Shown here: piece after piece, positions 1-64,000 of the stretch
Layout: each line of letters opens with the position of its first letter
How positions within the stretch are numbered: position 1 is the first letter of the stretch
NCBI GenBank assembly: GCA_964019335.1
Contig: OZ025676.1
Span: 1 to 64,000, forward strand
DNA length: 64,000 nucleotides
From: Diplonema japonicum
Lineage: Eukaryota > Protista > Euglenozoa: Diplonemea
Direction of reading: 5' to 3'
Made by a program: the position numbers and the translations under genes
Notes under the pieces: generated by a model
Told to the model about the DNA's origin: nothing
Databases searched by the model: none
The model's input: only the letters and a program-made list of their open reading frames with translations

Positions 1-117
1 GGGTTTGCGGGTTTGCGGGTTTGCGGGTTTGCGGGTTTGCGGGTTTGCGGGTTTGCGGGTTTGCGGGTTTGCGGGTTTGTGGGGTTTGCGGGTTTGCGGG
101 TTTGCGGGTTTGCGGGT
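1..117. repeat. Tandem 8-mer array (GGGTTTGC)n, about 14 units, running off the window edge
   Basis: Directly visible; one variant unit (GGGTTTGTG) near position 73-81. Confidence 0.97.
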
Positions 118-1761
118 CTGGATCCCACCCCTAGGTGTGTCAGGCCCCGACTGGCTGCCTCCGCTCGGTGCGTTCCCGCCCTCTTTGGTCCCTTCGGGGG
201 CGTCATCCGCCTGCGGCTTCAGAGTCCTCCCACCGCCCTGTCTCTTCGCAGCTTGTTCCCTACAGAATTCGCTCACGGTCATCTTCCTCGTAGCAGTTGT
301 CGCACTCTGGTCCCCCTTGTTCGAGTCCCTCTGGGCCTCCGTATCCCCCTTAGGACACTGGTCCAAGGTCTGGTTCACCGCAGCGTCAGTCGCCCCTTGT
401 CTCTTCCCATCTTCCTGGGCCTTCGGGTCAAGCTCCCCTCCCTGCCCAGCCCTCTCGCTGGATCCTGTTCCGGCCATCTCCGTGTCTTCTCCTCCCGGCG
501 AGGCTGCTTCGAGTCCTGCTCCCGCTTTCCCTTGTGTTCCACCCTCCACCGGTTCCGCCTTTCGCTGCTGCTGCATTCGGGCGTCCAGGTCCTTCTTCGT
601 CTGCTCCAGAAGGGCATCCAGCTGGTGGGCCACCGTGATTGGGGGTCCGCCTCCCTGTCCCTTCACTTCCCTCTCGGACGACTCCTCAGCTTCGGTGGTT
701 TTTTCATTGCCGAAGGAGTCCTCTGTGAGGTCAGTGTTGGATTCAGTGTTGGGTTCGTTGTTCGCTTCCTCGTTGTCCTTTTTTTCCTCTTCGCCGTCCG
801 GTACCGGGGGCCCTGGATCCAACTGTACAGGCCCTTTGACTAACAGCGCCCCTGCTATCGATCTCATCATGGCCGTTGACACCTCTTGGACCACACGCCT
901 GTGTATCGAGACTCTGTCCCCGTGAGCCCGCGCAGCTATGCTCCTGGACAGTTTCTTCGTGAGGTAGACTGCTGCCCCCCCGAACCCCCCAAAGGTCTCC
1001 ATCGCGAAAGGTACAAAGGCCACGCGTGTCTTGGCGAGCTCCGCCTCATACTTCTGGCGCTTGTAGTGTTCCGCCTTCGCCGCTGCGTACCCCGCAGTCT
1101 TCGCCGCCTGGTTGACACAAGACTCGTTCCTCGGGTGCACGATGACCACGTCCATAGCCATTGGGCGGGAACCCCCCACCCCACCTGGGAAGAACACGTC
1201 CGACGACCCCGGGATCAGCCCCGTCTTCTCCATCGTTGCGCTCACCCCGGCCCACTGACAGTGTCTGTGGATGGTCTCCTTCACCCGGTCGTGCGCAATC
1301 CTGGCGTTGCCGCATCCCTGGGCATGGTCACCCCATACGTCCATCCCCTCAGTCTTGCACCTCGGGTCGTGGCAGCTCTCACCCTGCTTGTAGACCGGAG
1401 CCCCCAACCACCACTTGATCAGAGCCCCAAACTCGTTGTCCGACAGCTGGTTGTAGAAGTCAGGCGTCGCCGTCAACCACGCCCCCGCATAGTGCATTGA
1501 CTCCGACATCAACCTCGCTCTCGAGCGTGCATCTGCTTTCGCCAAGAGGTCCTCCAGCGCCTTCTCATCAAGCACCCTAGAGAGCCACCTCTGGCTGCAG
1601 ATGTGGGGGGCCTTGGCCACCATGTCGGGTGTAATCTGCATGCCGCCTTTCGTCCTGTTGAACCACTCGAGCCAGCTCCCCCATACACCCCCTTCCAGCC
1701 CATGTTCGTATTTGGGATCCAGCTCCTTGCACAGCTTCATCGTCGACGCCCTCGAAGCCAT
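118..1761 (-). mobile_element. 5'-truncated CRE/SLACS-like non-LTR retrotransposon (post-RT region, CCHC knuckle, restriction-like endonuclease, low-complexity tail)
   Basis: Minus-strand frame from 1761 has no stop down to position 1, so the ORF track omits it. Hand translation: ASRASTMKLC...SQRWLSRVLD...ARLMSESMHYAGAWLTATP...CHDPRC...DVWGDHAQGC...RIAHDRVK...SDVFF...AMDVVIVHP...AEHYKRQKY...FVPFAMETFGGFG...VQEVSTAMMRSIA. This is the characteristic CRE-clade RLE C-terminal module; the RT core is absent. Confidence 0.88.
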
Positions 1762-1850
1762 GTTTGCGGGTTTGTGCGGGTTTGTGCGGGTTTGTGCGGG
1801 TTTGTGCGGGTTTGCGGGTTCCGGGTTTGCGTGCGGGTTTGCGGGTTTGC
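1762..1850. repeat. Second GGGTTTGC-type array, with four 10-mer variants (GGGTTTGTGC) and degenerate units
   Basis: Directly visible; abuts the 5' truncation point of the retrotransposon. Confidence 0.95.
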
Positions 1851-2518
1851 GCAACCTACAGCTTGCAAAGGATCATATTCTCAGTGACAACAAGCCGTTG
1901 TGATAGTAAATAGACATCTACAAAAAGATAATCTCGATTTTAGTGCCATGGTATGTGGCAAGCCACCCTTGTGAAACTCGCAAGCCCCCTGTGCATCATT
2001 GGCAAAGGCCGCGGAGAGGCTACTTGCCAGACCTGGTGAAGCCTTGTTCGAATTCGGATGTAATGGGATGGGCCTAGGGGGATGCTGTTGACAGCTGCAG
2101 GATGAGTTTTGTGTCGAAGTTTGAGTGACTTTGAGCTAGCGAGAACTTGGTCTTCCGATTTCAATTTTTGATGTAGACCGCAAACTCGGTACGACTTCAG
2201 CACAAATATTATTACTACTACAACTACTGCCATATCATTGCCCTCTCGCGTCGATGTCCTTCTAGGAGGACCTGAAGCCCAACCTTAAGTCCTCTTGTCA
2301 TGTTTGCCCCCTACGTGGTGTTTGTTTCGTTATTTCGAGAAAGGTGAAAACACAACCAAGAAACAAGGACACTAACGACTGAAAACGGAAAAAAAGCTGT
2401 GATGGGGGAGTAGTGTTAGCAACGACCCCCGACTTAAGTAAGAAAGAAAAAAAGAAAGAAACTTAGAATTGTCACGACTGACTTTGTTGGACATCATAGC
2501 CGTTCTGTTCGTGTTAGT

Positions 2519-3993
2519 CTATCGATCAGTGCATACCTCGTGAAACAGTTTTTTCAAACGCCCCTTTAAAGCTGGCGCATCAGCTGGATCCATGCCCGAG
2601 AGGTAAGGTGCGAGCACGCCGTCGAGTATATCCTTCTCGGGTCCCAGGACGGCACCGCGTATTGCAGCCGCTATTTTAGCAGATTCCGTAGTGTCGAGTG
2701 CTTCGAGGAGCTCCACTGAGTGCTGCGACAGGCCAGCAACGACGTTCCCAGTGGCATCATACATCTCAATGTCGGCCGAGCCAGAAAGAGCGACAACCGG
2801 TTGCATGCTTCCCATTGTAGTACAGCTCTTGACGGTGGCGTGCAGCTTCACCCCAGGGTAAGATGCGTAACCCGGATAGTACTCCGTCACCATCGTGTTC
2901 AAAATCTCCTTACACGTCTCCACGGTAGGCATCTCGTCCTCGAAGGAAGGATCAAACACACCTAGCTCACCCTCCTCGACATCCTCCTCGTCGTCTTCGT
3001 CTTCCAAGTACGGGTGCTTCAAGAGCTCCTTTGCGGAAGGTCTGTCCTGCGGGTCAAAACTCAACGTCTTATATAAAAAGTCCATTTCATCATCTGTCAC
3101 CGTTGCAGGAAGGTAAGGGGCATCTGGCGGAAAGCTCCTCAAATCCTTTCTCGGCGTGGGACTCACGCTCTTAATGTAATTCTTTGCGTTTGCTGACTCG
3201 ATGTACGAGTACTGGCTCTCGCTGGGCGTGCCGATGACGTTTATGATGAGGTTCAGCTGCTCAAGGAAGTTGCTCCCTGGAAAAAGTGCCCGGTGTTTCA
3301 CAGAAAGCATCTCAGCGAAGATGCAGCCCACGGACCAGATGTCGATGGCATAGTTGTACTTCCCCCAGTTCATCAAGAGCTCAGGGGCACGATACCATCT
3401 TGTAACGACGTAAACGCTTTTCATGGTGTGCACATCGTCTCTTGCCAACCCGAAGTCACCTATTTTGAGGGAGCAATCCTGACTGACAAAGATGTTGTCA
3501 GGTTTTAAATCTCTGTGCACTACCTTTGCGGCGTGGACGGCTTGAACCTGTGATTGATGTGGTGTCGTACTGTACGGCATACCCCTGAAACGAGCTGTGT
3601 CGTGAACCATGATATGTGCTCCGGTGTGAGCGTAGGGCTATTTTTAAGGAGGCTTGTCAGATCCGTGTCCAGCAAGTCAGTCACGAGGTATATACTTTTG
3701 CAGTCACCCGAAATATCCTTTGGCTGCAATATGTTCAACAATCCCAGCACATTGTCATGCTCTTTAAAGTGTTTCAGCAACCGTACCTCTCTCACTAGCT
3801 TCTTCGCAGCATCCAACCCTTTAAAAGGATCTACAATCTTTTTAATGGCCACAGGAGTACCCAGCATGTGGTCAGTAGCAGAACACACTACACCGAAGGC
3901 ACCGTTACCAAGTGCCGCCTTTAGCTCGTATCTCTTTGGTACTTCAAAGAAGGTACCACTGACATTGTACCCTTCCAGTTCCTCCATATCCAT
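2519..3993 (-). CDS. Mitogen-activated protein kinase (ERK/p38-like) with C-terminal extension; intron 3548..3582
   Basis: GNGAFG, VAIKK, HRDLKPDN, DFGLAR, YVVTRWYRAPE. A 35-nt GTATG...CAG intron joins TQLVSG|VQAVH in frame. Confidence 0.93.
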
Positions 3994-4033
3994 TCCTGTG
4001 GTGGTGTGAACAAAAAGGGTAAACAAAAAAAAA

Positions 4034-4161
4034 TATATGAGTCAAAGGAAGTCTTTGTGAGACGCCCCCTTGTTCTCATCTTCTACCTGCACCTGTCCCC
4101 TTTCAGCAGCGGTTTCTCCTCCTTTGGTGGTCTTGCTGGCCTTCTCCCCAGCCTGGCCGTG
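4034..4161 (-). mobile_element. Short retroposon copy (128 bp, 5'-truncated)
   Basis: Near-identical to 13244..13369; flanked by A-runs on both sides (putative TSD). Confidence 0.75.
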
Positions 4162-4279
4162 AAAAAAAGATCCAAAAAAAATCCACAAGCGCACAGTTAG
4201 TGGGAAAGAAATAAGGTAAGTGCTGCTTTGCGGTGGAAAAGTGTGCATGTGTGCGTTTACGTTCTTCAGCTTCCAACAG

Positions 4280-5665
4280 CTACAAGATACCCATGAGACG
4301 TTTCTCTTTTGGGGTAAGGCTAAACTTCGTAACACGCAGCACCTGCTCTGTGTCCCCATCCCTGCTGCTAATGGTAACATCGCCAGCAGGGTCGTCGACA
4401 AGGATACTCCACGGCATCGACTCCTCACGGTGGAGGGAGGAGAGCCCTTCTAGAAACTCCCTCACGGCACTCTGCGAACCTTGCCCCATGATCATTTGCA
4501 TGTTTTCCTGTACCTGCTTCTGATGCTCTGCAAGGAATCCCCCAATAGTGATAGGTCTGCCTGCTGTAATGTGGCTGCTAAAGTCTACTTCCACCTTCGG
4601 TACCTCAACTGTCGCCTCCCTTGAGTGGAGCATAACACGTGAGAGGTCTTCTTTGCAGGTCACCACTAATTCTACCCTTCTGCCAGGCTTCGAAACGTCC
4701 TCCTGACTCAGCAGTGACGCCGTGTCCAGATACACAGAGGACATCGACGACATCCTGTCAGCGTAGCCCTTCAGATCTTCAGACCACCGTAGCTGATGTG
4801 CTAGATATGCAAGTGCCGCGTCGCAGTCATCAGGGACATAGATATCCCTCCCACGCCCATACTTCAGACCGACATCCTCACCAACCTTCATTTTGCTGAT
4901 GACCATCCGGTAGCACGTGGACGGTACCTCGTTGGGGAGCTCACTCAGGGGTGCCACCGTCAAGCTTGTTCCCACAACCAGAAGGAGATCCATATCTGAG
5001 TTCTCAGTCAAGCTGGCAGCGTAGCTGTCGTCAAGTGCCTCGCCGTAAAGTACTACGTCAGGGCGCATTCCTTCCCTACCGCATGACGTGCACAACATGG
5101 GCTCTGTTTTGTCGGGTGCTGTCGTGTCTTCTCCAGTAATGTCTTTCACTTTGTGCCGCAAATGATCGACAAAAGTAGCGAAACTCTCTTCCTTCCTGCA
5201 GTAGTGACAGCTTATAGTCGTCATCTTTCCGTGCACATTAAAGACCTTTTCCTTGCTCACTCCCGCTTCTGTCTCCAAGCAGTCGACGTTTTGCGTATAG
5301 ATTTTCGTGAGGAGACCGTGCTCCTCCAACAACTTGAGCATGAAATGCGAAGCAGTAGGCTTGAGCACCTTGTCTTTCAGCTTTAAAGAAAAGTCGCGCT
5401 TTACCTCCAGAAATGGCAGCTGACACTCCTCAAATACCTCCTTCGACACAACGCGTGATGGCTCCTCTGCGATGTAAGCCTGCTGCGCAGCAGAAGTGGA
5501 CAAGCGCGCAACATCTAGAGTATTGTAAAGGCCTTTAGCCGAGCGGAAATCGTTGATACCGCTGTTAACGCTGATCCCCGCACCTAGCAAGACACCTATG
5601 TTCTTGATGGTGCCATCTTTGATCTTAGCAGCAACGTCCTCTACAGTGTACAAACGCGGGAGCAT
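4280..5665 (-). CDS. Class I sirtuin (SIRT2/Hst2-like NAD-dependent deacylase) fused to a C-terminal ZPR1 A/B-like domain
   Basis: GAGIS..SGI.DFRS, YTQNVD, HG, CxxC...CxxC, RPDVVLYGE, GTSL. Tail has EDLSRVMLHSREATVEVPKV...ITIGGFL...SILVDDPAGD. Confidence 0.9.
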   Translation of the reverse strand: MLPRLYTVEDVAAKIKDGTIKNIGVLLGAGISVNSGINDFRSAKGLYNTLDVARLSTSAAQQAYIAEEPSRVVSKEVFEECQLPFLEVKRDFSLKLKDKVLKPTASHFMLKLLEEHGLLTKIYTQNVDCLETEAGVSKEKVFNVHGKMTTISCHYCRKEESFATFVDHLRHKVKDITGEDTTAPDKTEPMLCTSCGREGMRPDVVLYGEALDDSYAASLTENSDMDLLLVVGTSLTVAPLSELPNEVPSTCYRMVISKMKVGEDVGLKYGRGRDIYVPDDCDAALAYLAHQLRWSEDLKGYADRMSSMSSVYLDTASLLSQEDVSKPGRRVELVVTCKEDLSRVMLHSREATVEVPKVEVDFSSHITAGRPITIGGFLAEHQKQVQENMQMIMGQGSQSAVREFLEGLSSLHREESMPWSILVDDPAGDVTISSRDGDTEQVLRVTKFSLTPKEKRLMGIL

Positions 5666-5713
5666 TCCTGTGATGACAAGTTATTGAGTAGAAAGAATGA
5701 AATGAATAGAAAA

Positions 5714-6742
5714 CTACAAACTACCCAGTAGGCAGCACCTACTGTTGCCCTGCTGATAAGCAGCTGCTATCATATTTGAAAACTGTTCTGGTGATACGCG
5801 CCCGTCGGGGCTGAATTCATTTACTACAGAGGCGAGAAAGTCACTGGAAATTGAAGAGGACAGGTGCTTGCGCAAATCACTGTATCTGAGGTACGTTTTG
5901 CCAGGCTGCTTGAACATGTGGTACATCTCAAGTATCTCCTTTGCATCGCGCTCGTCGAAGTTGTCCATCCACGTGGGATGCACCACAGCAGTCGAGGGGC
6001 CGCCCCATTTGTTAATTGCCCAGTTCAGGTCCCTGGTTGATGCCTCAGTGAAGAAGCACCTTAGCATCTCCAAGTAATCTATAGAGCCGCTCCCGTCGGT
6101 GTCCAACTTTTCAAATGTTTCCTTGTCGATCTTCAATCCCGTCAGGTCCCCCAAGTCCTGCATCTCGTCCCAGTCAAGGGACCCGTTCCCGTCGTTGTCG
6201 ATGGCCTCGAAGCACCCCCGGATCCTGGTGTACTCCGCCTTTGTAAAAGGCAGATATGGCTTGGAACGTGTCCCTTTCGGCTTTACTCGGGAATGCCGTT
6301 GTGCCTCCTTGTCGGCATTGTGCAGCACCGTAGCTAGAGAAGCCTTCCTCTTCAGCTGCTTGGCGACATCTAGCAATGTAGCGATGCCTTGCACAGGCCG
6401 CTCCTTGAGGCCCTGCTTTGAACTAAAACCCGGCAACGGAGGCAACCGCATGCTGTGCTCCATACTCTTTTTCTGAACAGTAGCCTGCGTCACCCATATA
6501 GGTGGGAGCTTCACCCTGGTCTTCACAGGAGTCGGGCCTGTGTAGTCCCACTTGTGCGTGATTTTCTTTTTATTCTTTGCACCTTGGCCCACACCTGTAC
6601 AGTATGCCTCGACTTCCGAGAGAAGGCATTGCATGTATCCTGTGCGGCATGTGCACCTGCAGCTGCACTGGTGGCAAAAAAACGAAAATGGGGGTAAATA
6701 ATAGAGAGGAAGGCACCTTTTGTGGCACGAGTCAGTCTGCAC
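5714..6742 (-). CDS. EF-hand calcium-binding protein (5' end and first exons uncertain)
   Basis: Two canonical EF loops, DNDGNGSLDWDE and DTDGSGSIDYLE, plus a degenerate C-lobe. Confidence 0.8.
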   Translation of the reverse strand: MQTDSCHKRCLPLYYLPPFSFFCHQCSCRCTCRTGYMQCLLSEVEAYCTGVGQGAKNKKKITHKWDYTGPTPVKTRVKLPPIWVTQATVQKKSMEHSMRLPPLPGFSSKQGLKERPVQGIATLLDVAKQLKRKASLATVLHNADKEAQRHSRVKPKGTRSKPYLPFTKAEYTRIRGCFEAIDNDGNGSLDWDEMQDLGDLTGLKIDKETFEKLDTDGSGSIDYLEMLRCFFTEASTRDLNWAINKWGGPSTAVVHPTWMDNFDERDAKEILEMYHMFKQPGKTYLRYSDLRKHLSSSISSDFLASVVNEFSPDGRVSPEQFSNMIAAAYQQGNSRCCLLGSL

Positions 6743-7695
6743 ACTGCATTTTCTTAAAGAAGCACATAGTGTTATGTATAAAAAGGAACGAGAAATAATA
6801 AAAAAAAAGATATTCTGGCCACCGTAAGCACCAAAGCATTAATAACATAAAAGGCTGGGAGTGTAAATGGAGACGGAAAGGAGGGGCGGAAGGAAGGGGA
6901 GAAAGCGCTACAATCACCTCAGCAACAGGCCTTCCACACGCCGCAGGATAGTGTTGCATTCAGATGTGAGAAGCAACAAAAGGGGATGTTTTCGGTGGCA
7001 TAATAGAAATAGTCGGTGGGAGGGGAAGTCGTGTGCAAGCAGTAAGCTGTAAAGCCTCAGGGTGGAGAGGGGGCGGAGAGGATGTGTTTCCCTTCTTTTC
7101 TTGTCTTTTTTGTATTTCTTTCTTATTTCCTTGTCTTTTTTTTTTTTCTCTTTTTTTCATTCAGAGAGGAGAGAGAAGAGAGGGAATGGCGTAAATAAAA
7201 GAAAAAAAGCAAAGCCGTAAAAAAAATTATAAAAAATAAAAAACCATACTTGAAACCCGTCAAGGGGGGCGAAATTTTCCCATGTTCCTTGTTTTTTTAG
7301 CATTGTCGACCTGGCCTTTTCTCCATATGGCGTATCTTAACAACCCCGAGAAATTGACGATAAAAGTCGAGATCACCTATATGGCCTCTCTGAAACTTCC
7401 TCATGGGGTCTTAAGTATGAAAAAATTATAAAGAAAAAAAATCTCTCGTTTAGATCGCTGACACACCTTCAAAGCAAGGTACTGTTATACAGCTTTTGGT
7501 TGCACTCACTCCTGAAGGTGCCAGCTTCTTACGCTTTGGCCCGCATCTTTGCAAGAGAGACAGCAACACAACGAAAGGAAGAAAGATGCGGTGGGAAGGA
7601 AGAAGTTAATAAAAGAAAGAAAAAGAAGCGATAAAGCTTTTCTGTTGTTTGTTTGTTTGTTTTTGTTTGTTTGTTTGTGGTTCCCCTGTTTTGCT

Positions 7696-7731
<36 letters not shown>

Positions 7732-8493
7732 TTTCTTTGTAGTTTAGGAGGGAAAGAGAGAAAGAAAAGAGAAAAAAAAATAACAGAAAGGATAAGACGG
7801 CGCAAGTTGTGGCAGTATCCCACAAAAAATCTTTTTTTCATGTATCAGCTATAAAAAATCGGTGGAATAAAATCGGTGGAAAAAAAGGCGACAGCAAAGG
7901 TTCAAGATTTTTGAATACATATTTCCAAAAAGCTTCTTTTTTTTTTTTTTTCTTGAAGCAAGTCCAGTCCCACCTTTTTCTTCAATAACCTATACATAGA
8001 ACAAAAGGAAGGGGAAGGGGTAAATTATTTTTGCCCATAGTTTTTGGTTTCTTTTCTTTTTTTCTTATTCTTCACCTTTTTTTTTTTTTTTTTTTTTTTG
8101 TATTTTCGGAAAAATTAAAAACTCAGGGGGAAAAAAGGGGGGGGGGGGACGGTGCGAAGTAGTGATAAAGCGGAACAAGACCTTGCCTAAATTTTCTTCT
8201 TTTTCCTTCCATTTCTTGACACGCCTCACTGCTTGAGAAACAAAAAATATGTCCCTGACTACGCAACATTGCAGTGAAACAGATGCTTGCTCAAACCCGA
8301 GGGGAGATTCACCTCCCCTGCAAACTTAGGTTTTTCTTTCTTTCTTTTTTTTTTTTTTTCCTTCTTGCATTGATCTTTTCTAGTTCTTCGCAGTTCGTTG
8401 CATTGCGAAAACCAATACTATTGCTTTTGGTGAAACAGTCACAGATCTTAATGCACCCACCTCGGGCCTGTCTTCGTAGGCCGAGTAAAATAA

Positions 8494-8543
8494 TATATGA
8501 GCTAAAGGAAGTCTTTGTGAGACGCCCACTTGTTCTCATCCAC
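8494..8543 (-). mobile_element. Short retroposon copy (50 bp), TSD AAATAA
   Basis: Same terminus (TATATGAG...GTCTTTGTGAGACGCCC) as the 4034 and 13244 copies; AAATAA at 8488-8493 and 8544-8549. Confidence 0.75.
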
Positions 8544-8944
8544 AAATAATATTATATCTTTTGCTCACACACCTTCCCTCAAAAAAAAGGTAAGAAAAAA
8601 TAAAACAATAAGAGAGGAAGGGGAGAGAAAAAACAGCATAACACAAGGGAAGGGCGGGGGGAGAAAGAAAAACATTTACTTTCTTTTGTTTTTCCCAGCA
8701 CTGCAAAAAAAAAAAAGAAAAAAAAAACACTGTTGTAATATTCATTTCTTTTTCTATTTCTTTTATTTGACCTACAGTACAAAATCTTTCGTTAACATAA
8801 GGTAGTAGGGGGTGGGTAGGGGCCCTATTTAAGCACTTCTTTTCGTCCAAGTTGGGATTGACAAAAATGCAGAGTCAATTCTTGATACATGTGGAAGACG
8901 ATGGTGGTGAAGCGATAGCAACCTGACCTACCAAATAAAAAAAA

Positions 8945-8985
8945 TATATGAGTTAAAGGAGGCCGGTGTTGGCGGCGCCCTTTGG
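8945..8985 (-). mobile_element. Short retroposon copy, subfamily variant (41 bp), A-run TSD
   Basis: TATATGAGTTAAAGGA terminus shared; stem sequence changed with compensation; A-runs on both sides. Confidence 0.6.
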
Positions 8986-10362
8986 AAAAAAAGGGCAATT
9001 GGGGTAATAATTGACATGCAAATGCGAGAACAACAACCCAAAGAGAGGGATATAAAAAAATAAATAAAACAGTGGATGAGTTGTCAAATTAGCCTGCAGC
9101 AGGCTAAGCCGAACAAAGCTGTCATTACTTTTTCTTTTTTGCTCCAGCAAAGTAATAAAAGTCGATGTCACATGCAAACCCCATGTGGGCCGCAGGCCAT
9201 AAAAGAGGGTTCACTTGAGCTCCTGCAAATACTTCTAAATTATAAAGGGACTGCCATTTCTGACACCGAAGGGGGAGAGAGTAGGCGGAAAAAAAAAGAA
9301 GAAGAAAAAAAAAGGAAAAAAGGGGGACAGGGATAATGGTAAGAAGAAGGGCAAAATATGCAGTTGTATTGGGTCCACCTGTTATACAAAATAGTCCCCC
9401 CCCCCCCCTTTACTTTTCATGGTTTTTCCCCCCCTTCCTACGTTCTTTCAGGGCAAGCCTAAAAAAATAAACTCCTCGTATCTCTAATCTGACTCAGCTG
9501 CTGGTTATTTGGAGGAAGCAACTTTTAATATTTCAATCCACAAAGCACGCGGAAAGAACATTCTCAGCCCCCCCCCCCCCCCCCCCAAAGGTCAGATTAG
9601 AAATTCGAACCGTGTACAGGTCGCGACCCACCAAACCAGCCTTTTTGAACAAAAGGAAAAAACTCAAAGTAAAAGACAACCACATGAGGACAGGACCTCA
9701 TAAAAACAGGCTCCCACAGGTTTCTCCGACCTCGACAGCCCCTTTGAGACATTTCGGACTTTGCTTGACGGGTTTAGAGATATGAGGCGTAAAAAGTCTA
9801 AAGGTACATGAAAAATTCAAAGTAAAAAACATGCAACCGTAATAGTATGAAGAATAAAAAAGGGAAAGAAAAATCAAGCTTTGAAGCTTGAGAAAAACTA
9901 CCCATAAGGTACGGAAAAGATACATTTTAAAGCGAAAAATAAAAATAAAAAACGTTTATCATTTTCTTTTTTTTTTTCCTTCTGATCCTTTCTTTCTGCT
10001 TTCTTTTTCTTTTTCTCGTTTCCAATTCCCCTTCTTGCCAAGCCGAAGGAGGGCTGAGTGTGGTACAAAAATGGGAAGGAAAAATTAAAATATGGCTACC
10101 CAGCTGAAAAGGGGCAAACGAAGTTGCTAAAACCTTATCGCCAAATGGCCAAGGCTCCTTGTTGTCTGGTAAACTTCAACTGAACACCTGCCATATGACA
10201 AAAAAAAGAAGAGAAAGAGAGAGAAAGATAGAACCCCAAGGTAATGCTAGGGGGTGGACTTAACCAGCTTTTGTGCACAACTACATGCTTTTTCTTCTTT
10301 ATTTTCTTTCCTTTTTCTGAAGAACGAAAAGCGAAGGCGGACAAAAGAAAATAAAAAGGAAG

Positions 10363-12024
10363 CTAGAATATCTTTTCCTTGAAACGGGTGACGGGAGGGG
10401 CGACAGGTGGTTTCCCTACCTGCGGCCTAATCATCGTTTCTGGCGAGATACACATGAGTGGTGTGGTTGGTGGCGTGAGGACGGAGTCGTCCACGGAAGA
10501 AACCTGCGGCGACGACAGGCCCTGTTGTGTCGTGTGAGCAAGGCTTGTGGAGTAGTCTACCTGTGAGGACTCGGGTGTTAGTGTCGAGGTGTGGAACTGT
10601 GTTACGTCGTTGCGGTGCAGGGCATGTGGCCTGTGCAGGGTGCTGCAGTCTGAGATGCATACTTTATTGTGGCAGGATAGACCTGCGGCGCGAGGACATC
10701 CTGCTGGATAGCCTTAAGTACAGCAGCAGCTCGCCCCTTCGGGGACGACTCTCCATCCATTTTGCACGGGTGGAGCAACGCCTTCGGCGACGGCGCCAGG
10801 GACGGTCTTCTCTTTCCACACTGCAGTGTCCATTAAGCTTGCACTATCTGTACATACCTCATCCTCCAGCTCCTCTAGCAGCGGTGGCGGTGAGTGCGAG
10901 ATCGAATTCGAGACGGAACGAGGTAACAGGAACTCGCACGGGTCGATGTGCTCCATGATGTCGATCTCACTGTCCTCGACCGTGTCCACCTCTCGCTCGA
11001 TCTTTCTGATGGCATCCTCTGCGAGGTCCAGGTGTACGGAGTCCACATAGGCATAAATCGTCACAGACTGCGTCAGCGTCATCTCTCCCCTTGGTGGCGG
11101 CTCTACAAACAGCGACCCCTGAGTGCATTGCTTTCATGACTTCCACATACCTGTTCTCTGGGAAGGATGGACCTACGCGCCTTAATAATGGCGCTTGCTG
11201 CTGCAGTGCTCACTCGGATAACACGCTTCGACACACCGCTCTGGCTCTGCATCGACAGCAGGTAAGCGATGGCCGACTCAACGACGTGCTGTGTGCTGTG
11301 TGCGGCGTTATGCAGCATACCTGCGGTCCGTAGATGTCAACACACTCGTCCACAGGACGGGAGATGACGAAGGCACCGGTTGTCTCTGTTAGATGCTTCA
11401 CGGAGTTGATCACCTCGAAACACCGACGGCGTGAAGACTTCACAGTTCTCTTGTTTCCAATGAACAAGTTGTCGAGCACGCCGTTAGCATACACAGGATC
11501 GAACCTCCCCACGATCTTGGCTTCAATGTTCATGTCGGCGAGGCCTTTGTACCTCGAGTCCCCCCTGCTCAGTCTCTTTCTTGAGAGCTCTACCAGACCT
11601 GGAGGCACGTTAATAATGAGTTCAGAATGCGGTCCAAGCTGCTGCTCCACCCACGCTTTGTGCTTGTGGAGCAGGCGCGGGGGCAAGGCGTGGCGGAAGT
11701 TCTTCTCTTCGAGCGTCTCGTTAGGATTGGTGGCAGGTGGCACGTACTTGTCGAGTTTCACGATCATTGTCTTGCCCCCCTCCGCAGGTGTGGGGACGAA
11801 TGCAAAGCCCTGCGTGATGGGCGTGGACGTCGGGCTCAAGACAGGGCTAAGGTAGCCACTTTGCTGGCAAGCGAACCTGGCCCCCTGGTCGACGGGGCTC
11901 ATGGGAGGTGATGCGACTGCAGTGTTTTAATTCTAAGATGAAATATACCTTGCAAGGAGCACGTGCTGAATACAGGCTGGTTTATCAGCGGCGACAGCAC
12001 CAAGGGCGTAGGAGTTCCTTCCAT
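10363..12024 (-). CDS. Multi-exon protein with possible degenerate KH-type RNA-binding domains
   Basis: Five short GT-AG introns join the ORF pieces in frame (MEGTPTP...IYGPQ|HVVESAIAYL...KEKIF*). The KH call rests on weak motif resemblance. Confidence 0.6.
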
Positions 12025-12079
12025 TGCTAAGAGTGTAACCTGTGATGCTTCAGTGAGAAGTCATGTCGCATGGAAATAA

Positions 12080-12420
12080 CTATTTCTTGTCGGTGTCCCA
12101 GACCGCTCTCTTGTTATCTTTTACCAAATCAGGACGTGCAATGTTAACCTGTGAACAGTAATAAGTGTCTGTCATCATACCTTCAGCACTTTTCCATACA
12201 ACTCAGCGCCATTCATATTCTCAATTGACGCAGAGGCATCCTCTGCTTGCTCCATCTCAACAAACGCAAACCCCTTGTGCCGCGATGATGTGGGGTTCTC
12301 TTTGGGCATATTCACAGGCAGGACTATGTCACCAAATGGGCGAAAGGCGCCCTCCACAATGTCTGCTGTCACCTCCTCAGCCAGACCACCTACATACAGT
12401 ACTCGCTTGTCATCTGCCAT
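12080..12420 (-). CDS. Stand-alone RRM protein related to the cyclophilin E (PPIE/Cyp33) RRM; intron 12149..12180
   Basis: KRVLYVGGLAEEV...FGDI...HKGFAFVE...MNGAELYGKVLK|VNIARP...AVW; no cyclophilin domain. Confidence 0.88.
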
Positions 12421-12522
12421 GTTTACCTGCGGTGATCTTACGGCGTGTACGGTGCAGTGGTATGCAATAAAACATCAACAAACTAAACAAATCAAGTCTC
12501 TGTACATCTTAAATGGTTGCAT

Positions 12523-13187
12523 CTATTTGCGGTAGCAGGCGTTGGCCTTGCTGACAGCCGCGAGAGACAGGCCCTGCGTGCCGCTTCTGCGCGATTTGTT
12601 GGGGTCAACGAACCTGCTCGAAGTGACGACAGCGGGCCTAACGCCCATATTGTGTGCCTTCATTGGCTGTTTCGGTGCAGCCAGCGAGGAGAGTCGTGCA
12701 GACGACCTCGAGACGTTGCTCCTCGTGCTCCTGTTGCTCTTGTTGCTTCGCAAAGAGTTCGACCTTGTTTTGTCGTCCCTCTCCGCACCGACAGAACCCG
12801 CCCTCCCTCTCCTTCCCATGCTGTCCGTCCTCTGACCCGGTAGTTGCATCTCTACCCGCATTTTATCCCTGCTCCTCAAGTCACTAGCCTTCAACGCCGA
12901 CTGCTCTTTGTTTCCTGTGACAGGATGTTTTTTCTTAAGCTTGCATACCTCGTACAGGTGCACGCGAGAAGTAGTAGTCCTGCGTGTTTGGTTCCTCTTT
13001 GTTTCTCAGAGCCCTGTTGTTATTATCAATGCATCATTGGCAATTCATACTTCAAAGTCAACGGGATAGCTGCTGTATTTCCTGGTGTCGTGAAGCTTCT
13101 GGAAGCTCTAGGAGAAGCCTCCTTGCCCTTCATCTGCGTGATGAATGCCGCAAGATCCGCAGCTGTCTCCAACTTCGTGCCCGCCAT
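12523..13187 (-). CDS. Basic, Ser/Arg-rich hypothetical protein (2 introns)
   Basis: MAGTKLET...; two GTATG introns restore a continuous frame. Confidence 0.65.
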
Positions 13188-13243
13188 GTTGTGTGTCCTG
13201 TGAAGTGAATAACGCAGGGTATTGGTTTGGAATAGATAACTAA

Positions 13244-13515
13244 TATATGAGTTAAAGGAAGTCTTTGTGAGACGCCCCCTTGTTCTCATCTTCTACCTGC
13301 ACCTATCCCCTTTCAGCAGCGGTTTCTCCTCCTTTGGTGGTCTTGCCGGCCTTCTCCCCAGCCTGGCCGCTCTTTCTCTTCGTTCTCTCGCCCATTGTCC
13401 TTTCAACGCCTCTAGGTCATGCTTGGTCTTCGGTGATGCAAATATCGCCCTCCTGTTCCATCCGATCACCGCCTTTGTCCTCCCGATGGACCGTAGTGTG
13501 TGCACCCTTGTGCTC
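13244..13515 (-). mobile_element. Longest retroposon copy (272 bp), TSD AACTAA; carries the 3' end of an ORF (…STRVHTLRSIGRTKAVIGWNRR…GDRCR*)
   Basis: AACTAA at 13238-13243 and 13516-13521; 3' 126 bp shared with the 4034 copy. Confidence 0.8.
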
Positions 13516-13540
13516 AACTAAACTACCGTTGTGTGTCGCA

Positions 13541-15453
13541 TTAAAGAGTGTACACCAACTGTTTTCTTTCAGACAAGATGGTGCTCTGCGCCTCCAGTCT
13601 AATCCGCTCCAAGGAGTTTTCTAAGTTGCTAATATGAGCTTGTTGGGCTGTTTTGTGCTCTGATCGAACACGACCAACCTTCACCCATTGCCGCTTTCTG
13701 TGGATTTCTGCCAGCCTGAGGTTAGGGTGCTCGGACGTGATGCGCTTCGTCTTCAGATTGAGGTACTGCTTTGTGCCATCTGACTGTGTTTGCGCCGACC
13801 ATTCGGAGTCCAAGGGTACCTCCGTCAGGCACACTTTTGTCATCTTTTCTTCCCACATCTTCCACTCCTTCTTAAAGTTCGATTCTTCATCCTGCACCGC
13901 CCTTCTTGCTCTAGCAAGCTCAGTTTCTAAGTTAATAACACCCCCCGCGTACTCCCTCATAGATCGTGCTGTTTTCCTGTCTTCGGCAATGAAGGACTTC
14001 AGCAGCAGCTGTTCTTGGTGCCGGATCTTTACCTAAAAGCATATTGGGCACTTGCTAACATACCGCTCTTAGATCCCGCATAACAGTTACTCGGTACCTC
14101 CGTACGATTGAACCTAGCAGCACACGCTGCAGAACCATCACAGCCCGTTGCCTTATTGCACAGGGCTTCCTTCCCTGCTGCCACCCTCTGAACACCTTTT
14201 GGATCTTCACACACGCCACGCACATCATAGGCAACGATGTCATGTCTGTTGTCGCCACCGTGTGCTCCAGTTGCTGCGTGCGTTTCTTAAGGAAAATTGA
14301 AAATTGATACCTGTCTGTAGCGTGCATCGTCAAGAAGGCCTTCCTTTCGACAGGATGCAACCCATTTCCTGGTGACTGTTCTCCAGTACTTTCGTTTTCG
14401 CCACCACCGCTGTATTCTGAACGAGGCTATGTGCCGCGATAATGGTGCTGGTGCCTTTTTAGGCAATTTCAAGTTCGCACCCTTCGCTGGCCCCTTGGTG
14501 CCCTCTTCCAACGTTGACGGTGTGATGGTTCTGGGTTTGTGAGCAGTGCCAAGATTGGGCAAGTGTGGAGAAGGGGCACGTGAGCTGTGCGTTGAGGCCG
14601 CATGGAGCTTATCTGTCTTTGCTGTGCCATTTACTTCGTTCTCCTTTGCTGCAGGGAGCATGGATTGCTTGTTATTGTGCGACTGCCTAAATGCTTGAAT
14701 CTTCTGTAACGTGATGCCAGCCTTCTTAACTTTCAGCAAGCAAGACGCGTCCATATTATTCCGTTCCACAGCACTTTCTGCAGCAGCCATCCAGTCTTTG
14801 CGTTGCTGCGCCATTCGGCTGCAACAGTGGATGAAAGGGTCCATGTCGGTGGCATGTGACTTGCCTATCTTCTTTCGCTTCATGTTAATTTCACATAAAT
14901 GAATTAACTGCGACATGTCATTAAGTGCAGAGAAGAGCAGAGGGTCGTAAGCACTGCTTGAAGTCAGAAGGGATTCGATTTTCTTGCGTGACGCTGTGGC
15001 GGCTTCGGCCTTATGATCTACAATTCCCCTCCAAAGGTTATCTCCTGCGCAAGAGTTGTAAGGGTTTCTTTGAAGTGATGCCGTCGTCAGTGAGTACACG
15101 GTACCTAGCTCCTCTTCCTCGATCCCTGAAAGCTCTGCCGTGCTGCCCTCCCACAGCAACTGACCGGACGGGACCGAGCCTATGCTCTGCCTCCCAGACA
15201 TCTGCATGTTACTGTCCTGCCTTGCAATTAGGCTCAACGCGCCCACCTCTTGATCGACGCGCCACTCCTCCTTGTAGATCATCCGCATGACCTCACTATC
15301 CCCCAGCGTGCCTTGATGTATTTGCTGAATGTCTGACTCTCTCTTGCATCCCATCCTTGCGAGCTTGTCGTATTCGCACCATTGTCGGCTTTTGTTTTGG
15401 AACTCTGTCTTCTGTGCATTCAAACCTATCGAGTCATGACATTTCTTCGACAT
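13541..15453 (-). CDS. Coiled-coil protein with IQ motifs and a C-terminal WW-like motif (multi-exon)
   Basis: RIQRWWRKR and KIQKVFRGW; SEWSAQTQSDGTKQYLNLKTKRITSEHP. Confidence 0.7.
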
Positions 15454-15539
15454 GTCCTGTTGAAATTGAGCAAGGCATCAAGAAACAATAGAGTACATGG
15501 TACATGGTACAAACATTATTACAACATAACAACAGTGTA

Positions 15540-17176
15540 CTACGTAGGTGGCATAACCACGTGGACCACGCCGCCCGTCGACAGCCCCATGTCTGTCAGT
15601 GTCTGGGCGTCGTCCCAAGACTTCCCATTGTGCACGATTCGCATGTACGTCAAGTCACCCCCCCATGCGTTCTGTGTTGCTTTTTGTGTGCGGTATGAAT
15701 ACCTGTATCTTAATCTTTATCTCCCTCACAGGTAGCGTGGTTGGCAACGACGTAAGTGTCATGGACTGTAAAAAGTAGTAGAAAAAGAAAACAGCATACC
15801 TTTCCGTCCAACGATCGGACTTCAATTGTGCACTGCTCTGTAGGTGCAGCTTCTGAACGCTGGGAAGGAGCCGGTGATGGTGGTGGCTGGACAAATGAAG
15901 CCACAGAAGGCGCTTGTGTTGTGGACGAGGCTGCAGAAGGTGCCACGTTAACAGCTACCAAAGAGACGTCGCTCTCCCTTCTGCCCCTCTCTCTTTGACT
16001 TCTTTGGCTTCTCGCGCTCTCTTGTCGACTCACTAGTACTGGTACTGGAGGTGCTGGTGCTGGTGCTGGTACAGGAGGTGTTGGTGCAGATTCCTCTCGA
16101 CGAGGCACTGGCTCAACTCTCTGCGAACCCATTGATGATATTTCTGCCCTTCCGCCCCTGTTCTGCATTTCGGCCCATTGTTTCCACTGCCCATCCTCCC
16201 TGCCCCAGCCTTCGCCGAAAGGCCGTTTATCCACAGGGCTGCTAGACGAGGGGTGTCTTCCTACCTCCATCTCCTCTTCATCCTCTTGCTTCTTTGAACT
16301 TTTGAAGTCGAACTTCGAACGGTTCTCTTGCACTGATCGCAGGGGGCTGCTGTCTGCTCTTGGCTTCGGCTTATTCTTTGGATCTGTTTTCTTCTTATAC
16401 CGCGATGCCGGCACTTGGCGCACTTCAAAGACAGGGTCGTTGGAGGGAACCACATCTTCAGGGGCAGGCGGAGTTCCCGAACGGTCAGTCGGTGTGCGAA
16501 CCTCGAATCTGCGGGGTGTTGTGGGTGCGATCTGCATGGGCTGGATATAGGGCTTTACATTAGCGGCAGCCTGCACCTCTGGAGCAGAATGTGCTGGTGT
16601 GTAAACAGGATTGGACGTAGCGTGCTCTATGTATCCTGGTGTGTATGCGGGTGGGTTTGGTGCTTGTGCGTACTGCCGGGGAGGGGAAATGGTAGCTGTG
16701 CTGTTGGGCTCGAGCTTCGAGGACATATTACCACAAGACGTGCACAACGCGTACTGGCCTTTGGCGTATGAGATCTGCTTCACCAATACACCTCCGCACA
16801 AACAGTTTTGAGTGCTTGAGAACATTGGCCTAGCCTGATGCTGAGGCGACTGATGCGACGAACTAACTTGCGGAGAAACCTGGGGTGCCACACGCGGGGG
16901 AGTGTTAGCGTTGTGTCCTAGTCGCATTGCCACACGATCAACGCTTTGGTGGAGGTGTTCGGGGCTGATGACTGCTGCGTCTGACCCATAGTACCGCGCC
17001 TTAGACGAAGCAGTGCCCTGAAGGATCTGCCAGGTTATGTTGTCGATCATCATCAACTTGATTTTAAGTTGCTGTGCAGTGTTGCCACGATGGTACTCCG
17101 CCAGCCCCATCTCGAATCCCGTCCACCCGAAGGCAAAGTCATTTGTTAGTTTTAATACAAGATCACGCTCGTCCAT
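15540..17176 (-). CDS. Pro-rich protein with a CxC...CxxC zinc ribbon and a C-terminal ubiquitin-like domain
   Basis: Spliced tail IEVRSLDGK|SMTL...VREIKIKIQ|NAWGGDLTYMRIVHNGKSWDDAQTLTDMGLSTGGVVHVVM. Confidence 0.75.
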
Positions 17177-17271
17177 CCCTGAGTGGTGTGGCAATATCAT
17201 TAAGTGGATAACAATGAAGTACCACCAGAAGGCAGCATATGCGTCATCGGAAGATGCTTCGCTCGCTGCCG

Positions 17272-17784
17272 TCAGTCCAACATGAAGACGCCCCCTTTGC
17301 GATAAAAGCCGTTTTTGATAACCGGTTTTCGCCCATGGTTTGCAAGGCCGGTGTTGCGCACAGGCGGAAGGTCCGAGCACTTCCAACCGATTGACTGAAA
17401 AGGAGGTTTTTTTTAAATCGAACGGCATACCTGGCTGGACGTGAGGGGATGCTTTTGCTTATTCTGTGGGGGTACCTTATTTCTGAGCTTAAGGTAAGCA
17501 GTTCTTCCACTCCCGTCCTTCGACACACCGTCAAACAGCACTGTGCGGTTTTCAACATTTGCCTCCTCCTCAGACCTCCTCGTCTCTGATTGCCTGTCAT
17601 TGTACTTGTCCGTCACAGTCCTCTCCAGATCCTCCAGATGCGGTGCATACTGCTTCCTCCATTCGTCTCGTATGATGTTCTCCTTGTTCACCTGAGCCTT
17701 CCAGCACTCAACCGACAATGTATTGCATCCCATACCCATGGCATGCGTGCTAGACTGCTTCTTCGCCTTTTGGTCCTGCACCAT
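17272..17784 (-). CDS. SPMIP1/ATP6V1FNB-like ciliary microtubule inner protein
   Basis: W..QVNKENIIRDEW; LFDGVSKDGSGRTAYLKLR; PLTSSQ|SIGW; FYRKGGVF. Confidence 0.7.
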
Positions 17785-17892
17785 TTTGTGCACACTTTGA
17801 AACAATTCTTTTTTTCTTTTTTGATTCGATGGTGCGACTCGAGAAAAAAAAGGACACGGACGTAGCAACCCCAACAGTGACTACGGACCATG

Positions 17893-17923
<31 letters not shown>

Positions 17924-18002
17924 GCAAAAAAAATGAAAGAAAAAAATGACTAAGACCACACAAAAAAGCTTAGCATTTTTCAGGTAAATGGACTCATTAC
18001 AG

Positions 18003-18972
18003 CTAGACAGCCTGGTCCTGCGGGAAAGTATGATGAGGGGTGCAAATACATACGAAATATTTAGCCTGCAAGGCCTCCGCTGCAGGGATGCGGTTGCTGG
18101 GTTCCCATTCCAAGAATTGGCGTAGCAAACTGTGAATTTTCTTTTAAAAAGGTGCGAGGTTGAGCATACTCTACTCCAGACGACTTTATCTTAGCGTTGA
18201 GAGAGGGGACAGTGTTGTTGGGCTCGTAGCTAACGAGGAAGTCAGATGAGGAGAGCAAGTCAGCGGAGAGGGGGTAGGAGTGCATGGACTGCCACACGTC
18301 CCGCGAAGGGGTCCCGAGCGTTTTGAAGATGGCGAGCAATTGATCAGGCTCCTTCTGCCCTATGAACAAAGGTACTCCTGTCGACATCTCAGCAAAGATG
18401 CACCCCACCGACCACATGTCGATCCCCGTGCCGTACGTGTTAGACCCAAGCAGCACATCGGGTGCTCTGTACCATAGTGTTACTGCTTCATGCGTGAATC
18501 TCTTCACAGGTATGCCTATGGCCCGCCCAAGACCAAAATCAGCTATTCTCAAACTACCTTTTTTGATAAGTAGGTTTTGCGGTTTCAAATCTCTATGCAA
18601 CACGTTCCGCGAGTGGCAGTAAGCCAAACCCTGCAGAAGCTCCTGCAGAAAGTGGCGGATGATGCCCGACTCGAGACTACCGTTGTGCACGTCGATGTAC
18701 TTCTTTAGGTCCTGCTCCAAGTGCTCGAACACCAACGTCAGTTTATGTAATGTGTAGATCACATCCAGCAGCTTCACAATATTAGGGTGCTTGAGCTCCT
18801 TGAGGAGCGATATCTCGCGTATGGCGGTGCAAGGCACCCCTTCGTCTTCGCCATCAAATCGTATCTTTTTCAGAGCAACGAGCTCCCCGCTGTCCTTGTC
18901 CTTTGCCTTGTAGACCACACCGAAGGCACCTTCTCCGATTTTATCGAGCTTTGTGTACTTCGTGCCCGACAT
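18003..18972 (-). CDS. Cyclin-dependent kinase, PCTAIRE/CRK1-like (2 introns near the 3' end)
   Basis: [46 protein letters not shown]. Confidence 0.93.
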
Positions 18973-19078
18973 GGTGCCCTGAAGTGTAGTAAATGCGAAA
19001 ACTAAATAGCGAAAAAGACCCAAAACCCAATTTCATCGTGACCGTGTAACCTACCTCACATCATTACGCCATGTGCAT

Positions 19079-19279
19079 CTAACCGATCTTTTCACTGCAC
19101 TTAGCAGTCTTGCACCACTCTACAGCCCCTCCAGGCCGAGTCAACGGACCTCTGTTCTGCTTAAACCGATACCCACGCACTTTGCACGGTTGCTGCTTGC
19201 TCCCAACGCCCAGCCCTGGCCCTGGCATCTGCATGCACACATCTCCCAGCGATCCTGTGTACACCTTAGACCATACCAT
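19079..19279 (-). CDS. Small hypothetical protein (66 aa)
   Basis: ATG follows CAACAG|GA, like other predicted acceptors; coding-like composition; no recognisable motif. Confidence 0.4.
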   Translation of the reverse strand: MVWSKVYTGSLGDVCMQMPGPGLGVGSKQQPCKVRGYRFKQNRGPLTRPGGAVEWCKTAKCSEKIG

Positions 19280-19689
19280 TCCTGTTGTGAGGTAGTGCAG
19301 TGGACCATAAAGGAAAGGAATAATAATATTAAAGTAGGCATAGACAAAAGAAAAGGGGCAGAGCAGGAAGGCATTCGTTGAAGCCGCTCTTTTTTATTTC
19401 TCTTTTTAAGAATAAGAAAAACATTGAATAAAAAAACGAGAAAGAATAAAAGTAAAACTAAACCATAAGCTTAGTGAGCGGAAAGTGAAACTGTAAAGTT
19501 GCATTTTTTTTCTTTTTTGGAGAGAGAACAAAGAATGTATGCCGCAAGGGCTAGCAGCGGCGTGCGCAGAATATTCACACACAGTTAAGTTTGCAGCGAC
19601 CTCCTTCAAAAAGGTCGCGTGCATCTTGTGCGAAGCAAGTCGAACCCTCGGAACAGTATGTACAAGGAACTTGAGCTTGATCAAGTGGC

Positions 19690-22319
19690 TTAGTTGGCGG
19701 GAGGCTGACTCAGCACAACTTGGTAGTACCCAGATCCGATTGCTACAAACTGCGAGACCACCTGAACAGGCTGCATGGGAATAGCCACTACAGGAGCCAT
19801 TGAGACTACATTAACACCGTCCTTCAGCAGCTGCACACTATCAACACTGTCAATAGCTTCCACAGTCTTCGCCTCGGGTGCCTTGTATCTTGCTGCGTAC
19901 TGCGGTTCTGCCTCATAAAATGACTTTGCCAGTGGGTTGGCTTCCTTGCACGCCAAGTTTTGCTGTCCGTTCCAAAGGCCCCTCTGCAGTGTGGTCACCA
20001 GTCGCGTGTCGTCAGCGGTGTCGCAGCTGTGGCTGCTCTTGTCGCCCTCTGTGGTGTCTGACGCAGTGGGGAGCGTCACACTGCTGATGTTGTCGTCGAT
20101 GTTGCTGTTCACGCTGTTCGTGTCCTCATACGCACCAACCAAGTCGTCCACCTGGTTCTTGAAAGCACCCATGCCCTGCAGTTCATCATACAGCGACGAT
20201 GCAGTGGCGGGTGGGTTCAGAGGGAGCTCGAAGTCCGACTGGCATAGCACATTCATCGCCTCGAGCAGCCTGTGTGCATGAGTGACGTGATGACCCTTAG
20301 CATACCCTGGCAAGCACGTCGTCCCGTCTTCAGTGATGCTGTTTGTGTGGCTCTCAACTAGCGCCTCCCTCAGCTTCGGGCTTTCTACAGGTGTTGCGTA
20401 GGCATTCTTCGAGTAGTCTTCGATGCGCTGATCGATTGCACCCACCGTGACGTCTAGAGGGTACGCTAGGAGGGGCTTCCTACTCTCTGATGGCGATAGG
20501 ACAGGTGTGACAGGAGAAACGTCGTGTGGATGAACCACAACTGGCGGAGAAACTTCTAATTGCTTGACAGTACTTAGCTCTTCCGTCGGTGGGAGCTTTA
20601 CTTTGGGCTTCTTTTCTTTCTTAACCTTTTCTTCGTCTTTCTTCTTGGTCTTGTCCTTCGCTGTAACAGCTATCGGGCTCTTCTTTTCTTCTTCCACCTT
20701 CTGGGGCTTCTTGATATCCTTGCGGCGTCTCCTTGCATCTTCTTCGCGCCTGCAGGAGCTGAAGGGTTCCTCACTCACATACCTGTATACTTCTTCGAGA
20801 ACCTTCCTTGCGTCACGTTCCCTGTTCTCGTGAGTCTTCTTTGTGTTAGAGCTCCCTTTTGATTTCTTTTCGGCTTCTTTCTTGGTCTTGCGCACAGGTT
20901 GCAAAGGTTTTTTCAGTGGAACGTGAGGTGGTGCTTCAGGCTCTGGTTCTTGGACCTTCTGTTCTTCCTGTTCCTGTATGCAGGCTTCCTGTTGTTCTCC
21001 TGTTTGGGGTGGTATCTCCACTCCTACCATATATGTGGCCTCTTGCTTATGCATTCCCACCCACAGCCCGAGGTAGGGGAAGATCATCAACAACCCGTAG
21101 CCAATCGTTGAAGCCGAAACTATGTAATATAGCGTACCCTGATCCTGGTTGTTGCACCATCTTATGGAGCTACTTAGGGTAATGAGGGACAAACATGTTA
21201 CAGCCATCACACTGCTAGGCTTCTTGATGTTCTCTTTTTGCTCTTGTTTTTCAAAGTAGCAAGCAAGGTAAACGTTGAAGACGCAATCAGCCAAGTAGGG
21301 CAGGGCCTTGCGGGGGATAGTCGTGTAGATGAGTCCATTGATTGAAATCAGTGAAAGCTGTGTGTGCCACCCCAAGGCTTGGCCGGTGTCTTTTTGGCTA
21401 ACAGCCAAGAAGGTAGCCGCGATCGGGATTGCCGACAACAGCATACTTCCCAATGGAATGCTGCTGGCCAGGTCCACAGCAAGGAAGAAGCCCCACACGC
21501 AACATATTTTACACCACTCATGGCGGCTCCACTGTGTTCCGTTCTGGTGCCAAGATGACAAGAAAGCATCGACCTCCAAACACCTTGCTACAAAAGATGA
21601 AACGGCGGCGATCTTCGATATAGTGCCGAGAACAATGTTCTTCCTGTGCTCCGAAAACAACGAATCTGCGGGGCCGTGAAAGTCAGAAATACACATACAT
21701 GAATTCAGTAACACGGTGATAGAGAAGGCAGCAGTGTGCGACAGCATGAGGCTACGCAGCGTTAGCTTGTGGTCGGTGTGTGCGAGGTCAGAGATGTTGT
21801 TGCCAAGTAGCAGTGCGGTCACGACGAAGAGTGATGTGGGCCTCAGTGCCTTCGACTGCAGCAGGTGGATGAAGATTTGGAGGCATACCCATTCCAGTGC
21901 TGCAGCTAAAAGCAGCGCATCGGCCACGGCAGCCACCCAATGCTGCTCTACGCACGTAGCAACAGCCACCCAGATCAAGTGCTCAACTACATCAGCGGCG
22001 GAGAAAGGCAGCTCATCATACGAACAGATGACAGAGTGCAACAAAAACAGCGGGGGGATGAAACTACAAGTGAAATAGATATAAATATAGCAAAACATAC
22101 TACTGCACAGGTACACCAGTGTCGGAGATGAAGAGCGCGTTGACTAGCAAAATGATCGCAGCAGCCACGATGATCATGACACTCTTTAAGGGGTCCTGCA
22201 CAGCGACCTCCTGTCCCCCGCGAGGGTACCCATGCACCCTGCCACAAGCTTGACAAGAACAACAATGTTCTTGGACTTGCGGTGCCAGACGGACAGCTGG
22301 AACCCGTCTGCGAGGCATA
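19690..22319 (-). CDS. Multi-pass membrane protein with a long charged, low-complexity C-terminal tail (5' exons uncertain)
   Basis: 808-aa open frame; hydrophobic N-terminal half, Lys/Glu-rich C-terminal half. Confidence 0.65.
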
Positions 22320-22404
22320 TAAAGTGTTAACCCTGTGGTACATTGAATACGCATGCGATGTCAACAATGATAACTAAGTATGATTATGATGACAGCTGTA
22401 ATAA

Positions 22405-23903
22405 CTAATGATTCCTGAAAACTGAGGACACGTCGTCGGTCACGCAGTAAACCAGCGGCTTACCCTCGTCACCAGAACCCAGCAGATACGTGGGCTTATC
22501 TTGCGAAAATTGCAGCGAGAAAACTCTCCCTTGGCCCAGGTTACGCGAGGAAATACCAACCGGCGAGTCGCCTCTCACATCCCAGAGCTTGACGTTAGCG
22601 TCAGCACCTGCGGTTGCCACGAGGCCGTTCACGGCCGGATTCACTGCAATGTTAGCTTCACCTTCGTGTGCCTGCACGCTCCACATGGCAGCACCTTGGT
22701 TCCTCAAGTCAAACTGCTTCAGCTCACCACTCTCCAAGGAGATCCAGACTTTCGTCTCATCAAAGGGTGAGACGGCAATGCACTGTGAAGTTTCTGGCGT
22801 TCCTTGCCAAAGCATACCTCTGGAGTGCCTCCGATATTCATGGAGCTCTGCGCTTTCTGAGTACGGCAGTCAATAACCTTTGCAGTTTGATCAAAGCTCC
22901 CAGTCATCAGAGCTTGCGGGTTCTGCTTGAACCACTGCAGACATTGCACGGGTGCCTGTTTTCTGTGATAATGACCTTCATCATACCTGATGCTGCTTGA
23001 AAGTGTGGAGGTTTTCTCCTGTAACCATGTCCCATAGCTTGACAGTCAAATCCGCACTGCCGGATGCAAGCACTCTCTTCACCTCTGTATTCCATCTGTG
23101 GGTTGTTGACATCGTGGTACATTTTGGGGGCATACTTCGCGCAAAGGACGGCATCTTTGTGGGATGACTTTTTGAGCATGCTTGGCGACAGCGTTTTGGC
23201 TCTGTAGTTGTCGGACTCCCTCTTGCAGCCGCCCAGGGTGACCACCGGGTCGGGGGCGTCGAGGACGTCGAGGTTCCAGACTTCGATGAAAGGGAGGAAC
23301 GTGGTGACGGCAGCATAAGAGCCGTCTTCAACAGCTGCGCCGTCTTTGCCCGGGCCCGTGGAGGACCAAGCGACGCTGAGGGGGATGGCGGGGAGGGCGA
23401 TGTCGTGGTGGAGGTAGATGTTGTCCTGCTCATCGTCGTAGATGTACACCTCAAGCGCCGAGGACCCCCCCTGCCTTTGATGCGTGCACATAAACACCAA
23501 GTCATCGCTCTTGATGTGCAAATCCTCTTGTTCACTCTCATCATCCGACTCTATGTCCTGGACACCGTCCGCACCTTGCACGGGCACGTCTAGCATCGGG
23601 CCGTCATATTCGTCGTCCTCATCCTCCTCCTCCTCAATCTCCTCCACTTCCTCATCTACTTCCACGTCCTTGTTGGAAAGCTCCTCCTCCCCCTCCGAGT
23701 CCATTTCCTGATCATCTTTGTTCTCCTCCGATGCAAGCATAGCTATCTTGCTCCTTGCTTTTTGTATCTCATCTGCTGTTGGTTGGTATTTCTCCGGCAC
23801 CTGTGTGAAGTACGTATTGCTCAACTGACGTTCACCATACCTTCTGACAGGCACCGCGCGGGATCCACACCCCACATGTCAACCCTGAAGGCCCTTCCGC
23901 CAT
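22405..23903 (-). CDS. PWP1: Periodic tryptophan protein 1 (WD40, ribosome biogenesis), multi-exon
   Basis: LTCGVWIPRGA, acidic linker, LEVYIYD...NIYLHHDIALPAIPL, IEVWNLDVLDAPDP, WD repeats. Confidence 0.88.
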
Positions 23904-23958
23904 GTGTATAATTACCTGATGGGTTATGTTGCGGTAGCAAAAAAACGCGGATTAACAA

Positions 23959-25320
23959 TCACTGTGCATGGTACAGTACTGATGTGTCTACGTCGTCCGT
24001 CCACGATGGTTTGAAGTTCCCATACGGGTTCTCCCACTGCCATGACAGCCTGTCGGCTGTGACAATGCGCATGTTGATCAAAACGGTTTTCCCTTTCAAT
24101 TCCTTCAAATGCTGCAGCGCAGCACGTGCCTCACTCGAGATGTCCGATATTCTCTGTATAAACGTGTCAACGTATTGCCTTGCATACCGTCAAGACACTC
24201 CGCTTCAGGTAGTCTGAGGCCACCGTCACCAGACAGTCGATTCTTAACTCGCCCCGCTGCATAGTCCATCCGAATATTTTCAATTGGCAGTACTGTGGAA
24301 ATGTGGTTGTGTCTTTTTTCTACATACCTTACTCGACATCCATTTCTCTGTGTTAACATCTTTGATGACCTTCTCGAAAATCACATTCTCAGCTAATTCT
24401 ATCAAATTCTGATTTGTTGTCCTCCCTTTCTTGAATCGCCACGATCCCGGCTGACTCAGCGTCGTCAGCAACCCACGGAGTTGAGTGTAACTTGATGGTG
24501 TATCCCTTGCAGTCGCAACGACCTTCTTGAAGTGTGTTCTTGACTTAAGAATTTGCTCTTTCATGTCCTGAAGCGCCACTTCTTTTTGTTCTCGGTTTCG
24601 CGTCCTCGTGCTGTCGCGGTCGGACCGTGTCACCACTGCGATGACAGGCAGCCGCTTATTGAGAGCGTTCAAACGGTTGTCAAGTCCCTCGAAGAGGTCG
24701 TAGTTGTCTCTGTGCAGCACGGCACCACTTGCCGAGTCGCAGGCCACGATAACAGCATCCGCGTGATACAGCGACTCCCATGCTGCTTCTGTCGTCAGCA
24801 TGCGCCGTTTGGCTTCGATGGTCCGTTCGGTACTGCTCTTGTTGTTGATGTAGTGCAGGGGTGAGATAGGGGGGGTGTCAAGTAAAAGTATTTGTGTATT
24901 ACTAGCAGTGACGCAGCCGAGCATCCAGCGCCGTGTGGAATAAGCACGCGTCGAGACGGGGCACACGTGGTCCCCAATTAAATTGTTCACCAAAGACGAC
25001 TTACCGGCATTGCTCAGCCCCAGCACCGCGACCCGCAATACACGAGCGTTCTCGGGCTGATCCGGCTCCTCCACTACCACCATTTTCTCCGCCGCTTCCA
25101 CTGCAGAAGTGAAATTCTGCTTTTCATAAACCTTGCCCACCTCCTCCTTCCCCTTGCCGTACCCCGACATCACCCGCTGCTTTTGATGGTTTGCCCTCTC
25201 ATATGCTATTTCCAGCTTCTTTTGAACATCAGCACCTATCGCCTTTTCTGAATTCCATTTCGGGCCACCCGATTGCCATCGCAGCCATCTTGACACAAGC
25301 TGCTGGTTCACCCTCTTCAT
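23959..25320 (-). CDS. Era-like GTPase (ERAL1-like, probably mitochondrial) with degenerate G3/G4 motifs; 2 introns
   Basis: LRVAVLGLSNAGKSSLVN, VSTRAYSTRR, TQILLLDTP, PGSW, IFEK; basic N-terminal presequence-like segment. Confidence 0.8.
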
Positions 25321-25385
25321 CTCCTGTTGGTGGACGTTTAAAATGCTATACAATAAAGCGACACAAAATCTTAAATTTAAACTTC

Positions 25386-27455
25386 CTAACGACTGAGCAA
25401 GGGCGTCTCTTCCTCAAGGTCGTCACTGTTCGTTGTGTCAAAGGGGAGAAAGGGCCCAATGAAAGCAGCAGGATAGTCCGAAACATCATAATCTGTGTCA
25501 GTCACCGCGCGAGGCTTCATGAAAAAGTCCTCTTCATCCTGCGACTCGTCAAAAATATCATCCAAAGTTAGACTTTTCTTATAAAGAAGAATGCTAATAA
25601 TAATGACAATAAGGGTCAGTAACAAAGACAACCCATCGGAGATAAAGGGGAACACAAAATAACTCGCGGCAGAACCAATACCGCTCCATAGCTTCATGTT
25701 TGCAAAAGCTGAATCCAACCATTTGGGGTGGCTCACGTACAGCGAAGCGTGGACAGCGGTGGCGGTACCCTGCCACACACTGAACCCCATGCCGTGGAGG
25801 ATATAAGCAAGCACCAGTGCTGGGGTGGTAAGGTATTGTGAAGGAAGAACGAGGAAAATAAGACACTCTAGAGACCAGGCAACAGTCCCGACAGTCATGA
25901 CCAACGGCCTACCTAGCCTCGATGCACAGAAAACAAAAATAGGAGAAAACAACGCAGCAGCAACACCCTGCAGGGCGACAAAATACCCTATTACTGACAC
26001 ACCATAGAGCGGTTTGACAACTTTCGCGTTGACGTAGTAGGACATTACAGCCACCATCATACCCATAGCCATGTTGCAGGGGACAAGGTACAGGATGCGC
26101 TTATCGAGAAACACCAACGACAATGTATCAGGATGTTCAGGGTGTCGGGTTTCCCATCGCGAGGGGCGCCCAGACAGCTTGTTCTTGCCATTCGTCGGCG
26201 ACGAACAACTGCTCGACCGCTTCCTGCCGTCGTCCTCGCGCAGCATTGTTATGATGCTATTAAGTGTCTCCAGTGGCACAGCTTGATTGTCGTGGGCCCT
26301 CATCCTCCGAGGGCACGGCATGCTTCCTGACAGAGCAGTGGCCCCGGCAGCTGCCAGCAACAGCGACACATACATAACATTTGCACCATACATCGAGAGC
26401 AGCAACGACGACAGGAGGTAGGCACACGGGATAGAAAGCTGGAAAATACTGTTGAAAAGACCTGAGAGGACGTCCAGAGCCTCCGCGTGCTTTACCTTCC
26501 TGTCTTCTGTTGCTGTTTTCACATTATCGATAATAGTCTTGCGGGTGTTGACTTTCGCGTGTTTAGCTGTATCTTGATTCTGAAAGCTCCGTGACACAAG
26601 CTCAGCTACCTTCTGATGATTGTTGCTGACAATGTACTGCTCTGCGGAGCGTGACAAGTAAGATCCTTCGGCTGTCCATAGCACGGCACCACCGGCTCCC
26701 GCTAGAAGGGAGAACAAGCACAGAAGCAGCTCTAGGAGAGTCGAAACATCATATGCGTTGCAAAGAGAGGTAGTTGCGATGTAGCAAACGAAAGAGCACA
26801 GGCCCAGCACTAGGGCGGGTTTGGGGGTCATGTAAGAAACTATTTGTGGCGAGCGCAGCGTGGTGAACGCGAAGCTGAGGTAGATTAGACCGGACGTGAG
26901 GGTACCTATTTTCATCCCCAACATTGCGGGTGCAATGGCAACAGTCGACACAAAGCAAGCCTCGACGATGCTGAAGCCCAAGGCTACAGTGCCAAACGAA
27001 ACGAGAGTTTGGAATTTCTTGTTGCTATTTTGCTTGATGTACATCGGTATGCTCTTGAAGTCGGGGTGATGGCCGGGGTAGAGCGAGCGAAAGCCGTATG
27101 TGCACATATTACCAGGGCCCATTACAAACACACCACCTGGCAGCTCCTCTTTCCTGTCACCTGTTGAGAGCATCATGTGAAAGATCAGAGAGTCTTCACT
27201 GGAGTCGATGAAAATGTCTCCACTAAAGCCTGATTGATTCTTCCATTTAATCGCAGCTTCTGTGCTCCCAGTGGTCACAATCACCGTTTGTAAATCATGC
27301 TCCGACAAGACGGGGATAGACGCTACCAAATCGCTAAACTGCTTTCTGTAAAAAAACCTGTATTCTAACTGCCTCACAAGTACTACTAACACCACCTTTT
27401 CATGCCACAATGATGTCACATCTCTAGGGCAACCTTTCTCGTCATAAATTAGCAT
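25386..27455 (-). CDS. UNC-93-like MFS membrane protein with an N-terminal peroxiredoxin-like-2 (AhpC/TSA_2) domain
   Basis: LLAGAGGAVLWTAEGSYLS and AFANMKLW (UNC-93). N-terminus DEKG...TSLW..KVVLVVLVR...IFID...LPGGVFVMGPG...PGHHP. Confidence 0.8.
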   Translation of the reverse strand: MLIYDEKGCPRDVTSLWHEKVVLVVLVRQLEYRFFYRKQFSDLVASIPVLSEHDLQTVIVTTGSTEAAIKWKNQSGFSGDIFIDSSEDSLIFHMMLSTGDRKEELPGGVFVMGPGNMCTYGFRSLYPGHHPDFKSIPMYIKQNSNKKFQTLVSFGTVALGFSIVEACFVSTVAIAPAMLGMKIGTLTSGLIYLSFAFTTLRSPQIVSYMTPKPALVLGLCSFVCYIATTSLCNAYDVSTLLELLLCLFSLLAGAGGAVLWTAEGSYLSRSAEQYIVSNNHQKVAELVSRSFQNQDTAKHAKVNTRKTIIDNVKTATEDRKVKHAEALDVLSGLFNSIFQLSIPCAYLLSSLLLSMYGANVMYVSLLLAAAGATALSGSMPCPRRMRAHDNQAVPLETLNSIITMLREDDGRKRSSSCSSPTNGKNKLSGRPSRWETRHPEHPDTLSLVFLDKRILYLVPCNMAMGMMVAVMSYYVNAKVVKPLYGVSVIGYFVALQGVAAALFSPIFVFCASRLGRPLVMTVGTVAWSLECLIFLVLPSQYLTTPALVLAYILHGMGFSVWQGTATAVHASLYVSHPKWLDSAFANMKLWSGIGSAASYFVFPFISDGLSLLLTLIVIIISILLYKKSLTLDDIFDESQDEEDFFMKPRAVTDTDYDVSDYPAAFIGPFLPFDTTNSDDLEEETPLLSR

Positions 27456-27503
27456 CTACTGTGCAACAGTGAAGGGTGGTAACACAACGACAAAAAAAAA
27501 TAA

Positions 27504-27670
27504 GAGATGAGATAACGCAGGTTCCTGTTATGGAACGCCCCAGTCTTTCCTTGTCTACCCCTTTCCCTTTCTGGGGCCTCGGTCCTTCTTTCCTGCCATT
27601 CTCAAAGTGTCTTCCCTTTTTTCTTTACCACTTCCTTGCCTAGTTTCTTGAGTTTCTTCTTGGAATTCTC
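27504..27670 (-). mobile_element. Divergent relative of the short retroposon family
   Basis: Purine-rich body, then GGGC-GTTCC-loop-GGAAC...TCTCATCTC on the minus strand. Same position about 40 nt upstream of an acceptor; TSD not clear. Confidence 0.4.
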
Positions 27671-27708
27671 ATTTAAAACGGAGGAACTAGTCGTTGTTGG
27701 TACGCGGT

Positions 27709-28464
27709 CTATACATGCTGCCACTGAAATGTTCCATATGCTGCCCCGTTGCTGCAGGAGTGGGCCTTTGTATACGCCCAAGACCTACGCACCAGTGCCA
27801 CGATGCTGACGACTGTTACGAAGGAGATGGTGAAAACGAGCAAAGGGGCGCTTGGGAGGAGATGCGAGATTTTCCAAAATCGGTTCTCGAGTGCGTGCGA
27901 AGCGATTATCATGGTAAGCACACCAAGTATGACAGACACAAGAGAAGCGTGGTGGGAGGTGACGGTAGTAGTGAAACCGATTATAGTTAGAAAAGCAGGG
28001 CCGGCCACGAGAGCCAACAATTGTGTGCCTGATGATTCGCTTTTAGGATTGAGGCCGAACGTGAAGGTGACCCACAGCCCCGTTACTGCCGCCGCACAAG
28101 TGACAAAGGAACCACGTATACTGCTTAAAGGGAAAGCCTTCTGCGTCATGTCAACCATAACTAGTCCCAAGAACACGAACAGCATGTTGACAGCTGTACT
28201 AAAACCCATTGATCTATCCCAGCCGTCACCAGATAGCCTCCACGTCACAATCAACACACCACTGCACACAGTAGCCAGCATCATGTTAATGAACAACTTG
28301 CCCCTTGCTACGTGCTGCGTAAAGTCACTCAACAACAGCCATCCAATCGCCACGCACAGCACACTGACTATTGCATGCACCGCAAGCACGCTCACGAACA
28401 AATAGGCACCATCAAAGCAAACCTCATGCCGCAAGATAAGCGTCGTAGCACATGTGCCCTGCAT
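27709..28464 (-). CDS. Hypothetical membrane protein, about 7 TM segments
   Basis: Long hydrophobic open frame; start uncertain. Confidence 0.6.
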   Translation of the reverse strand: MQGTCATTLILRHEVCFDGAYLFVSVLAVHAIVSVLCVAIGWLLLSDFTQHVARGKLFINMMLATVCSGVLIVTWRLSGDGWDRSMGFSTAVNMLFVFLGLVMVDMTQKAFPLSSIRGSFVTCAAAVTGLWVTFTFGLNPKSESSGTQLLALVAGPAFLTIIGFTTTVTSHHASLVSVILGVLTMIIASHALENRFWKISHLLPSAPLLVFTISFVTVVSIVALVRRSWAYTKAHSCSNGAAYGTFQWQHV

Positions 28465-28663
28465 CGCCCTGTGTGGTGTGACCAGGGTAACGCATTGCCA
28501 CTTCGGTTTCTTCTTTCTGTCGAGGGCCTGGCAATGGAATAAACTAAGCAAATAGCAAGAAGGTTCATGTGCTTAGCAGAGCACTGGCAAAGGCACTCAG
28601 TCCCATGTACTGCACGGAGTAAGCTAGAGATAAATAAATACAGCTGCTCGTAAAGGCAGTCGG

Positions 28664-30307
28664 TCATCGCTTTCGTCTGTATTTGCTTTATGGATTTACA
28701 TGGATATATAAATACCTTTTCGACTCCTGGGACTCCTCAGACTTACTCCGCTTGCAGCTCCCTGGGGTGCGCTTCTGGAACTCCTCAAGCTGCCTGTCGA
28801 GCGCATCACGCTGTATCTGCTTGGATGACGGCTTTGGTGCCTGTGTGGGTTACACGTCCCGTGCTGCATACCGATAGCCTGCATGCTTGGAGGAGCGCTA
28901 AAGCGTGCTCTTTATTTTCGTTTTTAACCTCTGTCGGGCTCGCAGGCTCCGGCGGCGGGGGAGTAGGTGTTAGTGTCCGTTGCCTCCCATTCGGGAAACC
29001 GCCAAAGTTGACAACAAAGCAACCATCGTCATCTTCGTCATCATCCTCTGTCTTTAGCACCACTAGGTCGCACTCTGTCTTGACTACAACCACTGGGTCG
29101 TCTTCGGTCCTTACCACTATCATGGGTTCATCCTCTGTCTTTACCATTACCATCGGTTCATCCTCTGTCTTGACCGCCACCATCGGGGGAGAGTCCACGC
29201 TTTTCGCTCGCCCAGGCGGCACCTTCGTCTTGTTGCTGTTGGTAATTAGAGTAATGGCCTCTTTCTGTTGCTGGCTGAGCCGTCCATTTTTCGGCGGTCT
29301 CTGCCCGAAAACGACTGGCTGATCCAATTTGACTTCGTTCCTGCGTAGCGTTCGTGTGCGGGCAGACATACCTCCCGGTTAGGTCGAAGGTGGTCTTGTT
29401 CCGTTTATTCTCGTACAGGTACGCCTTAAGGGTCGTGCCATGCTCGTACGGGCACTGCGTCCTTGTGCAGCCACATGCCTGTAACGTGTTGCGTTGTGTG
29501 AGGGTGGTATACCATCCTGAAGTACTTGCAAGGCTCGGCGATCTTAGGAACATGAAGCACGCCGTTGCAGGTGGCATGGTCGGAATCGATGCGGCTCTCC
29601 ACATAGCTTTGGGCTGCCTGCAGCGACGCCAGTTTCACAGAAGCCTGTGACAAGGTCAAACCACAAAAGGCAAGCATACCTCCTTAAGGATCTTGTTGCG
29701 GTGCGCTGCTTGCCATCTTGCAAAGGCATTCTCGTCGGGCACTTGCAGCGAGCCACTTTGTGATTGTTTATTTACTCTTTTGTTTTATGTTTCAGCAAAT
29801 ACCTCAATTCCTTGAAAAGCCTCGCCTCTTCTTCCTTCAGCTCGTCGTCATCAGCGAAAGGCGCTCCTAGATCCTGCGCCGCGTTCGGAGGGGCCGGCGA
29901 GGGCGGGTTGGGTGTAGAAGGTGCTGAGTTACGTGAGAGAGGCGAGAGAGGGAAGTTCAGTAGCTGGGATTTGTTGTCATGCTGGGACTGTGGCGAGGAT
30001 GGATGATTTGTGGAGAAAGCAAGCGGTCTAGAGATTTGCCCTACCTACAAGGAAAGGGGTCACAGACCAGGGGATGACATACCTTGCTGTTGCCCATTTG
30101 CATGGCACCAACTGTGTTCATAGCAGAGGGGGGTGACTGTACCCCTTGCATAAAACCGTTTATATTATTTTTAGAAAACTGCGGCGACAGTGATCCTTGC
30201 AGCGCGTTGGCCACCCCTAGCGCCTGCCCGTTGAGGGACGTCAAGAGGTACCCATTGCTATTGGTGTTGGGACCCCCTCCCCCTCCATTCCCTCCTCGAT
30301 ACATCAT
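28664..30307 (-). CDS. Multi-exon nuclear-type protein with a CCCH-like finger, tandem VKTE repeats and a FoP/Chtop-like tail
   Basis: Seven short introns give one frame: MMYRGG...CKYFRM|ACGCTRTQCPYEH...VKTEDEP-like repeats x5...ALDRQLEEFQK...RRKR*. Confidence 0.65.
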
Positions 30308-30602
30308 ACAGTGCTTCTTCTCTTCCTTGTCTTGTTGGCTAAAGAATCTACGTAAGTGTTGCTTTTGCTCCTTTTTCTTCTTTGGTTTGGATTCCCCTTA
30401 TTTTGTTTTGTTGTGTCTTTTTTCTTCTTCTTTTTTTGTCTTTCTTTTTATTTCTATCTTTCAGGCTCCAGTTTTTAGCACAATCTCATCTTTTTATACT
30501 GTTGTATATTGCACTGTTGGGGGGTGGTGGGGTACTGGTTAAAGCCACACGGCTGGTTCAACAAATAAAACTTTCTTCTCCTTAACTGATATTATGATCG
30601 GG

Positions 30603-31092
30603 TCACAGCAACTTATCAACAGGCAGATTGATGGGGGGGAGAATGTCATCACAGTCAATGTCTGGCACATCCTGTGTGTTCATTTTATTTCTTCTTTTCT
30701 TTTTTGGTTTGTTCCATACTGTGACAGTGTAACCCATAAGGTCAAAACCACCTTTTTTCGCAATGATAGTAGTATTCTGCCCCACCTTGACCCGGTACCA
30801 CACCTTGGCGTGGGGAACTTCAGTTGTTAATGTGGATAATATTGCTGTACCACAGTCCGTAGTAACCTAGTAAGTGTGAGTACCACGCCCACCATCAATC
30901 ACTTCATACCAATAATCTTGCCTCCTCACTCTTCTCACTAAGAGCAACGTTCGTAAGCACCAAATCCTTGTCTTCAAAACCCACCGTCACCTTCTCACCC
31001 TCTTTCAGCGACTTCCCCCAGAAGTTCGTCGGTGGCACCAGCAACCTGTCCACTACATTCGGGTGCATTCCATCCGCTAGCTGCTTTGCCAT
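30603..31092 (-). CDS. Nucleoplasmin-like (NPL) domain protein
   Basis: FWGKSLKEG...LVLTNVAL...ILSTL...FDLMGY. Confidence 0.65.
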
Positions 31093-31211
31093 TCTCTTTA
31101 ATTCACCTGTGAAAAGACTAGCAATTCTTCTCGGGGGGGGGGGGGGTAAAAAGAAAAAACAATTGAAACAAATTAACTAAGACATTTCTTTTATAGAATA
31201 GTTGTTTCAGT

Positions 31212-32636
31212 TCAGAGTCTCTTGATGTGCGCAATGCTCTCTTCCGTGATACGCGTGTTGTCTTTGTAAGTATGCGTGATCGCATCTTGCACTTTCAAGT
31301 TCGGTCGGGTCCAGGATTTCGGCATTTTCTCCTTCACCTTGACAAGAAAAAAAATTATAGTAAAATGTTGAAATCCACACCTCCACAGCATCAAACTCGA
31401 CCGCCACGAAACCAGAGGTCTTAGACCGAACCCAGTCGGCGGTTTTCTTAAGTCCCGCTTCGAGGGAGATAGGCGGGGGAGGGTTGAAGTAGCAACGGAT
31501 CTTTGCATGCCACGCCTTTTTTTTCATTTCTTTTTTAATTTCCCATACCTGCGCATGGTCCACCTCAAGCCTCCTGTCAAGGTGGATGGGCTTCGCCTGC
31601 TCACCAGAGACGCCCATTACCTTGGCCACCTTTTTTTTTCTCTTCTTTTTTCTCCCCGCTTCACCATACCAGCTCTGCGACTTCATTTAAATTATTGGGC
31701 TTATCGGACCCCACATTAAAGATCTGGTTGTAAGCTGTCCGGATGAGGGGCGACCTTGAGATCATGGGTGCCACGTCGTCAACGTACGAGAAGCAGCGTG
31801 TCTGAGGAAAGTGGTGGCAATAAAAACCTTTTTGAACAAACCTGCGAGCCGTCCCCGAAGACGGTCATCGGCTTGCTGTTAAGAATATTGTTCATGAATA
31901 TGCCGATCACGTTTCTGTACTTGTCGGCTATGTTCTGGTTGGGGCCGTACACATTGTGCGGCCGGAAGATGATGTAGTTCAAGCCGTACATCTCATGAGC
32001 AACCTTCAAGTCGAGCTCCATGCTGTACTTCGATATCCCATACGGGTCTTCAGGGAGGGGCGTCACCTTCTCCGTAAGGGGCAGAACAGGGTTGCTGCCG
32101 TAGACAGCTATCGACGAGGTGAAGACAAACGTGGTGGTCTTGTGCTTAATGGCCTGGTTGATGAGCTCAACCCCACCGAGCAGGTTGTTACGGTAATTGT
32201 AACTTCGAATGAAGTGTGAAAGCCCCTCTGCTGCGTATGCAGCAAGGTGATACACGTAGTCGAAGGGTCCATGCTTTTCAAACAGCAAGCTTATGGACGT
32301 CGCGTTCTTCACGTCGATAAGATAGAAGTCGATGCCCTCAGGGATGTTCTCCACAAACCCACCTGAGAGGTCGTCTATACCAACCACAGTCATGCCGAGC
32401 AGCGCACAGTGCTTGGCCACGTGGGACCCTATGAAGCCAGCCGCGCCTGTCACCAGCACCTTCTTTCCCATCCCGTTGTCGGCGTTCACGTCACCCGAGG
32501 GGTACCCCATAGAGTCGCAGGTTCCTTCCAACGATGGATCCTTCATACCCGTGGTGTTGACTTGTCGCATGTTGAACACCACCAACATCCCCATTGCACA
32601 CAGCAACAACCCTGCTACCGCATATTTCTTTACCAT
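31212..32636 (-). CDS. NAD-dependent nucleotide-sugar epimerase/dehydratase with an N-terminal signal anchor (4 introns)
   Basis: VTGAAGFIGSH, HLAAYAAEGLSHF, TSSIAVYG, PYGISK, RPHNVYGP. Confidence 0.9.
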
Positions 32637-33684
32637 GTCCCACCACAACCTTTAATAGAGAATTGCGACAAGAGGTGTTTTTTTTTTAATGAGTTTTATA
32701 TATATGTAAAAAACTATAAAAAGAAAGGGGAGGGTAGACAACAACACCGAATTTTTCTTTTTTTTTTCTTCTTCTTTTTTTGTTTTGTTGTTTTGAATTG
32801 CTCCTTTTCTTTTGTTCCCCTCCTTTTTTTCTTCTTTTCTTTCGTTCTAACTTTCGGGGAAGGAAGAGGGGAAAAAAAAAAAGAAAAAAAAGAAACTTCT
32901 AAGAACGCACGGAAAAGGAGGGGAAACATAATAATAAAACACACAAGACCCTGATGGGGGATCACTCAGGCGGAGCAACAACACGAAGAACGAAACGTCT
33001 TTAATTGGACCACAAGTGGGTTCACTCGTTCTTTTTTATTTTCTTTTTATCTTCCCTAGTTCTTGATGTCCTAACGCCGGCCACTCTCTCCCCATGTGGG
33101 TTATATCGAAAAAAGAAAGAGAAAAAAAAGAAAAAAAAAAACCAAAATTAACTTCTTCGAGGGTAGTTCTAGCCCCCTTTGTCTCCCACAAAAACGAGGA
33201 AGAAAAAAAAAAGAAAGGGGGAAAAAAAAACCCCCCAACAGTTCATCTCTCTGAAACGTTATATTATGCAAAATAAAATCAGTCTTAGTCCAAAGGGGGT
33301 TCTGACTAAAGAGGGGGGAGGTGTCATTCTTTTCTATAAAAAAAGAGAACTCGACCCCGCCCCCGCCTGAGCCCATTCCCGCCCATAGTTTTCAGCGAAA
33401 TATTTCTTACTTTCGAAAAAACACCTTAGAGATATGAGCACGTTGGAAGAAGAAAAAAAAGATGTGTCTCTGAAGAGAACCCACAGCACGTGACAGGATT
33501 GCTAAAAAAGCTTTTACACTGTTTTCGTTATGAACACCCCCCCCATTTATTTTCTTATTCTTTTTCCCCCTCCGGAAAACGGGGGAGGGGGGGGGGAGGG
33601 AGGTGGTATATCTATGATGTCTATCCCAAAGATCTAACTAATTTTGTTTTTCTCGTTGATATTTTCTTTTTTTTTTCCCCTTCT

Positions 33685-34824
<1,140 letters not shown>

Positions 34825-35186
34825 CTTGATGCCCCCCTCTCTAGTAACGGTGTGGTGAGAAGAACGAAAAACAAAGGTGAATGATAGCCTCCGCAAGGAA
34901 AAAAAAAAAAAAAAGGAAAGGCATAGAAAAAATGTTTTTTCATTCCGCCTTTTTTGACACGAAGGTGAAGGAGAAAATAAAATGGCAAACGAAAAAAAAA
35001 AAAAAAAAAAAAAAAGAAATGACTGAAGAATCAAATGACCAACGAAATGGATACAAAAGAAGAAAAAATAGAGGGGAAGGAGGAAGAAGTTTTTTAAAAG
35101 ATAATAAAAAGAGAAAAAAAAGATGAGAATAAATGCATTAGGGGAGTAAGTGTGTCTCATTATTTGTTCTGATTCGTTTTCTTTCT

Positions 35187-36928
35187 TTAAACAGACACGG
35201 TCGCGGTAACCTTCTTGGCACCCCCTGAGCATGTCACAGCCATCTCACCTGATGATGCAACTGCTGCTGTGATGCTGATGGTGTTGCCCTTAACTTCGAC
35301 GGGCAGTTTGCAGAGAGATACTTTTTCCTCGCCTCGGATCTCCACAATGTGGACAAGAACGGACGTTTTGCCCGCAACAGGCAGCGGTAGCTTCCCTTCG
35401 CAAGGCAGCAGTGTGCCTGCAGCCAGAATTTCTTTCACAGCTGTGTATTGTGTTAAAGCGTATCGCGTGTTGTTCCCAGCATACCCCCCGATGCTGACAT
35501 GACCCCCACGGCATGCACCAGCTTCGTTACCAAGGTCTTCATCCCCACAGGGTCAACCTCTTTCCCTGCTGTACCTTTACCAGCCATTTGCCATACAGAC
35601 CCCACAGGCACACCCACACCAGACTGTGTTTGAGGTTACTTCAACGACAATCCATACCAAGCAACACAGGTCTGCTTGTGTTGCCGCACCAAAGGCAGCG
35701 ACCTCTTGGGGTTGGTTGATAACTGACGATGTCACATCACACCCACACTCCTTCAGCGCGCCATCTACGGCGGTCTTCACGAGGTTGTTCGCGCTGCCAC
35801 CACCAACGAGAAGCACCGTGGAAAGTTTCTGTGAGAATGTGAAATGCCACGTCGCCTTGTGTTGCATACCTTGTTCTCGAAACTTGATTCCTTCAGACAC
35901 TTGCACACAGCTTCTTTGATACGGGGCAGCAACACCCCTGCCAAACCGTCGAAACGCGACTTTGTAATGTTACCACTGTAGTCCACGCCGTCACACAAGG
36001 CCTCGATGGTCACAGAGCCCTGCTGACGCACCGACAGCGTCCTCTTCACCACCTCACATGCCGCCAGCAGCTTGCGTTTTGCCCTGTGAGTGTGCGTGCC
36101 TACCACTTCACTGCATACCTCCTGTCGTCATTGACATCGAGCCTGCTCTTTCTTCTGAACTCCTCAGCAAAATATTTTGCAATTATCTCATCGAAGTCCC
36201 TCCCACCCACGCCACAGTACGACACGTTTTCTGTGCTGACGAGGTTGTCCTCCACTGTGCAGGTTGTGATGCTGGTCCCGAGCCCGCCCATGTCCACAAT
36301 CATTGTTGCGCCCGACACCTCGGGCTTTGTGAGGAGGACCGCTGACGAGGGACGCACAATACGGTCAATCTCGAGGCCGGCGTTCTGTACAGTGTCAATG
36401 TTGAACTGTGATGCATACCTTGGCAGCACGCGCGAGTTTCTCGATGCTGGAGGGCTGGTCGCACAGCTCCTCGGGGAGGGTCAGGACGCACCTCATGACT
36501 GCGTTCCCCAAGTACGCCTCAACTTCTTCCTTACCAAACTTGAAGAGAGGGGTGAAGGCATCCACGAAGGAGTGCGTAACGGTGGGTGTTTCGGGGTCCA
36601 TCCCTGCCTGTGTGATAAGGCCTACTATCTCGTCGCCCTCTACGTGTAAATCGAACCCAAGCTTCTTGCTTCGCACCTTGTCAACGTTCTTGCTGTTGGA
36701 AAGCACAAAGGGCAGGGAATGCACCACCTCCCTTGCCCTCTTCACACCGATGACCTTTGCCGTATCACCCACAACCACTTCACCCTCTGAAAACGCCACA
36801 ACTGCTGGTGTCGCACGCGACCCGTGCGAGTTCACAACAATGGAAGCATTGCCGTCCTGTACAACACTGATGATGAGACTGTCGCTGCCAAGGCTGAGCC
36901 CGAAGGTTTCTTGCTGTGTAGATGCCAT
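35187..36928 (-). CDS. Atypical Hsp70 (HSPA14/Ssz1-like, ribosome-associated complex), multi-exon
   Basis: GSRATPAVVAF, IVDMGG, VGGRDFD, CEVVKRTLS, IEALCDGVD, VLLVGG; degenerate phosphate-1 loop and no lid/EEVD. Confidence 0.8.
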
Positions 36929-36981
36929 TTTGATGCCTGTGTGTCATGTGTGTCGAATAAAAAAAACAGAACAAAGTACTA

Positions 36982-37737
36982 CTAAAAGCCCGTGGCGTCT
37001 TCCTGCACGTCGCCAAGGGACGAGGGGGCCTGGTCAGGGTCAGGGGTGTCTGCACCAAGGTGGGCCCAAGGCTCCGCGTCTTCAGCAGCAAGTTTGAGGT
37101 TGAAATGCACAACGATGACGCCGGCAGCAAAGCCCACACACAAGGTGACTGCCTGCCACTTGCGGTACAGCTCTGGACTGTCCTCAATGTCAAGAAGGCC
37201 GAAGATGAACCCGTACAGACCGCCGACCACAATACAACTGACGACAGACGTGTAGATCTGATAGAATGACGTGATGCCCTGGTAGTACCCCTCGTCATCA
37301 TCCTGCGACGTGCACCTACACACACCCATAAGCAACAGATCCATCACAAGGTACACAAAAGCGAACGACAGACTCACTGCCAGCAAGCTGTACATCGGCA
37401 CCTTTGTCGCCTGAGTCAAAGACTTCACAAACTTCTCGTCCAATATTATGGACAGCACACCGCTCACTCCCACCATAACGGCACCAACACATACTATTAT
37501 TTTTGCCTTTCTTTCCACAGTACTGCTTCTTATCCTCCACAAAAGCAAGCCAGCTAATATTATCAGCACTATGCCATATAATATGCTGAAGACGGGATTT
37601 CTAGATATCTATGGTATAGGTGATGACAAATGACGGCTGCATACCTCCTCCAAAGAGCTTCCCACGAGCCACACAAGCACTACGCCTGACACCCCACCGC
37701 ATAGGTGATGCAGCACCAACTTCAGCTTTTCGTTCAT
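36982..37737 (-). CDS. Hypothetical multi-pass membrane protein (1 intron); ATG overlaps the upstream TGA
   Basis: MNEKLKLVL...LEE|ISRNPVFS...; about 6 hydrophobic segments. Confidence 0.7.
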
Positions 37738-39131
37738 TTGTATGAACACACCTGTTGTGTGTTCAGGAAGCATGTGTTTTCTAAATAATGACCGCTACAG
37801 TTGTATGGAAGGTCGTCTTTTACGAAATCCCTTCCATAAAGGAGAACAGAGGCGATAACCTCGTTACTATTAAACCGCACAACTGCGGTTTCGGCGTATC
37901 TGGTGAACTCATAACTGTTACTCGGTTGCTGCATTGTAGTGCTGGGGGTGATAATAGTTGCCTCAGGCACTACCAGACCTGCAGGATGGTCGCTATATAA
38001 GGAGAGTGTGATATTATGTAACCCTTGGCCACTCGGCACAGTGTAACCTGTGACTGTCTTGCCTTTCACCCACACTCCGCACACGGTTGCACCCCATTCA
38101 ACGCCACCTCCACCATCATAGCCATTCAAAACCGCTAAGATGTACCCCTTAGGGGTGCCTGCATGCACGGTAAGCGTGCAGCACATGCCCATGGAACAAT
38201 GCTGGGTTGTGTTGTCTGGTGTGTTGCCGTCTACGTACACATAGCGGTAGGAGTTGCTATGGGCGGGGAAGAGGGTGGTGGGGAAATTATGTGGGATATT
38301 GGAATTAGTAGCGAGGACGCGCGCAGTGAGATGCGCGCTTGGTTGTTCTAGATTATAGTAATAGCTAAGCGGTGCTCCGTCGGTGAACACGCCTGAGCCG
38401 CTGCACTCACCGCTCATGTGATGGTTTGCCATTATGACTGTCACGTTGTTCACACGACTGAAGCCCTGCACGTAGGCAAGCACTTGCATCTGCGCCATCT
38501 CGTTCGTCCAAGCAACGGGCAAAAGGATGTTCTTGACACCAGCATCGACGAGTGCCTGAGTGGGGTAGGCGTAGATGAAGTCTGCACACGTGACAAGGCC
38601 GAAGGTCTCTGGGATGCCATGCAATGTAAATGTGCACAGCGTACAGGTGGTGGAGGCATCGAAGTAGCGCTCACCCCAGAGGTTCATCTTGCGCCACTTT
38701 GCGACGAGGATGCCCCTACTGTCGAAGACGAGTGCGGTGTTGTACTGATATCTGCCTGTGGGGCTTGTGCTGTCCGGCTGCAGCTCCCCGATGTTTATTA
38801 TTATCGCAATTCCGTGCTCGGCAGTGCAGCTGATTGTGCGCAGCGCCTCATGGCACGCAGTGCAGGCACAGAGGGAGGTGTTCATGTACTCAGGCTTCAC
38901 TTCTATGAGGTATGGGAGCCAAGCGTCCCTGCTGTTCCCTGCCCCGAACCCGGTAATGCCATACTCTGGCATGAGCAGAATGTCACTCTTGCCTACCAAG
39001 TCCAGCGCGTAGTCACGCGTCTTGTTTGTGTTCAGCATGACTGTTGCATGCGGCGAACCTCCGTCCAGTGCTCCGTACTCCACATAAGATGCCCTGTACC
39101 CCACACAAAGCGCCAGGAGATGGACCAGCAT
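37734..39131 (-). CDS. Vanin/biotinidase-family carbon-nitrogen hydrolase, secreted
   Basis: Signal peptide; LMPEYG, YQYNT, KWRKMNL, TCAD (E-K-C triad); vanin-C-like LYGR. Confidence 0.85.
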   Translation of the reverse strand: MLVHLLALCVGYRASYVEYGALDGGSPHATVMLNTNKTRDYALDLVGKSDILLMPEYGITGFGAGNSRDAWLPYLIEVKPEYMNTSLCACTACHEALRTISCTAEHGIAIIINIGELQPDSTSPTGRYQYNTALVFDSRGILVAKWRKMNLWGERYFDASTTCTLCTFTLHGIPETFGLVTCADFIYAYPTQALVDAGVKNILLPVAWTNEMAQMQVLAYVQGFSRVNNVTVIMANHHMSGECSGSGVFTDGAPLSYYYNLEQPSAHLTARVLATNSNIPHNFPTTLFPAHSNSYRYVYVDGNTPDNTTQHCSMGMCCTLTVHAGTPKGYILAVLNGYDGGGGVEWGATVCGVWVKGKTVTGYTVPSGQGLHNITLSLYSDHPAGLVVPEATIITPSTTMQQPSNSYEFTRYAETAVVRFNSNEVIASVLLYGRDFVKDDLPYNCSGHYLENTCFLNTQQVCSYK

Positions 39132-39917
39132 AGTTTCTTACTGCTGTGAATTGCGCAAGTAAAAGATATAATTCAAAAATTACTCAAAGATGCAAGAGAG
39201 AATAAGAGGTGAAAGAAAAAAGTTAGCTCAAAGAAAAAGTAAAGTAAAAAAAAAAAAAAGCAGGAAGTCGGGGAAAAAAAAAAATAAATGTCTGAAGTAT
39301 GTGATTTTTCTCCTCTTTTTCCATAAAAAATTCACCTTGATGGGGGGGAGGGAGAATTGTTAGCAGCAACCTACCAAAAAAAGAAATAGACCTCCCACCC
39401 CCGATCATTCCCCGTTTTTCTTTTTCATCCTTCTGAAAAACGAGGGACAGCAAGCCATCAGATCAGAGGGAAACATAACCTAGGTGAAGATCTCCGTATG
39501 AAGAACAAAAGAAGGAAATATAAGTGGCCTTTTAAAAAAGAAAAAAAAAAGCACAAGAGAACCTGTCCAGGGACAGCTCTTTCCAAATTCAGTACCACAC
39601 AGCCCTTCTAAAAACCAGAGTAATCTTTTCTTTAAAAAAAAGCTAAATACCATTAAGGCCTCAAAGGCTAGCAAGGAAGGGCTTTGGTGCGGCTCTTTCT
39701 GTTTCCTTCTGTTTTACTTTTTTCCTCGCTTCTGAAAAAAAAAAAAAAAAAAAAAAAAAATCGAACACAACAAAAGGGGAAAAAAATGAGAAAAAAAAAC
39801 ACTTCTTTTTTTTTTTTATTCAGCTTCACTCTCCTTCCTGTTTCCCCTTCATCTTCATTTTCTTCTCTCCTTTTTGATAATAGAATACATATTCCTCCCG
39901 GGTCTTTCTTTCACTCC

Positions 39918-41093
39918 CTATTCTTCTTCAAGCTGCGCTTGTTTCATCGCCTCCAGAATATCTTCAGTATGTGTTTCGATGGCAGAGCGGAAGGGAAGAG
40001 ATGCAAGTTCGCCAGGCGGGAGTGCGATCTGTTTAATTATAACGATTGTTAACGATAATCTTACTCATGTACACACCTCGTCCTGTCCATCGGGCCCGCG
40101 GATGAGATGGACCATGTCGTTGGGGGGCGATATCCAGAAGCCATCGACACCAGGGGGCAGCGTCTCGACCTATGAGGGTGGTTGAAAGAATCTTGTTTAA
40201 TATTATACCTCTGGCCGCAGGGAGACCCTCTTCCTGCCTTTGAGATACGCGCGTGCCGCCTCTGTGGATGCAGTAGAGACCTCAAGCCAGATGACAGGCG
40301 TGCAGATGGTTTCCACGCAGTCTATCCACAGCGACATCTTGTCGTTCCACTGTATCTTGCAGCAGTTCTTGCAGTAGTGAACCACCTTCAGCCCGAGCAC
40401 CTCGCGGTAGAATGCGACTGTCGACTCGTACTTCGGGTACGGGCACTTAATTGCAAAGTTGTTGCCGCCAGAGAACCTGCACTCCACGAGCTTCCCCTTC
40501 TGTCCTGTGGGAGCATGCGACGCGGCCTGCACGTCCAAAGGGTTCTGGTCCTCAGTTTCCTCAGCAGGCGGAGATGGGGTGTGCTTCTGCGGCTTTCCCG
40601 ACGCGATGACCACACTCCCTGGCCCCTTGATGAGATGCACCATGTCGTTCACAGGCGACGCCCAGAAGCCGTCAACACCCTCCGCCAGCTGGTCCACCTC
40701 GTTGCGCATCATCTCGCATTTCTCAAGAAGCGCCTTCGCCCTCACCGTGCAGTTTGTGTCGACTACCAGCCACACACTGGGGTGCGTCAGCTTGTCCGTT
40801 CTGCTGATCCACACGTACATGAACTCAGACCACTCCAGCTTGCACGTGTCTTTGCTGCTGTATTCAACATTCAGCCGCAGGATGTCCCTGTAGAAGGCTA
40901 CAGTGCTCTCGTACTTGTGCGTGGGGCACTTGATTATCAACGAGTTCCCCCCATTGAATACAAGCCCTGCATCGTTGTCATTCGCAACCTCAGGTGCCAG
41001 CTTCACCCCATCGCCCAAGATGTCCCGTTGCGGTGCGCTGCTGCCACCCGACTTGTTTTTCTTCTTCCCAGATTTCTTCTTCCCACCACCCAT
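39918..41093 (-). CDS. Tandemly duplicated glyoxalase/VOC-fold protein of bacterial type (2 introns)
   Basis: Two copies of GGN..IKCP..KYESTVAFYR..L.L...W...WI...W...EV..L..GVDGFW.SP.NDMVHLI.GP. Confidence 0.75.
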
Positions 41094-41271
41094 CGTAGCC
41101 TGTATAAGGATCGCAAACCGGCACAGCACGGTAGGAAAAGGGGAGGGAGAAGGGGGGAAGGGGGTGGGAAACACTCAAGAATCCATAAAAAAACAGAAAA
41201 AAAATGATTTTTTTTTGTCATTCCTTTTTTTTTTTTTTTTTTTTTTTTTTCCCCTTGAAAAAAAAGCCAGT

Positions 41272-42052
41272 TTATTCGTCGTCCTCCGGAAGGTCCTCAC
41301 CATCGAAGAGCGCCTCGTCCTCTGCAGCTGCGTCCCCCTCACCCTCCTCAGGCTCTCTCTCGTAAGCCTCGTGGGCGTCTGCGTCGTCCACGAAAATCCT
41401 GTCGTCGTGTTAAAGGTGTGATTGAGTGCGACATACGTGGCGTCGTGCTCGAACAGGGCACGCCCGCTGATACCACGACCGGTCTGCTTGAACTTCTTGA
41501 TCATAGACTTCTGTGCCTTATCAAGCGCCTTTGCCTTCTGTTCTCTGTTGTTCGCCCACCAGACTTTGAAACTCTCCTCATTCACAGGGGTCAAGTCAGT
41601 TCTGCCAACAAGAGCCTCTCGCTCAGCCTCGAGCTGCTCCTCAAGCCTGGTGTCGTCAGTCTCAATCTCTTCGAAATCGTCTGCCGTCCACAGGTATTCT
41701 CCCCTTTCTGCCGCTGCCGCTGCAGCTGCGCTGTCTTCGGTCGCTTTCTTTTCCTCAATACCACCGTACATCTTTTTCAACTCCAGCTCCTTCTGCTTCT
41801 TCTCCTCCCTGTCCATCTTCTTCTTCTCCTTCTCCATCTCCTGTTTCTTCCCAGCTGCACCCTTCATGTTCGTCTGCACGGTCTGCACATACTTCTGAAC
41901 GGCTTTGCTCCTGTTCTTGTTCTTCAGCCCAAACGTCTGTAAGAAGGTAAAAAACATGTGATGCAAGATTCATCGCATACCTTGTCCTCGATAATCTTTT
42001 CCTTTTTCTTTGCATCTGCCTTGGCACTGCCTTTTGCTTTTTTAGGCGGCAT
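41272..42052 (-). CDS. TMA46/ZC3H15 (DFRP1)-like translation factor lacking CCCH fingers (2 introns)
   Basis: MPPKK...IIEDK|TFGLKNKN.SK.VQKY; LEEQLEAER...LTPVNEESFKVW...ISGRALF. Confidence 0.85.
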
Positions 42053-42163
42053 GTTAGTATAAGTTCTGACTGGGGCTTACGACAACTTGACGAAAGATAG
42101 ATAAGAAGAACATAATAATAGAGAATCAAAAAATGTGACAGGAGGTTACACCTCTAAAAGTCT

Positions 42164-44536
42164 CTATTTGCCAAACTTCTGTTCTATCGCGCTCCTCACA
42201 GCTTGCAGTTGGAAGAGGATCCTGTCACCCATAGCCTCCACGTCTTGGAGGTGCTGTTCGTTGTGCTCTTCAATGTCAACGAGGAGAGAGCCAACGGTCT
42301 GCACCTCGTTGTCGAGGACGGGGTCCTTGGGCTCCATCTTTGTGGAGGCTAGCTTGCGCTTCCTTATGCGGAATCTTTTAATGGACTCGAACAGGAAATT
42401 GTTTTTGTGGTGCGCCGCGTACAGAGGCAAGCAACCTTTGCTCTTTTGCCTCTTGATGTACGTAGGATAGTCGTGCAAAGGCATCTCATCACGTGTAGTG
42501 CCTCGCAGGACAACATCACGCAACGTGTCCTTGTTCTTGCCGTAGGCATTGAGGGATATCGATGTGTAGCTTTTTCTATGTGTGTTCAGCAGCCTATTAA
42601 CAATTGCCATATCCATCTGGAACTGCGTCTTCTTCTGAACAGGGAAGGGGCCAGACAGCCCCACCCGCCGCCCGCGCTTGTCGTTCTTATTGTCTAGTGT
42701 GATGATAGCATTTCCATGGTACTTCCTTGCTGTAGTGCCTATGTTGGCCGCCCTCTCAAGCTCCGCCTTCTGCTCCTCCTTGGCCCTTCGTTTCTCCCAA
42801 CCCCCTGTTCCAATAGAGCTTGTGTCCTTCCCTGACTGTGACCGCGTCTTCGGTGAGGACGAGGAGTTCCCTAAACTAATGGTGTCGGTGTCTGCCGTGT
42901 ATGTGTCTGTCTTCTCCTTCATCTCGATGTATATGCTGTTGCTCCTCTGCTTCTTCCCTACATCTACCATTGTGGTTTTTCGTAATTTGCGTGCTTGTGC
43001 AAGCTGTTCATGAGTAATTAACCCCTTCAGTAATTTATACTTGGTACTGCTCTTCCATGCACTCTGAATCAGCATCGCCGCGGCTATACGGTATCTGTGC
43101 TCAGCTTCGGTGCTGTCAATGTAGTTCTTTATTAATTCATGTTCTTTGGAAGGCTCTAAAATGTTTGTGATGACACCGGTGAAGAAAGTGAGCAGCACCT
43201 GCCCGTAGCACCCCATGAGAAAGGTAAGGATTCTACCTGCCTTTGACTTAGAAGTGACCCGCCCATAGCCGATGGTGGTGGTCGTAGTGAAGACGTAGAA
43301 GAGCGTTTTGTCCATCTCGCCAAAAGTGGAGGGTTGCTCCACGCGTTCGATGATGAAGAGAGCGAATCCGAATACCAAAAACAACAAAACAGTTAAGAAT
43401 GTCATACTCAGCCAGGTGTTATTGAACAAGTACAGCTTCATCGTCAGCTGCCAGCTCATCTTGAAGTTCATTGCTGCTAACTCCTCGTTGTTGTAAAGGA
43501 TCTCGAACCTCTTCTTGTAAGCAGGATGCATGATGTGCAGCACTCTACCCATCACATAGAACCGCAGCAGCATCCAGAGCTGCAGGTACGAGTAGATGGT
43601 CTTCTGTCTGATGCTGACAAAGGTAGACGTCCCGTCCATAAAGGGCATAGGATGCACCAAGTGAATGAAGCATTCCAGGAACCACCACCACGAAAGCGTC
43701 GACTGCCAAAAGGAGTACGCCTCTGCCTTTTTCTTCTTGTGCGACTGCCACAGCACCATTTGCTGCGTCCATTCTTGTCGTTTCTTCTGCAGCTTGATGC
43801 TGTAAAAGCGTGAAATAGCAATCAAACACAGCACTGTGGACCCCGATGTGAGGTATCCCAGCACTTGGCATATTACCTTCCCATTTGGTGAAGGATCGAG
43901 GTCATTGTAGGAAGGTGCTGAGGTGTTTGGGAGCCCTGACTCGCGTACAGGATTGGTGTACCACGTGATCACTGCAGAAGCACCCATGCTTATGACGCCA
44001 AAGAAGGACAACATGGCGACCAGCATGTCTCGGCGGCGGAGCTCTGCTTCGAGCTTCTTGTCCTGCAGCTCGAGCGCGACAATGAAAGCTTTTACAACGT
44101 TCTCTAGTATCTCCTGTGGTGCCTTCAATGGCGTCTTGCTTGACATGAAATGAACGTCGTGCTCAGTCTGAAAGCGCACCCCACGTGACTTGTCGATGCC
44201 GCTTTTCGTGTCCACCTGGTGGATGCTGGGATCACGGTGCTCTCGGATCTTTTGTGTGACATGTTCGTGTCCGTTGAGGTTCCTGAAGGTTCGCGCTACC
44301 TGGGATGACCCTCTGTAGTTCTCATGTGAGACCTCCCGTCCCAAGGCCCCATCAGTCAGTCTTGTGTGCCTGAATCGTTGCCGTAGGCCACTGCCTTGCG
44401 AACGAGGTTGCGACGCCAATTGTTCTCCCCGAAGCCCCCCACGCGCCTCTTCTACCTCATTGTTCCACCTTCCAATCCTGTCACCGAATCCATCTTGCGC
44501 TTGGCTTAAGGGGTTATGGTAGTGCCCATCTGCCAT
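42164..44536 (-). CDS. SK/IK-type calcium-activated potassium channel subunit
   Basis: 6 TM segments, FIHLVHP, MLLRFY, pore TTTTIGYG, AAMLIQSAWK CaM-binding motif. Confidence 0.85.
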   Translation of the reverse strand: MADGHYHNPLSQAQDGFGDRIGRWNNEVEEARGGLRGEQLASQPRSQGSGLRQRFRHTRLTDGALGREVSHENYRGSSQVARTFRNLNGHEHVTQKIREHRDPSIHQVDTKSGIDKSRGVRFQTEHDVHFMSSKTPLKAPQEILENVVKAFIVALELQDKKLEAELRRRDMLVAMLSFFGVISMGASAVITWYTNPVRESGLPNTSAPSYNDLDPSPNGKVICQVLGYLTSGSTVLCLIAISRFYSIKLQKKRQEWTQQMVLWQSHKKKKAEAYSFWQSTLSWWWFLECFIHLVHPMPFMDGTSTFVSIRQKTIYSYLQLWMLLRFYVMGRVLHIMHPAYKKRFEILYNNEELAAMNFKMSWQLTMKLYLFNNTWLSMTFLTVLLFLVFGFALFIIERVEQPSTFGEMDKTLFYVFTTTTTIGYGRVTSKSKAGRILTFLMGCYGQVLLTFFTGVITNILEPSKEHELIKNYIDSTEAEHRYRIAAAMLIQSAWKSSTKYKLLKGLITHEQLAQARKLRKTTMVDVGKKQRSNSIYIEMKEKTDTYTADTDTISLGNSSSSPKTRSQSGKDTSSIGTGGWEKRRAKEEQKAELERAANIGTTARKYHGNAIITLDNKNDKRGRRVGLSGPFPVQKKTQFQMDMAIVNRLLNTHRKSYTSISLNAYGKNKDTLRDVVLRGTTRDEMPLHDYPTYIKRQKSKGCLPLYAAHHKNNFLFESIKRFRIRKRKLASTKMEPKDPVLDNEVQTVGSLLVDIEEHNEQHLQDVEAMGDRILFQLQAVRSAIEQKFGK

Positions 44537-44999
44537 CCCGTACCTGTGTAAACACCTCCCTTAATCGACACGCAGCGAATTGAAAATAAAAAAAGGTATT
44601 TAAGGGGGCAAGAAACAACCTTTCCGTGAACCTTTTCTGCACCGTGGCCCCCATCAGGTGGGACCTGATAATCACTATGATTAACTTTTTTTTTCTTTTT
44701 TTTTTTTTTATTCATCAAATAAAACTGTAATTACAATCACCGACCTATTTCTGTGTTTGGGTTCTTTCTTTCACTTGACAGGACATCGAAAAAGGGTGTT
44801 TACGCGGCTCCTTCGCAGGGCGAGGACATTACGATCTCGAAAGGTAGCAACTTCTGCAACCTTGATTCAGTGCTGAGTCAACCGCAGGGGCAAAAAGTGG
44901 AGAGGGGAAACAGTTGAGGGAGTGGGGACAAATCTTTTAAAAGGAACCTTGGGTCTTGATTGAAAACATCAAGACCACAACACTAGAGGGGGTGCCACG

Positions 45000-46208
45000 C
45001 TACTCATCAGAAGGTGTTTTAAACAATGTTGATGTAGTATGCAGACCGAGGAGGGTTTTGGTGGTATCATAAGTCCACCATTGAATGGCGGTGAGAAATC
45101 CCACCATGATCATGCGCATGGCGAGACCGGAGGTGGCGAGGCGCCAGATACCGTATTCTTGGAGGAGCTGCGAGTAGTTTTTGCTCACGTTTTCGGACTT
45201 TGCCTTCAGCGAGAACAGTGTGTCGGGTACGTGCGACACAGCCGCTGCCACAAGCCCTGTGAAGAACCCAGACAGACAGGTCACCATCAGCTGTGTTGAG
45301 TTCGAATAGCTCTCCTTCGGTAGTGTCAGGATCGCTGAGTAGAAGAACTGCACCGTCCTCTCAAAAACGAAGAACTTCGCCATCGTGTACGGGATCTGTC
45401 TGGACCACACCGCACCGATGGAGCCAAACGGGAACCCATTCTCCTCACGCTCCGCATAAAACCTCATCAAAGCCGGCCAGAAGGACGTTGGGAACGTGCC
45501 CGCCGGCGACGTTTGTATCTTAACCTTCAACATCTCACACGGACACAACGCAAGGTCTGCATATGTCTCAGCAATAGAGGCAGACATCAACCAAATGAAG
45601 CCCGTGTACGTCATGGAGAAGTCCTTCCCGAAGTAGTTCATCAACGTGTCCTTCAGCATCTCGTACATCCCGAACTTGACGACGCCTTGCTTGCTGAACG
45701 AGATGACAAGCGCGTTGGCACCCTTGAGGAGCCCCGCTGAGCCCCACCCGAACTCTTTAATAATAAGGGCCAACGATTGCCGCAAGGTTTGGTACCTCTT
45801 TGGATCGAACTGCATGTTCACTTTCACGACGTCCAAGGGGATCAAAAGGACATGGCTGGCACAGGCAAGGGAACCCGCTATCGCACACTTCATGTAGTAC
45901 GTGGAGTCATGAGGGACTGTTTTGTCCAAAAGCCTTGCGTCCCACTCCCGGCTAAGAGGATGGTTCTTAACATACACCAACACCAAGGCAAGCACCACTA
46001 AACCCACCCACACGAGTCGCTTCTGTCCCTTGAATTTCTTCTGGGGTCTGTTATCACCTTCTACCTCCGCTTCATCAATGTGCACATTGATCCTAGTATT
46101 CGCCTCGGTAGCCACTTTGCTTGCGGTATCAAACAATCCTGTCTGTTGTCTTAGTGGAGATGATGTTGTCCTGGATGTACTCCCGGCCTCTAAGTATCCT
46201 TTTATCAC
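45000..46208 (-). CDS. Mitochondrial phosphate carrier (SLC25A3/MIR1-like) with N-terminal extension
   Basis: PLDVVK, QG..KFG.YE, AE..AD.ALCP.E..KV, WSRQIPYTMAKF, HVPDT, T..QW..YD. Confidence 0.9.
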   Translation of the reverse strand: MIKGYLEAGSTSRTTSSPLRQQTGLFDTASKVATEANTRINVHIDEAEVEGDNRPQKKFKGQKRLVWVGLVVLALVLVYVKNHPLSREWDARLLDKTVPHDSTYYMKCAIAGSLACASHVLLIPLDVVKVNMQFDPKRYQTLRQSLALIIKEFGWGSAGLLKGANALVISFSKQGVVKFGMYEMLKDTLMNYFGKDFSMTYTGFIWLMSASIAETYADLALCPCEMLKVKIQTSPAGTFPTSFWPALMRFYAEREENGFPFGSIGAVWSRQIPYTMAKFFVFERTVQFFYSAILTLPKESYSNSTQLMVTCLSGFFTGLVAAAVSHVPDTLFSLKAKSENVSKNYSQLLQEYGIWRLATSGLAMRMIMVGFLTAIQWWTYDTTKTLLGLHTTSTLFKTPSDE

Positions 46209-46318
46209 TGTCGCAATTTTGTATTTATTTTCCTATGTTCGTTTATGGTTTGATAAAAGGGGTGTGCAAGTACTTTAGGGAGCAATACACTACAAGCCGT
46301 TGGTAGCAAGATGAGAGA

Positions 46319-48091
46319 TCAAACTGAGTAACGCCCTTTTTTTGCACTACTGTCAAGATCACTGGATTCGCCTTTAATGACTGTGCGCAGTGTGAGTGCA
46401 GTCAGAAAGCTGTGTGGGTGTTGCGATGTGCACTGCATACCACGACTCCTCGTCCTGGTCTAGGCCTAGGATGCACATCAGGTTATACAGCTCACGGTCG
46501 TCGATGGTAGGGTTAGCAAAGATCAGGGAACTTGCCACACTGTTGAAGGAGGCCAGCCCAGAAGGGGACGCCTGTGGTGTTGCAGGACAGTCCAAGAATG
46601 CCAAAGGAATGCTTGCCAAGCACTCCAAAGACTCTGAGACCGTCAACTGCGCGGAGCTCCCACCCTCACTGGCTGACATCTTCCTTTTTCTTTCAAAGCG
46701 CTCAAATCGTTTCTTCTGCATGGACAGCAAACAGCTCCTCAACTTCTTCCCGTTCTTCAAAACAAGCATGTTTTTGATGCAATGTGCCGCTAGCACCAAT
46801 TCCGGGTCATACTCCTCACCTCCCTTCAGCAGCGTATATATCGAAACCAGCTTAGGCTTCGCATGCAGCCCTGCAGACGCCTTGATCGCTTCGTTCATCT
46901 CAAACACACGAGGCAGCTCGTTGCTGAAATCTGTGACGAAGTAGCTGCTGCACCTCTCACCGTACTTCACGTCCATCACTTCCTTCGGTTTCAGCGATGA
47001 GTGTACATCAACTCCAGTAACCTCCTGTGATAGACAAAAATGGTGGGAAGGGAGAAACATGCATACCCTCAAAGCTCTCCTTGCTGTGTTCCGTAGGTCC
47101 TTGCTGTCATCGACCATTCCATCCCTCTCCTCCCAGTCGCCGCCGTAAGCCACCGTAGTGTGCTTACCGTTGTCTGGATACATGAAGACATGGTTGCACG
47201 CATACCTGTGACATCAGCAACCAAGACAGATATTCTGTGGAAAGGGTGCACCACATCATCCTGTGGTGCTGCATAGTTAGCGCGGCTCATACCTCGGTGG
47301 CCACCAGCACGAGTAGCTTCGCAACGTTACTCCGTTCCGTGCTTGGCAGCAGTTGCGTGATAAGGTCTGCCCTCCTGTTGATAGGTTGCTCTCGCACTAT
47401 GATGTCGGGCTTCCCTCTGCGCACGTGAACGGTGCCCAGCCACGAGCTGAAGCTGTGTTTCACAGAGGTGATGTTTTCTGGAAGGGTAACGTCGGGGTAA
47501 AGCCTTTGGATGTACTCCAGAGTAGGGCACAGCTCGGTGAGGGGGGTGGTTGTCTCTCTGAACTTGTCGATGCGGTCTTTAAAGATCTCGGGGAGGTTCT
47601 CCTCGTCTGTGAGGCGCAGCTGCGGGGTTTCCTTCTTCAAGCTCTCGTCGTACTTGTCGTGGATGACCTTATTGGTCCGCAAGATGGACTTTTCTTTTAG
47701 TTTCGCAAGCTCTTCGCTCCCCAAGTTTTGCTTTGTTACCATATTCTGTAGTGTCATGTATTGTTGTGTGCTTGTTGTACTTGCATACCCTGGCGAGCAG
47801 CCTCTGCCCCTCGTTGGCGATGTCAAGGAGCTCCTGCTGTGCTTTTTGCTCTCGCTCCTTCAGCTTTGCTTGGGTTTCAGCTTGCTCAGCATGAAGCCTC
47901 TCTAGCTCCGCCGTGCTCTGCTCTGCCGCCTTCTTCTTATCTTCTAAGTCGGACTGCACTTTCTGGATTGCTACCTGCTGCAACCCTAAAGCCTTCTTGG
48001 CATCCTCGTTGCCTTTGCGGAGCTGCTGGACATGCACCTCAAGTGCTGCTATCTCGTTCTTAGCATTTTGTAATGACAGTAACATATCCAT
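46319..48091 (-). CDS. CCAR1/DBC1-like protein with an N-terminal coiled coil (multi-exon)
   Basis: HPFHRISVLV...VAYGGDWEERDG...LRNTARRA..EVTGVDV...PELVLAAHCIKNML resembles the DBC1 domain. Confidence 0.55.
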
Positions 48092-48454
48092 CACTCATCT
48101 GGGTCCTTGTGGGGGTTGCAGGTACATTAAAAAAAGAAATCGTTTTTTTTTTTTTCTTTTTGAAAGAAATGGAAGAAAAAAAACAAGAAAAATTTGGAAA
48201 CGCAACGTTCTTTTTTTTTTTTTAACCGCGTCCTTTGCCGTCGGTTTTTTTTTTTTTTTTTTTTTGTTTTCTTCTTTTTTCGGACTCAAAAAAAAATCTT
48301 GAACACTTCTTTACAACTGGGAGTAGTGGGAGCAAAAAAACAAAAAAAAAAAAAGGAAGGGGAAAAAACGGAGGGGGTAAAAAAAAAAATAAAGAAAAAA
48401 AAGAAAACCCAAAAAGAAGAAAAAAAAGTTGTATGGGGATAGCAGTGAAGCTAT

Positions 48455-48939
48455 CTATTTGCCCATCATCGAGTTCATGACCTTCTGCCACTCCTCGAGG
48501 CTGAGGCGGCCGTCGTTGTCGAGGTCGGCCTCCTTGATGAACTCAGAAAGGACATCCTCGCCAGTTGTCTCGCCGAGCATCTTGGTGATGTCAAGCATGT
48601 TCTGCACGGAGACGAAGCCTAAAGGGGTTAATAGAAGGTCATCAACGGTGTTAGCATACCAGTGTTGTCAAGGTCGAAGAGCTTGAAGGCCTTGAGGATC
48701 TCCTCCGGGCTGTCACGGGTGGTCATCTTCTCGTGCACCATCTTCGAGAACTCGTCGTACTCAATCAGAGAGTTGCCGTCCTTGTCGATGGCCTTCACCA
48801 TGTCCTCCAACTCACTGTTCGGTACATCAAAGCCAAGACCCTTCATAGCAAGGCCAAGCTCCTCCATGTCCACGGCACCACTGCCATCCGCGTCGAACAA
48901 GTTGAACGCCTCTTTAATCTGCTCGGTGGTCAGTGCCAT
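48455..48939 (-). CDS. Centrin (kinetoplastid centrin-4 type), 1 intron
   Basis: [37 protein letters not shown]...[16 protein letters not shown]...MMGK*. Confidence 0.93.
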
Positions 48940-49128
48940 TGTTGATGTGTTGTGAATGCCTACTATGATAACTAAAAAGAGAACAGAAAAAGAATGGTTT
49001 AAATCCGATTTTTAAGTGGGGGTACTGCGAACAGCCGCGGAGAGTGACCACAACCGTCTTCGGCCCTTAGAGATAGAGTCATCGAAAGGTGGAGAAAAAA
49101 AAAAACTTTAAATAATCTTATGGCGTTA

Positions 49129-49803
49129 TTAGAGATCTTTCTGCCCGCCGCCTTTGCCGTACTTCTCGTAGAAGTCGATCGATCGCTGGACGTAGTTGTC
49201 CACATCGATGCTCTTCTTGAAGGCAGGAACCCCCTCCATGGCAGAAACCCATGCCCAGTACTTTTCGAAAGCAGGCCCATCCTTGGGAAGAACCTTGTTG
49301 CGGTAGTGAGCAAGGAGGAGGTTGGTTCTGTACGCGAAGGGGTACAGTGAGAAGTCCAGCGCCGACGGCGAGGCACCACCCAAGAACGGTGAAGTTGGCA
49401 GCTGGGAGAACATGGTATCTAGATTGGCAGTGAGCTGCTCAAAGCCTTCATTTTGCACAGCAGGGTCTTCGCTTTTGAGCACTTTGTACATCAAAGACAT
49501 TATCTTTGTGTTCCCAAAGTCCATCCAGTGCTTCATCTCCGCTTTCTCCTCAGGAGTGCTCCCAAACAACGAACCGCCATACTTCTCGTTCAAGAACTCC
49601 ATTACGCGGTGCGAGTCGATTACCGTTATGCTGTCAGTCACCAGCACAGGCACCTGCCCCACACCACGGGACACCTTCAACCACGCCTCCTTCTTGTCGT
49701 ACGGGTCCACTTCCTCAAGTCTGAAGTCCGCACCGAGGTGCAGCGCCACCACCAGCGCACGCTGTGCGAACGGACAGTACCAAGCAGAGTAAAGCTGCAT
49801 CAT
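49129..49803 (-). CDS. Glutathione S-transferase, omega/DHAR-like
   Basis: YCPFAQR, GQVPVL, DS..MEFLNE, FLGG...ALDF. Confidence 0.9.
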   Translation of the reverse strand: MMQLYSAWYCPFAQRALVVALHLGADFRLEEVDPYDKKEAWLKVSRGVGQVPVLVTDSITVIDSHRVMEFLNEKYGGSLFGSTPEEKAEMKHWMDFGNTKIMSLMYKVLKSEDPAVQNEGFEQLTANLDTMFSQLPTSPFLGGASPSALDFSLYPFAYRTNLLLAHYRNKVLPKDGPAFEKYWAWVSAMEGVPAFKKSIDVDNYVQRSIDFYEKYGKGGGQKDL

Positions 49804-49995
49804 TGCTGAATGCCTGGGTGAGTAAATATTTAGAGGCATTAATGTTGAGGGCAGCATAACAGTGTCTACTCCTGAACTCTGATTGAATCAGTGTGCAGGT
49901 GGATACAAACAAGACTTCTTCTTCAAGAATCCCGCGGTTCAGGGCTTGCGGAGTGTCGGCAGCTGAAACACTTCGAAATAAAGAACACTAGACAA

Positions 49996-50929
49996 CTAGA
50001 CCACACCCCTTCCGCTGGTGGAGGGTAAGCACAACGACACAATGCTATGCGCAAAGCTAAGAATGCGAGAGGAGGTGTGAGGTTGGCCCAGTTCGTCTAC
50101 ACGTACAGCTGAAGAGCCTAGCGTGGAGGTGGCTATGAGGAGCGACATGATGAGCGGAGAGCTTTCAATAGGCAGGTGTGTCGAGGCCCATGTTGCAAAA
50201 GCGACAGTCGGAAGCGAGAAGCCCAAGAAGAATGGGAGGTGCGTCTCGATGTAGCGGCACTTGATCCCCCTTGTCATGATGTTCATTCGCTCAAAACGCG
50301 ACGAAAAACTCAAAAAACACAATACTAGAGATTCCAGAATCAGCACCACAACAGTCCCCAATGGGCCCATAATCCTTACCCTGTTTATAGCACAGCATAT
50401 CAACACAATAATGTACAGCAACATACAATCTGTCAGCACAGTCATATGTTTCCCCGTTCGGACATAGGTCCCAAAGTCGTAGTAACCAGCTCCCGCAACC
50501 TTGTTGTTCGCTTCGAAGGCTAGGACGAAGAGCCTATCTAGCCACACATAGCACAAGGGGAGTGATACGGACAGCATGCTGCTGTACAACACGACTATCT
50601 TCAAAGTATTGTTCACGTGTATATCAAATTTCTCAAGCAGCATGAAGGTGCCCAGTGCAGGAAGGACCATCACAGCCACGAATATCACCAGAGAATACCA
50701 GAATTGGGCCCTTGCGCACACCTTTAGCAGGCTGACTACCGACGTTATTGCAGCGCTTATCCCGTTAATAAACCACCCAAAGTGCTTTAAAAGGGACGCT
50801 GGTGGCACCATCTTCTCCAGTTCGACCTGAGAAGGTGATTCATAGCCTACTCCATACCTCCTGATGGCGGATACTCCTAGGGCCATGACCCCTTTTAAGC
50901 GGTGTGGCCATCTTCGTGCGGTTCTCCAT
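49996..50929 (-). CDS. EI24-like membrane protein (1 intron)
   Basis: Hydrophobic helices; YIETHLPFFLGFSLP motif. Confidence 0.55.
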
Positions 50930-51005
50930 AGTTCCTACGCCTAATGTGTCTAACTAGAAATGTAGAGCGCAAGACAAAAGTATGAGAGATGGGCGTGTAA
51001 ACACG

Positions 51006-51584
51006 CTAGTCCTTCAGAAGCTTGGTGTGGAGTACCATGTCATTCGCTGTCTTAGGGCGGTGCGTGTATAGATTCGAGACGTTGAGCATACGGTCAAACT
51101 GCGACATAGTAGCACCCTCTGAGGTAGAAAGTGCCGGTTGCGCTTGTGGAGTGGTCACATAGTCATCGAACCACGAGTCAAAGCATGTCTTGCGTGACTT
51201 TGGAGACGGCTGCCTCGTCTTGTTCACCAGTGTACGCTTGCTCACCCGCTGCTTTGTCGCCCGCATATTAAAACCAAGCTTGTTCACGATCCGCACCTCC
51301 ACATGGCTCAGGTGCACGCCGCAGACGCCGCACATGTGCACCACGTCACCAGCCCTTGACAGCGCTTTACTGATGCAGAGCACATGAAACCTGTGCCCAC
51401 ACGACAGTGTGTACACATCGTTTTTAAGCCCTTCAAAGCAGATACTGCACTCTTCCCTCTCTTGCGTGCTCTCCTTGCTTTGTTCCATTTTCGTTGGAAC
51501 ACTTTCATCCTCCACAATGCCCAGCTTCTCTTCGACACGTTGGAGTCTTCTTAAGATATCTGCCAGCACATCTCCACCCCCCAT
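51006..51584 (-). CDS. RING-H2-type finger protein
   Basis: CSICFE...LSCGHRFHVLCI...CGVC. Confidence 0.8.
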   Translation of the reverse strand: MGGGDVLADILRRLQRVEEKLGIVEDESVPTKMEQSKESTQEREECSICFEGLKNDVYTLSCGHRFHVLCISKALSRAGDVVHMCGVCGVHLSHVEVRIVNKLGFNMRATKQRVSKRTLVNKTRQPSPKSRKTCFDSWFDDYVTTPQAQPALSTSEGATMSQFDRMLNVSNLYTHRPKTANDMVLHTKLLKD

Positions 51585-51652
51585 TGTGTAACCTGCCGTG
51601 GGTTCTTTGCTGAACGAGCTCAACAGACAACCACTGTGTCGTGTAAAGTACG

Positions 51653-52744
51653 CTACTCCCACCAATCATCGGAATCACTGTTAGAATGAATGTGGCACAC
51701 TGAGACATACTCATCCTTTGCAGGTACAGGTACAGGTGCAGGTGCAGGTTCAGGGACCGGAGGGGTCGATGTGGTAGCTGAAACAGTAGCAGCTTGGGAA
51801 AAGGATGCCGGCGTTGAAATGGCAGGTGAGAAGGGCACAGGAGAAGCTTGCTGAGGTGACGCGGTTGCTTGTCCAGGTGAAGCCACCACAGGACTGAAAG
51901 ATGCAGATGTTGGCGCGGGTGGTGTGAAAACAGGCACAGACAACGCAGGTAAACGCACCGGAGTGGAAAGTGTGTGTACAGGTGTTGGTGATATAGGCGA
52001 GACCGTAGGAGCAGGTGCAGGTGATGCAGCCGCGAACAGAGATTGAGGGTTATTCGATTGCAAGGTGCCAGTCGTAGGGTCGCTGTGGCCGACTGGTGAC
52101 TCAGCAGAGCTTAGTGAACTATTCTCTGGAAACAACTGCACTCCTGCAATCTGGTTGCCAGTGAGAGGCAACGAGGAGAGAGGTGATGCACCAGGAACAG
52201 GGGACGGCTCCCTACTGGAAACAAATGTGGGCGGTATGGCGCTGAGGGGTTGCAATGGCGACATTGGTCGTGGCGACGCACCTGGCTGGGTAAGGGGCGA
52301 AGACAAGGGGCTTGTTACCGCTGCTCTTATAGTGTACGCCGCCAGGGGGGTCCCCTTGAAGTGCGAAACAGTCGCACCTTGAGGAGGACATTTCAGACGT
52401 TGCCTCGGAGCTACGTCTTTGAACGTTGAAGCAGATGTGGTGATTTGGATCAGCTGCTTGTCGCTAAGGGGTTTTGTTTCCTGTTTGGAATAGTAAACAC
52501 GTTCTACCTCGTTGCCTTTCACAACGAGATTGTCCACACGCTTGCACGTATCGTCAACACTGGCAGCAACCTCCTGCGTGCTCATCTGTACATTGTAGAG
52601 TAACGCCTGAGTAGCGTTGCTCACGTGTGGGATGATGGTCGCAAAAGCATCTTCGTTGCTTGCAACGTTCTGAGCCCAGTTCAGCAGCGCGTCTAACTTG
52701 TTCTTCGTGTCCCTTAACTCATTCATTGCAGAGGGGGATGCCAT
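51653..52744 (-). CDS. Ser/Pro-rich protein with an N-terminal coiled coil and an acidic DDWWE tail
   Basis: Long open frame; probable in-frame 33-nt intron before DDSDDWWE*. Confidence 0.7.
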   Translation of the reverse strand: MASPSAMNELRDTKNKLDALLNWAQNVASNEDAFATIIPHVSNATQALLYNVQMSTQEVAASVDDTCKRVDNLVVKGNEVERVYYSKQETKPLSDKQLIQITTSASTFKDVAPRQRLKCPPQGATVSHFKGTPLAAYTIRAAVTSPLSSPLTQPGASPRPMSPLQPLSAIPPTFVSSREPSPVPGASPLSSLPLTGNQIAGVQLFPENSSLSSAESPVGHSDPTTGTLQSNNPQSLFAAASPAPAPTVSPISPTPVHTLSTPVRLPALSVPVFTPPAPTSASFSPVVASPGQATASPQQASPVPFSPAISTPASFSQAATVSATTSTPPVPEPAPAPVPVPAKDEYVSVCHIHSNSDSDDWWE

Positions 52745-52806
52745 CTTGAGACACTATTAAAAATGGTTCGTAAATACTAAGCAACTAGTGTAATGCACAC
52801 TTATGA

Positions 52807-54062
52807 TTACCACCTACCTCGCCCTTTCCCTCCTCGACCCTTGCCTTTACCACCCTTTCCCCCAGTCGGGTATGGACGGAAGGAGGGTGGCTCGTAGTCA
52901 TCGCCACGTCTCTGCATCGGAGGCGGTGGTGTGTGCCGCCCTGCATTTTGCATCCCCACCATCATCTGTGGTGGGTTTCATTCAAGTTTAATTTCACATA
53001 CATGTTGCGGGACGTGGACAGAGGCGGGTGGCGCTGTTACTGGCGAGGGCAATCCCACGCTGACAGGGGGTCTCCTTGGCCCCCTTGCGCCCCTGTAAGA
53101 GTCTGGTGTAGAAGGGAACGAGTCCCTGTTGTCTGGCGTGCGAGAGTAGCCATCCGGTGTAGTAGGATATCTCCCTGGTGTTTGGTACCCCTGTGACCTG
53201 CGGTCGTGCTGGTCGTAGTACTTCCCTTTGCCTTTGCCTCCTTTGCGGTCAAACGACGGTCTCCCGTGGTAGTTTGTCTGCGCAAGAGTGCATTCATCGA
53301 AGTGGTGCGAGAGGCCAGTGCAGGAAGCGCAGGAGAGTGGCGCAGTGAGGATGTTGGAGCAGCAATTGACACTTCCCTTTTTATTGCATATAATGCAGTA
53401 AGAGTTTTCCATATCTGACTTGCTGACGTAGTGTCGCTCTGGACGCCACGACTGGGCATAGTCATTGCGGTTCCCCCTTGTGTATTGCGTGGGGTTGGCT
53501 GTGACGGGGTCCAGCTTGTTGGGACAATCGTACTTTTCGTGTTCGCCCAGACCACACTCCCAACACACCTGTCGTTATGTTTGGCGAGGATGACCTAATC
53601 CCTTCGGCATACCTTCTTCCAGTTCCTCCTCTTGGCTACTACATCTCGCATCGAGCCATAGTATCGCTTGCCTCCACCAGGCGTTGCGCTGTTCTCCTCC
53701 CTCACATGGCATATGGAGTCGGGGGGGCACTCGTACTTTTCAATGTCGCTATGTACGCGTATCATCTTGTCAACTAGTCTCTGCTTTTTATGCAGGTGGC
53801 ATATTACAAACTTGCCCCCGAACACCCCGCTCGTTGCCTTGACCAACAGGTCCTCTTGGTCTTTGTCTTTTTGTATGTCTTTCTCAGTTTTCCACGGCCT
53901 CCAGCCTAACCCCATACTCCCCACAGACAACTCCGACGACATCCGCCCTGGTTCTGTGAGTCCTTCTTCCGACGTTGCGTCACTTCTCTCGCTAGGCGCT
54001 CTTTCATTTTGTTCATCGTCGCTGATGATGATGGTCTCCACCCTCTCACCGAAGCTCTCCAT
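52807..54062 (-). CDS. AIR1/ZCCHC7-like zinc-knuckle RNA-binding protein with a GK/RG tail (2 introns)
   Basis: KRYY; CWECGLGEHEKYDC; YCIICNKKG; CASCTGLSHHFDEC. Confidence 0.7.
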
Positions 54063-54145
54063 TTTACTGTGTAACGTATCATGAGCAACAAAAAAAGTAA
54101 AAAAATATTCGCTTTACTTACTCTTTTAATCCGTGTAAATGTAAC

Positions 54146-56468
54146 TCATTTCCCACTACTCGAAGTGGGAGATGTTAAATCTTCGACCTGCCTGCGCACC
54201 GTGTTGGCGACAGCGACTTTCTCGTGCTGCAGGTGGAGCGTCAGAGCGTCCAATGTGACGGCTTCGCCTGCTTCTGAAAGAGACTGCATTGCAGCCAGAG
54301 GCGGCTGGAAGGGGTGCGCATGCTGCATGAGGACAGACGCTATGTGATTCTCGAAGGTTCGTATCTCGTTGGCAACTCTCGCCTTCAGAGAGGTCAGGCT
54401 ACACGTCGAAGCATTGAGCTCTTCTGTGATGGTCTTCTTAAGATGCTTCATGTCTTCAACCTTATCGTCTAGCGAGGAAGCCGCAAGCTTCACCTGCAGA
54501 TCGATGGCACGGCTGTGCACCAGCATCCCCGCCCTCTTCGTCTCCATGCTGTTGATGAGGCTGCTCGCTTCTCCGCAGTAATCAAGCAGCCTTGCATGGT
54601 ACGACTTCGCGTGTTCAAAGATGGTGCATTCCAACTCTTCCGAAGCATCCTTCCTTTTGTGTAGCATGCTCTGCACATGCTCGTAGTACCCGTCGATGAA
54701 CTCCAACATCTCGAAACACTTTTCAGTGTGCGCACCTAAGTCCGAGAGCCAGTTCTGCATCGGCTGTATCATGGACAGGTTCTTGTTGATGACTGCCCTT
54801 TCGTTCGTGGCCTTCTCAACGGAGCTGACATTCTCTTTGCACAACTCCTTCCTCTCCATCATCAACGTCATCAGCTGCTCGTTGAGCGTCTGCATGTCCT
54901 TCAGCAGCTCCTGTTGCTTCAACGCGTTCGCGTCCAGCTTCGCAGCAAAGTGCTCGCATTCGCTCACCCTGTGCCTGTCGGCTTCGATGAGTTGCTTACG
55001 GAGCTCTTCCTCCATCAGCCCCACGGCTTGTGTGTCATGCACGATGTCGTCCTTCAGTTTTGTAGCGGACGCAACGCATGCCTCCAGCCGCTCCCTCGAC
55101 GCAACGAACGAGCGCTTCGTGCCATTGAAGATCCCTACATCCACAGACCCGGAGTGCAGGTCACGCAGAGCCGTCACCATCGCACTCAGCACCTCTTCCT
55201 GAAGAGCCACCTCACGCAGCCCTTCCATCGTCACCCCCTGGTAGTCGTGCGCTGACACTGAAGCAGCCTTCAGCTTCTTCGACTTTTGTATCTCATAAGT
55301 CTTCTCTCGAACAAATTCCTGGTGTGGAATAAGCACAGACTCCTTCAGACACTCCAGAGCATCCCGGAACATCAGCACATGAGCATCAATGATGTCCTTG
55401 GGTACGGATGGCACAGACACAGATGTACAGTCAAGCCCCCGCAGGCTGAGTGAGTAGTAGCTGTCCCACACAGGGATGAGGGAAGCCAAGATTTCTTCAG
55501 TTGCTTCTTTCTTGAGGCTGTGACTCTTAAGATCTGTCAGCATTCTTTTAAAGGGCGCCAAGGGGTGCGAGTAAAGGGTGATACATCTGGAGGGTACCTT
55601 GAGGGACCACTGCTTGGCGAGGTACTGTGGGGTGATACCCTCGTGACGCTCGGCGGACTCAATGTTTGCATTGAAGTTGAGAACAGCTTGCTTAGTGTCC
55701 GTGAGGGAGTTCTGGATGAGCGTCTGCGCGGTTTCAGTCTGAGACGACAGCCACTTCAGCTGCTGGACGGAACCAGCGGTGGTACGCTTGATGGTTGCGT
55801 TGAGCTCTGCGTTGTAGCCAGCCTGCTGCTCCGAGTAGTAGGTGATGGTTTCTTCAGGGATTTCATCGCGATATGCAGGCTTGGTGATGAGCTTGGGGGG
55901 ATCTTTGAAGGGCTCTGTCTCCACATCGGGGGGAGTGGGGGCAGCGTGATCCCCACGAAGTGTGGCGAGACCCTCTTGGAGCATAGATTCCGTCAGCTGA
56001 TCGGCGACCTCAAGCTTCTCCCTCAGCTGTTCGCGCATGGTGCGTGTTGTGTCCAGACGCCATTCCTTGAGGATGGGAACGGGAACACGAAGCACACACC
56101 GTGAGACTTCCGAAGGAAGCAGGCGGCGCTTGGCCGCCAGGCTGTCTACCATGAAGGACTCGTCGATGAACGTGCATTGCTTGCATTTTGCAACATTCAT
56201 AACCGCAAGCCGCAGCTTTGGGTTCGTCTTGCATAGGCCGAAGACATTGATAGGGACCACCACATAGTCCGCTTTGTGTAGTTGCTCCTCTGCCACCCAC
56301 CTCCCTCCGTACCTGCACACGACCTGCGAGTAGTAGTAATGAGAGTGGTGCAGCTTCCCCAAAGCACCCAACCCCAGCCCGCTGAAGCAGCCCTCTCCAG
56401 TCGCCCAGCCCATCGAACTGAAGGATATGCTCGGTGAACAAGATACTTGGTATGAAGAGAGGAGACAT
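54146..56468 (-). CDS. Paraflagellar-rod-domain protein with an N-terminal BRCT-like domain (5' exon uncertain)
   Basis: YGGRWV...ADYVVV...FIDESFMVDSLAAKRRL (BRCT-like). Coiled coil with QVKLAASSLDD...PFQPP resembles the PFR repeat end. Confidence 0.6.
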
Positions 56469-56729
56469 AATACACATATTTCGGGGAAATGTACGAGAAA
56501 GAGGAGAAAGGGGTATGGTAAGATGAAAAGAAGTAAACATGAGGAAAGGGAACGTGATGGAGGGATGGGGGGGGGGGGGGCGAAAAGAACAAGAAGAAGG
56601 AAGTTGTGTCAAACATTTCTTTTTTTCGTTGTTCCTTTTTTTAAAACTGGGCAGGGGGGGTGGGGGCTTTTTCTTTTCCGTTTTAGCACACCGAGGGGAG
56701 GTTTCTCCCCCCCCCCCCCCCCCCTATAT

Positions 56730-57085
56730 CTACTCATACAACCCATCCTCTTCCCATAACTGTACCAAAATACCCACCATGTCTGACAAATTAACAGGCT
56801 TAGAGAATGGAACGCTGGGGTTAACCAGAGACTGTGTGTCTTTTCTTTTTTTCCAATATCTTGCCATACCTCAGCTATGCTATCTATGTCCAGTGCTTGT
56901 TTTGCCTTTCTTTTCTTATGTACACCTCTTCCACGCTCTGTCCAAGCGTTTCGTATTACGAGCCACCGCTCTTCCCCAATGCCTGTGCCTATGTCAGAAG
57001 GATCAAATGCTTGTTTACAGGAGGGACTTTTATGCACTTCCGGTGGGGCTTCTGTCTTCCCGAAAAGCCGTCGTAGCAGATCCAT
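56730..57085 (-). CDS. DUF4050/Gag1-like clamp protein (1 intron)
   Basis: GEERW..IRNAW...|...PFSKPVNLSDMVGILVQLWEEDGLYE*. Confidence 0.75.
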
Positions 57086-57476
57086 CAACATATTATTTTT
57101 TTCTTCTTTTTTTTCTTCTCGCTCTCCGCCCCCCCTCTCCAACTTTTCTCCTTTTTTTGTTTTCTTTTTTAGATTATTCTTCTTTTTTTTTTGCTGCCAT
57201 ATTATATAAAAAAAAAAAGGGTACGAAGGGAATAATAAAAAAAAAATGGCAGCAACCATACTAAACAGCTGGTGAGTGGATGAAATATAAAAAAGGGGGG
57301 AGATAAAAAAAAAAACTTACACTATAAAAAAAATCTTCTGATCAAAACACTATAAGAAAAAAAAATAAAAAAGGGGAAAGAAAAAAAGATGGGGGAGTAG
57401 CCGATTTTTATTCTTTGTTATTTTTTTGTCATTTGATAGGATATTTGTTTTCTCTCTTCTTTTTTCTTTTTCTTCT

Positions 57477-57777
57477 TTACTGCAGCAGAGACGAAGGAAT
57501 AGGGATGACGGCCTAATTTTGTTTTTCTTCCCTCCAAAAAAAAAAATAGAAATACCTGAAACATATTCATGAACAACCTAATCCTGCTGGGGATCCACCC
57601 TTGGGGGTCCTGGTCTTTGTGCAAAATCAGAACCAGCATAACCACATAGATCCACTTGTTGGCATGGGCGTCCAGTGTGTCCATTGCATGGGTTATCAAA
57701 TGGTTGACCTTCTTGTAGAAGGGAAACTGCGACCAGGTGTTCTGCCCCACCTGCTGAACCTGCGGCATTCCAAACAT
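57477..57777 (-). CDS. Small single-TM protein (1 intron)
   Basis: MFGMPQ...WIYVVMLVLIL...MFQ|AVIPIPSSLLQ*. Confidence 0.55.
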
Positions 57778-58042
57778 TTTGATTTCCTTTTTTTTTCCTC
57801 TCTTTTCCCTTTTTTAATTCTCGAAATGGACTTCTTTAAATAGAAACAAAAGAACTGTTTATCCTGATAGAGGAAGAAGAAGAAAAAAAAAGGGGGGTTT
57901 TTTCAACACTATAAAAAAAAAATAAAAAACTATTCTGATGACAAAGTCATGGGGAGAGGCAAAAGGGAAGGTGAAACGCCAAGTTTGAGTAGCTTAAGCT
58001 ATGATAAAAAAAAAAACTTCTTTTTTTTTTTTTTTAGTATGA

Positions 58043-58788
58043 TTAGAAAACACGAGCCACGTAGCCTACGTCAATGGTAGAGTGCACCTCCTGGGTGCGC
58101 CTTTGGCTGAACTCAGAGAGGGGGAAGGTCACGATGCCGTCTGCCAGCGAGGCATTCTTATTCTGTGGGGGGTTTTTTTTTTCTTCTCCCCCCATACTTT
58201 GAGGAAAAGTTTGAGCGCATTGCCATTCAGCTTCAACACGGTGCTCGCCAGGGATTCTTCGCATCTGTTTTTTTTCCTCCCCCCCTCAAAAAAAAATACC
58301 TCTGGTGGGAAATTGCCAACACATTGTACGCGTAGTCCCTGACGGCGCTCTCGAACCCGGGGATGTTGGGGATATCTTTCAAATACGCGGAATTCCAAAA
58401 TTCTTGGAACCTGCACTCCTCAAGCATCTGGTGAAGGTCCTTCACGGTCTCAACCTCCTTCTTCTGGTGGAACCTCTCTGGGATCAGGTACGTCGACAGC
58501 ACAAATGCGTTCGAAGGCATCTCAGACAGTGCCTTCAGCAGTAATTTAAGGATAATATCAGCGTTCGCCTCATCGGGGAAGAACTGGTAGATCTTCAGCA
58601 GCGCCAGGTTCGCCTCCATATCATACGTTTCATCGTTAATCTAGATAAGATTTTTGAAATGGTTTAACACACACACACACCTGTTGGGTCACATACTCCT
58701 CAAGATCCTTTGTCATGGTCTTTTCCAGCATCTTAGCCTGCACCAGCGTCTTCTCCATGCTGGCAGTGCGAGTGGGCGCCGGCGACAT
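58043..58788 (-). CDS. eIF3k: Translation initiation factor 3 subunit K (3 introns)
   Basis: LEEYVTQQ|..YDMEANLALLKIYQF...LLKAL..P..F...LEEC.FQEFW...GFE.AVR. Confidence 0.9.
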
Positions 58789-58879
58789 TTTTAGTTAAGA
58801 CCTCCTGGAGGAATCATTGATAGCCGGGGGGGGACGTTGAAATTTAAAAAAATTCATTTTAACTAGAAACAAAAGGGGT

Positions 58880-60967
58880 TCACAACATCCCATTCACTGG
58901 GACCACCTCAAGATTATCGATGATGGGTTTTACTTCAGCATCCTTGTTCTTGAAGGCCTCGACAGCCTCCTTCAGGTACTGTGGGCAAGGCTCCACCAGA
59001 GGCAACAGAGCATACAGCAGTGACTCGTAAGAGTCAAGCTGCTCCTGCTGGGACAGGATCCTGTTAACGCACTGTGTGTTCGATGCCTGCAGTGCTTTAG
59101 TCTTGTGGGACTCGATGATGTTCGCCTCTATTTTAATAGAGCTAATGGTGTGGTTCAGACTGGTGATCTGGTTCCTGTATGTTTGGAGGGTGCTTTTCAG
59201 CTCCTCGTTTTGTGCAGCCAACACCTTCTTGTCATAGTTCCCGAGTACTTCCGTCTCTAGCTTCCCCACGGCTTCCTTGTAGCCGTGTATTTCGTTCTTC
59301 AGCCCTGTTATCTCCAGCTGTGTCACTTCTTTACACTGCAACAGAGACTCTACGGCCTCCTCCTTCGTCGTCACTGCACCGTCGAACCTCTTAGTGATGG
59401 ACGTGAGCTCAGAGATGAGTTTCTTGTTGCTGCTGTCATAATCGCTGCACATGGCCCTGTGCTGTATCAAGCTGTCGTGTTCCCTTTTCCGCAGAAGGCG
59501 GATTTCGCTACCGGAGGTGATTTTGTGCTGCTCGAAGTCTGCTGCGAGTTTTTCTAGCTCTTTCGCTTTCTCGGAGGCCTGCTGCTTGAACTCTTCCTTT
59601 TCATGCCACGTCAGCAGCTCAGCGTCTTTGTTCATTTTCTCTTTCTCCGCAGCTTCTGCGTTCAACCTGCAAATTTGAGTTTGTGCTTCGTTCAGCTTGA
59701 TGCTCAGCTCTGTTTCCTTCTTCTCCGACAAGCACTGCAACTCCTCGTAGCTGTGCGTGGCAATCCTGAGCTCTTCCTTAAGCCGCTCGACGTCACCCAT
59801 TAGGAGTGTTATTTTCTGCGTCATGTCCGTCTGGCTCGCCTTCACCTGCCCATTCACCTTTGTGTACTCCAGCAGCAGCTCCTCGTGTTCCTGCTTTAGA
59901 GTACCGTACTTCTGCGTAGCCTCTACACCAGCCTCGTGGTGCTTCTGTCGCAAGGCATCGTACAAACCCTCGAACTTGCCCTTTTCTTCCATCAGGCTTT
60001 CGATTTTGAGGTTTGCCTCCATGTCATCACGCAGCTTGTCTTCTTCCAAGGCTGTCAGCTTCCTCTCCAGCGTCTTCACGTCGGTGCGGAGCTGCGTCTC
60101 TGTCTTGTGCCACTCTGCTTCCTTCTTCTTCTGTTCCAGCATCAGCGTGAAGGTCCTTTCCTTCATGCTGTCTATCTCCGTTGCAGACATGTCGGTCACG
60201 TTCTTCTCGGCATCCAGGAGGCCAGCGCACTCCGCCAGACGGTCTTTCAGCTCCTTCTCAATGCTGCTGAACTTCAGCAGATCTGACTGTGCTGATGTTT
60301 CTAACTTCAGGACGTTCAGCTCCATGTCTGACACGGTCTTCTCCGCCCGGGAACGCACGTCTCTGGCTTCCTCCAGTTGCGTTCTCGTGAGCTCCAGCTC
60401 TGTATCCTTATGTTCCACCTGTTCCTTGAACAGCTTTAGCAGCAGTGTGTCCTTTTGGTTCTCTATGTCTGCCTTATCACAACGTACATTCGCCTCTTTC
60501 AGTCCTTTATTTGCCTTGTCAAGGCACTCTTGGAGCTTTTGGAGAGCACTTGTATGGTGCACGTCCTGTCTTTCGAGCTTCTTGTTCAGTTCTATGGTCT
60601 GCTCGTTCAGGGTGTCCCTCTCAGCGCATAATGACTTGTACTTTATTTCCATTGCTCGAGCTGTTTCGTCCACAAACCCGCACTCTGCTTGCAGCCTTTG
60701 AATCTCCTCGTTCTTAGTCTTGATGACACCCTCCATGTCGCGCAATGTGTCCTTGTGTGCGGTGTCCACGCGGCATGCTTCTTCCTTCAGCGACGCCGCC
60801 TCTTTTGCCATAAGATCAGCCACGACCTTCGCATCCTTCACGTTCTCGTGTGCACGTGCCACTTCGTTCTTTCTGTACTCCACCTCATTGTCTATCCGCT
60901 GCTCCCTTTGCAAAGTTCCTTCTACTGCTTCAAGCCTCTTCAGTTCTTCTTCAGGTGTCTCATCCAT
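58880..60967 (-). CDS. Long coiled-coil protein
   Basis: About 695-aa Glu/Lys/Leu heptad-rich single-exon frame. Confidence 0.8.
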   Translation of the reverse strand: MDETPEEELKRLEAVEGTLQREQRIDNEVEYRKNEVARAHENVKDAKVVADLMAKEAASLKEEACRVDTAHKDTLRDMEGVIKTKNEEIQRLQAECGFVDETARAMEIKYKSLCAERDTLNEQTIELNKKLERQDVHHTSALQKLQECLDKANKGLKEANVRCDKADIENQKDTLLLKLFKEQVEHKDTELELTRTQLEEARDVRSRAEKTVSDMELNVLKLETSAQSDLLKFSSIEKELKDRLAECAGLLDAEKNVTDMSATEIDSMKERTFTLMLEQKKKEAEWHKTETQLRTDVKTLERKLTALEEDKLRDDMEANLKIESLMEEKGKFEGLYDALRQKHHEAGVEATQKYGTLKQEHEELLLEYTKVNGQVKASQTDMTQKITLLMGDVERLKEELRIATHSYEELQCLSEKKETELSIKLNEAQTQICRLNAEAAEKEKMNKDAELLTWHEKEEFKQQASEKAKELEKLAADFEQHKITSGSEIRLLRKREHDSLIQHRAMCSDYDSSNKKLISELTSITKRFDGAVTTKEEAVESLLQCKEVTQLEITGLKNEIHGYKEAVGKLETEVLGNYDKKVLAAQNEELKSTLQTYRNQITSLNHTISSIKIEANIIESHKTKALQASNTQCVNRILSQQEQLDSYESLLYALLPLVEPCPQYLKEAVEAFKNKDAEVKPIIDNLEVVPVNGML

Positions 60968-61049
60968 ACCTACGGTATTTTGTGGCACTGCAACAACTAG
61001 AATGTATACTAAAGCATGAATTAAAAAGTGTCTAAGTTGTAATTCTGTA

Positions 61050-63316
61050 CTAGCCGCCGAGTGCTTCTAAACGTCTTAGCAGCTCTGCGTTGGTGTCCCG
61101 CAGAGCAGCCACCTGTCTTTCGTTGCTGCTCAGCTTGTTTGTCAATGACTCTATGATCTTATCCTGCAAAGAATATGATTGTATATCATGCCACCGCAGC
61201 ATACCTTTTGACTGAGTGCTTTGTCACTGACAACCTTCTCGTACTTCGCCTTCAGAGCATTATGTTTTCTTGCTAAACTTGTCAGCTCTTCTTTCAAGGC
61301 TTCTGCCTGTTTGGCTTGCCCGTCATTATGGACATTGCACTCTTTCAGTGCCTTCACCTGTGCTTTAGCATGCTCACAAGCATCTTCATGCATGCGTGCC
61401 TCTGCGGCCAACTCTTGCTCTCTGACACCCATCTTTGTTACTTGCTGGATAAGCTCGCTCCTGTCTCTTTCCCAAGATATTTGCTTTTTCCTGAACCCTT
61501 CTTCCAATGCTTGTATCGCAGACTCGTGTTTGCTTTGTGCATGTTCTGTGCATGATAAAAGATCTAAATTCTTCTTCTCAAGTGTGGCCATCTCCTTGTT
61601 CAGGTGACTCCTGAGACTATCGAGGTCACGGGCCTCTGCCTCGCTTTTCTCCTTCTCTTTCTGGACGTACTTCATCTCTGTTTCCATCCGTGCTATCGCC
61701 AACTTTGAAGCACCCACCTCCTTTTTGCTCTGCTTCGTCTCGCACTCCAGGTGGTTAGCCTTCTTGACGTACTCGGCGTTCCATTGCTCGAGAAGCAGAT
61801 CTTTCTGCTCCAGTTTCTTCACGAGCTGCTGCTCTCTCCTTGAGCGCTCAGCGTTGATGGCCGTCAGGTGTGACTTCTCTACTTCATAGCTAGCGCAGGT
61901 GTCCCGCAGTTCGCATATTGCTTTGTCCCGCTCCCTTTCACACTGTGCTAGTACTGCCACCAGGTCCCGGGCTCCCTTCTTGGTAGTAGCTTCGCGAACT
62001 TCACGCGTACTGTTCCCCATGCTACACGACCTCTTTAGCCTAGCTAGCTCATGGTTGCACTTTTGCAGCTCGGTCTCAGCATGTTCCGCTTTCTTCTCAA
62101 GAAGCGCACGTGCTTTGACTTCCTGCTGCAACCTATTCTTGAGATGCTCTTTGTCAAGGTTGCTGAACTTGTTCTTAGGCCCAACACCGTCGGACTCATA
62201 CAAGAAGAGCTTCTCCTCTGTCTTAAGAAGGAGTTCTTGTAAGTCTCTGAACAAGTGCTCTTTCTGTTGCAAAGCAGATGCAGTACGCCGCCTTTCCTGT
62301 TCAACTGACGTGAACTTGTCGGCTTTGACCTCAGTCTGCTTGCACCTGTCACGCAGTTTACCGTTCTCAGCCTGGAGCGCTGCAATGGTCGTCTGGAACT
62401 GCTTTAACTTGCCTTCTTTTGAGAAGGCACGCTTTGTGGACCTCACTTTTTTCTGAATTTCTTTATTCAGCCTTTCGTTGATCGCTGCTTTGTGGGCCTG
62501 TTCTGCCTCGAGCTGTTCTGTGAGATGAGTGCGCTCCTCTTCGAGTGTCTCAATTCGATACATCAGCTCAGCGAGCTCCGGGCTGCTGTGCGGCACTGCA
62601 GCTTCCTTCATCGTGTTGAAATTATTGACCGTGTTGTAGGTCCTGCTGTTATTGATGTGGATGTTGTTCTGCGCAGTACGGGGGTGCGATTTGCGTTTCT
62701 TTTTCTGCTCTTGGTACGGTGCTATGATGTGCTGAAGGGTTGCGGAGTCGTACCCAGCTCCCTTTTTGTACCGTGGTGAACTTTCGTAGCCGTCACTTAT
62801 GTCGTCGTCGATGGGCTTCTTGGGGGTCATAGGTGGGAGGTGGTCCAGGTCGTCGCGTTGCTGCCTCTTGAGCCGCAACACCTGAGTGGCCTTTCTTGAC
62901 AGCGTGTTGCTAGTCATCGTTGAGGTCTTCTTCAGCAGGGATTGCTCATTGACGGGTACTTCAAACGCCGTTCCGAACCTCTTCTGTGCTTTCGATGCTT
63001 CGACAGCATAGATGTGCTTCTTGCTCGTAGCCTTGAAGTGTGTACTATGAACCAACCCTTTACAGTGCTTATCCTTCTGGGCGTCATACGATGGAATCCC
63101 AGCGTTGGGTGTTGCGTCCCACCCTGCTGCCGACTTGGCGCTCTCCTTTCTTAATTTGTGCCCGCCTTGATACCCCCTCTTGACCTTGTCCATCACGCTC
63201 CCGTCAATCCCCTCCAGGCTCAGTATCCCTTTGTCTCCCTTTGCTGTTCTGTCCTTCACCCACTTAGACAGATCACTGTTCGTGTTGTCTTGGTCCCAAC
63301 ATTCCATCGCTTCCAT
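61050..63316 (-). CDS. Long coiled-coil protein (1 intron near the 3' end)
   Basis: Heptad-rich frame; LSQK|DKIIES...ALGG*. Confidence 0.78.
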
Positions 63317-63377
63317 CTTCACCTGCAATGCCTTCGAAGTGTTCACAGATGAGAAAAGAAGTACAGAAAAACTCAAC

Positions 63378-63710
63378 CTAAAGTGAAGGTTCAGATTCAA
63401 TTTTTGGGTGCCTGAGAGTGTTTCATGCAATGGGAAGCGCATACCTCGGTCGGGCCGGAACAACCCTAGGTACCACAATGGGTTCTTGCCTCTCAGTTTT
63501 GCGCTGTTTGTTCTTCTGTCTCACTGACTTCTTCTCTTTTTCGTTCCTGTCGTGCAGCTTATTACTTAACCACACGAACAAGAATAACGCCAAGACAAAC
63601 CCCGCCGACAGCAGCACAGACTGGGTGGGTGACAGTTCCTCCTCAACCTCATTCATGCGAGTGCAGCTCGCCAGCCACGTACACGCCAACACAACTAGAG
63701 TTTTCGACAT
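63378..63710 (-). CDS. Small type I membrane protein (signal peptide plus 1 TM; 1 intron)
   Basis: MSKTLVVLAC...LLSAGFVLALFLFVWL followed by a basic tail. Confidence 0.6.
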
Positions 63711-63800
63711 TTTAACGTGTACCAACCTGTGCTGTGGCTTGTAAATTATAGTTCGGCTAAGGTCGTAGTCATAGTACACAAATATCTAATATAAGATATT

Positions 63801-64000
63801 CTATCTAGATGGAGACCTGTGACGGGTGCTCGCCACTGTACAAGGCACCCACGAATCGTCTACAAGTACCTCAGCACGGCTGCCTCTTGGGGACACAGAA
63901 TCACACACATTGCTCGTTTCGATCAGCCACCCAGTGGGAGCCTCCCAAAGGGTACGTTTCCCACATATCCAAATTGGGATTTCTCTGTCTTCCTGCAGTA
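63801..64000 (-). CDS. 3' end of a gene entering from outside the window
   Basis: Open minus-strand frame LQEDREIPIW...RSPSR*. Confidence 0.45.
   Translation of the reverse strand, partial: LQEDREIPIWICGKRTLWEAPTGWLIETSNVCDSVSPRGSRAEVLVDDSWVPCTVASTRHRSPSR

What the first reader, a model, noticed from the sequence alone, without database searches (positions are those of the whole stretch)
1..1850. CRE-like RLE retrotransposon nested in a (GGGTTTGC)n array: candidate repeat-targeting element
Seen: a minus-strand ORF with the CCHC knuckle and RLE motifs is bounded exactly by GGGTTTGC repeats on both sides. It is truncated right after the RT-thumb-like 'ASRAST' segment and co-oriented with all host genes. 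Known: CRE-clade elements are often site-specific (SLACS/CZAR/CRE in spliced-leader genes, fungal MoTeR in telomeric repeats), and 5' truncation is typical of target-primed reverse transcription. Inference: this family targets, or itself deposits, an 8-mer repeat rather than SL RNA genes, a specificity I do not recognise in euglenozoans.
Basis: partly seen in the sequence, partly recalled or inferred. Interest (0 to 1): 0.8.

Follow-up and report, generated by a model that had tools for sequence, protein, structure and literature searches.

The report
Diplonemid retrotransposon fragment inside 8-base repeats
In a marine flagellate that is likely a diplonemid, a damaged 1.65-kb middle piece of a jumping gene with an estimated 60 copies sits between two runs of the 8-base repeat GGGTTTGC, other copies join the same repeat at many different break points, and the family likely uses this repeat as its landing site, as some fungal elements do with telomeres.

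Summary
Window 116-1764 (minus strand) encodes the linker, CCHC knuckle and restriction-like endonuclease (RLE) of a non-LTR retrotransposon. Its fold matches R2; its nearest named relatives are diplonemid SLACS-like proteins. Contigs from public runs hold the element at about 60 times host depth and continue past BOTH junctions. The copy is therefore an internal fragment, cut at the 3' end too, and it lacks residues in two conserved motifs. Other copies join GGGTTTGC at 9 further positions (6 cut at the 3' end, 3 at the 5' end), mostly with 1-3 nt of overlap. Repeat association is thus a family trait, as for MoTeR/FoTeR. Strict endonuclease targeting, self-deposition and telomere identity are not shown. 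The true 3' end was never seen, the joints fit no single cut phase, and the strand polarity here is opposite to a chromosome end. No listed contig bridges the window's own two junctions. I found no paper on repeat-associated CRE-like elements in euglenozoans. This scan has already noted an element in an 8-base repeat elsewhere in this genome (e1-10630253). Verdict: new variant of a known kind.

The parts
1..117 (+). Nearly pure (GGGTTTGC)n array, G-rich on the + strand, running off the window; matches a G-quadruplex-type pattern
116..117 (.). 3'-side junction (element sense). Two letters (GT) fit both repeat and element; the multi-copy element continues for at least about 1,088 nt beyond it
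   Evidence: tables 7 and 8 (X1 record 1, X7 record 25); (X3, X11, X12)
118..831 (-). Low-complexity acidic/Gly-rich C-terminal extension of the element ORF, about 238 codons, stop-free and weakly constrained
   Evidence: similar long tails in 10 of the 14 other rows of its tree group
832..1230 (-). Restriction-like endonuclease domain (D188, D204, K234). This copy lacks 12 nt after 1201, including the R-P of the RPxD motif
   Evidence: table 4
1285..1374 (-). CCHC zinc knuckle (C130, C135, H146, C150) and RH(D/N) motif. This copy lacks the R codon (3 nt after 1293)
   Evidence: table 4
1375..1764 (-). Linker region that follows the RT thumb in relatives; there is no RT domain in the window
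1762..1764 (.). 5'-side junction. Three letters (GTT on +) fit both repeat and element; the multi-copy element continues upstream in frame
   Evidence: table 7 (X1, X5); (X3)
1762..1851 (+). Degenerate array: five 10-mer GGGTTTGTGC units plus 8-mer and variant units, joined to single-copy flank
   Evidence: contigs 1785-2034 (X1, depth 12.6) and 1791-2034 (X3, depth 18.6)
2500..3989 (-). Host MAP-kinase-like gene, last gene of a unidirectional cluster transcribed towards the array; 35-nt intron near 3546-3580 and 32-nt intron near 2505-2536
   Evidence: both introns are skipped in X7 and X12 contigs

Best explanation
The stretch is a damaged internal fragment, cut at both ends, of a multi-copy RLE non-LTR retrotransposon whose family likely inserts into (GGGTTTGC)n arrays by target-primed reverse transcription. 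Shown: the domains, the multi-copy state, both cuts, the motif losses, and repeated joins to the repeat with 1-3 nt overlap. Inferred: a nick or break in the G-rich strand of an array gives a 3' end. The element's RT pairs 1-3 nt of that end with the element RNA, often at an internal site as here (116), and copies towards the RNA 5' end. It stops early (1764) and rejoins the repeat by 3 nt of overlap. Full-length RT-bearing copies elsewhere would supply the enzyme; this copy is likely dead. The array here is internal, at the downstream end of a unidirectional gene cluster. Whether the same repeat also caps chromosomes is open.
For: Fold model at pLDDT 91.8; its top 7 Foldseek hits are all R2 proteins, 5 at E<=0.001. 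Relatives carry RVT_1 upstream in the same ORF (13 of 15 scanned). Element-contig depth is 52-63x host in X1, 57-73x in X3 and 9-29x in X5. Repeat joints in other copies: repeat-then-element at 383, 430, 935, 973, about 1200 and 1532; element-then-repeat at about 650, 1652 and 1739. They come from runs of three studies (X2/X5, X7, X13); 935 and 1532 occur in two samples. Overlaps total 16 nt over 7 scorable joins against 4.9 expected (P about 0.0003), or P about 0.003 with two blunt joins counted as zero. All joints keep one polarity, C-rich strand on the element's sense strand, as for FoTeR whose 3' ends are followed by TAACCC. Insertions cut at both ends are described for endonuclease-independent L1 events, and internal priming gives 3' truncation (PMC4859970 passages).
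Against: The natural 3' end was never seen, so precise targeting is untested. The joints fit no single cut phase: 383, 935 and 973 allow a cut after TTT to TTTGC, while 116 and 1532 need one after GG(G)(T). Some breakpoints do not meet the repeat (X5 at 167, X7 at 799, X11 at 769, an element-element joint 166 to 1043 in X2). The tables were cut (5 joints, 154 and 109 loose ends hidden), so this is no census. Joints with the repeat are also easier to see because the repeat is part of the reference. The tool warns that depth is no copy number and that short-sided joints near repeats can mislead. [quoted passage not shown] No listed contig bridges the window's own two junctions. The same junctions could arise by DNA repair after insertion.
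Confidence: 0.55

Rival explanations
1. The family sits in or near these arrays, by targeting or by accumulation in repeat-rich blocks between gene clusters. The observed junctions were made later at DNA level: breaks in the quadruplex-prone arrays were repaired by microhomology joining or by new repeat addition, fusing element interiors to repeat.
For: 1-3 nt overlaps at both junction types and no common phase. Both arrays match a G4 pattern. Interstitial repeat tracts between MoTeRs break often and are healed (PMC7367193 passages). [quoted passage not shown]
Against: New repeat addition explains only the element-then-repeat joints, and 6 of the 9 other joints are of the opposite type. Uniform polarity needs an ordered array to begin with, which itself implies targeted insertion.
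Confidence: 0.27
2. The element itself deposits the repeat, as a tail or a terminal tract carried in its RNA.
For: MoTeR1 carries telomere-like TTTGGG tracts at its 5' end. The natural ends of this family were not seen.
Against: The repeat meets the element at 11 different internal positions and on both sides. There is no GGGTTT or TTTGCG seed in window 118-1761. The repeat region is laid far deeper than the element in X13 (summed depth 1,642 against 1-41 per bin; qualitative only).
Confidence: 0.08
3. The local arrangement is an assembly join between a collapsed multi-copy element and repeat arrays, although the family and the repeat are real.
For: No listed contig crosses 116 or 1764 into the repeat. 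The window's own letters at 977 and 1293 were not seen in contigs of X1, X5 or X7. The window begins inside a repeat.
Against: A collapsed copy should equal the majority form, but this one differs at 977 and 1648 and by two in-frame gaps. Such contigs drop rare variants. Equivalent joints exist at 9 other positions. The variant array is linked to the unique flank in two runs.
Confidence: 0.1

Closest known systems
MoTeR1 (Magnaporthe oryzae; PMC7367193) and FoTeR (Fusarium oxysporum; PMC12857005)
   Same: RLE non-LTR elements that group with CRE/SLACS/Cnl1, are flanked by a simple G-rich repeat and have the C-rich strand on the sense strand. Many copies are truncated, variant repeats lie at the 5' side, and some internal relics have repeat at both ends.
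   Different: Their repeat is the telomere (TTAGGG) and their 5' ends point to the chromosome end; here host genes lie on the 5' side. MoTeR relics keep their 3' end on the repeat; here this copy and 6 other joints are cut at the 3' side. The motif is an 8-mer.
Trypanosomatid CRE clade (SLACS, CZAR, CRE1, CRE2; PMC12278014)
   Same: Euglenozoan host and RT-RLE architecture with zinc knuckle. A member of a near relative's cluster in D. papillatum is annotated 'Retrotransposable element SLACS 132 kDa protein'.
   Different: Those insert at a fixed site in SL RNA genes, with a poly(A) tail and target-site duplication. Here the flanks are a simple repeat and the ORF runs on for at least 238 codons past the RLE.
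D. papillatum SLACS-like orthogroup OG0000024 (745 genes; PMC10161547 supplement 5)
   Same: Likely the same broad diplonemid expansion; 4 of 4 taxon-named near relatives are diplonemid.
   Different: Only about 30-33% identity. No target preference is given in the main text or the 7 readable supplements; Additional file 1 could not be read.
Endonuclease-independent and internally primed L1 insertions (review PMC4859970)
   Same: Copies cut at both ends, at breaks or damaged telomeres.
   Different: L1 is an APE-type element, and such events are a side route rather than a repeated pattern at one repeat.

Membership tests
RLE-type non-LTR retrotransposon | CCHC zinc knuckle before the endonuclease | tested here: met
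   C130, C135, H146, C150 invariant in 16 sequences
RLE-type non-LTR retrotransposon | PD-(D/E)xK restriction-like endonuclease | tested here: met
   D188, D204, K234 conserved; fold matches R2. This copy lacks the R-P before D188, which the high-depth form has
RLE-type non-LTR retrotransposon | RT domain upstream in the same ORF | tested here: inconclusive
   Absent from the window. The 30 loose letters past 1764 stay in frame and align with the post-thumb motif of relatives; 13 of 15 relatives scanned have RVT_1. This family's own RT was not retrieved
CRE clade (SLACS/CZAR/CRE1) | RT phylogeny groups it with SLACS/CRE/Cnl1 | not tested
   No RT of this family and no reference CRE sequences were in hand. 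A quick tree of the RLE region puts it in a 15-row group with all 4 named diplonemid rows, support 84, not starred
CRE clade (SLACS/CZAR/CRE1) | Insertion into SL RNA genes | tested here: not met
   Both flanks are the 8-mer repeat. No Rfam family at gathering threshold in the window; this part is weak, since a diplonemid SL model may be missing
CRE clade (SLACS/CZAR/CRE1) | Poly(A) tail and target-site duplication | not testable with these tools
   The natural 3' end lies at least about 1,088 nt beyond 116 and was not retrievable
Telomere-targeted MoTeR/FoTeR type | Copies flanked by one simple G-rich repeat, C-rich strand on the sense strand | tested here: met
   Window plus 9 further joints, all with one polarity
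Telomere-targeted MoTeR/FoTeR type | Located at chromosome ends with the 5' end distal | tested here: not met
   62 kb of host genes lie on the element's 5' side, and the G-rich strand points towards them; one locus only
Telomere-targeted MoTeR/FoTeR type | The repeat is the host telomere repeat | not testable with these tools
   No genome held; no paper giving a diplonemid telomere motif was found
Telomere-targeted MoTeR/FoTeR type | Natural 3' end joined to the repeat at a fixed phase | tested here: inconclusive
   Seen joints are internal and of mixed phase; natural 3' ends were not seen

The most novel reading that the evidence does not exclude
(TTTGCGGG)n is this diplonemid's telomeric and gene-cluster-boundary repeat, replacing the TTAGGG known from Euglena. 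The element's reverse transcriptase routinely primes on free G-rich 3' ends of these arrays, pairing 1-3 nt anywhere along its RNA. It would thus patch broken arrays with fragments cut at both ends, as an RNA-templated repair route for a euglenozoan repeat.
Probability: 0.22. Interest if true: 0.75.

Novelty: new variant of a known kind. Interest (0 to 1): 0.5.

Why it matters
Described euglenozoan CRE elements are SL-RNA-gene specialists. A diplonemid relative tied to an 8-base repeat would be an independent shift to a MoTeR-like niche and a new candidate target for an RLE. It also raises a directly testable question: whether this diplonemid has an unusual 8-base telomere or boundary repeat. 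The high share of 3'-cut junctions differs from MoTeR and may point to internal priming or repair at repeat breaks. The window copy itself is likely inert.

Tried and rejected
No whole genome was held, so no genome-wide junction table could be made. Pfam found nothing in the element ORF. The single-sequence fold failed (pLDDT 32.9) and was redone with a 69-sequence alignment. No close or full-length copy was found: word-index searches gave 5 distant hits (longer proteins) and 1 (near length), both limited to 7,997 candidates. In JGI metagenomes 26 stretches matched a pattern and 0 were confirmed. The four-unit repeat is absent from viral contigs. It occurs in 22 metagenome loci, 0 of which encode a relative by tblastn or HMM; the motif alone does not imply the element. 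No RNA holder was listed as such. X7 and X12 contigs skip host introns and also hold the element, but contigs cannot show which copy is transcribed or its level. The tail coding test against run X12 used only the 39 listed changes (61 rows hidden): 34 codons changed, 14 synonymous, 20 not, 0 stops. The per-site synonymous count was 15 against 12.0 expected (P 0.19), so there is no clear purifying selection. The one 'stop' vanished when adjacent changes were combined. The careful tree did not finish; only the quick tree is reported. X11 and X13 hold the near-identical element with little or no host flank, read as low-level presence of the same DNA rather than as other hosts. I rejected the reading of position 1 as a chromosome end because of strand polarity. 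Literature searches for the motif gave primer noise only.

Full report
What is in the sequence. Window 1-117 is a nearly pure (GGGTTTGC)n array, and 1762-1851 is a degenerate array with five perfect 10-mer units. All 17 matches to the 8-mer in the 64 kb fall in these two blocks. Between them lies a 61% GC segment, against 45% in the flank, with a stop-free minus-strand frame of 548 codons from 1761 to 118. No second copy exists in the window. All host ORFs with Pfam hits, including a paraflagellar-rod-like protein, are on the minus strand. With short introns (GT-AG for the 35-nt one) confirmed by spliced contigs, this fits a diplonemid gene cluster as described for D. papillatum (PMC10161547, sections 8 and 9 and passages read). 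Two of nine host proteins looked up are in the collection, under EukProt only. The host species was not determined.

What the protein is. Pfam finds nothing. An unindexed HMMER search of the first 312 residues gave 2,940 hits at E<=0.001, best 37-38% identity. Of 20 top hits looked up, 4 carry a taxon: two D. papillatum and two Rhynchopus humris. One cluster member is annotated 'Retrotransposable element SLACS 132 kDa protein'. The CCHC knuckle and RLE residues are invariant in a 16-sequence alignment. A model built on 69 sequences (pLDDT 91.8) matches R2 retrotransposon structures in its top 7 Foldseek hits, TM 0.44-0.50. Of 15 relatives scanned, 13 have RVT_1 and 5 have a weak OTU hit below cut-off. 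A quick tree of 80 rows was built from 155 hits, 147 of which passed a coverage filter; I used the top 70 plus nine chosen rows and the window. It puts the window in a 15-row group with all four named diplonemid rows at support 84, which is not firm. No trypanosomatid or fungal reference was in the tree, so CRE-clade membership by phylogeny is untested. D. papillatum has 745 genes in a SLACS-like orthogroup (supplement 5), so such elements are common in diplonemids.

The copy is an internal, damaged fragment. Seventeen public runs hold part of window 118-4000; I laid 8 of them, all as contigs. Element contigs have 52-63 times the depth of the neighbouring kinase contig in X1, 57-73 times in X3 and 9-29 times in X5. 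The tool cautions that depth is no copy number, so about 60 copies is an estimate. These contigs do not stop at the window's junctions. Before 116 they carry other letters in X1, X2, X5, X3 and X12; X7 record 25 runs about 1,088 nt further and X11 record 1 about 505 nt. Behind 1764 they continue in frame in X1, X5 and X3, with residues that align to the post-thumb motif of relatives. The high-depth form also has 12 more nt after 1201 and 3 more after 1293. These fall in the RPxD and RH(D/N) motifs seen in relatives, so this copy is likely inactive. The acidic tail after the RLE is stop-free (chance about 0.001 from composition) and stays so in the listed changes of a diverged relative in X12. 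It shows no clear synonymous excess. Long tails occur in 21 of 123 relatives overall and in 10 of the 14 other rows of its tree group.

The repeat link is a family trait. The joint tables show repeat followed by element at 430, 935, 973, about 1200 and 1532 (X2, X5) and at 383 (X13). They show element followed by repeat at 1652 and 1739 (X2) and at about 650 (X7 loose end ending in the 8-mer). Joints 935 and 1532 recur in two samples of one study; the set spans three studies. Polarity is the same in all. Seven joins could be scored, including the window's two, and they share 1-3 letters with the repeat: 16 in total against 4.9 expected (P about 0.0003). Counting two blunt joins as zero gives P about 0.003; the joints near 650 and 1200 were left out as unscorable. 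Results against: breakpoints not meeting the repeat were listed at 167 (X5), 799 (X7), 769 (X11) and 166-to-1043 (X2). Several further internal joints have unknown letters between and probably reflect diverged copies. The tables hid 5 joints and 154 plus 109 loose ends. The reference itself favours seeing repeat joints, and one listed joint has a side of only 20 letters. The joints fit no single cut phase. No listed contig bridges 116 or 1764, although contigs at about single-copy depth link the variant array to the unique flank (X1, X3). As a control, 22 metagenome loci with four units of the repeat encode no relative.

Mechanism. In target-primed reverse transcription (established knowledge), a nick in the target gives a 3' end that primes cDNA on the element RNA. 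Here the cDNA strand is the + strand, so the repeat-then-element joint is where copying would start. For a normal insertion that is the RNA's 3' end; here it is an internal site in 7 cases counting the window. I infer priming by 1-3 nt pairing at internal RNA sites, from nicks or breaks in the G-rich strand, followed by early stop and rejoining to repeat. Internal priming and endonuclease-independent insertions cut at both ends are described for L1 (PMC4859970, passages read). The main rival is later DNA-level repair in break-prone arrays, as documented for MoTeR arrays (PMC7367193, passages and section 28 read). Both arrays match a G4 pattern. Self-deposition has no support but cannot be excluded without the natural ends.

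Is the repeat a telomere? At a chromosome end the G-rich strand runs towards the end (established knowledge). Here it runs towards the host genes, and the element's 5' side faces them, whereas MoTeRs have their 5' ends nearest the chromosome end. This locus is therefore internal, at the downstream end of a gene cluster, or is an internalised relic like the two MoTeR relics with repeat at both ends. Variant units next to unique DNA resemble a telomere's inner edge but also the edge of any satellite. Euglena makes TTAGGG (PMC3622300, passages read). I put the telomere reading at about one in three.

Comparison with print. Trypanosomatid CRE elements insert in SL RNA genes (PMC12278014, passages read). 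FoTeR groups with MoTeR1, Cnl1, SLACS, CRE1/2 and CZAR and has TAACCC after its 3' ends (PMC12857005, abstract and sections 18 and 19 read). Cnl1 forms subtelomeric arrays (10.1101/2021.08.11.455996, passages). Repeat and microsatellite targets are known among RLE elements (PMC4640811 and PMC10088271, passages). Base J occurs in Diplonema and marks cluster boundaries in trypanosomatids (PMC1874636 and PMC2095807, one passage each; 10.64898/2026.07.29.740908, passages); a link to this array is speculation. Searches showed, at listing level, no report of this motif as a telomere or of a repeat-associated CRE-like element in euglenozoans. The library lacks most subscription papers. Additional file 1 of PMC10161547, which covers D. 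papillatum repeats, was too large to read and may bear on this. An unreviewed note from this scan (e1-10630253) describes an AlkB/OTU/RT element in an 8-base telomere-like repeat in the same genome. A by-sequence look-up with this element found nothing, so whether it is the same family or motif is unchecked.

Verdict. This is a real, multi-copy, repeat-associated RLE retrotransposon, seen here as a dead fragment cut at both ends. It works like MoTeR in its tie to a G-rich repeat but fails the telomere-position test at this locus, and the exact targeting step is unproven. New variant of a known kind; interest 0.5.

Noticed in passing
window 2005-2040: A 35-40 bp motif downstream of the kinase gene is multi-copy in the laid runs, with many different flanks on both sides. 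It is single in the window and shows no folding signal; possibly a small dispersed element.
   Followed up: partly
window 4280-5665 (-): A Sir2 deacetylase domain is fused to a ZPR1 jelly-roll domain in one ORF.
   Followed up: no
window 49129-49857 (-): A glutathione S-transferase whose 25 hits are at most 43% identical; the two with a taxon name are bacterial. Candidate horizontal transfer.
   Followed up: partly
window 2505-2536 and 3546-3580: Very short introns (32 and 35 nt) in the kinase gene, skipped in contigs of X7 and X12.
   Followed up: yes
window 1851-1875 and the X7 loose end at 799: The letters that follow another truncated copy in X7 resemble, by eye, the first bases of the unique flank next to the right array. 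This may be chance or a shared boundary motif.
   Followed up: no
proteins P0016, P0185, P0198, P0205, P0221: Related retrotransposon proteins carry weak OTU-protease hits before the RT (below Pfam cut-off).
   Followed up: partly
run X12 on window 116-774 and 2537-3345: The element differs at 49 of 653 letters while the host kinase differs at 6 of 809, so the element family has diverged more than host genes between these two sources.
   Followed up: partly

Follow-up and report, generated by a model that had tools for sequence, protein, structure and literature searches.

The window analysed here is a stretch of 64,000 nucleotides from Diplonema japonicum (contig OZ025676.1, positions 1 to 64,000 of the forward strand). 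Its long, evidently coding ORFs lie on the minus strand, and a one-strand gene order has been described for Diplonema papillatum (PMC10161547). A single stop-free ORF at 4280..5665 (minus strand, as are all features below) encodes a protein of 461 residues, in which Pfam detects SIR2 and jr-ZPR1 and no other family at E ≤1. The ORF, the Pfam matches and the contigs that span it define a fusion of a sirtuin with a ZPR1 A-type domain. The sirtuin domain (residues 1-305; 4751..5665) resembles SIRT2, SIRT3 and Hst2 and is delimited by the Pfam SIR2 match, PDB matches, a fold match and conservation. It is followed by a linker (about residues 306-322; 4700..4750), which is unconserved and of low model confidence, and by a ZPR1 A-type double-stranded beta-helix, or jelly-roll, without zinc finger (residues 323-460; 4286..4699), identified by Pfam, profile and fold matches. 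Within this domain, the model helices and alignments that include the ZPR1 structure 2qkd place a helical-hairpin insertion at residues 374-410 (4436..4546). The first-pass annotation had described one uninterrupted ORF with a sirtuin and then a ZPR1-like tail of about 130 residues at 4280-4680; the single gene and the nature of the tail were confirmed, but the domain starts slightly earlier, at about 4699.

The gene lies between a MAP-kinase-like gene (2300-4026) and an EF-hand protein gene upstream of it (5714-6742; Pfam E 4.6e-13). The kinase gene is split by GT-AG introns of 35 nt (~3548-3582) and 32 nt (2505-2536); removal of the 35-nt intron restores the frame between two kinase ORFs. 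This intron is spliced out in the contigs of runs X10 and X6, and the 32-nt intron in X10. In most runs, numerous contigs match the intergenic segment at 4020-4160, between the sirtuin and kinase genes, at very high depth, and this segment is apparently a dispersed repeat. The EF-hand gene has contigs separate from those of the sirtuin gene in X10, X6 and X9. Short tandem repeats at 1-120 and ~1800-1880 flank the first ORF of the window on both sides.

Assembled contigs cover the whole fusion ORF. X10 contains one contig of 1518 nt that matches 4174-5668 with zero differences or gaps, and X6 and X9 contain one contig each, matching 4107-5668 without differences or gaps and stopping at the same end base as X10. 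An X1 contig extends from 4116 to 7300. Beyond 5668, the X10 contig carries a 22-letter loose end corresponding to the 3' part of the spliced leader 'Euglenozoa 14' (PMC3795323). The leader joins at the AG 5669/5668, a trans-splice acceptor (5668..5669) that lies immediately 5' of the start codon and is preceded by a stretch of 73% pyrimidine. We take 'Euglenozoa 14' to be the diplonemid spliced leader. Along with the cis-introns, the arrangement of genes on a single strand and the nearest named homologue, from Sulcionema, it marks the window as most likely diplonemid. X10 and X6 were treated as RNA because short GT-AG introns are spliced out and the leader is present, so their RNA status is deduced from these features. 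Two studies account for the three runs X10, X6 and X9. X10 and X1 derive from one sample, and X1 may be the source of the window.

The contigs of X6, X10 and X9 delimit a probable monocistronic mRNA whose covered span is 4107..5667, with an undefined 3' end. Single contigs cross the junction between the two domains in X1, X5, X6, X10, X9, X11, X12 and X13. The fusion is thus apparently expressed as one mRNA. Contigs drop rare forms, and this statement applies to the main form; a minor tail-only mRNA may occur alongside it. Processing of the transcript into two mRNAs, which the first-pass annotation had named as grounds for abandoning the fusion, does not hold for the main form, since single contigs cover its whole ORF.

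The Pfam SIR2 family (PF02146) matches residues 28-239 with E 6.7e-39 and 134.1 bits against a cut-off of 24. Sirtuins are marked by a GAG-S motif, a QN-D motif, a catalytic histidine, four zinc-binding cysteines and a GTS motif. All of these are present in the fusion protein: GAG-S at 28-32, D39 and R41, QN-D at 125-128, His145, Cys153, Cys156, Cys192 and Cys195, and GTS at 232-234. To represent the fold, we used an AlphaFold2 model of the full-length protein built from five sequences (mean pLDDT 75.7, pTM 0.60), which replaced a single-sequence model with a pLDDT of 35.2. Residues 1-311 of the model align to SIRT2 (4rmj) with Z 29.2 and rmsd 3.0 over 280 aligned residues, and this value and the Pfam score identify the Rossmann and zinc-binding fold of sirtuins. 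The best PDB sequence matches are SIRT2, SIRT3 and Hst2 (top E 1.4e-29), and the trees described below held no named class I references.

Residues G28, A29, G30, S32, D39, R41, N126, D128, H145, C153, C156, C192, G232 and S234 are invariant in all 44 aligned relatives. These residues have known functional roles in sirtuins. Because the core catalytic residues are invariant, enzyme activity is likely, and we predict that the protein is likely an active NAD+-dependent lysine deacylase of SIRT2-like type. One position departs from this pattern. Residue 257, which follows the last core strand, is Ser here and is Asn in one of five C-terminal fusions, versus 38 of 39 other relatives; the N-terminal fusions described below keep Asn in 8/8. 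We take this Asn, absent from the fusion protein, to be that of the ribose-binding N-x-E motif of sirtuins, and its replacement may weaken NAD binding. In addition, 3/5 C-terminal fusions have a replacement at the position of P38, and Q125 is T in one homologue.

The tail matches jr-ZPR1 (PF22794) at residues 339-459 with E 2.3e-12 and 47.3 bits, where the cut-off is 27 bits, and the alignment takes in 124 of 125 model positions. In a search of the PDB, the C-terminal 140 residues match ZPR1 (2qkd) with E 2.8e-16, and the sole other match has E 1.6. A profile of five tails covers ZPR1 domain A from end to end with 52.3 bits and scores 33.7 bits against domain B; since domain A outscores domain B, we classify the tail as A-type. 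The first-pass annotation had called for a fold comparison of the C-terminal part, and this comparison returned ZPR1: residues 323-460 of the model align to residues 94-234 of 2qkd_A with Z 16.8 and rmsd 3.1 over 137 aligned residues, at a sequence identity of about 20%. The tail has both the beta-helix and the helical-hairpin insertion of the ZPR1 A/B domain, and the ZPR1 motif first quoted from the sequence is present in the translation. Linker residues 306-325 have pLDDT <50 in the five-sequence model. The matches listed by Foldseek and by a second comparison (VIA) were sirtuins, and a wider structure search recovered 2qkd; neither the tail nor the Chromera domain described below had a usable match in the ESM Atlas (best TM 0.44).

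The protein has no ZPR1 zinc finger, as had been noted from the sequence, because both of its CxxC pairs (153-156 and 192-195) belong to the sirtuin. CxxC pairs outside the sirtuin site are likewise absent from all five C-terminal fusions, and the Pfam scan of the 461 residues contains no zinc-finger family. The C4 zinc finger that directly precedes the A/B domain in ZPR1 proteins is therefore missing, as is the tandem of two ZPR1 modules found in the eukaryotic form; a single domain is present. We class the protein as a sirtuin that bears a true A-type domain of ZPR1, and not as a ZPR1 protein. In alignments of the hairpin, H, N, Q and M are invariant across the five C-terminal fusions, and the tip, polar/basic in mouse ZPR1, is hydrophobic in the tail.

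A homologue search against 1.84 billion representatives gave 7390 matches, of which the best 150 were listed. Among these 150, four homologues align over the full length at 42-49% identity. The closest named one is from the diplonemid Sulcionema specki, and the other three are ENA records. SIR2 and jr-ZPR1 occur together in 4/4 of these, and among the 69 proteins of the best 150 that were scanned, only these four carry jr-ZPR1 at E ≤0.001. In the same 69, zf-UBP is found in ten and an EF-hand in one. Across the five fusions, invariant columns number 67/294 in the sirtuin, 0/25 in the linker (residues 301-325) and 32/135 in the tail, so that the tail is conserved on a par with the enzyme. Three related runs contain 26 variants in the ORF: 18 synonymous, eight residue changes and no stops. 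The tail is thus maintained: the fusion is kept, its two domains are conserved to a similar degree, and the variants are mostly synonymous and without stops. In database annotation, three homologues carry both Pfam families, which makes the architecture visible to automatic annotation, and the reverse-order group carries SIR2 only.

Searches with the tail itself are uninformative on stand-alone forms because they also missed canonical ZPR1: a word-seeded search found relatives in 0/185 candidates, and a profile search found 3/7999, all of them members of the query. Pattern matches in metagenomes (0/172), prokaryote genomes (0/109) and viral contigs (0/107) contained no relative of the tail.

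The ZPR1-type domain also occurs in front of sirtuins. We compared the tail profile with 121 flanks of at least 50 residues, taken from the query and the best 150 of the 7390 matches, and recovered the five tails and six N-terminal matches at E ≤0.01; the lowest E among reversed flanks was 0.52. Four of the six N-terminal matches form one group, whose own profile matches 2qkd with E 1.3e-7 (next match 0.49) and aligns to the tail profile with an hhalign probability of 95.7 and E 1e-8. Of 7992 candidates, this profile picks out eight proteins, half of which are new and half query members; 8/8 carry SIR2. The named carriers of the reverse order are Chromera velia, Pavlova sp. (via a cluster member) and Alexandrium monilatum. 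The hairpin tip differs between the C-terminal and N-terminal fusion groups.

A larger sirtuin subfamily forms a branch that takes in 105 of 146 rows (FastTree support 99; support 91 in a 44-row IQ-TREE), and both fusion groups lie within it. The C-terminal fusions form one branch with support 99. The N-terminal fusions form one branch with support 94 in the tree of 146 of 151 rows, and with support 100 among 44 chosen rows, where P0057 nests inside the group. A tree constrained to place both fusion groups, with P0057, in one clade withstands the AU test (p-AU 0.747) and exceeds the quick free tree by 11 log units; adding P0147 to the joint clade gives p-AU 0.319. The fusion may have a single origin with a change of order, or it may have arisen twice.

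Two further sets of proteins were noted in these comparisons. Residues 1-88 of P0147 correspond to the second half of a ZPR1-like domain ahead of the sirtuin (E 4.8e-9 among the 121 flanks; Pfam E 0.0019); its sirtuin lies outside the subfamily in both trees, and its ZPR1-like part is probably truncated. The contig of P0147 was not found among 32 loci compared, where the best identity was 37%, and those loci contain no ZPR1-like domain. P0084 and P0114 share an N-terminal domain of 130-150 residues (37% identity) ahead of the sirtuin with a faint likeness to ZPR1; as a candidate third group they give Pfam E 0.21, an hhalign probability of 13 and no match to 2qkd.

With respect to function, ZPR1 has been reported to fold eEF1A using its zinc finger and helical hairpin (PMC11790920, PMC10869706), and a review assigns eEF1A binding to its A domain (PMC13350734). 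The lineages of the named carriers are associated with a different elongation factor, EFL, an EF1A-like GTPase that is widespread. For three diplonemids, PMC2664479 reports EFL in each and EF-1alpha in none, while allowing for co-occurrence. EFL has also been reported from dinoflagellates and from Chromera, where it was the only one found, and EF1A from Vitrella (PMC4217694); haptophytes as a group are among those studied for EFL (PMC2664479). All four named carriers (Sulcionema, Chromera, Pavlova and Alexandrium) thus belong to lineages for which EFL is reported at lineage level. With four of about 15 carriers named and perhaps only one or two events behind them, this pattern has little statistical weight.

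We propose that the SIRT2-like deacylase and the ZPR1 A-type domain, joined by a poorly conserved linker, would act together, with the tail as a client-binding tether. The client would be EFL rather than eEF1A, and the tail would hold this GTPase so that the sirtuin could strip acyl groups from it. From the conserved residues we infer enzyme activity; the function of domain A in ZPR1 suggests a protein-binding role for the tail, and the lineages carrying the fusion point to EFL as the candidate client. Lacking a zinc finger, the tail probably does not serve as a complete folding chaperone. A lone A domain on an enzyme would most simply be a tether, and a targeting role is plausible. To the complete proposal, a deacylase tethered to EFL by its ZPR1-type tail, we assign a rough probability of 0.35. 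It is favored by the retention of the core catalytic residues, the conservation and A-type character of the tail, the occurrence of the pairing in both orders, and the frequency of accessory binding domains in the subfamily (zf-UBP in 10/69). Against it, the protein lacks the zinc finger that works with the hairpin in Zpr1, and the domain is missing from most of the top relatives (4/69 scanned of the best 150 of 7390 carry jr-ZPR1). The hairpin tip is also unlike that of mouse ZPR1 and unlike between the two groups, whereas one conserved client would most simply predict otherwise.

The divergence of the hairpin would be expected if the tail were a co-opted binding module that sends the sirtuin to another protein or complex, unrelated to elongation factors. 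Group-specific invariants (HSREA, H, N, Q and M) replace the mouse ZPR1 residues, the two fusion groups differ at the tip, the subfamily also acquires zf-UBP and EF-hand domains, and ZPR1 itself has further partners according to reviews, such as SMN and EGFR. We consider this explanation possible but somewhat unlikely, as it leaves both the choice of an A-type domain and the placement of 4/4 named carriers in EFL-reporting lineages unexplained, the latter a weak point given the small number. Alternatively, the tail could pack on its own sirtuin and regulate or stabilize it, without binding any external client. Both domain orders would fit one docking site if the termini of the sirtuin are near each other; moreover, 11/11 matches of the two domain profiles in the large database carry SIR2 (three plus eight, seven of them query members). 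However, the profile searches also missed canonical ZPR1, which weakens the impression that the domain never occurs alone, the linker shows no conservation and is modelled with low confidence, and the full-length pTM is only 0.60. Such self-packing is, in our view, distinctly unlikely.

The substitutions in the sirtuin domain could be read to mean that the sirtuin half is a weakened enzyme, or a sensor of NAD or acyl-lysine, in a protein that mainly serves as a ZPR1-derived holdase for an elongation GTPase. The N257 position is replaced in 4/5 and the P38 position in 3/5 C-terminal fusions, and T stands for Q125 in one homologue, but the catalytic His, the N-D motif, R41 and the zinc ligands are kept and the N-terminal group has Asn in 8/8, so we regard this as quite improbable. 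The first-pass annotation had suggested canonical eEF1A as the target of deacylation. The A-type tail and the divergent EF-1alpha kept beside EFL in some species (PMC3699394) would agree with this, yet the idea is doubtful and to us very improbable, given the reports of EFL and no EF-1alpha in the three diplonemids covered (PMC2664479), of EFL as the only form found in Chromera, and of EFL encoded by dinoflagellates (PMC4217694). Virtually no weight attaches to an artefact or passive read-through, in which two adjacent genes or a misassembly would mimic a fusion. The local genes do run head to tail on one strand, but no stop separates the domains, single contigs cross the junction in eight runs, and four homologues at 42-49% identity share the layout; spanning contigs and homologues together refute a two-gene or misassembly reading for the main form.

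If the EFL tether were general, protists that use EFL in place of eEF1A would carry a dedicated EFL deacylase, in which a sirtuin is fused, on one side or the other, to the ZPR1 domain that binds elongation factors. We hold this wider proposal to be rather unlikely. If true, it would provide a regulator of EFL, a protein without functional analysis as of 2009 (PMC2664479), tying translation elongation to NAD+ in diplonemids, dinoflagellates, chromerids and haptophytes. Control in such protists is thought to be largely post-transcriptional (PMC10161547), and binding of EFL by the tail would yield a specific partner and, for these abundant marine protists, a connection of NAD+ to translation that experiments could probe. 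If the tail does not bind EFL, the protein is still an undescribed sirtuin architecture, of moderate interest. The retention of a zinc-finger-less ZPR1 domain on a sirtuin in diverged protists, in both orders, shows that this domain can serve as an independent module with a different task.

The literature searched, consisting of titles and abstract openings from mostly non-subscription papers, contained no description of a sirtuin-ZPR1 fusion. ZPR1, its KEGG number and ZNF259 are absent from the supplements of the D. papillatum genome paper other than the main supplementary PDF. The pairing, in its C-terminal and reverse orders, is undescribed in that literature, and the reverse-order pairing in Chromera, Alexandrium and Pavlova is new here. 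The protein resembles class I sirtuins (human SIRT2 and SIRT3, yeast Hst2, Leishmania SIR2rp1) in sequence, fold, catalytic residues and zinc site, but it belongs to a separate group of relatives in which insertions follow the first motif and also occur in the zinc domain; it further bears a ZPR1 domain and has replaced the usually kept Asn. With ZPR1/Zpr1 (ZNF259; 2qkd; PF22794), an eEF1A chaperone that works with the co-chaperone Aim29, it has the whole A-type beta-helix and hairpin in common. In contrast to ZPR1, it has no zinc finger, contains a single domain instead of a tandem, is joined to an enzyme, has different hairpin-tip residues and occurs in an EFL-reporting group.

The zf-UBP- and EF-hand-sirtuins belong to the same subfamily and have the same design of a binding module plus a deacylase, but their modules are different and they lie on separate branches, where they are known as database proteins only. 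The zf-UBP (ubiquitin-binding) sirtuins P0013, P0015, P0016, P0020, P0022, P0024, P0027, P0036, P0052 and P0069 form one branch, and the EF-hand sirtuin of the subfamily is P0019.
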